Shown piece after piece: positions 1-40,476 of a DNA stretch of 40,476 nt. Each line of letters starts with the position of its first letter. Position 1 is the stretch's first letter. This DNA is from Candidatus Aenigmatarchaeota archaeon (GTDB taxonomy: Archaea > Aenigmatarchaeota > Aenigmatarchaeia > Aenigmatarchaeales > JACQIB01). Location of the stretch: positions 1 to 40,476 of the forward strand of contig JAWABM010000004.1 in NCBI GenBank assembly GCA_038999215.1. The letters are read 5' to 3'. A program made the translations under genes and the position numbers. The notes under the pieces were generated by a model. That model was not told where the DNA came from, ran no database searches, and worked only from the letters and a program-made list of their open reading frames with translations.

Positions 1-1
1 A

Positions 2-679
2 ACGGCAGTGATGGGCAAGAAGCTCGCCAAAATCCCTGCGGACGAAACGACCGAGTGCAGGCCGACGGACTATTACGGCGTGACGAAGCTGGAGGCCGAG
101 AAGCTCGTGAGGGAGGCCGGCGGCATAGTCGTAAGGTCCGCCGACGTGTACGGCCCGGGCTTCACAGAAGGGTATTACGACCTGTTCGGCCTCATAGGCA
201 GCGGCAGGATGCGGATATTCGGGGACGGCAAGAACAGGATACAGTACGTGCACATAAGGGACCTCATGAGGGCGCTGGTGCTGGCCGAACACTTCGGAAG
301 GCCCGGCGAGGTTTACATAATAACAGGCCCGGACGCGAGGACGCAGGAAGAGCTGTACAAAATGGTGGCGGACAGGCTTGATGTCGCCCCGCCGAGCAGG
401 CACATCTCCCCCTGGCTGGCCAAAATGGCCGCCAAGTTCAAGGGGAAGGAAAGCTTCGTGCCGATAATAGAAAAGCTGGCGGCAGACCGAGTTTTCGACA
501 TCTCCAAGGCCAAGAGGGAGCTCGGGTACGAACCCAAGATAACTTACGAGGTCGGCATAGGGGAGGTCATAGACGAGTACAAGAAGGAGAAGGTCAGGCT
601 AGACCTGCTAAGAATGCGAAAATCGCAACAAGCATCGCAAGCTTCATCATCCTTTGAGAGCGGCTGGGAGAGCCCATGA
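2..679 (+). CDS. NAD-dependent epimerase/dehydratase (extended SDR), 5'-truncated by window edge
   Basis: Catalytic YxxxK (YGVTK), VYGPG, YVHIRD, DISKAKRELGYEP motifs. Rossmann GxxGxxG is absent and the frame is open to the window start. Confidence 0.85.
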   Translation, partial: TAVMGKKLAKIPADETTECRPTDYYGVTKLEAEKLVREAGGIVVRSADVYGPGFTEGYYDLFGLIGSGRMRIFGDGKNRIQYVHIRDLMRALVLAEHFGRPGEVYIITGPDARTQEELYKMVADRLDVAPPSRHISPWLAKMAAKFKGKESFVPIIEKLAADRVFDISKAKRELGYEPKITYEVGIGEVIDEYKKEKVRLDLLRMRKSQQASQASSSFESGWESP

Positions 680-1412
680 TAATTATCGCATAGGCGAACA
701 TCGCGTCGGCCACGACCATTATCGGGAAATAATACGCGCTCAGCTTGTGCAATATCACCGGTATGAAGCTGAATATTATCGCTATCACGGCGAGTATCGC
801 CGCTATCTGCCTCGAGCCGGCCACCCCGATAGTGAGCGGCAGGCTCCTCACGCTGTACATCTTGTCGCCCCGCATGTCCTCCACAGCCTTCACGATCTCC
901 CTGCTGATGTTCGTGAAGAACGCCATCGCGGCCAGCAGGAGCACGAGCGGCCTCACGGAACCGAATATCAACCCTCCGTAAAGGAAAGCCGAAGCCGTGA
1001 GCCAGCCGATTGCCACGTGCCCCACAGGCCTCTTCTTGAGCTTTTCGGCGTAAAAATAGGTGACCAGGCTGTTGAAGAACGTGAGCGTGACCAGGTAGGT
1101 GTTCAGCAGGGATATGGCGAGCAGGTTGGAGACGATGTAAAGCGAGGCCGCATAAAGCCTTGCCGCTCCCCTGGAAATCTTGCCTGAAGGCAGCACCCTG
1201 TTTGGCCTGTTGACCCTGTCTATGTAATAGTCGAAATAGTCGTTGACTATCATTCCGGCACCGGATATCATGAATGCTATCGCCACGGCCGTGAAGAATT
1301 CCAAAGGCAGGGGCGTGCCAACACCCGCAAGTATGGCGCCTATCATGACACCGAGCGATGCCATCACGCCGTTCATCGGCCTCAGAATGTCGACATATGC
1401 CCTTATGCGCAC
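594..1412 (-). CDS. UbiA-family prenyltransferase, likely digeranylgeranylglyceryl-phosphate (DGGGP) synthase
   Basis: ILRPMN N-terminus, NDYFDYYIDRVNRPNRVLPSG and REIVKAVEDMRGD Asp-rich motifs, multiple TM helices; GTG start. Confidence 0.85.
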   Translation of the reverse strand: MRIRAYVDILRPMNGVMASLGVMIGAILAGVGTPLPLEFFTAVAIAFMISGAGMIVNDYFDYYIDRVNRPNRVLPSGKISRGAARLYAASLYIVSNLLAISLLNTYLVTLTFFNSLVTYFYAEKLKKRPVGHVAIGWLTASAFLYGGLIFGSVRPLVLLLAAMAFFTNISREIVKAVEDMRGDKMYSVRSLPLTIGVAGSRQIAAILAVIAIIFSFIPVILHKLSAYYFPIMVVADAMFAYAIIIMGSPSRSQRMMKLAMLVAIFAFLAGLA

Positions 1413-1418
1413 GCCACA

Positions 1419-1595
1419 TCACACTTTCCTTTCCTTTGATTTCAGCCGCAGCCCCTTGTATTTGCACTTCCTGCACTTGACCTTACCAGCCATGACCTTC
1501 TGCGTGTCCGCCCTTATCTTGGCGTTACATTTCATGCAGACATAAACCCTCTCGTAAATCCTTTTCATCACCGCATCGACCTTCGCTTTTGCCAT
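1419..1595 (-). CDS. rpl40e: 50S ribosomal protein L40e (58 aa; absent from ORF track)
   Basis: Hand translation MAKAKVDAVMKRIYERVYVCMKCNAKIRADTQKVMAGKVKCRKCKYKGLRLKSKERKV: CxxC...CxxC zinc knuckle with CMKCNA and CRKC..K.LR.K; AAGGTG SD-like element upstream. Confidence 0.9.
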   Translation of the reverse strand: MAKAKVDAVMKRIYERVYVCMKCNAKIRADTQKVMAGKVKCRKCKYKGLRLKSKERKV

Positions 1596-1629
1596 TCAAA
1601 ACACCTTTATTGATATCGGAGCCAGCCTT

Positions 1630-2133
1630 TTAATCCTTTTCTTCAACCCAGTCTATCCTCTTGTATCCTTTGCCTTTGGTCTTTAAAACCCTTTCCATCT
1701 CGGCCGCGGCCCGGCGGGGCGTGAGCCTTGTGGTGTCTATCTCATAACCGCGGGCCTCCTCGCTGATCACTCCGAACATCTCGGCCTCGACGTTCTCCCT
1801 CACCTTGGCGACCGGCCATCCCCTTGCCTTGAGCCTCTTTGCGAGCACGTCGGGCCTGCAGCGCAGAACAATGACCTTGTCGGCCTTCAGGTCGTGCGAA
1901 AGATGCGAGTCGACAATCAGGCAGGCCCTCCCTTTGGCGTACTGCCTGACGAAGGCCCTGACCTTCGCCATATCGGCAACGAACGTCCTCCTTTTCCTGT
2001 CATAGGAGGAGTACATCTTCCTTTTCACTATCTCCCTGTTGAGCTCGAGAAGTTCGCAGCCAAGCCTGCGCGCCAGGAGCCTGGCGGCTACGGTCTTTCC
2101 CGTGCCCGGCGTGCCCGTGACAGCGATTATCAT
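1630..2133 (-). CDS. Adenylate kinase / Fap7(AK6)-type nucleotide kinase
   Basis: IAVTGTPGTGKT P-loop, IVDSHLSH, VIVLRC, LKARGW..KVRENVEAE. Confidence 0.88.
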   Translation of the reverse strand: MIIAVTGTPGTGKTVAARLLARRLGCELLELNREIVKRKMYSSYDRKRRTFVADMAKVRAFVRQYAKGRACLIVDSHLSHDLKADKVIVLRCRPDVLAKRLKARGWPVAKVRENVEAEMFGVISEEARGYEIDTTRLTPRRAAAEMERVLKTKGKGYKRIDWVEEKD

Positions 2134-3902
2134 CCGAAAAACCCTTCAAAGAATTTTGCGATGGCGGCGAAGATGCCCTCCAAGAATCCGAACACGCCCT
2201 TCTCCTCTGCGACATTGAAGCGGACCGAAGAGGAGGTCGAGAAGGACGAGGAAGAGGCCACGACCTGCGCGACATTGTCGTCAACGCTCTGCGGGATGAA
2301 AACGAACTCGGCGGAATCCGTTGCACCGGCAGGCACGGTCAGCGTCCTTTCCCGGCCGGAGACGGAAAGCCTGATGACCTGCTCTGAGCCGAGAAGGTTC
2401 CTAACTTCGGCCGTGAGCGTGGCGTTGCCGCCGAGGGTTATGTTCTGCCTGTCGGCGCTTACGGCGAGCTCGAACGGCTTCGAAATGACGACCCTCATGT
2501 CCTGCGCAGCAAGGCTTCCCTTAGAATAGGCATATACTCTGAAGTCCTCTGAAGGGGCGTACCATTCAGCCCTGTCGAGCGCTTCCCGTCCGTAATCAGT
2601 GAACAGCCAGGCACCCGGAGACAAAGCAGTGAACTTCTCGCCAGGGACGAGCGTGGTCTTGTCCACCGCCAGGCTCACCTTTTCGCCGGCACCTTCCTTC
2701 GAATCAAGCACGACGCTCTGCCTTTTGTCCTCGCCGGCGTACGGATAGGATATCAGCTCGCAAGTGTAGCGGATGTTCCTGTTAAGGCTTTCCGGCAGCT
2801 TGTATATCGAATAGACCGACTTGGAACCGCAGAAGTAGACTATTTTCTCGGGCTCGAGCGCCTGGAAGAACTCCCTGCCCTCATTCACGCAGCTCTTGCT
2901 GACCACGTTCGTCAGAACGCAGCCGGAGGTGCTCATGTCCGTGCGCATTACAGCGTATCCGTTCCACAGCCTGTCCTTAAGCAGGGTGTTCTCAGTCCTG
3001 ATGAGCGGCTCCTCCTTGAAATTTAGTATGGTTATCCTGATTTCAGTGGGGTTGACCTTTATCGAAGTCGCCCCCCTTGCAGTCGCGGTCACCTCGGGAA
3101 AATAGCTGTCGACCAACGTGGCGAACTTTATATGGGTCGCATCGACAAAGCCGGTCTCGGCCCAGGTGGAGTCGGATGGCCAGCAGCCCTCCGGAGTGCA
3201 CACTTCGGCCCAGCCATGCGGAACAAAGTCCTCGGCAATGCGGTATCCCCTTCCGTAGGCATAGCCGACAGAATAGGCCGAAGGATATCCTATGCTCCTT
3301 CCTGCCGCTATCACGAGGGACGAGAACTCGTCGCAGACTCCAGCCTTGTTGTCCAGTGTAGCGAGGGCGGAAAGATTGGCGTCGGCGTACTTCGGGCTGA
3401 GGTCGTACTTTATGTTCTCGTGCACCCACTTGCTGACGAGCGCCACTTTTGCGAAAGCGCTGGTCTGGCCGACAGTTATGTTCTCCGCAAGCCCTATTAT
3501 CCTAGGGTCGTCGGATTGTATAAGCGCGGACGGCAGCCTGAACTCCTTTGCTTCAGGCACTGACGCGGAGAGCCGCCTGTCGACCGTCACCGTGGACCTG
3601 ACCTCGTATTCGGCCCTGCTGCCGGGATTGATGAACGTCATTGTGAGCAGGCTGTTGCCGAGACTGTCCTTCACAATCTTGTAATCCGAAGAAGCGTAGT
3701 CTATGCGCACCTTCTGGTACTGGTCCTCCTGCGGTATGGTCATGTTTATTATGAGCATATCGGCAGGGCCCGTAAGCTCGACCGAGCCCTTCTGCACCAC
3801 TTCGGCCTCCATGTGCGAGACAAGAGGCGGGTTCAGCGCCTCGGCATGGCAGCTAAGCGGAAGAAAGAGCGCCAGCGCCAATATAAAAAGGATTTTTCTC
3901 AT
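2130..3902 (-). CDS. Secreted transglutaminase-like cysteine protease domain protein
   Basis: Signal peptide MRKILFILALALFLPLSCHA from ATG 3902 (the track start at 4154 overlaps rfc). Cys-His-Asp triad GVCDEF / HGWAEV / WPSDSTW; amphipathic Phe-rich C-terminus. Confidence 0.85.
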   Translation of the reverse strand: MRKILFILALALFLPLSCHAEALNPPLVSHMEAEVVQKGSVELTGPADMLIINMTIPQEDQYQKVRIDYASSDYKIVKDSLGNSLLTMTFINPGSRAEYEVRSTVTVDRRLSASVPEAKEFRLPSALIQSDDPRIIGLAENITVGQTSAFAKVALVSKWVHENIKYDLSPKYADANLSALATLDNKAGVCDEFSSLVIAAGRSIGYPSAYSVGYAYGRGYRIAEDFVPHGWAEVCTPEGCWPSDSTWAETGFVDATHIKFATLVDSYFPEVTATARGATSIKVNPTEIRITILNFKEEPLIRTENTLLKDRLWNGYAVMRTDMSTSGCVLTNVVSKSCVNEGREFFQALEPEKIVYFCGSKSVYSIYKLPESLNRNIRYTCELISYPYAGEDKRQSVVLDSKEGAGEKVSLAVDKTTLVPGEKFTALSPGAWLFTDYGREALDRAEWYAPSEDFRVYAYSKGSLAAQDMRVVISKPFELAVSADRQNITLGGNATLTAEVRNLLGSEQVIRLSVSGRERTLTVPAGATDSAEFVFIPQSVDDNVAQVVASSSSFSTSSSVRFNVAEEKGVFGFLEGIFAAIAKFFEGFFG

Positions 3903-3939
3903 AATCAGATTTAAATTGCTTGTTTGTATATATAATGGT

Positions 3940-4890
3940 ATGCAGACGGATTCTGAGTTCGACCTCTGGACGGAGAAGTACAGGCCCCGCACGCTACCGG
4001 AGATAGTTGGGCAGAAGCAGATCGTGAAGAGGCTCGAAGCGTTCGTGAAAAAGGGCGTGCCGAACATGCTCTTCGCCGGGCCGCCGGGCTGCGGAAAGAC
4101 GACCGCGGCGCTATGCATGGCCAGGGACCTTTTCGGCAGCGACTGGAGGTACAACTATCTGGAGCTGAACGCCTCGGACGAGCGAGGCATCGACGTGGTC
4201 AGGCACAAGATAAAGGACTTCGCAAGGACCAAGCCGATGGCAACGGCCTACAAGGTGATCTGCCTTGACGAGGCCGACTCGCTGACGAGCGACGCGCAGC
4301 ACGCCCTTAGGCGTACGATGGAGAAATACTCGAAGACATCGAGGTTCATACTCATCTGCAACTATTCCTCAAGGATAATAGAGCCCATACAGTCAAGGTG
4401 CGCCATATTCAGGTTCAAGCCGCTGACGAAGGAGGAAGCCCTCGCGTTCATGAAGAAGATAGCGGCCGCCGAGAAAGTGGACATAGAGGAGCAGGCCTTT
4501 GAAGCGCTGCTCGCGGTGGCGGAAGGCGACATGAGAAGGGCGATAAACATACTCCAGTCCTCCGCGACGGCGGAAAAGGTGACCGAAGCGACGATATACG
4601 ACATGATATCCGGCGCGCATCCGGCGGCTATCAGGGAGCTGCTCGCAACAGCGCTGAAGGGCGATTTCTTCGGTTCGCGCCAGCAGCTCGTCAAGCTGCT
4701 CAAGGACGGAATCGCAGGCGAAGACATAGTCAGGGAGATGGGCAAGCAGGTATACGACCTGCAGATAACGGACCAGCAGAAAATAAGGCTCATAGAGAAG
4801 GTCGGGGAGTTCGAGTACAGGATATCCAGCGGCGGGAACGAGCAGATACAGCTCGAGGCGCTGCTCGCGCAGCTGGCAGCGATGAAGTGA
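3940..4890 (+). CDS. rfcS: Replication factor C small subunit
   Basis: WTEKYRP, GPPGCGKT, LELNASDERG, LDEAD, QSRC, GDMRRAIN; no intein. Start reassigned to ATG 3940, 24 nt after TTTAAA. Confidence 0.97.
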   Translation: MQTDSEFDLWTEKYRPRTLPEIVGQKQIVKRLEAFVKKGVPNMLFAGPPGCGKTTAALCMARDLFGSDWRYNYLELNASDERGIDVVRHKIKDFARTKPMATAYKVICLDEADSLTSDAQHALRRTMEKYSKTSRFILICNYSSRIIEPIQSRCAIFRFKPLTKEEALAFMKKIAAAEKVDIEEQAFEALLAVAEGDMRRAINILQSSATAEKVTEATIYDMISGAHPAAIRELLATALKGDFFGSRQQLVKLLKDGIAGEDIVREMGKQVYDLQITDQQKIRLIEKVGEFEYRISSGGNEQIQLEALLAQLAAMK

Positions 4891-4897
4891 GGCGGCT

Positions 4898-5380
4898 CTA
4901 CGCGATGCTGCCGAAGGCGCCGGCTATCCATATCCCCAGGAAGTAAGTCGCCACTATGACAATCGCTCCTATCGAAAGGTGCTCGGCGACGACATGCAGC
5001 GGCTTCTCGTGCTGCCTCCTGCCAATGTAGTAGCTGAGCAGAGCCAGCAAGGACATGCCCCACGCCACGTCGGCGACAACTGCGTCCTGCAGCCTCATGA
5101 AGAAAATCGGCACGGCAAAGGTGAGCGCTATCAGAAATTTCGCGACGAACGTGGAGTAAGTGGACCTCCATATCTCGACCTTCTTAAGCACCCGCGATTC
5201 GGTCGACACGTGCATGCCAAGGGAATCTGAGAACGCGTCGGCCACGGCTATTGTGAGCACTGCGCCGATGACAGCCAGCTCTGAATGCGTGCCCTCGTAA
5301 ACTCCGACCAGCAGGCCGAGCGTGGTGATTATGCCCGAGGTTATCCCGAAGCTGAAGCCTGCCAGGCTGAGCTTTGCCAT
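4898..5380 (-). CDS. VIT1/CCC1-family membrane protein (Fe/Mn transporter-like)
   Basis: FGITSGIITTLGLLVG, IAVADAFSDSLGMHVSTES, about 5 TM helices; ATG 5380 chosen. Confidence 0.75.
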   Translation of the reverse strand: MAKLSLAGFSFGITSGIITTLGLLVGVYEGTHSELAVIGAVLTIAVADAFSDSLGMHVSTESRVLKKVEIWRSTYSTFVAKFLIALTFAVPIFFMRLQDAVVADVAWGMSLLALLSYYIGRRQHEKPLHVVAEHLSIGAIVIVATYFLGIWIAGAFGSIA

Positions 5381-5439
5381 GACAGATTTTAGCGGAGCCG
5401 TCTTATAATGCTTATCTTTAAGCGAAACGAACAATTATC

Positions 5440-5799
5440 ATGCCTGTCTTCGTCGTCCACGAGCACCATGCGAAGCGGCTGCACTGGGACCTCAGGCTGG
5501 AACGCGACGGCGCCCTCAGGAGCTGGGCCGTGCCGAAGCAGCCGCCCCTGGCGAAGGGGGTGAAGAGGCTGGCCGTGCAAGTGGAGGACCACCCGCTCTC
5601 CTACGCCAAGTTCAGGGGCACGATACCGGAAGGCCAGTACGGAGCCGGAAAGGTGGGAATATGGGACAGGGGCACCTACAAGATGGAGAGCGCGCACGAG
5701 AAAAAATGGGTGGTCATATTCAGAGGCAGGAAGCTGAAAGGCAGGTACTGCCTGCTGAAATTCAGGCCGCCGAAGAACTGGCTGCTGTTCAAGCTTTGA
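5440..5799 (+). CDS. Stand-alone LigD 3'-phosphoesterase (PE) domain
   Basis: FVVHEHHAKRLHWDLRLE, SWAVPK, RLAVQVEDHP, GTIPEGQYGAGKVGIWDRGTY. Confidence 0.93.
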   Translation: MPVFVVHEHHAKRLHWDLRLERDGALRSWAVPKQPPLAKGVKRLAVQVEDHPLSYAKFRGTIPEGQYGAGKVGIWDRGTYKMESAHEKKWVVIFRGRKLKGRYCLLKFRPPKNWLLFKL

Positions 5800-5869
5800 A
5801 ATCATTTTTATGCTCGAATTTCATCCGCATTCGCGCCACCGGCTGCGACGGTGAAGCGAATGAGCAGAA

Positions 5870-6199
5870 TCATTCGTACTCGCGCCAGGTGTGGTTGCAC
5901 TTGGTGCAACGGTAGAAGCGCGTGGGCGGCTCGTCGCTCGCGCGGGTCTGCTGCATCCACCAGAAGGCCTCCCTGTTCCCGCACTTCACGCATTCTATTT
6001 CGGTCTTGGGCAGGGCCTCGAAGTTGGCCTTCTTCTCCACGACGACTATCCTGTTGTTCTGCTTGCCGGACTCTGTGGTTATCTTCATCTCGCCCTTGCT
6101 CACGGCGGATCTCTTGCCGCATTTCCTGCAGACCATGACCGTTTTGCTTCCTGTTTTCTTCGGAACAAGCAGGCCACCGCACTTGTCGCAGAACTGCAT
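5870..6199 (-). CDS. tfs: Transcription factor S (TFS)
   Basis: N-terminal FCDKCG..CRKCG ribbon; C-terminal CVKCG..QTRASDEPPTRFYRCTKC with intact DE dyad; ATG 6199. Confidence 0.95.
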   Translation of the reverse strand: MQFCDKCGGLLVPKKTGSKTVMVCRKCGKRSAVSKGEMKITTESGKQNNRIVVVEKKANFEALPKTEIECVKCGNREAFWWMQQTRASDEPPTRFYRCTKCNHTWREYE

Positions 6200-6250
6200 C
6201 AAATCACTTTCACATATCATATTCCGACTACTATTTAAATTATGCTGTTT

Positions 6251-6703
6251 TCATGCTAGGCCGAGAAGCTCGAAAACGCCGACCTTGACCCAGCCGAGAA
6301 GCGGTATCTGCAGCACGGCCTTCCCGTGGACCTCGCTTATATCGGTCTTCCACGGATCGGGCGAGACGTTGTTGTCGCCCTGCGTCGTTATGACGCCGTT
6401 GTCAACTGCTATCGCCCTATGGATTATAGGATACCTGTAGACGCCGGACTCGAAGACGATTATGTCGCCGACTGCAACGCGGTCCACGCCCTGCACGAAA
6501 ATCAGGTCGCCCTTGTTGTAGGTCGGCACCATGCTGTTCGAGAAGACTGCGACCACCGGCGTGTCCGTGTGAAGCACGAGACCGAGCACCGCGTTAAGGA
6601 CGACGGCTATAACGAAGCCTAGGGCTATGTAGACTATCGTGCCGAACGGGCCTCCGGTGCACCTGTCCCACAGGCTTTTCATTTCCTTCAATCCCATGGC
6701 CAT
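6251..6703 (-). CDS. sec11: Signal peptidase I, archaeal Sec11 type (S26B)
   Basis: TM helix followed by VFSNSMVPT..GD, PIIHR, TQGDNN..D, IPLLGWVK. Confidence 0.92.
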   Translation of the reverse strand: MAMGLKEMKSLWDRCTGGPFGTIVYIALGFVIAVVLNAVLGLVLHTDTPVVAVFSNSMVPTYNKGDLIFVQGVDRVAVGDIIVFESGVYRYPIIHRAIAVDNGVITTQGDNNVSPDPWKTDISEVHGKAVLQIPLLGWVKVGVFELLGLA

Positions 6704-6732
6704 AAAATCACTTCTTCAAACATGTTAATAAA

Positions 6733-7317
6733 TCACGCCCTGCCTATGCTCTGGCCTTTCACGATTGCCGTTGCAATGAGATGGGCGACCCTCAAGGGCT
6801 CGGGCATGGTCGCATGAAGGCTCGAAATCCTTATTATCTCGGCCGCCTCCTCCGCGAACATCCCGGCGCACTGGAAGGCCAGCCTGCCCTTGCCGGCGTC
6901 GACCCAGCTGATTTCCCCCGCGGCCTTCACGCATTCGCGCCTGCTTTCCGCGCCGGGCAGCCTGCCTATTGCGTCCAGGAACTCATCAAAGTTCGGCTTC
7001 TTCCTCAGCACGACTATCACCGGAAGACCGGTCTCTTTGTGGATGTTCCTTATGTTGACCGTGTTGAAGCCCGCGAAGGTTATGCCGTCCATCATCATGA
7101 CGCGGAGATCCTTGAACTTTGCGGCATTTACCGCAGAAACAATCTTCTGCTCGGCGTCGCTTCCGTCCACCGCGACGTCGAGCTTGAGCATGCCGTCCAT
7201 GAAGGAGCCGCCGCGGAAAACCACCCCCACGAGGGGCGCGGTGCCGCGGCCCTTCTCAAACGGCCCGTCGTCCCACGCAAGAATCCTTATTTCCTCCTTT
7301 ATTTTGCCGAGAGGCAT
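6733..7317 (-). CDS. DUF99 family protein (endonuclease V-like)
   Basis: ILAWDDGPF, GVVFRG, DGSDA, MDGITFAGFN, PEPLRVAHLIA. Confidence 0.9.
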   Translation of the reverse strand: MPLGKIKEEIRILAWDDGPFEKGRGTAPLVGVVFRGGSFMDGMLKLDVAVDGSDAEQKIVSAVNAAKFKDLRVMMMDGITFAGFNTVNIRNIHKETGLPVIVVLRKKPNFDEFLDAIGRLPGAESRRECVKAAGEISWVDAGKGRLAFQCAGMFAEEAAEIIRISSLHATMPEPLRVAHLIATAIVKGQSIGRA

Positions 7318-7323
7318 CGCAAA

Positions 7324-7584
7324 TCACTTGTTGGCGCGCTTGAATTCCTCTATGAATTCCTCAGCCTTCTCCTCGGCGGCAACGGCGCCCTTCTTGAGAA
7401 TCGTCTTCGGAGACTTGCCCCTTACCACTATCGCGGGCCTGGCCATGAAGGGATGCTCCCTTATCGCCGCAGCGTCGCCGTGCTCCCAGGCCTCCTTGGC
7501 TATGAGGTTTGTTATGGTCTCGGTCTCCCCCTCGACTTCCACCTTCAGCCTCTCCTTCTGGTCCTCAACAACGTGCAAATGCAT
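7324..7584 (-). CDS. rpoL: DNA-directed RNA polymerase subunit L (Rpo11), diverged
   Basis: VEVEGETETITNLI, EHPF, C-terminal helix, 86 aa; typical dph2...rpoL-DUF99-tfs neighbourhood. Confidence 0.8.
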   Translation of the reverse strand: MHLHVVEDQKERLKVEVEGETETITNLIAKEAWEHGDAAAIREHPFMARPAIVVRGKSPKTILKKGAVAAEEKAEEFIEEFKRANK

Positions 7585-7609
7585 GTAAATCACTTGATGA
7601 GCACTCTAT

Positions 7610-7903
7610 TTAAAGATTGTTTTCCTTCCCGTTTTTCATGCCCACAACCTTCTCTTCCATTTCGTAAAGGTTTACAGCCTCGCCGCATTCCTTTCCGCGG
7701 CAGCCCCCGCATGCCAGTATTATCTTCGCTATGTTGTAACTGTGATTTTCGTCGGCTTCCTTTGCCCTTATCAGGGCATGGCAAGCCTCAATGCACATCT
7801 CGTCGATGCGCTTCCCGTCAAAGTCCAGCCCTCTTTTCGCATAAAGCGGGCACTTCTCCCTGAATTCCCTGAAATATGCGGCGAACTCGTCCTTCCCTAC
7901 CAT
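7610..7903 (-). CDS. Hypothetical Cys-rich protein (97 aa)
   Basis: Fills the gap co-directionally; six Cys including CIEAC and CGGCRGKEC; TTTAAA box upstream. Confidence 0.6.
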   Translation of the reverse strand: MVGKDEFAAYFREFREKCPLYAKRGLDFDGKRIDEMCIEACHALIRAKEADENHSYNIAKIILACGGCRGKECGEAVNLYEMEEKVVGMKNGKENNL

Positions 7904-7937
7904 AAGACCATCCGAAGAATTTTGGAAAGAAAAGGAT

Positions 7938-8822
7938 TTAAATCTCGTCCGGATTCACGATGGGCTTCTCGAACTCGGTGCGGTGCTCCACGGCTATCCT
8001 CGGGCAGGCCGTGTTGATGTAGGCGTCGAGCTGTAGCCCGGCAAGCTTCTCGGGCCTTATCTCGTCCATCGAAAGTATGAACGCCTCCCTGCCTCTCTCC
8101 ACGAGCTCCCTTCTTATCGCTTCGGCTAGGTCCATCCTCCTCTGGCCGGACTTTGTCGATACGAGCACGCCTATCCTCATCGCTCCGGCCAGCATGCCGA
8201 CGGCGGCGTACTTCTGCTTCTCGAACTTGGCCTTGAACCGGCCCATTTCATCCATCTCCCCGCGCTCCATGTCCACGACGAAAACGGGCTTGTCTGTAGA
8301 CATCGCGAGCCCGAGAGGATGAAACTTGCCCGAGCCGAAGAAAATGAAACACTCGACCTCGTCCTCGACGGACTTCGCTGCAGAGCAATCGCAGCCGAGT
8401 ATCTGGCCAGGATAGAGGCGCTTAGTCACATGCGGCGGATTGCCTATCAGCGCCTTCTTGCCCCTCTTCACAAGGAAAGCCTTCGCAGGCTCGAGCGAAT
8501 CCACGAACTGCAGGCTCGAGACGAGGCCGAAGGATGAAAAGCCGGCGAGCCTGGAAAATTCCTTCGCGAGCACGGGCGCCGGATCTATTTTTTCCCTTAT
8601 CTCCTCGTAGTCCACGGGCATCCTGGCTTCCAGGAACTTGGAATGGCCGTAGTGCACGACTTTCTCGCAGCCCAGCGCCTTCGCCTCAGCCTCCTTGAGG
8701 TCGCAGGCGCCGTAGCACGGGTCGCAGGAAATAACGACCGTGTCGCCCTTGGCTTCAAGCCCTTTTGCTATTTCGAGCGCCCTTGCTTTCAGCCCTTCCG
8801 GCACCTGCAGCAATATTTTCAT
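7938..8822 (-). CDS. dph2: Diphthamide biosynthesis enzyme Dph2
   Basis: LQVPEGLK, PCYGACD, HYGHS, GQILGC, SGKFH, NTACPRI (Fe-S cysteines). Confidence 0.96.
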   Translation of the reverse strand: MKILLQVPEGLKARALEIAKGLEAKGDTVVISCDPCYGACDLKEAEAKALGCEKVVHYGHSKFLEARMPVDYEEIREKIDPAPVLAKEFSRLAGFSSFGLVSSLQFVDSLEPAKAFLVKRGKKALIGNPPHVTKRLYPGQILGCDCSAAKSVEDEVECFIFFGSGKFHPLGLAMSTDKPVFVVDMERGEMDEMGRFKAKFEKQKYAAVGMLAGAMRIGVLVSTKSGQRRMDLAEAIRRELVERGREAFILSMDEIRPEKLAGLQLDAYINTACPRIAVEHRTEFEKPIVNPDEI

Positions 8823-9225
8823 AATTATGATCTCCATCAATCAGGCCTTTATATAGCATGCTGCACAGCCTTCCGCAGCCGCTTTTGTATTTGCACGTGC
8901 CTGGCTCCTCTATGAGCGTGCCGTCAACCGAATAAAACCTGCCTTCGCCGTCAAGGCTGAACAGCCACTGGCAGTTGTCGCTCTGGCTGTTCCTTCTGAG
9001 CACCACCTCGATTATGGTGGCCCTCTTTCCGTGCCTTTCATTGGCCAGCATCCAGCCGTAAACGTCCTTTATGCTGTTCGGCGGCCTCATCTGCACGAGG
9101 TCGAGCTCGCGGAGCTCCTTTGCGCTTATCCTGTGCCCGTAATCGAAATTCGCATCGCTCTGCGAAATGCGCCTGAACATCTCCTTCAGGTAGTCCCAGC
9201 TCCTCTCGGTCCCGAAGCTCTTCAT
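8755..9225 (-). CDS. Hypothetical protein
   Basis: ATG 9225 lies 24 nt after a TTTAAA box; fills the gap between rhomboid and dph2; 3' end overlaps the dph2 start. Confidence 0.55.
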   Translation of the reverse strand: MKSFGTERSWDYLKEMFRRISQSDANFDYGHRISAKELRELDLVQMRPPNSIKDVYGWMLANERHGKRATIIEVVLRRNSQSDNCQWLFSLDGEGRFYSVDGTLIEEPGTCKYKSGCGRLCSMLYKGLIDGDHNYENIAAGAGRAESKGARNSKRA

Positions 9226-9250
9226 GCAAAATCTTTCTGAAAGAAGCAAT

Positions 9251-10027
9251 TTAAACCTTGCCGAAGACCTGCGCAAGCGCATCCATATAGTCGAAAATCC
9301 GCAGGTAATCCAAAAACGAATAGAAAAGCGGTATCAGCAGGAGCATTATGAGGATGAGCAGCAGGACCATAACGCTCCTTTTTGCGCCCTCCTCCCTGAA
9401 GCCGAAAAACGCGCCGCTGAGCAGCCCGCCTATGTGGGCGGCATAAGCCACCTCGGTCTCCACGCCTGTCGCCACCATGGCTATGAACGCGCCGACATTG
9501 TAGAGCGTGTAGATGAGAGCAACCATTATGAGCGGCACCGGTATGATATAGGGGTAAAACACCATCTCGAAAGGCTTCACTAGCATCGCCGTCCCCATGA
9601 GTCCGAATATCGCGGCGGAGGCGCCTATGGTCGGCACGCCGGCCGGCATGATCCCCAGGAGCGTGCAGGCGGCAACAGCGGCGGTGCCGACGAAGGCGGA
9701 CGTGAAGAAGATGAGGAGGAACTTCGCCTTGCCCATGTTCTCCTCTATGACGCTGCCGAAAAAGAACAGTGCGATGAGATTGAGGACGAGATGGTCGGGG
9801 CTCGCATGCAGGAATATCGACGTCACGGGCGTCCAGAACTTGCCGTCAAGAAAGGACGAGAGGCTGAAACCGTAATCGTGGAACAGCTGGCTCATGGCGG
9901 CCGAACCGTAGGTCATGGAATAGAGCAATTCAAAGACGTACGCTGCAAGGCAAAGAAGCATCAGCGAATAGGTGAGCTTGCGGCCCCCGGGCTTTCTTTC
10001 GCGCCTAAGACCCTTGAACGCGGGCAT
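9251..10027 (-). CDS. Rhomboid-family intramembrane serine protease
   Basis: WTPVTSIFLHA..HLVLN, IGASAAIFG (catalytic Ser), AAHIGG (catalytic His). Confidence 0.93.
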   Translation of the reverse strand: MPAFKGLRRERKPGGRKLTYSLMLLCLAAYVFELLYSMTYGSAAMSQLFHDYGFSLSSFLDGKFWTPVTSIFLHASPDHLVLNLIALFFFGSVIEENMGKAKFLLIFFTSAFVGTAAVAACTLLGIMPAGVPTIGASAAIFGLMGTAMLVKPFEMVFYPYIIPVPLIMVALIYTLYNVGAFIAMVATGVETEVAYAAHIGGLLSGAFFGFREEGAKRSVMVLLLILIMLLLIPLFYSFLDYLRIFDYMDALAQVFGKV

Positions 10028-12321
10028 CAGGCCTCACCGCGGGCCTTTTTCTCCGACCTGGCAGCCCATTCCCTGACCTTGTCTATGGCATCTATGTTCA
10101 CGGAAAGAGAATCTATGCCTGCCCCGACCAGGAATTCGACGGCGTCCTCCCTGTTCGACGGCAGCTCGCCGCAGATGCTGGACTCGACGCCGTATTTCTT
10201 GCAGGCGTCTATCACGTGCTTGAAAAGGAACCTCATGGAGCCGTGCATCTCGTTGAACATGCCTATAAGCCTCTCGTTGTTGCGGTCTATGCCAAGCGTC
10301 GTTTGGGTGAGGTCGTTCGAGCCGAATGAGGCGAACTGTATGCCCTCCATGCAGAACTCCTCTATCGTCAGAGCGGCAGCCGGCGTTTCGACCATTATGC
10401 CGAACTTCACGGTCTCCGGCAGCCCTACCTCGGTTGCTATCGCCTTGGCCTTCCTCAACTCGGAAACGTCTATGACAAAAGGCATCATTATCGCCACGTT
10501 CGTCAGCCCGAGCTCGTGCAAATTCTTTACCGCCCTGAACTCGGCCCTGAGTATGTCAGGCTCGTCCAGACTCCTCCTTATGCCGTGCCAGCCGAGCATA
10601 GGGTTGTCCTCGCGCGGCTCGTTCGACCCGCCCTCCATGTTCCTGAACTCGTCCGTGCGCACATCTAGGCTGCGCACCCAGACCGGCTTGGGGAAGAACG
10701 CCTTCGCGACCTTTCCGACGCCCTGAATTATGATGCCCATAAGCTCGTCCACCCTGTTCTGCCTGACGTATTCCATGGGGTGCATTCCCGCGCGCGTGAG
10801 CATGTGCTCAAGGCGCAGCAAACCTACGCCGTCGGCGTGTTTGGCCCGCTCCGCGGTCTCGGGGAACGCAAGATTGACCTTTATCTTCGTCGCGGACCTT
10901 GCCTGAGGAGCCTCCGCGGACGGCGAAGGTGCCGCCGCAACCGACCGATATTCTTCCACATTCCCGGCATAAACCTTGCCGTGCGTAGCGTCGACTGTTA
11001 TGAACTGTCCGTCCTTCAAGATTTCGGTGGCATTCTTTGTCCCGACTATGCAGGGTATGCCAAGCTCGCGCGACACTATGGCAGCGTGGCAGGTCGACCC
11101 GCCCTGGTTCGTGACAATGGCCGCGGATTTCTCCATTGCCGGCACGTAGTCGGGCGAAGTCATCTCTGTGACGAGCACATCGCCCTTGGCTATCTTCCCT
11201 AGCTCGTTCAACGAATGAATTATCCTGACCGCTCCCCTGCCAATGCCTGGGCTCACGCCATAGCCGCTGATAAGCGGCTCGCCCGCGATTTCCGCGCGCT
11301 TCTCGGCCTTCTGCAGATAGGTCACGGCCCTGGTCTGAAGTATGAAGAGCTTGCCCCTTTCGGCCGCCCATTCTATGTCCTGGGGCCTTCCGTAATGGTC
11401 CTCTATCCTTTTGCAGATGGCGGCAAGGGCCTTGATTTCGGTGTCGTTGAGGACCTGATAGCTGACGAGATCCTTCGGCACCTTGGTCATCACGGTGGCG
11501 CCCGATGCGGGATCCCTCCTCCTCATCATTGTCTTGTTGCCGACAAACTTCTCGACCAGCTCCCCGTTCCTCTTGTCGACAGCGTAGCGGTCGGGCTCGA
11601 CCTGGCCCTGGACTATTGTCTCGCCGAGGCCCCAGCATGCCTCTATTATTATCCTGTTGGCACCTTCGTCCGCCGGGTTGATGGGGTCGACTGTGAAGGC
11701 GACGCCGGACCTCTCAGCATTGACCATGCTCTGGACTATGACGCCTATTCCGGCGTCCTGCGGCTGGCCGTTCTTGTGCCTGTAATATATCGCCCTCGGC
11801 GTGAATGTTGACGCCCAGCACTTTATCACGTGCAGCATCAGGCTCTCGACGCCGCGGATGTTGAGGTAGCTCTCGTACTGGCCTGCAGCCGACGTCTTCT
11901 CCGCATCCTCAAGCACAGAGCTGCTGCGCACCGCCACGAAGGGCAGCTGCTGCGTGCCCTTGATGAAATCGAGCGCGCTTATGACCTTTTCGTCCTTGAG
12001 ATAAGACATGTTCTGGTAAGCCTTGGTTATTGCGTTCCTTATCTGGCCCGGCATCTTGCCAGAAACGACCATATTCTTGATATTTTCCGAAGCCGCGGCG
12101 AGCGAATTGACATCGGAGAAATCCACCTTCTTTATTATCTCGGCTATCGCGTGCCTCAGGTTGTTCTCGTCTATGAACCTCTGGAAAGACTCGACCGTGA
12201 TGAAGAACGCGGGCGGCACCGGCAGCTTGATGTTTATCATCTCCGCGAGGTTGGCGGCCTTGCCTCCGACCTCCCTGACATTGCCCTTGCTGATGCCTTC
12301 TGCGCTTACTACGAACGGCAT
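10027..12321 (-). CDS. ppsA: Phosphoenolpyruvate synthase
   Basis: VGGKAANL, VAVRSS..ED, PQDIEW, LQTRAVT, GGSTCHAAIVSRELG (phospho-His), SFGSNDLTQ, SICG. Confidence 0.97.
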   Translation of the reverse strand: MPFVVSAEGISKGNVREVGGKAANLAEMINIKLPVPPAFFITVESFQRFIDENNLRHAIAEIIKKVDFSDVNSLAAASENIKNMVVSGKMPGQIRNAITKAYQNMSYLKDEKVISALDFIKGTQQLPFVAVRSSSVLEDAEKTSAAGQYESYLNIRGVESLMLHVIKCWASTFTPRAIYYRHKNGQPQDAGIGVIVQSMVNAERSGVAFTVDPINPADEGANRIIIEACWGLGETIVQGQVEPDRYAVDKRNGELVEKFVGNKTMMRRRDPASGATVMTKVPKDLVSYQVLNDTEIKALAAICKRIEDHYGRPQDIEWAAERGKLFILQTRAVTYLQKAEKRAEIAGEPLISGYGVSPGIGRGAVRIIHSLNELGKIAKGDVLVTEMTSPDYVPAMEKSAAIVTNQGGSTCHAAIVSRELGIPCIVGTKNATEILKDGQFITVDATHGKVYAGNVEEYRSVAAAPSPSAEAPQARSATKIKVNLAFPETAERAKHADGVGLLRLEHMLTRAGMHPMEYVRQNRVDELMGIIIQGVGKVAKAFFPKPVWVRSLDVRTDEFRNMEGGSNEPREDNPMLGWHGIRRSLDEPDILRAEFRAVKNLHELGLTNVAIMMPFVIDVSELRKAKAIATEVGLPETVKFGIMVETPAAALTIEEFCMEGIQFASFGSNDLTQTTLGIDRNNERLIGMFNEMHGSMRFLFKHVIDACKKYGVESSICGELPSNREDAVEFLVGAGIDSLSVNIDAIDKVREWAARSEKKARGEA

Positions 12322-12355
12322 GCAAAGAATTCGCTTGGTTTTTAAATAAAGGTTT

Positions 12356-12889
12356 CTATGGGGAGGCTCTTACGACCCTGCAGCTGCCGGGAAGCTTCAT
12401 CGAGGCCCTTCTCAGCGCCTCCTTTATTTCCGCCTCCTTGCCCTCAGGCACACGTGCCGTCATTATCTTCTGGCCGGCCCTAACTCTGGCGGCCTGCGAC
12501 GCAGGCCTGCCGAAGGACATCCTCATGCCCTCGGAGAAACGGTCGGCGCCCGCGCCGGTTGCCAGGGCCTTCTCCCTCAGTATGTTGTGCGGGAAGACCC
12601 TGACCTTGAGAAAGAAGCCCTGCTCGCCTAGCTTTGCGGTCAGGTATTTCGTTGCGCTCTGCCTGGCAGCCTCGAGGCAGTTGCTCCTGAACTGCCTGTC
12701 AAGGTCGGAGACAATGTCGTAAGCGAGCGGGAAAAGCGAGAGCTGCTTCGCGTTGCCTGTCTCGAAATGGTGTATCTTCGACACTGGCACGCCCTTCACG
12801 TAGCTCTTCCTGGGCCTCCTCTTGGAGGTCCTTGTGAAAGCCCTTGGCTTGACGTGATGGTAGCACCTTCCGGGCCTCATTATTGCCAT
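12356..12889 (-). CDS. rpl10e: 50S ribosomal protein L16/L10e
   Basis: RPGRCY, LEAAR, RVFPHNILRE, GAGADRFSEGMRMSFGRP, ALRRASMKLP. Confidence 0.97.
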   Translation of the reverse strand: MAIMRPGRCYHHVKPRAFTRTSKRRPRKSYVKGVPVSKIHHFETGNAKQLSLFPLAYDIVSDLDRQFRSNCLEAARQSATKYLTAKLGEQGFFLKVRVFPHNILREKALATGAGADRFSEGMRMSFGRPASQAARVRAGQKIMTARVPEGKEAEIKEALRRASMKLPGSCRVVRASP

Positions 12890-12971
12890 AACATTCAGAG
12901 AATAGAAGCAAGCGAGAATATTTAAGCCTTTTTACGCCATTTGAAAAGTTGCGAAAGAAAGAGCTTAAGCC

Positions 12972-14135
12972 CTATTTCTTCCGCTCGCGGCTGGCGTGCC
13001 TCCTTATCCTCTGTTGCGCATCGGCTGCCGCCTTCTCGTTGTTGCCTACGCCGCAGGTGTTGCCCACGCCGAAAATCAGTATGTCCTCGCCCCTTTTCGC
13101 GCGCTTGACCGCCTCCGTGACCCTCTCGACAGCGGCTGGAACCGCATCTGCGACCTCCCTGATCATGGGCTTCAGCGCCTCCTCCTCGCTCACCTTTATC
13201 GCGATGGCATCGATTGTCATGCCCTTTGCGACCGCGATGTTCTCTATGTCGTACCTCTCGGTCCCGACCCCGCCCATCGCTATGCCGACGCCCTCGGCTA
13301 TCGATCCTGCTTTCTCGCCCTCCAGCTTCAAGGCGGCGTCGACGGTTATTATTCTGCTTATTTTATTTTTTCCGCAGAACTTGAGCATGAACTTGCCGGG
13401 ATAGCCAGTTGACGCGCCGGGGCCTGCCGCCTTGGCTATCCAGACGCTCCTTCCGCCCACCTTTGCCTTGGCCACGGCGACCTCCTCCTCCCTGTAGACC
13501 CTGACGCCGGCCTTCACGGGTATCATCGACGCCGCGACCAGCGGGCCTATGCCGTCGCCTATGGGCATCTCGCGGACGAACGCATCCGTGGCCGCCACAG
13601 CGGCCTTGGCAAGCCTTTCTATCATGGGCATCTGCATCTGGACTATGAGCGCGAGCTGAAGCACTTTGTCCCTCTTTATCATCTCAAGATAGTGCCTCAT
13701 TATCTTCGCTATCTGGTGAACCGTCATGGCCCCGCCGAGCGCGTTCCTTATGTCGGCCAGCTCCTCCTCCGTGGCGCGGGGAGCGATCTGCCTTGCGAAG
13801 AGCTTGAACCTCTCGTCCGACTGCTTCACGACCAGATCGATCTTCTTCATCACGCCGTAAGGGTCTATGGCTACCGGCGATATTGCGAAGAACTCCATGA
13901 ATTTGGTCAGGCTCTCGTTAACGTGCTTTGCATGCCTGCCCGCTACCTTCCTGAGCACCATGCCTTTGGCGGTCCTGGCCATCTCCTCCAGCTCGACCAC
14001 GTCCTTCTCCAGCTTCCACACGGTCTGCGTTATCATTATCCTCGAGCTGTAAAGCATGAAGATGACGATGAGTATTATCCATATCACGTTGCCGAGCCAG
14101 TCGCCGTTGCCCAATTGCGCAAGCAGATAATCCAT
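12972..14135 (-). CDS. DUF1512 family membrane-anchored protein
   Basis: N-terminal TM, PVAIDPYG, PIGDGIGPLVA, KAAGPG, ITVDAALKLEGE..G.IAEGVGIAMGG.G.E, GVGNTCGV. Confidence 0.8.
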   Translation of the reverse strand: MDYLLAQLGNGDWLGNVIWIILIVIFMLYSSRIMITQTVWKLEKDVVELEEMARTAKGMVLRKVAGRHAKHVNESLTKFMEFFAISPVAIDPYGVMKKIDLVVKQSDERFKLFARQIAPRATEEELADIRNALGGAMTVHQIAKIMRHYLEMIKRDKVLQLALIVQMQMPMIERLAKAAVAATDAFVREMPIGDGIGPLVAASMIPVKAGVRVYREEEVAVAKAKVGGRSVWIAKAAGPGASTGYPGKFMLKFCGKNKISRIITVDAALKLEGEKAGSIAEGVGIAMGGVGTERYDIENIAVAKGMTIDAIAIKVSEEEALKPMIREVADAVPAAVERVTEAVKRAKRGEDILIFGVGNTCGVGNNEKAAADAQQRIRRHASRERKK

Positions 14136-14167
14136 ACCAAACCTTTGTCATGACCTATTTATATAAT

Positions 14168-14761
14168 TTAAATGGAAAGCAGCAAAGCTGTCGCAAGGGG
14201 CACCGTAATATTGTCGTCTATGCCCGGCATGCCCTCTACGACCGAAACCAGCGCGGCAATCGCCACAGCCTTCATCGGGTTCACAAAAAACAGCAGTACC
14301 GCCAGCGCGACAAAGAAGAACGCGCCGCTGCCTTCCCAGCTCTTCTTCCTGTTGTAAAACAGCGGATTATCCCCCCACACCTTTCCGATGACCGTAGATA
14401 CGGAATCGCCTGCAGCCAACACGATGATTGCCGGAACAACTATCCCTGCCGGGAACAGCGCCGAAACGACCACCACGCCTAAGGAAAACGTCACAAGGCC
14501 GCCGAGCGGCACCTCGTCCGGTCTCTCGAAGCCCGTGATCCAATCGTGCATGACGCCTTCCAAATAGCCCCCGAACGGGCCTATCCTTCTGCTCCTCATG
14601 AAGCCCAGAAAGAAGGCCGCCGCAATCACCGCGCACGCAGCAATGAGCGCGGCCTGGCTGCCAAGGAAATACGCGACCAGGGCGTAAGTCGAACCTGCGG
14701 CATGGACGCCTTGCCTCTTCGCCTCGAACCAGACATCAGCCCTTCCTTTTCTCCCTTTCAA
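14168..14761 (-). CDS. Dolichol/phytol kinase-like (SEC59 / CTP_transf) membrane protein
   Basis: RQGVH, LAAGDSVSTVIGK, KKSWEGS, IDDNITVP. Confidence 0.85.
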   Translation of the reverse strand: MKGRKGRADVWFEAKRQGVHAAGSTYALVAYFLGSQAALIAACAVIAAAFFLGFMRSRRIGPFGGYLEGVMHDWITGFERPDEVPLGGLVTFSLGVVVVSALFPAGIVVPAIIVLAAGDSVSTVIGKVWGDNPLFYNRKKSWEGSGAFFFVALAVLLFFVNPMKAVAIAALVSVVEGMPGIDDNITVPLATALLLSI

Positions 14762-15116
14762 CCCTCTCCACCTCCTCCTTCAACCGCCTTATTTCGCTCT
14801 TGTCCGTCAGCCTGAAAACGAGCTTGAACGGGAAAATTATGACTTTTGCTATGAAAACGACCACATGGAAGAACTCGTACGCCAGCAGCAGCATCATTGC
14901 CAGCAAAGCGAACTGCAGCCCCGTTTCAAGGGAAGGCGACACAGGCAAAGGCAGGGAAAGGTACTGCACTATCCAAGGGAAAGCAAAGCCTGCCGCGCCG
15001 GCCATCGCGGCCTTTATCGCGACCTTGAAGAGCTTGTACAGGACGAAAACAAAGACTATGAAGACCAAAAATATCGCTATCGCCTGAGCGTTCATCAGCT
15101 CCGGAAACAGCGCCAT
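14736..15116 (-). CDS. Hypothetical membrane protein
   Basis: 3-4 hydrophobic helices and a charged tail; TTTAAA upstream at 15140-15145. Confidence 0.7.
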   Translation of the reverse strand: MALFPELMNAQAIAIFLVFIVFVFVLYKLFKVAIKAAMAGAAGFAFPWIVQYLSLPLPVSPSLETGLQFALLAMMLLLAYEFFHVVVFIAKVIIFPFKLVFRLTDKSEIRRLKEEVERVEREKRKG

Positions 15117-15176
15117 AAGAATTGTTGAGCCATCCCTTATTTAAATATTTTTAACAGCCAACCCATTATTGTAATT

Positions 15177-15818
15177 ATGGCAAGCATCAGGATCATAGGC
15201 ACCTCGCACATCTCTCCCCAAAGCGCCAGGAAGGTCAAGGAGATAATCCGCAAGGAAAAGCCCGACTGCGTGACAGTAGAGCTGTGCCCGGAAAGGTTCT
15301 GGGCGCTGAGAAGGGGTTACGAGAGGCCAAAACTGAGCGCGGGGCTGACGCACTACCTGCTCGGCATAATACAGCAGCACCTCGGGAACATGACCGGCGT
15401 GCTGCCCGGGACCGAGATGATGAAGGCAGCAGAGGCGGGGCAGGAGGTCGGGGCGAAAGTGGTGCTGATAGACAAGGACATACATGAGATAATGGACGGA
15501 ATCGCCCGTGTAAGCGCCTGGGAAAAGTTCAGGCTCTTCGGAAAGCTGTTCGTCTCGCTGCTCGTTGCGCCGTTCTCGCACGGCGCGAAGATAGACCTGA
15601 GGAAGGTGCCGCCCGAAAGGGTGGTCGACCAAGCAATGGAAGAAATGAAAAGGGACATGCCGGGCTTCTACAGGGTCCTTGTCACGGACAGGAACGAGTA
15701 CATGGCCGGGTGGATAAAAAGGCTGGGCAAGGACTACAACAAAATAATAGTCGTTGTCGGAGCCGGGCATAAGAAAGGGCTGAAGAGGCTTCTGGGGATG
15801 AAGAATGTCAAAGATTGA
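15177..15818 (+). CDS. TraB/PrgY family protein
   Basis: IIGTSHIS, PDCVTVELCPER, PGTEM, LIDKDI, LVTDRNEYM, VVVGAGH. Confidence 0.92.
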   Translation: MASIRIIGTSHISPQSARKVKEIIRKEKPDCVTVELCPERFWALRRGYERPKLSAGLTHYLLGIIQQHLGNMTGVLPGTEMMKAAEAGQEVGAKVVLIDKDIHEIMDGIARVSAWEKFRLFGKLFVSLLVAPFSHGAKIDLRKVPPERVVDQAMEEMKRDMPGFYRVLVTDRNEYMAGWIKRLGKDYNKIIVVVGAGHKKGLKRLLGMKNVKD

Positions 15819-16374
15819 GATAAGGGACATAATCCTGTCGGTTCTCGTGCTCTCGTTCGCATTCTCAAAATTCTACGGATTCGAGATATCGCTGTTCGTC
15901 TCCGCTTCGGTGTTCGTGCTGCACGAGCTGGGGCACAGATTCACGGCCAGGCGCTTCGGCGCGCACGCCGAATACAGGATGTGGCCCTTCGGGCTGCTTC
16001 TCTGCGCGATAATGGCCATAATGCCCGGAGGCCTCATTTTCGCCGCTCCGGGCGCTGTCTACTACACGACCGCCGTGAGGAAGGAGTTCGCATGGGATGT
16101 GCACAGGCTCACGCACAAGGAGATAGGCCTGATATCGCTTGCGGGGCCGGCCGCGAACATAATAACGGGCATGATTTTCTTCGCGGCCGCAGCCGCCGCT
16201 CCGGATTTCGCCTGGCTGCTGCGGCCCGCGGCCAACATAGCCATGTTCCTGGCGCTCTTCAACCTGCTGCCCTTCGGGCCGCTGGACGGGAGGGCGGTCT
16301 TTTCTTGGAACAGGTGGGCATGGGCCGCAATAACCGGCCTGGCAGGGGTTAGCTACTTCTTAGTAGGTATTTAA
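15805..16374 (+). CDS. Site-2 protease (M50) membrane metalloprotease
   Basis: HELGH, FAAPGAV, SLAGPAAN, FNLLPFGPLDG. Confidence 0.93.
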   Translation: MSKIEIRDIILSVLVLSFAFSKFYGFEISLFVSASVFVLHELGHRFTARRFGAHAEYRMWPFGLLLCAIMAIMPGGLIFAAPGAVYYTTAVRKEFAWDVHRLTHKEIGLISLAGPAANIITGMIFFAAAAAAPDFAWLLRPAANIAMFLALFNLLPFGPLDGRAVFSWNRWAWAAITGLAGVSYFLVGI

Positions 16375-16428
16375 ATCCTTTGCGGTGTTAATAGATAATA
16401 AGGAATTTGACAACGGAACAGTGATAAA

Positions 16429-17583
16429 ATGACGATAGCAGGGGCTGTAAAGCACGAGAAAAACGGCGGGAAGCCTTCGTACAAGCTCAGGAAAATGAAG
16501 GCCACGGAATACGCCGAGAACATAGTGCCCAAGAACGGCAAGAAAGTGATAAGGGAGGACGGGACGCTGTTCCTGACCGAAAGCTTCGACGACTTCGACT
16601 TCAACATGAGGAACTACGACGTCCTGAGGGAGGAGTTGAAAACAGACGTATCGGACTTGAAAAGCAAACTAGACAAAAGGGCCGTGGAATACTTCTCAAA
16701 GGGTTTCAGCGACCAGTCGCTGAGCCTCATAGGCGACTACCTTGACGATAAGGATCCTATAATCGACGAGGAAAGAAGGCTCGCATACAACCTCACGACC
16801 ATAAAGATGATAGAATGCGAGCCGAAATCCAAGAGCAAACAGAATTACGAAGGCCTGCTCGTGCTCGCCGCAAGGAACCAGCTCGGCAAGCTGCACAGTT
16901 TCAAGCTCAAGGCCGGGGCAGAAGAGATCGAAACGCAGGACGTCGCGGAAAACATAATGGAACTGATGAGGGAGCGCAAGTATGACGCGCTTGCCAAAGG
17001 CATAGACAGGCTCATCGAGAGGCTCGAAACAGAAGGCGAATACAAGAATGACAAGGATTCCAAAAAGCTGGAAAGCGACGTCAATACTCTGCTTGAAATA
17101 AAGACAAAGGCCATACCGGCCCTGAAGGATGTCGAGGGGCTGACGAACGAGGATTTCGCCGTCATAAGGAAGTACCTCATGGGCAAATACAGCCTGGCCA
17201 AATCGCGCCACATGAAGGATTTCATCGACTTCTACAACAGCGCGGTCGAGAAGGTCAAAAATGAAATCGGCGAGGAAGGCGGAATAGCCAACATCGTGAT
17301 AACAGGGATGCTCGACCCGGCGAACCTGCCGCTTTCCGCCAAAGAATATGCGGACAACCCGTACATCTACAAGGGGCTGGAGAACGCCAAACTCCGCATC
17401 ATAGATGAAGGGCTCAACGAGTACGTATTTGCCATTCCTAAGAAACTTAACAGGAGGATCTTCGCCCAATCCTTTGCTTACGATATGGACGAGAATTGCT
17501 GGCTGGAAAAGAAAATCACCGAAGGCAAGGAGAAGAGAAGGGTGCTGAAGAACCCGATAACAGGCGAGGTGCGCGACATATGA
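16429..17583 (+). CDS. Hypothetical charged alpha-helical protein (paralog A)
   Basis: 384-aa ORF with host-like codon usage; by-eye similarity to the 17997 protein; no family recognised. Confidence 0.8.
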   Translation: MTIAGAVKHEKNGGKPSYKLRKMKATEYAENIVPKNGKKVIREDGTLFLTESFDDFDFNMRNYDVLREELKTDVSDLKSKLDKRAVEYFSKGFSDQSLSLIGDYLDDKDPIIDEERRLAYNLTTIKMIECEPKSKSKQNYEGLLVLAARNQLGKLHSFKLKAGAEEIETQDVAENIMELMRERKYDALAKGIDRLIERLETEGEYKNDKDSKKLESDVNTLLEIKTKAIPALKDVEGLTNEDFAVIRKYLMGKYSLAKSRHMKDFIDFYNSAVEKVKNEIGEEGGIANIVITGMLDPANLPLSAKEYADNPYIYKGLENAKLRIIDEGLNEYVFAIPKKLNRRIFAQSFAYDMDENCWLEKKITEGKEKRRVLKNPITGEVRDI

Positions 17584-17894
17584 TGGAACAGCCGCATGCC
17601 CCTCAGGAGAACCTCAAGTGCCCGGACTGCCTCTCGCCGTCTTGGAAGAACGGCATCAATGAGAGGTCCTACCAGATATACAAGTGCACCAACTGCGGCA
17701 AGCAGTTCACCTTGCGCTCGCAATCCAGGTTCGCCAGGACAAGATACCCGCCAAAAGTCATTGTTTTCGCGGTCAAACTGCACCAGAAGCACAACCTTTC
17801 AAGCTATGTCATTGCCGACCTGCTGGCCGCCAAGGGCATCAAGGTCTCGCACGTGTCGGTCCACAAATGGATAAAGAAATACGGGGCAAGTTAA
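17580..17894 (+). CDS. Zn-ribbon + HTH protein resembling IS6/IS1-type transposase N-terminus, no DDE domain
   Basis: CPDC..KNG....Q.YKCTNCGKQF followed by RYPPKVIVFAV...LS...IADLL...GIKVSHVSVHKWIKKY; ATGA overlap with upstream stop. Confidence 0.8.
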   Translation: MMEQPHAPQENLKCPDCLSPSWKNGINERSYQIYKCTNCGKQFTLRSQSRFARTRYPPKVIVFAVKLHQKHNLSSYVIADLLAAKGIKVSHVSVHKWIKKYGAS

Positions 17895-17932
17895 TATGCC
17901 AAAATCCAAGCTTTCATTCATTAAGTTAATAA

Positions 17933-17953
17933 GAAAGGGTTTTAAATCCTTTC
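17933..17953. promoter_or_regulatory. Near-palindrome GAAAGG-GTTTTAAAT-CCTTTC centred on a TATA box
   Basis: 6-bp perfect arms at 17933-17938 and 17948-17953 around TTTTAAA, upstream of the 17997 operon. Confidence 0.5.
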
Positions 17954-17996
17954 GTATCGTTACTTATTGGTAAGTGACAAATCTGGGGGCATAAGA

Positions 17997-19586
17997 ATGG
18001 CCGAAGAGAAAACCGAGCAGAAAGCGCCTGAAGCGCAGGAAAAGAAAGAAATGACAGAAGAGACCGCATACAAGGAGCTCACTGAAAACGACGAATTTTA
18101 CGATTCTTTGGGGCCCAAGGAAAGGGAGACCTATGAGGGCCTGATAAGGAAGTTCTCGGCGCTGAACATCTATAACTTCCTGTCCAAGTTCGTCAACGAG
18201 GACAAGGCGAACGAAAAAACCGACGCGTTCCTGAGGTACGTAAGGAAGAGTAACATAGACCTTAAGGATATGGCTGATTTGGAGAGCGAATACACCGGGC
18301 TGAGCGACGCATACGACGTCTTCGGCGAGAAGGCCTTCAAGGAAGAAAAGTTCTCCTACCTTTACGAACCGGACGAGGAACCGAAGCCTGCGGAACCCGA
18401 GGAGCCGGCTCCCGAAGAGAAGGAGGACGCCGTAGACTGGGGCGAGGAAGCCGTCGAGGAGGACATCGAGGAAATGGAGGAAGAGGCAGAGGAGGAGTTG
18501 CCCGGCGTTCCGAAGATGTACGACCTCAAGAACAAAAACGGCGAGACCATAATGAGCTTCGACCTCAATGCGATCGAGAACGGGAAAACCGAGGCCGCGG
18601 ACGGGTTCACGTACGTGCTGGTCTCGGCCGAAGCGCTCAAGCTGGCGCTGGAAGGCCGCAAGGACATGAAGGTGTCGCCTGTGCTTGAAACCGACGAACT
18701 CGACCAAATAAGGACCATCAGAACGTGTCTTGACGATTACATAAGCAAAATCTACAAAACCGAGGAGCTGAAAGCATGGAGCAAGGTACTCGATACCAAG
18801 AACCTTTGGAAAAAGGAGGCCATGCTGCTCAGCGAAATGCTTGAAGACGTCAAAGAGGATGAATTCGAAAAGCATGCAGAACTCGGCGCGATAAAAAGCG
18901 CAATGAACAAGCTCAAGGCTGTCGAAGGCAGTCCGAAGCTCAAGTACATCTGCGCACATGGCGGAAAGGTCACCATAACGCTTGAAGACATGGCGAAAGA
19001 CCTCGAGGGCATGGCGGAGTCCGGTGATTACGGCAAGTTTGTCGACGCCATAAACGGAAGCATTGCTTTCGCAACCGAGCAGGCGAAAAACATAATGACA
19101 ATCAAGCCGTTCCTGTGGGGCAACGAAAGCGCCGCACAGGAGGCGTCACACGTGGGGAAGGAGCTGCGCCATATCCAGAATAACGAAGCGAAGCTCATCG
19201 AGGACAAAATCCCCGCAAAGCTTTACAAGCAGGTGAAAGATTATGCGCACAGGAGGATCGTTGAAGAGATAATGAAGGACGACGCCTCGATGCAAGCATT
19301 CGAGGAGCGTGTCATAGACGCGCTTCACGACAAACTCAACGCCAAGCACGAGAAGACCGCCGCCTACGTCATAAAGCTCGACAAGCTCGAACCGAAGTTC
19401 AAGAAGGGCAAGGTTTATGCGATAGGAGAAAACGGAGGGAAGGAAAACGTCGACCTGATAGACATCACAAAAACTATGGACCATGAACAGAAGAAAAGCA
19501 TCAAGGAAGCGGCCTACTGCATAGCTGATGTTTTCCATAGCCTTGAAAAGAAGAAGCCGAACGAAGAAGCAGAGAAGGCGGAATGA
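17997..19586 (+). CDS. Hypothetical acidic alpha-helical protein (paralog B) with Glu/Pro-rich linker
   Basis: ATG 17997 (MAEEKTEQK); EPDEEPKPAEPEEPAPEE...EEMEEEAEEE linker; the segment after the linker resembles the 16429 protein. Confidence 0.82.
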   Translation: MAEEKTEQKAPEAQEKKEMTEETAYKELTENDEFYDSLGPKERETYEGLIRKFSALNIYNFLSKFVNEDKANEKTDAFLRYVRKSNIDLKDMADLESEYTGLSDAYDVFGEKAFKEEKFSYLYEPDEEPKPAEPEEPAPEEKEDAVDWGEEAVEEDIEEMEEEAEEELPGVPKMYDLKNKNGETIMSFDLNAIENGKTEAADGFTYVLVSAEALKLALEGRKDMKVSPVLETDELDQIRTIRTCLDDYISKIYKTEELKAWSKVLDTKNLWKKEAMLLSEMLEDVKEDEFEKHAELGAIKSAMNKLKAVEGSPKLKYICAHGGKVTITLEDMAKDLEGMAESGDYGKFVDAINGSIAFATEQAKNIMTIKPFLWGNESAAQEASHVGKELRHIQNNEAKLIEDKIPAKLYKQVKDYAHRRIVEEIMKDDASMQAFEERVIDALHDKLNAKHEKTAAYVIKLDKLEPKFKKGKVYAIGENGGKENVDLIDITKTMDHEQKKSIKEAAYCIADVFHSLEKKKPNEEAEKAE

Positions 19587-19587
19587 T

Positions 19588-21321
19588 ATGGCCAAAGACT
19601 ACGTGATACTGGGACTGAAGAACGCGCAGAAAAGGGCTGCGAAAAGAAGGAAGGGCTACATGCTGCTCGGAGCGGCTGGCGCAATGGTCACAGGAGCAAT
19701 CCTTCTTGCCGAGAAGGAAGCGATAGAAAAAGCGCTCGAAGGCGGGCATGCGGACCTGCCGGAGCACAGCCTGTTCGTGGACCATGACACAGGCTACCTT
19801 GTCAACGAGACGGGCGCACCACACACGATGAAGGACGGCTCGAAGATAAAGTTCGACAATGCAACCGGCGAATACGATATAGAGGGCAAGGACGGCAAGG
19901 AGAAGGCGATAGACGCCGACGACCTGCACAATTATCTTGAAAAGAAGGAGGGCATAGACTTCAACATACTGCCGTACGAGATGGTCGAAGCGCCCGCTGG
20001 CAACGGCCAGGGGACAGCGGACCCGGTGTACCAGTATGAGATGAGCATACCGCACTCCCAGATGCCGAGCTTCGTGAAGCACATGACAGGAAAGAACTTC
20101 GACAGGTTCGCGGGCAAGGAGAAGTCGGGGAGCGGCAAGATAACGGTCAAATACGACCCCGAGACCAAGCTGTTCCGTGGAGACATCATGATTGACGGCG
20201 CGGCAGTTTATGAAAACATCATTGTGGGCTCCGACGAGGGCCTCGAAGGCTTCGAGCACAGCGTGCTCGGAGAGGCGCATGATCACCTTGAGGACGGGAA
20301 GGACGGGGACCACGGCTACAAGCCCTACCTGAAGGAGTTCGTGCACAAGTCGACCATAGACCACATGTCGCACAAGCTCAACGCCGCGAACGAGAAGATA
20401 ACCGAGTATGAGCACATGCTGGATGCGGCCGACAAGGAGGCCGACAACTTCAAGGACGGCAACTGGACAGACATACCAGACAGGATAAAGGAGGCCAACG
20501 AATACATCAAAACGCTCGAAAGCTACCTCAACGACGCCGACAAAGAAGCTGATAAGTACGCCAGCGGCAACTGGTCTGACCTTGACGACAGGATACACGA
20601 CATGCTTGATGAACTCGACAGAATGAAGGACCACATCAAGACGCTTGACGAGAAGTACACGCAGAACTGGAACATGGAGAAGGACCTGTTCGGGCAGGTC
20701 TACGAGCGCCTGACGCCTGAAGAGCAGAAGACACTGCAGGACCAGGGATTCAACATCGGCCTGATGGACGACAACGAAACCAACGGCGAAATGATGAGCG
20801 GAAATGTCCAGATAATCCCGACACAGGACCATTCGTTCGTCTATCTGCAGAAGTCTGACGGTCAGACAATAACGCTCAATGTTTCAAGGGCGCTCGGCGA
20901 GAAGATGGCCAGGACCGCTTACGACTTGAAGGGGACCGATGTGGACCACCACTACGGCTACACGCCGGCGTACCTTTCGGGCCTGGACAGCCACGAGGCC
21001 TTCGTAAAGGCGTGGGAAACTGCAAAGAAAAACCACTGGCACAAGACAATATACAAAACCGACGACGAAGGACAAGAGAACGAAACAGGGGCCATGGACT
21101 TTTACAACCTGCACAGAGGAAGAGGCGTAACGGAATTCGACCAGTTCTCCGAAGCGTGGGAGAACGACAAGATACACTATATCGAGATAGTGGACACAGG
21201 CGACGACGCCGTGAACGGCGGCTATGTCGTGGCCTATGACAAGAACCACAAGATGATGCCGAACACCGCAATATCGATAGATCACATGGAGAGCATAAGG
21301 GAATACTTCCAGGGCAAGTGA
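19588..21321 (+). CDS. Hypothetical N-terminally anchored His/Asp-rich protein with 36-aa tandem repeat
   Basis: ATG 19588, 1 nt after the upstream stop; basic KRAAKRRKG followed by one hydrophobic helix. Confidence 0.82.
   Translation: MAKDYVILGLKNAQKRAAKRRKGYMLLGAAGAMVTGAILLAEKEAIEKALEGGHADLPEHSLFVDHDTGYLVNETGAPHTMKDGSKIKFDNATGEYDIEGKDGKEKAIDADDLHNYLEKKEGIDFNILPYEMVEAPAGNGQGTADPVYQYEMSIPHSQMPSFVKHMTGKNFDRFAGKEKSGSGKITVKYDPETKLFRGDIMIDGAAVYENIIVGSDEGLEGFEHSVLGEAHDHLEDGKDGDHGYKPYLKEFVHKSTIDHMSHKLNAANEKITEYEHMLDAADKEADNFKDGNWTDIPDRIKEANEYIKTLESYLNDADKEADKYASGNWSDLDDRIHDMLDELDRMKDHIKTLDEKYTQNWNMEKDLFGQVYERLTPEEQKTLQDQGFNIGLMDDNETNGEMMSGNVQIIPTQDHSFVYLQKSDGQTITLNVSRALGEKMARTAYDLKGTDVDHHYGYTPAYLSGLDSHEAFVKAWETAKKNHWHKTIYKTDDEGQENETGAMDFYNLHRGRGVTEFDQFSEAWENDKIHYIEIVDTGDDAVNGGYVVAYDKNHKMMPNTAISIDHMESIREYFQGK
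20386..20601 (+). repeat. Two diverged 108-nt (36-aa) tandem repeats
   Basis: ANEKITEYEHMLDAADKEADNFKDGNWTDIPDRIKE / ANEYIKTLESYLNDADKEADKYASGNWSDLDDRIHD. Confidence 0.85.
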
Positions 21322-24300
21322 TGATGATGAAAGGTCTCAAGGGGTTGCAGGAGAAGCTGGTTTCGGTGTCGATACTGGTAGCCGTGCTGCTCGCTGCGCT
21401 GCCGGTCCTTGCCGTCGACTCTCACCTTGTCAAGTTCAGGGTGTACGACTACGGTACGGACAAAGACGTCTATTCGGCGTACATGCTCGTCAAGGACTCC
21501 GGTGGAAGCGTGATCAAGGGCCCAGTCTACGGAAAGAAGAGCTGGTCCTGGGACATAAGCAACGGGAACGACTACAAGGTCGTCGTGTACAATAACTCCT
21601 ACAACCTTTTCGAATACACTTTCGACCTCACGGCAGGCATGAGCAGCAACGTGACGTACGATGTTGGCCTTGAGGCCGACAAGAGCGCTCCAAAGACCGC
21701 AGCGACGGCAAGCGCGTCCGACTGGACGAACCAGAATGTGCAGATAACGCTCAGCTGCAGCGACCCGGCGACGAACAGCAACGCCTTCAACGAGGCCGGC
21801 ACTGGCTCTGGCTGCGACAAGACCTATTACAAGATAGGAAACGGCAACTGGGACACCTACAGCTCCGCATTCTCGGTTCAGGCAGAAGGCACAAGCACGG
21901 TCTCATATTACTCCGCTGACAACGCCACAAACACCGAGCAAACCAAGACGCTGACCGTCAAGATAGACAAGACAGCGCCTTCGACCGCGATAAGCCTCAG
22001 CCCGGCGAACCCGGACGGCAAGAACGGATGGTATGTGTCGGAGGTCACCGTGACGCTCACGTGCAGCGATTCGCTGTCCGGATGCGACAAGACCTACTAC
22101 AGGGTGGACGGCGGCATAGAAAAGGAGTATAGCGCTCCGTTCAAGATATCAGCTGACGGCCAGCACACTATCGATTATCGCTCAAAGGACAAGGTCGGCA
22201 ACATTGAGAACTGGCACATACAGAGCGGAATAAACATCGACATGACAAATCCGCAGGCCTCAAATGAGAACGCCAACCCGGCAAGCCCCGCCGAATACTC
22301 GCAGGAAGGAACGTACACGTTCAGCATGGATTGGAACGACGCGCTGTCAGGCGTCGACACAGTGAAATTCATTTTCAACGGAAAGGAATATTCGCCCACG
22401 GCGGCAGATTCCACGTACTCCTACCAGATGACAGACCTTGCTGTAGGCATCTACAAGTACAAGTGGACGGCGACGGACAAGGCCGGAAGCAAGGCTGAGA
22501 CCGCCGAGAAGACATACACAATAAGCAAGGCAAATCCGGCAGCCTACATGCACCTTGCGCTCGAGGGCAGCGAAGGCAATGCCACAGCGACATACCCAGC
22601 CACGACCAACGCAACCGGCTGGCACAGCTTCGCGAATGCCCAGGACCTCACGTTCAAGCTGCTCAGGGACGATGTACAGGTCGGCACAGGCAGCCCAGCG
22701 ACTGAAAGCATGGAGCTTGCGGCCGGGAAGTACAAGTATACTTATCACACCGACGGTGGAGCAAACTACACAGCAGGAGACATAACGTTCTATCTGGCAG
22801 TGAACAAAGGAACGCCCACCGGTTCGGTCATTTTCGCAAGCAACCCGATAGACTACGGGACAGCTGCGGGCGTCACATGCTCAGCAAGCAACGGCCTCGG
22901 CTACACGCTGTACAGGAACGGCACGGCAGTGGGTCAGTCGGACAGCACGGTGCTCGCCGCAGGCTCCTACAATTACACGTGCGTTGTGGACGGCAACCAG
23001 AACTACACAGCCGCGACCGCAGAAGGCACGCTCGTTGTCAATAGGATAGCTCCGACGATACACCTGGCGATAAACGGCAATGAGGCGGACGGAAGCCAGG
23101 ACTACAAGGCGTCGGGCCTGAACATAACCGGCTGGATAGAGAAAGGCGAGGGCGCGGCGAAGCTGTACCTTGACGGGACAGAAGTGAGCAATCCCTACTC
23201 GAGCGCTGGCCTGGCAGCAGGCAAATATGAGGTCAATTACACTTATGCGCAATCGGAAAACTACACAGAATTCACAGTGACGAGGACCCTTACCATAAAC
23301 AAGATAGCGCCCAAGCTCAAGCTCGAGCTGAACGGCATCGAAGGGGATGTAAACGTCAACTACCTTGATCCGCTTAACATCACGGGAAGCGTAATCGAAG
23401 GAGACAGCGGGGCAACGGCAACGCTCTACAGGGACGGCGCATCTGTGGCCAACCCCGACACCGCGGCTCTCGGCGGAGGCAACTACAAGTACGAGTTCAA
23501 CTACACGGCATCGGAAAACTACACCGACGCCTCGGTATCGCACACTCTCATAATCAACAAGATCGGAAACCCCGTATGGATGCTGCTCAACGGGAACGCG
23601 GCTGACGCCGACCTTGTATACGAGGATAAGCTGAACGTCACTGCCGGAGCGGCAGCCGGAACAGTAAGCGTCTTCAGGAACGGGACCGACGTCACGAGCG
23701 AACTCGGCACTGACGTAGTGCTCGCAGCTGGCGACTATGTTTACTTCGTGAACGCCACAGGAAACGAGAACTACACGGACAACGCAACTGGAATGACATT
23801 CAATGTGCACGTCGGCAAGAAGGCCACGACAATGAGGCTCTGGCTGAACGGCACGGAAGGCAACAGGACGTACGCCATCAACGACATGGCGAACTTCACT
23901 GCGGCGCTCGACGTCGCTGGGAAGGTTATAGTACTCAACTACTGCAGCGGAGGCCAGGTGGCCGCTAGCCCGATAGAGGCCAGCGTGAAGCTCGATGAGG
24001 AAAGAGACTATGAAATCAAGGCCTACTGGGACGGGGATGAGAACTACACTGGCAGCTCCGTGACCTATTGGGCAAAGGTTCCCGACACGACAGCTCCGAC
24101 AATAACCGTTGTCAGCCCGACGAACACTACCTATCAGACCAACACAATATGGGCAAACGCGACAATGGATGACGACGGCGGCTGGATGAAAGTGAACGTT
24201 GACGGAACGAACTACAGCCTTACGAACGACACGGGCAGCTGGAACCGCCTGATGACGCTCGCGATTGGCGTGCACACTGCCAAGTTCTATGCCGCTGACG

Positions 24301-26213
24301 AGGCGGGCAACGAGAACGCCAGCGACGTGATAACGTTCACGATACCCTGCCTGAGCCACATAGTGAACACCACGGTGGACGGCACGTACTACGCGGACAG
24401 CTGGCTGAACATCAACGCGTCCAGCGTGATAACATGCTCTGCGGTAAGCCACTCCGTCATAAGGACGAGCACGATAATCAATTCAACGGTGATAAGGAAG
24501 GACCTCACGAACATGTACATAGAGGAATCGTACGTCGACCCGAACTACACGATACCGTCGGAGAACTCGGTGATAAAGGGCAACTCCAACATCGACACAT
24601 CATCGATAAGGAACTCGACAGTCGAGGACCACTCGAATGTCACGTACTCCGAAGTCGTGAACTCGACGGTAAGCGCATCGAACGTCCACTGGTCCGACAT
24701 ATGGTACAGCTACATACTCAGGTCCACAGTGAAGTATTCCTGGATAGAGAACTCCAACGTGACCGACTCTTACGTAGAGAACAGCACCGTGAAGAACTCG
24801 AACGTGATAAACAGCACGATACTGTTCTCATGGATAGAGAACATGACCGTCATAAACGCCTACATAGACCACGACTACATGTACAACGGAACCATCACCT
24901 ACAACGGGACCAACTACACGACCCCGACGAATCTGACCGAACTGTACAAGAACGCGGACAATGAGGCGCCAATGATAGGCACCATAACGTTCTCCAACAG
25001 CACGCCGGCGCCGGGAGACACTGTGAACGTGACCATAACGGCCACTGACAACGTCGCGGTTGCCAGCGTGACCTTCAACGGAACAGCCTTCACGTACGTT
25101 CCGAACACATACACGACATGGGTCGGAGCCTACGCGATACCGTCTGCTGACGGGACGTACAGCTTCGACGCGGTAGCGACTGACTACGCGGGCAACCAGG
25201 GCAACAGGACCGTCTGGATAATTGTCAACAACTCAAGCACGCCGCAGGTCGAGATAGACGCCAACCCGCCGGTTGTCGGAACGATAAGCCCGACAGCGAT
25301 AACAATAGGAAGCCCGCAGACCCTGTCGGCGGCCGTCTCAGACGACACCGGCGTGGTCAGCTGCCAGCTCTACATCGACAACGTCCTCATAGGAAGCATG
25401 AGCGGAACCCCGGTCAAGAGCGGAACTGTGGCATACCTTCACAATTTCACCGCAACCGGAACATACAAGGCCTTCGCAAGCTGCACTGACAAGGCGAACA
25501 GGACAACGAACGGAACAGCTGTTGACATCGTAGTAAGCGAGCCTGTGATACCGCCGGGATGGGGCGGAGGACCGGGAACAGGCCTGCCGTTCTCGATAGC
25601 ATCGGGCGCAATGAGGATATCGGTGCCCGTCAAAATGGCGGCGGACGCCGGGAAGGCCGTGACGTTCACGGTCGACGTGGAAAACACCGGAAAGATGACG
25701 CTGACCGGAGTCGTGATATCCGTTTCGGGCGTGCCCGATGAATGGGTGACGGTAACGCCTGACAAGAACGACATAGCTCCGAACAGAACAGCGACCTACA
25801 CCGTCGTTATAAGCGTGCCTTCGAACGAACCGACAGGAAGGAAGGACATCGTGATAAAGGCCAGAAGCGCAGAGAACTACGCAGCCGAAGCAGGCACATC
25901 GCTGGAGATAATCAACCCCAACACCGCATGCAGCTGCCCGGCGCCCTCGGACTGGAACGACTGCGTGAACGGCGAGCAGACCAGGACAAACTACCTGTGC
26001 GACGTGACAACAGGCTGGATATGCAAGGAGTTCGAGGAGAAAAGGGCCTGCACCGTGCAGGGACCCGGCGGGATAACCGGTGCTGTCCTCGGGTTCATAG
26101 GCAACCCGACATCGCTCGGAATATCCATAATCGTCCTGATAGTGGCAGGATACGCCATCTGGTCGATGAGAAAAGGCAAGGCGCCAAAGGCAAAAGAAAA
26201 GCTAGGGATCTAA
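21318..26213 (+). CDS. Large cell-surface glycoprotein (Ig-like repeats, beta-solenoid, NEW3-like domain, C-terminal TM anchor)
   Basis: Signal peptide, DxxAP domain boundaries, paired SGCDKTYY domains, LAAGxY...NYT repeats, many N-x-S/T sequons, GITGAV + TM + basic tail. Start is GTG 21318 or ATG 21321-21327. Confidence 0.9.
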   Translation: MMMMKGLKGLQEKLVSVSILVAVLLAALPVLAVDSHLVKFRVYDYGTDKDVYSAYMLVKDSGGSVIKGPVYGKKSWSWDISNGNDYKVVVYNNSYNLFEYTFDLTAGMSSNVTYDVGLEADKSAPKTAATASASDWTNQNVQITLSCSDPATNSNAFNEAGTGSGCDKTYYKIGNGNWDTYSSAFSVQAEGTSTVSYYSADNATNTEQTKTLTVKIDKTAPSTAISLSPANPDGKNGWYVSEVTVTLTCSDSLSGCDKTYYRVDGGIEKEYSAPFKISADGQHTIDYRSKDKVGNIENWHIQSGINIDMTNPQASNENANPASPAEYSQEGTYTFSMDWNDALSGVDTVKFIFNGKEYSPTAADSTYSYQMTDLAVGIYKYKWTATDKAGSKAETAEKTYTISKANPAAYMHLALEGSEGNATATYPATTNATGWHSFANAQDLTFKLLRDDVQVGTGSPATESMELAAGKYKYTYHTDGGANYTAGDITFYLAVNKGTPTGSVIFASNPIDYGTAAGVTCSASNGLGYTLYRNGTAVGQSDSTVLAAGSYNYTCVVDGNQNYTAATAEGTLVVNRIAPTIHLAINGNEADGSQDYKASGLNITGWIEKGEGAAKLYLDGTEVSNPYSSAGLAAGKYEVNYTYAQSENYTEFTVTRTLTINKIAPKLKLELNGIEGDVNVNYLDPLNITGSVIEGDSGATATLYRDGASVANPDTAALGGGNYKYEFNYTASENYTDASVSHTLIINKIGNPVWMLLNGNAADADLVYEDKLNVTAGAAAGTVSVFRNGTDVTSELGTDVVLAAGDYVYFVNATGNENYTDNATGMTFNVHVGKKATTMRLWLNGTEGNRTYAINDMANFTAALDVAGKVIVLNYCSGGQVAASPIEASVKLDEERDYEIKAYWDGDENYTGSSVTYWAKVPDTTAPTITVVSPTNTTYQTNTIWANATMDDDGGWMKVNVDGTNYSLTNDTGSWNRLMTLAIGVHTAKFYAADEAGNENASDVITFTIPCLSHIVNTTVDGTYYADSWLNINASSVITCSAVSHSVIRTSTIINSTVIRKDLTNMYIEESYVDPNYTIPSENSVIKGNSNIDTSSIRNSTVEDHSNVTYSEVVNSTVSASNVHWSDIWYSYILRSTVKYSWIENSNVTDSYVENSTVKNSNVINSTILFSWIENMTVINAYIDHDYMYNGTITYNGTNYTTPTNLTELYKNADNEAPMIGTITFSNSTPAPGDTVNVTITATDNVAVASVTFNGTAFTYVPNTYTTWVGAYAIPSADGTYSFDAVATDYAGNQGNRTVWIIVNNSSTPQVEIDANPPVVGTISPTAITIGSPQTLSAAVSDDTGVVSCQLYIDNVLIGSMSGTPVKSGTVAYLHNFTATGTYKAFASCTDKANRTTNGTAVDIVVSEPVIPPGWGGGPGTGLPFSIASGAMRISVPVKMAADAGKAVTFTVDVENTGKMTLTGVVISVSGVPDEWVTVTPDKNDIAPNRTATYTVVISVPSNEPTGRKDIVIKARSAENYAAEAGTSLEIINPNTACSCPAPSDWNDCVNGEQTRTNYLCDVTTGWICKEFEEKRACTVQGPGGITGAVLGFIGNPTSLGISIIVLIVAGYAIWSMRKGKAPKAKEKLGI

Positions 26214-26863
26214 AATTCGCCTAGCTTTTTCTGCTTCTTTTTGCCCTTCAGAACTTCCACCGTAACCCAACTGTGGCGTATGAACTTCGAGAATTCCGGA
26301 TGGTTCATGGCCGACTTCACGAACGCTATCGTGCGCTCGTCGTGCGGATAGCCCACGCCGAAATCGAACTTGACCCTTTTCTTTATCTCCTCTATCTCCG
26401 CGTCCCGCTCGACCTTGGCGATTATCGAGGCGGCCGAGACTATCGGATACTTTACGTCGGCCTTGTTCTCGGCCCTTATCTGTGTATGGTTTTTTGCCAT
26501 GTTCAGAAGCGTGCTCGCGAACTTCTCCGTGGTCACCTGCGGCGAGTCTACTATGGCCCTGTCGGCGCCGGCCTGCTTTATTATCCTGGCCATGGCTTCG
26601 GCCTCTATGATGTTCAGGTTCTTCTGCTCGCGCAGCCGGTCGATTTCCTGCGCAGCGATCTTGATAGTTATGAAGCCCTTCAGCACCTTCTTGAGCTCAG
26701 CGTAAAGCTCCTCGCGGCGCTTCGGAGCAAGCAGCTTGCTGTCCTTGACACCGAGCGCCTTCAGCTTGGGCAGGTCCTTCTCATCTATCCAAGCGCCAGC
26801 GACAACTAGCGGACCGACGACCGAACCGCGGCCGGCCTCATCTATGCCGATTATCACAGCCAT
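26210..26863 (-). CDS. rnhB: Ribonuclease HII
   Basis: GIDEAGRG.V.GP, VKDSK, ENKAD, VSAASIIAKV.RD, GVGYP.D; C-terminal PIP-like QKKLGEF. Confidence 0.97.
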   Translation of the reverse strand: MAVIIGIDEAGRGSVVGPLVVAGAWIDEKDLPKLKALGVKDSKLLAPKRREELYAELKKVLKGFITIKIAAQEIDRLREQKNLNIIEAEAMARIIKQAGADRAIVDSPQVTTEKFASTLLNMAKNHTQIRAENKADVKYPIVSAASIIAKVERDAEIEEIKKRVKFDFGVGYPHDERTIAFVKSAMNHPEFSKFIRHSWVTVEVLKGKKKQKKLGEF

Positions 26864-26893
26864 GAGAAATAATATGGCGCGGCCGTATAAAAA

Positions 26894-27319
26894 CTACGTC
26901 TTCTCGCCTGCTTCGCCCCTCTCCCAGACCTCATGGGGAAGGCCAGAATACACGTTCTCCTCCTCAACAGGCTTTGACTCTTTCTTGGCGCTGTTCAGCT
27001 TCCTGATATTGCTTATCTTTAGGGTCCAATGGTACACCCTCCAAATCTTCTGGCCGCCGGCAGGCGTCAGCGGCAGGCCCTCATATCTGCGGGGGAAGGT
27101 CTCCTCCCAGCCCCACTCTCCCTTCAATATGCCGTCGTCCTCAAGCTTCCAGAAAAGGTCCCTTTCTTCCGTATCGATGTTGTTGTCAAGAATCGTGTCA
27201 GAATAGCCGAAATAATTCATGATGATAGCGGCGTATTCGTCCGATGTCTTCCTGTCATAACCCTTCCTCATCAGCGCCGACATGAGCTCATCAAACCTTA
27301 GCACGACCGGTTCGCTCAT
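26894..27319 (-). CDS. Conserved archaeal hypothetical, DUF6015-like winged-helix protein
   Basis: NYFGYSDTILDNNIDTEERDLFWKLEDDGIL, WRVYHW, VYSGLPHEVWER resemble DUF6015 as recalled; not searched. Confidence 0.65.
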   Translation of the reverse strand: MSEPVVLRFDELMSALMRKGYDRKTSDEYAAIIMNYFGYSDTILDNNIDTEERDLFWKLEDDGILKGEWGWEETFPRRYEGLPLTPAGGQKIWRVYHWTLKISNIRKLNSAKKESKPVEEENVYSGLPHEVWERGEAGEKT

Positions 27320-27377
27320 GCCAATTCTTTGTAGAAAGAAACGTTTAAATGGCTTCGGAAGCAGTTCGGCAATTGCT

Positions 27378-29075
27378 CTACCGCTTCTTCGCTGACTTCT
27401 GCATCTCGTAAATGTGCTTCATCCTGTTTAGGTCATCCGCCTCCTCAGGCGACTTGTCGTCCCTGAGCCTGACGAAGCGCGGGAAGCGGAGCGCGAACCC
27501 GGATTCGTAGGTCGGAGAGCGCTGTATCTCCTGATAGGAGACCTCTATTACCACCTTGGGCTTTATCCTGATGCTGCTGCCCTTCTCAGACTCTATCAGC
27601 GGCTTGAGAAGCTTGGTCATCTGCCCGAAGCTCGCGCCTTCGCCCTCCTTCTCCTTTATTCCAGTGCCCAGCATGCCGCATTCAAGGAAATTACCTGTTT
27701 TCGGATCGCGAACCCCGAGTATCAGCGAACCTATCCAGCCGGTGCGCTTGCCGGTGCCCCATGTCCCGCCTATGATAACAAGATCGAGGTTCTCAAGCAC
27801 AGGCTTGACCTTTAGCCAGCCGCCCGCGACCCTGCGGCCGAAGATGTATTTCGAGTCAAGGTTCTTGACCATGACGCCTTCCTGGCCGTCGGCGAGCGAC
27901 TCCTTGTAGAATCTTTCGGCCTCCTTTAGGTCCTTTGTTATGAGCTGCTCGGCAAACTGAAACTTGCCCTTTATTGGAACGACCGTCTTTTCAAGCAGCT
28001 CGCGCCTGCGGGAGAACTTCTCGTCAACGACCGGCTTGCCGTTGAGATATATTATGTCGAACAGATTGACCTGAACAGGTATCTCCCTGACCATCTCCTC
28101 TATGCCGTATTTCCTTTTTATCCTCTGCGAAAGCCTTTGGAAAGGCATGGGCCTCTTGGTCTTCGGGTCTATTGCAAGACACTCTCCCTCGACAATGCAG
28201 CTGTCAGCATGAATGGCCTTCCTGGAATACTCTACCACCTCGGGAAACTGCTTGGTGACGTTCTCCTGGCGGCGCGTGAAGAGCCACACGTGATTTCCCT
28301 TCTTCTGTATCTGGAGGCGCAAGCCGTCGTACTTCTTTTCAAGCGCGACATGCTCGAAGCTTTCAATAGCTTCCTTGAGGCTCGGCGCCTTCTCGCCCAG
28401 GAGCACGGCGATCGGCTTGCTTATCTCTATCTCCACCTCGCGCAGCCCTTTATCATGCGCCTTCCTTGCTATCTTGGCGACCTCACCGTAATCCTGCTTC
28501 AGGAACCATGCCTGCTCCACGAGCTTGGCGTCGACCTTGAAGGCCTTGGCTATGGCATCCCTTATCAGGCCCTCAGCGACCCCGACGCGGAGCTCCTCGA
28601 GAACCGTGCGCACTATGTATCTGGCCTCCTTCGGTGATGCCGAAACGAGCAGATGCGATATCAGGCCGAGCTTCCTTTCCTGCGAGCCCGGACCCTCCTC
28701 TTTGGACATCCTCTGTATGCCATCGAAGACCTCATCCACCGTGAGCGCGTGCTTCTTCAGCACCATCTGCTTCCTTTTCTTGAGCATGTTTTCGGCTGTT
28801 GCGCCGAGGTCTCCGCTCTTCTTGAAGTCCTCCTCAACATCCTTCTCCGCCCTGCCAGCCGACTTGGCTATCGCCCTTATCATGAGCTGGTTAGCCACGC
28901 CGACAACCTCCTCCGACCAGCTCGGGTACACCCTTCCGTTCAGGAGAAGGACGACCTTGGAGAGAAGCTCGGGCGGGGTCTTCTCCAGAATCTCGGCTAT
29001 TATGGAAGTCTTCTCGAGCTTCTTCGTGGTGGTCAGAAGCTCGTCATAGACATCGGCAAGCTCGGCATAACGCAT
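27378..29075 (-). CDS. lig: ATP-dependent DNA ligase
   Basis: EKKYDGLR (adenylated Lys), IVEGE, LFDIIY, EGVMVK, WLKVK, ALRFPRF.RLRDDK. Confidence 0.97.
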   Translation of the reverse strand: MRYAELADVYDELLTTTKKLEKTSIIAEILEKTPPELLSKVVLLLNGRVYPSWSEEVVGVANQLMIRAIAKSAGRAEKDVEEDFKKSGDLGATAENMLKKRKQMVLKKHALTVDEVFDGIQRMSKEEGPGSQERKLGLISHLLVSASPKEARYIVRTVLEELRVGVAEGLIRDAIAKAFKVDAKLVEQAWFLKQDYGEVAKIARKAHDKGLREVEIEISKPIAVLLGEKAPSLKEAIESFEHVALEKKYDGLRLQIQKKGNHVWLFTRRQENVTKQFPEVVEYSRKAIHADSCIVEGECLAIDPKTKRPMPFQRLSQRIKRKYGIEEMVREIPVQVNLFDIIYLNGKPVVDEKFSRRRELLEKTVVPIKGKFQFAEQLITKDLKEAERFYKESLADGQEGVMVKNLDSKYIFGRRVAGGWLKVKPVLENLDLVIIGGTWGTGKRTGWIGSLILGVRDPKTGNFLECGMLGTGIKEKEGEGASFGQMTKLLKPLIESEKGSSIRIKPKVVIEVSYQEIQRSPTYESGFALRFPRFVRLRDDKSPEEADDLNRMKHIYEMQKSAKKR

Positions 29076-29135
29076 AAACTATTATTCGGACGCCCTAATA
29101 AAAAGTTATTTAAGCCTGGCGCGCGATAATTGTTT

Positions 29136-29786
29136 ATGCCGTTCAGGACTTTGGCCAAGTTTCCGATGAGGAAGAAAAAGGTGGAGCTAGGCAAGGGTAG
29201 AACGACAACCTGGGATGTGGTCTTCGAGAACATCAAGTCAAGGGTGTCGGTCAGAAGCTACAAGAAGGCCGATGTTCCGGACGACATGATAGAGGACATT
29301 CTCATCGCGGCGTCATACGCGCCATCGGCAGGAAACCATCAGCCCTGGGAGTTCGTGGTCGTCAAGGACGAAAAGATAAGGCAGCAGATTACGCATTCTG
29401 CGTTTGATCAAGGATGGATGATGAGCGCTCCCGTCTTCATCGTAGCCTGCATAAACATGAGGATAGCGAAGGCGTCCTACGGCGAAAGGGGGGAGAAGCT
29501 GTTCTGCATACAAGACGTAGCGAACGCCACGGAAAATCTTCTGCTGGCCGCGAACGCTTTGGGGCTCGGGACCTGCTGGGTAGGGAGCTTCAGCGAACCT
29601 ATGGTATCGCTTGCGATAAAGTGCCCGGACTACGTGAGGCCCTGCGCGATAATAACCGTCGGATGGCCGGCCGAAGTGCCGGAAGCTCAGCCGCGGCACA
29701 CGCTCCACGAATTCGTGCACGAGGAGATATTCGGCGAAACCGAAAGGGAGAAGGCAATCAGGGGCAGGAAAATACCCCATTATTAG
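29136..29786 (+). CDS. Nitroreductase family protein
   Basis: RVSVRSY, APSAGNHQPWEF, ENLLLAANALGLGTCWVG; exact start uncertain. Confidence 0.93.
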   Translation: MPFRTLAKFPMRKKKVELGKGRTTTWDVVFENIKSRVSVRSYKKADVPDDMIEDILIAASYAPSAGNHQPWEFVVVKDEKIRQQITHSAFDQGWMMSAPVFIVACINMRIAKASYGERGEKLFCIQDVANATENLLLAANALGLGTCWVGSFSEPMVSLAIKCPDYVRPCAIITVGWPAEVPEAQPRHTLHEFVHEEIFGETEREKAIRGRKIPHY

Positions 29787-29837
29787 CGGCTCACGCTCTT
29801 TTTGGGCTTTAAATCTTTTTCTTTCGTATAATAACTC

Positions 29838-32414
29838 ATGGGGGACCGATTGGCGCTGGAAACGCCCGCGGACATAAGATCAAAAATCTCGGAGCTCAGC
29901 AGAAAACTGGCGGACGTGGACGAAAGACTGTCGGAAGTTTACAGGGAAGGCGCGGGCTCCGCGCTCTTCGAGCTGAAAGCCACCGAAAAGCTTAGGAAGG
30001 AGATGAAGAAATCCCTCCTGGACCTGAAGGAGAAGCTGGATAGAATCGATTATTCGAAGGGCGACAGGGAAACTCTGCAGAAGGTGCAGAAGTCGGTAGA
30101 ACGCTTGGATAGAAAACTCAGCGGACTGGACGGATCGAAGAAATGGATGGAAAGTGCCATCAAGGATGTGGGCGAGGCGAAAGCCGACGTGGAGTCGATG
30201 CTGAAGGGCCTCAGGAAGGAATTTGATTCCGATTCTCAGGAATTCAAGCTGATGAACAAGAAGCTCCGCTCCGCTGTCGACGAGATTGAAAGGAAAATAC
30301 GCGGAATGGAGAGGTTTCCGAAGGAAATGGAGCAGATGCTGGAGAAGCAGGATTACAACTTCAGGGAGAAGATCGAATTCATAAACTCCGCCGTAAACGG
30401 CCTCAACAAGAAGCTGTTCGACGCAGCCGCCGACTTCGACAACAAGTTCGCCCGCAAGGAAGAGATAGAAAATATGGGAAAGAACCTGAACGATGTCAAG
30501 GAATGCATAGGCAGCCTCGGCAAGAACCTGGAAATAACCAAGGCTCTCGCGGAGGAGGTGAGGGAAAACAAGGCCAGGCTCGAGGAGGCAAGCAATGCCA
30601 TCAAGGCGCTAGCGAACTGGAGCGCCTCCGTCGAAGGCAACATAAGCGGGGCCATAAAAGGGATAGAAAACAACCAGGAGATGGTGGCCAAGCTCGTCAA
30701 CCGGATCGAACAAATAAAGCCGACTGACCAGAAGGAAATCGACAGGCTGGCTGACAAGATAAGGGACATCGATTCAAAATTGTCCGGAATAAGGATACCG
30801 GACAACTCCGATGAAATAAAGGAGCTCGAAAAGAAGCTCGCGGGCCTCGAGGGCAGGCTCGCTGCCGCGCCCCGCGACAATACGGAGGAGCTCGAGGGCA
30901 TAAGGAAGAAGCTCAGGGAGGTTGAGAACCTGTTCTTCTCGTTCTCGGTGCCGAACCATACCGAGGACATAACGATACTGAAGCAGAAGGTGAGGGGGCT
31001 GGAAACCGCCGTCTCGTCTCTGCCCGACAGCTCCGACAGCTTATATGACATTGAAAGGAAGATAGGCGGGATAGAGAAGGCGCTGAAATCGCTGGAGGAA
31101 TCCGCTTCGGCCAAGCTTGACGGGCTGAAGAAGGAGACCGGCGATGCCGCAAAATCGCTGAGGCAGGAAATGGACATAAACAAGGAGGTGCTCAAGAACT
31201 TCCACACAAGGCTCTCGCAGAGCGAGGTCGGGATGGTCAGGGCCGAAGAGGCGCTCAGGAACATAGAGGCGCTTGTGAGCAGGATAGAGAGCGGACTCAA
31301 CAACAGGAGCGGCATAGACGGGCTCAGGCAGGAGCTCGACAGGAAGATCGGCGAGATAGAGGACAGGCTGGCAGAACTCTCAAATACGGCAAGGCTGGAC
31401 GAGCTCGAGAAGAAGTTCGACGAGCTGGACGGGATACCGGACCTTCCGGACGACCTCGTAAGAAGGCCGGAACTCGACGAGCTGGAGATGAGGTCCAAAT
31501 GGGAGACAGCGAAGCAGATAGAGGAGCGCGTCGCCGATGAGAAGATGAGGCTGGAAAGGCAGATAGACGCGCTCAGGAGCAGGGCGGACGAGCTGTCTGC
31601 CAGAATGGACTTCTCGGCCGCAACGGAGCCGCTGGCAAGAAAGGTGGACGAGGTCAAGGAGAAGATGCAGGCGGAGATAGCGGGCTTCAAGGACAGCCTC
31701 TCGATACTCGAGAGCAGGAACCAGGTGATGTTTGCGGAGCTGAAAAAGCTCTCCGAGAAGGCAGACGGCACGGAGAGGATCAATTCGCTGCAAAACAGGA
31801 TGGAGAACGTGGAGTTCGGGAAGAGCTTACTGGAGAAGAAGGTGGCGGAGCTTGCGGACAGGATGGCCAAGAAGGCGGACAACGACAACGTGTCATCCTT
31901 CGTGGACGGAAAAATCAAGGAAATCGAAGCCAAGATACCCTCGGACTTTGTGACAAAGAAGGACGTGGAGGTCGCAATGGCCGAGATGGCCAGCAGCATG
32001 AGCCACTCCGGCCACTTCGAGGACATAGAGAAGAGGCTAGGGGCGGTCGAAAAGAGCGTGGCCGAACTGTCGATGCTAGGGCCCTCCTTGGACAGCCTCA
32101 GGGCGACCGTGAGCAGCTTGAGCAAGCATGTTGCTGAAATGCCAAAGAATTTAACCTTTGGAGACGAAATCCAACCTGTGAAGGACGGGCTGCTGCAGCT
32201 CGGCGAGATACAGGGCCAGATAGCCGGCCTACAGCGGGAGCTGGCGGGGCTGAAAGGCAGGATGAGCGATGCGGATGCGCACGCGAGGATAGACAGCATC
32301 GAGGAGCAGCTTTCCGGCATCAAGGCGGGCGAAAGCGAGCCGCTGAGGGACATAATAAAGGCGCTCGACGACAAGCTGTACAGGGCGCTGAAAAGAAATT
32401 ACGATTCGGGGTGA
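29838..32414 (+). CDS. Long coiled-coil protein (858 aa), no ATPase or TM motifs
   Basis: Heptad-like E/K/L/I pattern throughout, with Pro-punctuated segments. Confidence 0.85.
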   Translation: MGDRLALETPADIRSKISELSRKLADVDERLSEVYREGAGSALFELKATEKLRKEMKKSLLDLKEKLDRIDYSKGDRETLQKVQKSVERLDRKLSGLDGSKKWMESAIKDVGEAKADVESMLKGLRKEFDSDSQEFKLMNKKLRSAVDEIERKIRGMERFPKEMEQMLEKQDYNFREKIEFINSAVNGLNKKLFDAAADFDNKFARKEEIENMGKNLNDVKECIGSLGKNLEITKALAEEVRENKARLEEASNAIKALANWSASVEGNISGAIKGIENNQEMVAKLVNRIEQIKPTDQKEIDRLADKIRDIDSKLSGIRIPDNSDEIKELEKKLAGLEGRLAAAPRDNTEELEGIRKKLREVENLFFSFSVPNHTEDITILKQKVRGLETAVSSLPDSSDSLYDIERKIGGIEKALKSLEESASAKLDGLKKETGDAAKSLRQEMDINKEVLKNFHTRLSQSEVGMVRAEEALRNIEALVSRIESGLNNRSGIDGLRQELDRKIGEIEDRLAELSNTARLDELEKKFDELDGIPDLPDDLVRRPELDELEMRSKWETAKQIEERVADEKMRLERQIDALRSRADELSARMDFSAATEPLARKVDEVKEKMQAEIAGFKDSLSILESRNQVMFAELKKLSEKADGTERINSLQNRMENVEFGKSLLEKKVAELADRMAKKADNDNVSSFVDGKIKEIEAKIPSDFVTKKDVEVAMAEMASSMSHSGHFEDIEKRLGAVEKSVAELSMLGPSLDSLRATVSSLSKHVAEMPKNLTFGDEIQPVKDGLLQLGEIQGQIAGLQRELAGLKGRMSDADAHARIDSIEEQLSGIKAGESEPLRDIIKALDDKLYRALKRNYDSG

Positions 32415-32419
32415 GATGA

Positions 32420-33004
32420 GTGGACATGCTCATTCAAATCATGTCGCTGATGTCCCTGCTCATAGGGATATTCATCGGCGAGATGGTGACGCTCAGGGCG
32501 TTCGGCAAGCCAAAACCGAAGGCCATGATAGCCGACATGTTCATATTCGTCGTCGTGCTGGTGATAATGTTTAACTTCATCTCCTTCACAACGCTCGGCT
32601 ACCTCTACTATCTTGTCAACTTCGTGGTCGGCGTGCTGTCCATAGTGATGGTCAGGGGCATAGAGACCGGGATAAAACTGACGGAGCGGCCGAAGGAAGG
32701 GGACAAGATAGCGGTCAACATAGTGCGCTCGCTCAGCAGGTACGGCCTGGACGACAACGAGATAAAGGGCGTGCTGAAGCGCTCTGGCATCTCGCCCAAG
32801 ACAGTGGACCAGTTGCAGGACCTAATCGAAAAGAACGTGCCGCACTACGTGCCAAAACTTGTGAAGATAGAGTCCGACCTCGAAGAGATAAAGGCCGGCA
32901 TAGCCCAGATAGGCGCCGACCTGACCAAGCTCAGGATGAACGAGCTCGTCCATCTGAAGAAGGACATCGCGCGCATGAAGGGCAGGAAGAAAAGAAAGAA
33001 GTAA
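32420..33004 (+). CDS. Hypothetical membrane protein (3 TM + cytoplasmic helical/coiled-coil tail)
   Basis: Three hydrophobic N-terminal helices, then IVRSLSRYGLDDNEIKGVL and a short coiled coil; GTG 32420 or ATG 32426. Confidence 0.8.
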   Translation: MDMLIQIMSLMSLLIGIFIGEMVTLRAFGKPKPKAMIADMFIFVVVLVIMFNFISFTTLGYLYYLVNFVVGVLSIVMVRGIETGIKLTERPKEGDKIAVNIVRSLSRYGLDDNEIKGVLKRSGISPKTVDQLQDLIEKNVPHYVPKLVKIESDLEEIKAGIAQIGADLTKLRMNELVHLKKDIARMKGRKKRKK

Positions 33005-33442
33005 TCAGCCTATTGCCTTGTCCCTTTTGTTAAGACCCCTCACCTTTTCTTCATACTCATCCATTATCTTCTTATACTCATGCTCGACTTCTTCGACGGA
33101 TTGAAACCCAACAATGTCCTCGTATATCTGGTTGAATTCCAGCAGAATCTTGGGCACGATTATATTGAACTTTTTAATCAGATTATCCATGTTGATTTTC
33201 TTGCCCATCAGCTTGGACGCTTGATAGATAGAGACTAATCTTACAACATAATCCGGAACTTCAGGCAGTTCTTTTTTTTCAACGATCTGCATCAAAACAG
33301 TGAAAAAATCTTTAATGAATTCTTTTGTCTTTCCTCTTATTCGCAATTCTTCACAATCAAGTTCAACAATTCTCCTATGACTTATAAAAATAGGTGTTCT
33401 CCTTACAAGCGATGCACCCTTGAACGCCCCCTTTTTTTCCAT
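33005..33442 (-). CDS. AT-rich hypothetical protein, candidate immunity or orphan module
   Basis: ATG 33442 lies 24 nt after CTTAAA; directly downstream of the toxin-like gene and shares its low GC. Confidence 0.7.
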   Translation of the reverse strand: MEKKGAFKGASLVRRTPIFISHRRIVELDCEELRIRGKTKEFIKDFFTVLMQIVEKKELPEVPDYVVRLVSIYQASKLMGKKINMDNLIKKFNIIVPKILLEFNQIYEDIVGFQSVEEVEHEYKKIMDEYEEKVRGLNKRDKAIG

Positions 33443-33478
33443 ATAGAATATGAAATTTAGAACATATTTAAGCATTTT

Positions 33479-35626
33479 TTACGGAAGCTCTATTTCCCTG
33501 TTAGCTTTAATCGTTATCCTGTCCATTTTAGTTGCGAAATCGACAAAATCTGTATTTGTTACCTTGTTATTTCCCATTAGAGGAAGGATTTTCTGCGATT
33601 CTTCCGCATATCCGTTTCCTATAACCTCCACTTTCTTCAATAATTCATCTTTCTTTGTCAAATCGTCCAATTTAGAAAGAAGATCATCGGTGTTTACACC
33701 GTGATTTTTTAGTGCAGCATAATCCTTTGCCAAAATTTTGACATCAGGTTCTATCACTTTATTTTCTATCATTTTCAAGTGCGAATTCGCCAATGAAACG
33801 GCATCGTTTTTGCTCAATCTGGAATCAACCAAAAGATCTTCGGCGATCCTAATCATATCATCAGCCTCAGCTTCGGTCATCCCCGTATTTTTAATCAGAT
33901 TTTTAGAAATAAAGTCTTTATTATAACCGTACATGAATGTCTTGTCGTCAATCAGATGTTGGGCCTCATGTCTGATAAGCGCGTTTGGATTGTGAAACTT
34001 GAGCAAATTGGAATTCATTTCAACTTCCTTCGTGACAGCATCAACCCTTGCAGGCGTAAGGGCATCATCGCCCGTGAATTCTTTCACTATAACCTTTTTG
34101 ACCCCACCATCCTCAATTTTTCCGATTGTTATCGCGTCATTGTCTATGCTCTTCAGCGCGTTTATCGAGGTCTGCGGATTGGTGACCTTGCCCTCGACTG
34201 TGGCGGTTATCTTCAGCCTGGAGAGGTCCTCGATCTGGGCCTTGCTGAGGCTCTTCTCCATCAGCACGACCTCTTCGGCGTGGAACTTGTTCATGACAGT
34301 GGCGGAATAGGGCTTTATCTTGCCCGTCTCCAGCGCAACCACCCTTTCGACTTCGCTTGTCTTCAGGCCCATGTTCTCCAGCTCCGCGACCCTCTGCACC
34401 CCGCCGTCGGTCTTTATCGCCATCCTTATGACATCGTCGCTATAGCCCCGGGACTTGAGGAGCGTTGCGCCCAGCTCGACGCCGCCGCTGCTGCTCTTGG
34501 CGAGCATCGTGGCGACCGGCCTGAGCACCGCGCCGGCTCCGTAGCCTGCCGCTGTAAGCGCGACCATCGGCCCCTTGTCCGCTATAACCATTTGAGCAGC
34601 ATCCCAGCCGCCTTCCTGATAGGCCGTGCCGACGTCGGACGCGAACACCGTGCCCAAGGCGACATCGGACGCGATGAACAGGCCTGTGCCTATGCTGCCC
34701 AGGGTAGCGCCAGCAGAGCTCGCGCCTATTGCGCCGAGGCCTATAGTGCCTGCAGCTGCGAAGTCGGCCAAGAGGCCCACGCCCGTGAACGCCAATGCGA
34801 CCATGCCGACAATTGCAATTGTCTCGTACGGATGCTTCGCCACCCAGTTGCCCACCGCGCAGGCGCCGTTCCAAACAGCTTTCCCTGCTGCTGCGGCACC
34901 GTTCAGAATGGCATTACCGACCTTCATCTGCATGTCAATCGCCTTCTTGCCGATGTCAAGGACAGCCGAACCGACCTGCTTGGCGACCTGTATGCCTGAG
35001 GAAACAACCTTTGATATGGCATTGCCTACCGAAGAGGCCGCCTTGGAAACGGCATTGGCAGCTGCAGAGACCACCTTAGAAGCGGCATTAGCGGCCGTAG
35101 ACGCGGCCGAGAAAACGCCTTTGGCGACGGTTTTTGCGGCATTTACTGCCGCACCTGCAACACTCTCCGCCGTATTGACGATAGCGTTGACAGCCGAGGA
35201 GACCGCAGACGAGACGGTCCTTGCAATGGAAGAGACTGCGCTCGATACGGCCGAGACAGCTGACGACACCACGCTCGTGACCGTCTTGACAGCCGAGGAG
35301 ACCGCGCTGGACACCGTGCTTATCGCGCTCCCGGCGGCATTCATTATCGCGGAAAAAAACTTATGGTAGGTCTTCTGTTCGCCTTGGGCATACATCTGCT
35401 TGAGCTCGTTCCAGCTGACCTTCGTAAGGTATTTCTTTCCGGCATAGGCGAAAACTACAGGAATTCCGATAGCCGCAGCGATTTCCGCGGGGACAACGAG
35501 CTCATGGGTGCCGCTGCCCCCCTCGCCCTCGAACGGCAGCGCCAGTGTGGCACAGCCGAAGAAAAGAACGAAGGATAAGCCTGACAGTAATACCCTCGCA
35601 TACAGAACCTGTGCGCCCCCCACCAT
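33479..35626 (-). CDS. Polymorphic-toxin-like membrane protein with C-terminal HExxH (zincin-like) domain
   Basis: Hydrophobic N-terminus, Ser/Ala/Val amphipathic repeats, GNWVAKHP + Gly/Ala-rich hydrophobic segment, AT-rich C-terminus with LIRHEAQH...AEDLLVD. Start uncertain (35626 or 35674). Confidence 0.7.
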   Translation of the reverse strand: MVGGAQVLYARVLLSGLSFVLFFGCATLALPFEGEGGSGTHELVVPAEIAAAIGIPVVFAYAGKKYLTKVSWNELKQMYAQGEQKTYHKFFSAIMNAAGSAISTVSSAVSSAVKTVTSVVSSAVSAVSSAVSSIARTVSSAVSSAVNAIVNTAESVAGAAVNAAKTVAKGVFSAASTAANAASKVVSAAANAVSKAASSVGNAISKVVSSGIQVAKQVGSAVLDIGKKAIDMQMKVGNAILNGAAAAGKAVWNGACAVGNWVAKHPYETIAIVGMVALAFTGVGLLADFAAAGTIGLGAIGASSAGATLGSIGTGLFIASDVALGTVFASDVGTAYQEGGWDAAQMVIADKGPMVALTAAGYGAGAVLRPVATMLAKSSSGGVELGATLLKSRGYSDDVIRMAIKTDGGVQRVAELENMGLKTSEVERVVALETGKIKPYSATVMNKFHAEEVVLMEKSLSKAQIEDLSRLKITATVEGKVTNPQTSINALKSIDNDAITIGKIEDGGVKKVIVKEFTGDDALTPARVDAVTKEVEMNSNLLKFHNPNALIRHEAQHLIDDKTFMYGYNKDFISKNLIKNTGMTEAEADDMIRIAEDLLVDSRLSKNDAVSLANSHLKMIENKVIEPDVKILAKDYAALKNHGVNTDDLLSKLDDLTKKDELLKKVEVIGNGYAEESQKILPLMGNNKVTNTDFVDFATKMDRITIKANREIELP
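35020..35335 (-). repeat. Low-complexity amphipathic VSSAVS/AANAVS repeats (about 11-aa period)
   Basis: ISTVSSAVSSAVKTVTSVVSSAVSAVSSAVSSIARTVSSAVSSAVNAI...AANAASKVVSAAANAVSKAASSVGNA. Confidence 0.75.
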
Positions 35627-35749
35627 GACACCTGAATGTATTTGACTTCGGCAGAATAAAAGGAATTCCATCATATTTCGTCAGGCGCCGTATAACAAGC
35701 TTACAAATCGAGAATATAAAGTTTACCTTCCATATTCTTTCAGATAAAA

Positions 35750-38700
35750 ATGCACCGTGAGGGGTGGCGTTCACAATGCGCAGCAGCGCTATTCTTATCG
35801 AGCATAATCTTTCTAATGCTCGCACCGACTGCGATGGCGGGAAGCTGGTGGGACACAGGCTGGCGCTACAGTAAGGAAATATCATTCGACATCTCAAACT
35901 CATCGGGGATCGCAAAGACAGAACTGGTGCATTTCAACGTAACGCTCGAGCCTAACACCACGATGAACTGCTCGAAGGAGCTGAGGCTGACCGTAAGGGG
36001 AGGCTGGTGCGATCAGAACAACACGTGCAAGCCGACGCTAGACGAGTGGAGAAGGAAAGAAATAACATGGGTCAAAAGCGGCAAGCAGAACAATGATCAG
36101 TACTGGAAATATTACATAACGAACTCCGAACCTGAAGGTTGGAAGAGCACAAGCTTGGACGATTCGGGTTGGAATCAGGGCAAAACGCCAATAGGAGACC
36201 ACAACGGCTACAGGACGCCGTGGGATCAGGACAGCTCCTCCGTGCTCGTAAGAAACAGCACGATACTGAACATAAGCAGCCTATCTAAGGTGGTATCGGC
36301 AATACTCAAGGTCTCATCGGACGAGCAAGCAGGCTGCTGGCTGAACGAGGAGAGTATATTCTTCGACTTCGGCGGAGGCCACCCGGACTCCAACTGGAAC
36401 TACGTCTACAACATCGCGCCAAGGCTCAACCTTACTGGAAAGAACACGCTCGCATGCAAGGTCTATAATATCAACGGCGAGCAGTATTTCGACGCCGAAA
36501 TAACGCTAATAGTCAACGAATGGCAGAACACTACGGCGCTGACATACGACCCGGACGCGCTGGAAAACGAAGTGCCTCTCAGGGTCGACGGCGAAGCCTA
36601 CAGCGGCGGCTACTGCGTGGCCGCGAACCTCACTGCGGAGGTGCAGATATACGAGGAGCTCGGGCCGAACCTGGCTCTGGGCAAGAGCACCCTGTGCTCC
36701 GGTGCCTACAGCAGCATCTACAACTGCAGCAGGATAAACGACGATTCCTACAAGGAGGAGTACAACAACACGAACCAAACGTACGATTTCTGGATGCTGC
36801 CGAACAGCCAGACGGGATGGGCAAGGCTGAACCTCAGCAACAACATGACCATAAACAGGATAAGATGGATGAACTACCATGACGGGGACAGCTATGACGC
36901 GTACACGACCAACTGGGCCGTGAAAACATCGATGTCCAACGACACCGGCTATTCGAACGTGCAGAGCGGCGTCGCTTCCTACAAGGATTCATACTTCTGG
37001 ACTGACATCTCGTTCCCCAGCAGAACCGCGCAGTACGTGCAGTTCGACGTCAACGGATACAGCACGAGGGGAGGGCTGACCGAACTGCAGGTGTACAACG
37101 CCGAGATCGGTACAAGGAACTACAGGCTCTACTACGGAAACCCTTCAGCGAACAAAACAGAATTAAGGTTCGACAGCCTCATCGCAACTGTCAGGAACGG
37201 CAATCCTTCCCATGTCAACTTTACAGAGGACTACGGCAACGGGACGTTCAAGAATGTCATGACAAACATAGACAACATAAGCAGCTCCACAAGGAGCGTG
37301 GGAGTCGCGGATTTCGACAATGACGGCGACCTGGACATAATCGCGGCCGACGGAAGCTGCAACATGTACATGTACCTCAACAACGGGTCAAACGTTTTCA
37401 ATGACAGGGCAAGCCTCGGCTCGTTCGGCTGCAACGGCGCCCCGAACGACATAGCAATCGGCGACTTCAACGGCGATGGGAAGACCGATTTCGTCACGAG
37501 CAGCGACCAGTACAACTACATCTACTACTGGGAGAACCACGGCAACTTCATGTTCACATCGAACAGCATGCCGGCCGCCGACTGGTGGAACAGCTGGGCC
37601 AAATTATGCGGCCAGGATGACAGGTTTTTGAGCTATCCAAGAGGAAAAGGCGCGGCGGATTTCGATAACGATGGGGACCTTGACGTAATGGTATTGATAG
37701 AGAATTACGGCAATTCCAACGGCCGCAGCTGCATGTTATTCGCGCTCTATAAGAACGATGGGAAGGGCAGCTTCACAAAGGAATACGTTTCGCCGAATTA
37801 CGGATCCGGAAGCAATATGGACTCGCACAACCTGATTGTCGGGGAATTCACCGGCGACGGCAACGCGGATTTCATATTCGAGAACGGAGTAAACAACGGC
37901 GCAGGCAACAATGGCATCCTCTATCTTGTGAACGGATATGGCAATGGCACGTTCAACACGTCATACAGCGAGGTCACAAGACTCGGCGAGAGAAGCGGAG
38001 GTGACGCCTACGACTTCGACTTCGACGGGAAACAGGACCTCATAGTCGTGAACTACACTGATGCGTTGCAGAACGGCACAATACATTATTACAGGGGCCT
38101 GGGAAACTGGAGCTTCATCGGACCATACAACACCACGAACTTCACGAGGTCCCTGGCGATAGGCGGACCTCACTTCATGGAAAGCCGGAGCAACGTAACG
38201 ACCGGGCCAATCAGAAGAATGACGGTCGAAGGTACGGCAGACGCCCTATCGAACGGGTCGATTATAATAAATTATCAGGGCGAGAACTGGACAGTGCCGG
38301 CGCGCTGGGAATGGGAGTGGAACCAGACCGACATGATGATAGCCGGCGAGGAGTACGCCCATCACAGGAAAATCTATTATAACACATCGTTCAATTTCAC
38401 GGAACAGCCCTATTTCAACATAACAGGCTGGGTCGTGAACGGCAGCGCGCTTTGGAACGGCGCGAACTTCAGCGGCAATCTTACGCAGCCTATACTGCTC
38501 AATGAGACCACCATCGCCGCAAAAGGCAACGACACGCTCTGGGACGAGGGCATGCCAAAAGGCATACCTGTTGGCAAAGCGTCGATAGGCAGAAGGCAGG
38601 ACAGCGCATTCACGACGACCGTCAACGGGAACGCTTACATAATCCAATACTTCAACATAACGAACAACGCCTCGTCGCTCCCGGCCAATTTCACCAATAT

Positions 38701-40476
38701 CATCGTTAAGGAGGGCTGCAACGCCAACTGGACCTGCACGGGCTTCTCGAAGATAATCGACAGCGCAGAGACAACGACAGGCTGGAGCTATGACAACGAC
38801 GCGAACCCGCCGGCAACAGGCGGTCTCAGGAGGGTCGACAGCTACTCGCTGAACTTCAGCTGGGAGAACAACGACCCGACAACGGTCGTGGCAAAGAACT
38901 TCAAGTCCTCGGCGAACCTGGGCAACCTCACGGACTTCCAGAACGGCAACATGAGCATGTGGGTATTCGTCGACAGCTATGCGAGCTTCGACAGCATCAA
39001 GGTGATCATAGGAAGCGATGAGAGCAACAAGAAGGGCTGGAGAAGGCTCAATACGACATTCAGCAACGGCTGGAACTACCTTATCATAGACCTGAACTCC
39101 ACGCCGTCCTCGAGCTCAGGCACGATAAACTGGACAAACATCAACTATCTGGAGTTCACAATAGAGGGTACTTCTTACGGACCAGACTTCATACTCATTG
39201 ATGATTGGAGGATATGGAACCTCGGAACAAAGGAGATCAGGATAGCTTCCTTGAACACGAACGAGGCGAAACTGGAATACGGGCTCGCGAAAAACAGCAA
39301 CGTGATAGCAACCGTGACCGAAGGCTCGAATGACTGGCGGCAAGACACATCCAAGACGACAACAGCCGGGGGCACGGCATACATAGAGGGTAATCTAAAA
39401 ATTAACAATACGGACACCATAAAATACGAGAATGTCACGCTCCTCGCGAACCAGTCTGGCCTGTCGCGCATAAATTGGAACTGCTACCATGCTGGCCGCG
39501 AGATCTACTACATACTTACAACAAACACATCTTCCGATTACCCCATAAAGTGCAGCAAGAACGCAGTAGTGACAAAGAGCGAAGGCCCATGGCAGCAGAG
39601 CGGGACAGCGACGCTTAACTCGCAAACAATCAACAAGTCCGTGGCTGTAGAGAACACCGACCCAGCCGTATCGTACAACAACATCGCATGGTCCGTAAAC
39701 CAGGAGAGCGCCTGCGGCTGGTCAAGCTCAACGCTTGGCGGAACAACGAACCTGGCGGCGAACGGTTCGGCTGTCCTCGAGGCCAGGCAGAGCGGGGACT
39801 GCGTCGTGAACGTTCAATCAAGCTGGAAGCAATACATGGTCGTCGAATCCGACGAGACAGGGCAGTACATACACCAGAACCTCACGATAATAAACAACGC
39901 AAACACCGGCATGAACCTGACGCTCTATGCGAGCGATTTCAGCAATCCTACCAATGCTTTCACGCCCGTAGGGCCTTACTCTGATCCGTCGGACTACAAC
40001 AGCCCCGTAGCGATAGGCGCAAGCCAAACAGCCGTCAAGAGGCAGGTCAGGAGCGGCGACGTGCTGACGCAGACGAACGGCGCAGCATCCGAAGGCCAGA
40101 CGTACGAGCGCCTGGTGAACGTCACATGCTCGGACGCATGCGACAAGCTGTCCTATGTCAAGATCAGCGCGGGAGTGAACGACACCAACTACACTGACTT
40201 CAAGATCTACCGCAAGAACGGCGGCATCTGGAGCTTCATGGCGACACCGTCTGTCTCAAGCGGGACAGCCACGTGGTATGCCACCGCATTCGGCGCCGTC
40301 GAGGAATACAAAATATGGGGAAACAGCACAGGCGTGCAGCCTCCTCAGCCAGCACCGGAAACTCCCTCTGTGAACATCATGAGCCCGAACAGCCAGACCT
40401 ATTCGACAGGCTCAATATGGGCCAACGTGACCACAAACATAAGCGTTGAATCATGCGCATATTCGCTGAACGGCAG
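35750..40476 (+). CDS. Giant secreted adhesin-like glycoprotein (>1570 aa; 3'-truncated; absent from ORF track)
   Basis: Hand translation from ATG 35750: MHREGWRSQCAAALFLSSIIFLMLAPTAMA signal, then GSWWDTGWRY (DUF2341-like), jelly-roll domain, NLALGKS...LTELQVY (F5/8C-like), five FG-GAP motifs (e.g. ADFDNDGDLD, GDFNGDGKTD). Same frame confirmed at 37301 and 40322. Confidence 0.9.
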   Translation, partial: MHREGWRSQCAAALFLSSIIFLMLAPTAMAGSWWDTGWRYSKEISFDISNSSGIAKTELVHFNVTLEPNTTMNCSKELRLTVRGGWCDQNNTCKPTLDEWRRKEITWVKSGKQNNDQYWKYYITNSEPEGWKSTSLDDSGWNQGKTPIGDHNGYRTPWDQDSSSVLVRNSTILNISSLSKVVSAILKVSSDEQAGCWLNEESIFFDFGGGHPDSNWNYVYNIAPRLNLTGKNTLACKVYNINGEQYFDAEITLIVNEWQNTTALTYDPDALENEVPLRVDGEAYSGGYCVAANLTAEVQIYEELGPNLALGKSTLCSGAYSSIYNCSRINDDSYKEEYNNTNQTYDFWMLPNSQTGWARLNLSNNMTINRIRWMNYHDGDSYDAYTTNWAVKTSMSNDTGYSNVQSGVASYKDSYFWTDISFPSRTAQYVQFDVNGYSTRGGLTELQVYNAEIGTRNYRLYYGNPSANKTELRFDSLIATVRNGNPSHVNFTEDYGNGTFKNVMTNIDNISSSTRSVGVADFDNDGDLDIIAADGSCNMYMYLNNGSNVFNDRASLGSFGCNGAPNDIAIGDFNGDGKTDFVTSSDQYNYIYYWENHGNFMFTSNSMPAADWWNSWAKLCGQDDRFLSYPRGKGAADFDNDGDLDVMVLIENYGNSNGRSCMLFALYKNDGKGSFTKEYVSPNYGSGSNMDSHNLIVGEFTGDGNADFIFENGVNNGAGNNGILYLVNGYGNGTFNTSYSEVTRLGERSGGDAYDFDFDGKQDLIVVNYTDALQNGTIHYYRGLGNWSFIGPYNTTNFTRSLAIGGPHFMESRSNVTTGPIRRMTVEGTADALSNGSIIINYQGENWTVPARWEWEWNQTDMMIAGEEYAHHRKIYYNTSFNFTEQPYFNITGWVVNGSALWNGANFSGNLTQPILLNETTIAAKGNDTLWDEGMPKGIPVGKASIGRRQDSAFTTTVNGNAYIIQYFNITNNASSLPANFTNIIVKEGCNANWTCTGFSKIIDSAETTTGWSYDNDANPPATGGLRRVDSYSLNFSWENNDPTTVVAKNFKSSANLGNLTDFQNGNMSMWVFVDSYASFDSIKVIIGSDESNKKGWRRLNTTFSNGWNYLIIDLNSTPSSSSGTINWTNINYLEFTIEGTSYGPDFILIDDWRIWNLGTKEIRIASLNTNEAKLEYGLAKNSNVIATVTEGSNDWRQDTSKTTTAGGTAYIEGNLKINNTDTIKYENVTLLANQSGLSRINWNCYHAGREIYYILTTNTSSDYPIKCSKNAVVTKSEGPWQQSGTATLNSQTINKSVAVENTDPAVSYNNIAWSVNQESACGWSSSTLGGTTNLAANGSAVLEARQSGDCVVNVQSSWKQYMVVESDETGQYIHQNLTIINNANTGMNLTLYASDFSNPTNAFTPVGPYSDPSDYNSPVAIGASQTAVKRQVRSGDVLTQTNGAASEGQTYERLVNVTCSDACDKLSYVKISAGVNDTNYTDFKIYRKNGGIWSFMATPSVSSGTATWYATAFGAVEEYKIWGNSTGVQPPQPAPETPSVNIMSPNSQTYSTGSIWANVTTNISVESCAYSLNG

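Follow-up and report, generated by a model that had tools for sequence, protein, structure and literature searches.

A pair of adjacent genes in an archaeon of the Aenigmatarchaeota, a DPANN lineage, probably forms a polymorphic-toxin-like protease–immunity module, in which a membrane-targeted trunk would carry a predicted zinc-protease tip and a small partner of predicted cyclin fold would be the cognate inhibitor of that tip. We put the probability of this reading, with its presumed toxicity and presumed inhibition, at roughly 55%. The window, the stretch of 40,476 nucleotides analysed here, is contig C4 of a genome (G000) of 571 kb in 24 contigs. Little is settled about the ways in which DPANN archaea attack or manipulate their hosts and rivals. 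The locus offers a compact, clonable pair consisting of a predicted protease of about 245 residues, from ~470 to 715 of the large protein, and a 156-residue TFB-fold partner. The features discussed below are the following, with positions counted in the window.

33479..35626, minus strand: large gene P0001 (715 aa), with a signal-like N-terminus, amphipathic repeats, a Gly-rich hydrophobic region and a predicted zincin C-terminus
35540..35626, minus strand: likely cleaved signal peptide (residues 1–29; hydropathy and conservation), with a hydrophobic core and an A-x-A-like cleavage site, placed by eye, ahead of a conserved PF..E.GSG
35438..35503, minus strand: second hydrophobic segment and likely membrane anchor (residues 42–63, presumed topology), followed by basic residues; found in all three homologs
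34847..35335, minus strand: 11-residue (3-11 helix) amphipathic repeats of S, A, V and T (residues ~98–260)
34478..34846, minus strand: most conserved part (residues 261–383), a W..HP[YW]E..ALTG[VI]G motif, also present in the cassettes of a distant genome (G173), and a Gly/Ala hydrophobic stretch
34120..34150, no strand: step in third-position GC (GC3) and putative crossover, best placed after codon 498 (~34132)
33956..33970, minus strand: HEAQH zinc motif (residues 553–557), invariant in all three homologs and, in the model, part of a helix that follows three beta strands
33824..33844, minus strand: AEDLLVD helix (residues 595–601), with E596 invariant
33005..33475, minus strand: partner gene P0002 (156 aa, AT-rich), a predicted single cyclin-box/TFIIB-repeat fold with a C-terminal helix

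P0001 is present in single copy in the genome, and P0002 starts 3 nt past its stop. The sequence-only reading had already proposed a small partner gene downstream; the gene is upheld as a co-transferred partner, and the start that had been given for it, 33442, proves to be Met12 of the longer frame 33005–33475. On the far side, the stop of P0002 abuts that of a convergent neighbour. Upstream of the large gene lies a divergent gene for a large secreted FG-GAP protein, in this genome and in a second genome of the same genus (G160), and the two also have in common the downstream order of membrane, coiled-coil, nitroreductase and ligase genes. No phage tail genes were found among the 13 proteins scanned around the locus, and no orphan toxin–immunity cassettes in the genome, which is 88% complete.

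The general anatomy of the large protein was described correctly at the outset: the 715-residue frame, the signal-like start, the amphipathic repeats and the Gly-rich hydrophobic stretch were all recovered, and HEAQH and the downstream AEDLLVD lie where they had been placed. The signal-like and anchor segments, the repeats and the conserved hydrophobic block are found in all three homologs, export itself being a prediction, and the length of the repeat region differs between them. Identity autocorrelation in the repeats has maxima at 11 (0.38) and 22 (0.33) residues and the hydrophobic periodicity peaks at 98–99 degrees, which indicates a 3-11 amphipathic helix. No Pfam or NCBIfam family matches the protein above cut-off, so that the trunk is unnamed, and the Pfam scan returned no RHS, WXG100, Hint or haemagglutinin domain, which bears out its earlier description as unfamiliar. 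Tape-measure profiles of PHROG give weak matches to the repeats (E 3e-7 to 0.02), which are likely to be compositional.

If the locus is a toxin module, the signal peptide and anchor would place the trunk in the membrane, the amphipathic 11/3 helix of about 160 residues and the Gly-rich hydrophobic stretch would engage the membrane of a contacting cell, and the protease would act in the cytoplasm of that cell. In kin the cyclin-fold partner would inhibit the protease, and tip and partner may be renewed together by homologous recombination at a conserved LKxIDxD patch, with alleles from donors of lower GC content. The basic residues that follow the second hydrophobic segment could instead keep the repeats on the cytoplasmic side of the producer, possibly together with the tip.

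The tip had been read as a zincin from its motifs, and the predicted fold is in keeping with this, the structural matches being weak (Z at most 6.1 for zincins, none at E ≤ 0.001). An AF2 model of residues 384–715, built from a three-row alignment, has a pLDDT of 90.9 and a pTM of 0.85 and runs from three strands through the HExxH helix to a helix bearing a Glu. Both HEAQH and this downstream Glu are invariant and lie on helices in the model. By the gluzincin pattern, E596 is likely to be the third zinc ligand. The top VIA matches over the protease region are mostly zincins, namely Wss1 (Z 6.1, rmsd 3.2 over 101 aligned residues), PPEP-2 (5.9), lugdulysin (5.8) and selecase (5.2); the top row is an unrelated helical piece of GatDE (Z 6.4), and all values are at or below 6.4, a range that the tool terms common. 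Foldseek found nothing at E ≤ 0.001; above that value its list holds collagenases, leukotriene A4 hydrolase, selecase and ArdC, and M48/M56-like proteases as well as selecase are among the fold matches of the tip. The Atlas and the viral library, too, give weak matches, with metallopeptidases and polyvalent proteins among the entries. At the sequence level, neither the tip nor its homologs match Tox-MPTase1–5 or other Pfam zincin families at E ≤ 10, no zincin family of NCBIfam or PHROGs matches the tip, and it has no sequence match in the PDB. A zincin is thus the consistent reading of the model, of a family that cannot be named and with a predicted activity.

VIA aligns the partner model with cyclin C (Z 12.2), Brf1 (11.5), TFIIB (11.0) and Pyrococcus TFB (10.5), at an rmsd of 2.1–3.8 over the ~100 residues of a five-helix cyclin box. 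Among the best 50 rows, 47 are of cyclin, TFIIB, Rb or Orc6 type and the first unrelated one has a Z of 5.2, values to be read with the tool's warning that helical folds can attain such scores. The model has a mean pLDDT of 67.6 (64–86 over residues 31–140). Foldseek ranks the same cyclin/TFIIB families, though at E > 0.4; an independent Atlas model agrees (TM 0.62–0.67), and the Atlas feature match (0.90) is to a cluster with 12% PF00382. The partner is therefore predicted to adopt a cyclin-box/TFIIB fold. A PF00382 search of both genomes at E ≤ 1 did not match it, hhalign against six TFBs gave no sequence signal (probability 0.3), and a PDB sequence search returned chance matches only. The idea that P0002 is the cell's own TFB was rejected: it is a single repeat, has no Zn-ribbon, is missed by PF00382, and two full TFB genes lie elsewhere in the genome. 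A predicted complex of tip and partner scored 0.17 (mark 0.32) with controls not folded, and counts neither way. The partner is a candidate immunity protein or a candidate substrate. The cyclin fold is not known to be among the folds of immunity proteins, which counts against the immunity reading.

This fold is absent from the sequence-only reading and, as predicted by the models, is a new finding of the present analysis. It would suit a regulatory role equally well, and so opens the rival view that the large protein is a membrane-anchored signalling protease. Once its trunk perceived contact or membrane stress, a tip kept in the cytoplasm of the producer would cut the TFB-like partner, which would be a transcription regulator. 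Such logic operates in BlaR1–BlaI, IrrE–DdrO and ImmA–ImmR. The cyclin/TFIIB fold, the basic residues behind the anchor segment, the selecase and M48/M56-like proteases among the fold matches, a winged-helix ORF within the same AT-rich tract of G160, and the retention of tip family and partner in both genomes all speak for this view. It does not, however, account for the likely recent, foreign replacement of tip and partner within the gene, nor for the cassette-like relatives in G173 with another tip and another small gene, and its regulator would be a single repeat that lacks the TFB Zn-ribbon and any TFB sequence signal; we regard it as unlikely. A variant of the toxin reading would have the tip cleave the TFB of host or rival archaea and stop transcription initiation, with the partner as a TFB-repeat decoy that confers immunity and both renewed in an arms race with the target TFB. 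We hold this to be improbable; if true, it would give a DPANN symbiont an effector directed against transcription and add a new fold to those of immunity proteins.

Part of the support for the toxin-like reading is a compositional step inside the large gene. The sequence-only reading had noted an abrupt fall in GC on the strength of four 60-nt counts (41, 33, 24 and 17), which were reproduced exactly, and codons show it too: a change-point after codon 498 separates a GC3 of 0.72 from one of 0.41. The log-likelihood gain is 30.2, and none of 5000 permutations gave more than 9.8. Since the step is present at 4-fold sites (0.87 to 0.43) as well as at 2-fold sites (0.80 to 0.33), it cannot be put down to amino-acid composition. 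The median GC3 of the genome is 0.73 (423 mechanically called ORFs). P0001 has the third-largest step among the 204 ORFs of at least 300 codons, and of the eight largest steps its alone runs from high to low GC3 in the 3′ direction. As had been noticed, the AT-rich stretch runs on through the small gene; it spans P0002 (GC3 0.43) and ends at its stop. The tip had been called compositionally foreign, a description that the codon-level step, with a trunk that matches its own genome, sustains. Further AT-rich islands lie elsewhere in G000.

The step falls directly after the invariant LKxIDxD patch, at about residue 115 of the model and within the predicted zincin domain; the Wss1 and PPEP-2 alignments begin at model residue 88–89, so it lies inside the aligned region. 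A swap among close relatives would therefore be an exchange of alleles and not of domains, by homologous recombination within the predicted protease domain. A chimeric assembly near 34.1 kb, a possibility raised in the sequence-only reading, would also produce a sharp compositional step, and no contig of run X1 crosses the junction. Against this, two independently assembled homologs are collinear over the junction in one open frame, and in G160 the gene order recurs along with a step of similar kind. Run X1, possibly the source sample, moreover contains trunk, tip and flank in near-identical pieces, with similar depth for trunk and tip. We see no sign of a chimera and consider one extremely improbable.

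A search with the trunk recovered two homologs among 8000 scored candidates of 393–1252 aa, and a profile of the C-terminal half, run against 1.84 billion representatives, matched these two and no others. They align with P0001 over the full length and have its tip family, with HEAQH and the ED...DSR helix kept. The expectation that homologous trunks would bear different tips was thus not borne out, G160 having the same partner as well; at the level of tip families this is an outcome that the sequence-only reading had itself named as refuting. No panel of different tips on the exact trunk was seen among the three close proteins. What survives of the exchangeable tip is replacement at the level of alleles, unrelated tips occurring only on a short motif in the distant G173. 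The locus would work like a polymorphic toxin system but is not counted as one, since unrelated tips were not seen on the exact trunk and neutralisation of the tip by the partner is presumed. In G160 the homologous locus lies on a contig of 11,762 bases in the same gene order, with a partner homologous to P0002 (38% identity) and a step in the large gene from a GC3 of 0.45 to 0.28 at the tip. Three extra AT-rich small ORFs, without tips, follow its partner, so that the downstream content varies. The idea, conceived by eye, that the G160 ORF P0008 is a second TFB repeat found no profile support.

The partner occurs in 2 of 7 genomes of the family and the tip has strong matches in 2 of 371 genomes of the phylum, whereas the flanking membrane gene is present in 4 of the 7; in two other genera (G092 and G121) this gene is kept with other genes beside it and the module is absent there. 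Collectively these results indicate that the module is accessory and, among the genomes searched, confined to one genus. The tip profile matched 15 of the 371 genomes at E ≤ 0.01, 13 of them weakly, and the longest ORFs at these 13 loci looked unrelated; several resemble what, from their motifs, we presume to be NrdD or pyruvate phosphate dikinase. Six weak A4 matches have E-values of 0.0015–0.0097. A tip search in longer proteins had little sensitivity, as it returned the query only and neither of the two known homologs. DNA-pattern searches found no relatives among metagenome_contigs or viral_contigs, hence no viral relative, and in genome_contigs the contig of G160 and one weak match in Pilimelia.

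The timing of the replacement can be judged from the two genomes of the genus. Identity between them at 4-fold sites is 0.24–0.37 in four genes and 0.11 in the partner, on 9 sites, so that synonymous sites are near saturation. The trunk has the GC3 of each genome (0.65–0.84 in G000 and 0.41–0.47 in G160), whereas the values for tip and partner are 0.41/0.42 in G000 and 0.28/0.27 in G160, low in either case; GC3 and partner are compared here for these two genomes. With saturated synonymous sites and only the trunk at the GC3 of its genome, the tip of G000 likely arrived after the two had split. The amino-acid sequences are in line with this. P0001 and P0004, the third protein, are the closest pair in the trunk and have 60–78% identity in non-repeat trunk blocks and 41% in the tip, where the three proteins are about equidistant (41, 41 and 44%). 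Free branch lengths for trunk and tip fit better than proportional ones (2ΔlnL 11.9, 2 df, p about 0.003, calculated by hand) and site patterns differ between the two parts (Fisher p 0.004), but a breakpoint scan free of constraints gave p = 0.068; faster evolution of the tip, coupled with saturation, could mimic part of this discordance. The tip of G000 was likely replaced by an allele of the same family, given its foreign codon use beside a trunk that matches the genome.

A different account would make P0001 a surface or host-attachment protease of an episymbiont, acting on the host S-layer or on peptides; an AT-rich accessory segment derived from a relative would have replaced its 3′ end, and P0002 would be a passenger. 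The signal-like N-terminus, the secreted FG-GAP neighbour in both genomes, the secreted proteases among the fold matches, the other AT-rich islands and the conserved tip family can all be accommodated in this way. A passenger would not be expected to follow the tip in both genomes with the same foreign composition, however, and the Gly-rich hydrophobic stretch ahead of the protease is better conserved than the catalytic domain (66–78% vs 41% identity), which would be odd for a housekeeping surface enzyme. We regard this account too as unlikely.

The toxin-like reading gains from a more distant relative. When a trunk segment of the window was compared with the 371 genomes at E ≤ 0.01, in trunk-only profile searches made without P0004 and thus of reduced sensitivity, four matched, namely G000, G160, G173 and G128, of which the last (E 0.003) looked unrelated. 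In G173, from another family, an ORF on contig C58 has the W..HP[YW]E..ALTGVG motif at its start and another domain, with HESGH, at its end; an unrelated small gene comes after it. The motif matches the window trunk with an hhalign probability of 94 (E 1.3e-7, 31 aligned columns), whereas the HESGH tip is unrelated to that of the window (probability 0.2). In the comparison with G173, local alignment scores of 111 and 105 lie above shuffle maxima of 85 and 67 (of 2000). Two trunk-like remnants lie on C26, which has a 55-base overlap in common with C58, and at the end of C62. C26 encodes a protein of more than 3210 aa that matches RelA/SpoT and has further toxin-like motifs; its zincin region has no detectable kinship to the window tip. 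At the start of C62 lie the C-terminus of a nucleotidyltransferase and a small gene. From its sequence this looks like a cassette-type toxin locus, the link to the window resting mainly on a hydrophobic motif of ~31 residues that may be generic. Tip and partner go together across the three loci: the same tip family with the same partner in G000 and G160, another tip with another gene in G173. The work thereby brings up a second locus, in another Aenigmatarchaeota genome, that looks like a cassette-rich toxin locus and has a multi-toxin-like protein of more than 3200 residues.

Parts of the module can be compared with well-described proteins. The 11-residue amphipathic repeats with hydrophobic segments are reminiscent of phage tape-measure proteins, from which P0001 differs in its signal-like start, its predicted catalytic tip and the lack of phage tail genes nearby or of a viral relative. 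The modelled tip resembles Wss1-, PPEP- and selecase-type small zincins and gluzincins (PDB 5ln5, 6fpc, 4qhf) in its beta sheet, HExxH helix and downstream Glu helix, but has 9–22% identity to them, a Z of 5–6 and no PDB sequence match. The five-helix cyclin box of the partner is like the cyclin repeat of TFB, TFIIB and Brf1 (PF00382; PDB 1ais, 6cnb, 1zp2; Z 10.5–12.2), whereas the partner is a single repeat that has no Zn-ribbon and is missed by PF00382.

Among whole systems, no literature on this type of locus was found by title or start of abstract; the study of archaeal polymorphic toxins by Makarova et al. (2019, mBio) lies outside this comparison and may bear on novelty. Bacterial polymorphic toxins have tips, Tox-MPTase1–5, that Zhang et al. 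(2012; PMC3482391) describe as distantly Wss1-like zincins. With these and Tox-HopH1 the locus has in common an N-terminus of trafficking type and a C-terminal HExxH with a Wss1-like predicted fold, together with a small adjacent gene, a composition shift at the tip and cassette-like remnants in G173. It differs in that its trunk is neither RHS nor of another known type, that Pfam gives no Tox-MPTase match, that no orphan cassettes were found in G000, and that close homologs exchange alleles of one tip family beside a partner of predicted cyclin fold. For archaea, a 2021 account (PMC8416519) describes polymorphic toxins as predicted and at that time without experimental characterisation. The same text presents the VARTIG module of Thermococcales, which is similar in being an archaeal surface protein whose C-terminal domain has become hypervariable through recombination while keeping one fold, with variable downstream genes, a layout like that of polymorphic toxin systems and an unproven function. 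Where VARTIG, so described, varies an Ig domain, the locus in the window would vary a predicted protease together with its cyclin-fold partner, and would do so in a DPANN lineage.

The window also carries the following genes:

21318-26213, plus strand: protein of 1631 aa carrying several Ig-like domains (Big_13, Big_7, NEW3)
29838-33004, plus strand: 858-aa coiled-coil protein and 194-aa membrane protein
35750-40474, plus strand: large secreted-looking protein (>1575 aa, continuing past the contig end) that contains FG-GAP repeats plus a NedA-like domain

The first is likely to be a surface protein and the last is a possible adhesin. The gene of the last is divergent from the large trunk-and-tip gene P0001 both here (genome G000) and in the same-genus relative G160. 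The coiled-coil and membrane proteins are without an assigned family; their genes are syntenic with a nitroreductase gene in G160 and in G092, from another genus, where the coiled-coil protein has just 183 aa.

On the 3' side of the partner gene, G160 has three extra AT-rich ORFs that G000 lacks, placed before the convergent membrane gene. In both genomes the stop of the last AT-rich ORF abuts the same convergent stop codon. The final extra ORF is winged-helix-like. G160 and G121, from another genus, also encode short TFB-like proteins besides full-length TFBs; by eye, the short forms have two cyclin repeats and no Zn-ribbon.

L005/L007 4861-5952 (G160:C24): extra ORFs of 133, 113 and 94 aa
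L055 1447-2037 (G160:C4) and L064 8014-8598 (G121:C3): the short forms resembling TFB, about 195 aa long

Elsewhere in G000, AT-rich islands (GC3 0.25-0.38) occupy contig ends, with ORFs that by eye are protease-, transporter-, transposase- and integrase-like; the one on C8 could have a foreign origin or be a binning error.

G000:C8 24.5-28.8 kb and G000:C1 60.5-63 kb: AT-rich islands

G173, from another family, contains several cassette-like pieces and a giant ORF:

L031 238-1900 (G173:C58): HESGH-tipped ORF, cassette-like
L032 665-829 (G173:C26) and L046 (G173:C62): two trunk-like remnants, cassette-like
L046 (G173:C62): nucleotidyltransferase C-terminus, 126-aa gene, then metallophosphoesterase, cassette-like
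L032 2531-12160 (G173:C26): secreted-looking giant ORF, >3210 aa, still open where the contig stops

Upstream of the HESGH-tipped ORF, in frame, lie a stop and an NTQNP motif; the motif is found again in the giant protein, with a DNA match of 23 bases. The giant protein has internal repeats and a RelA_SpoT Pfam match (E 2e-7). Inspection by eye adds another RelA/SpoT-like region, one that is PD-(D/E)xK-like and a zincin-like one with HEVRH. These features make it multi-toxin-like, in an archaeon of the DPANN group.
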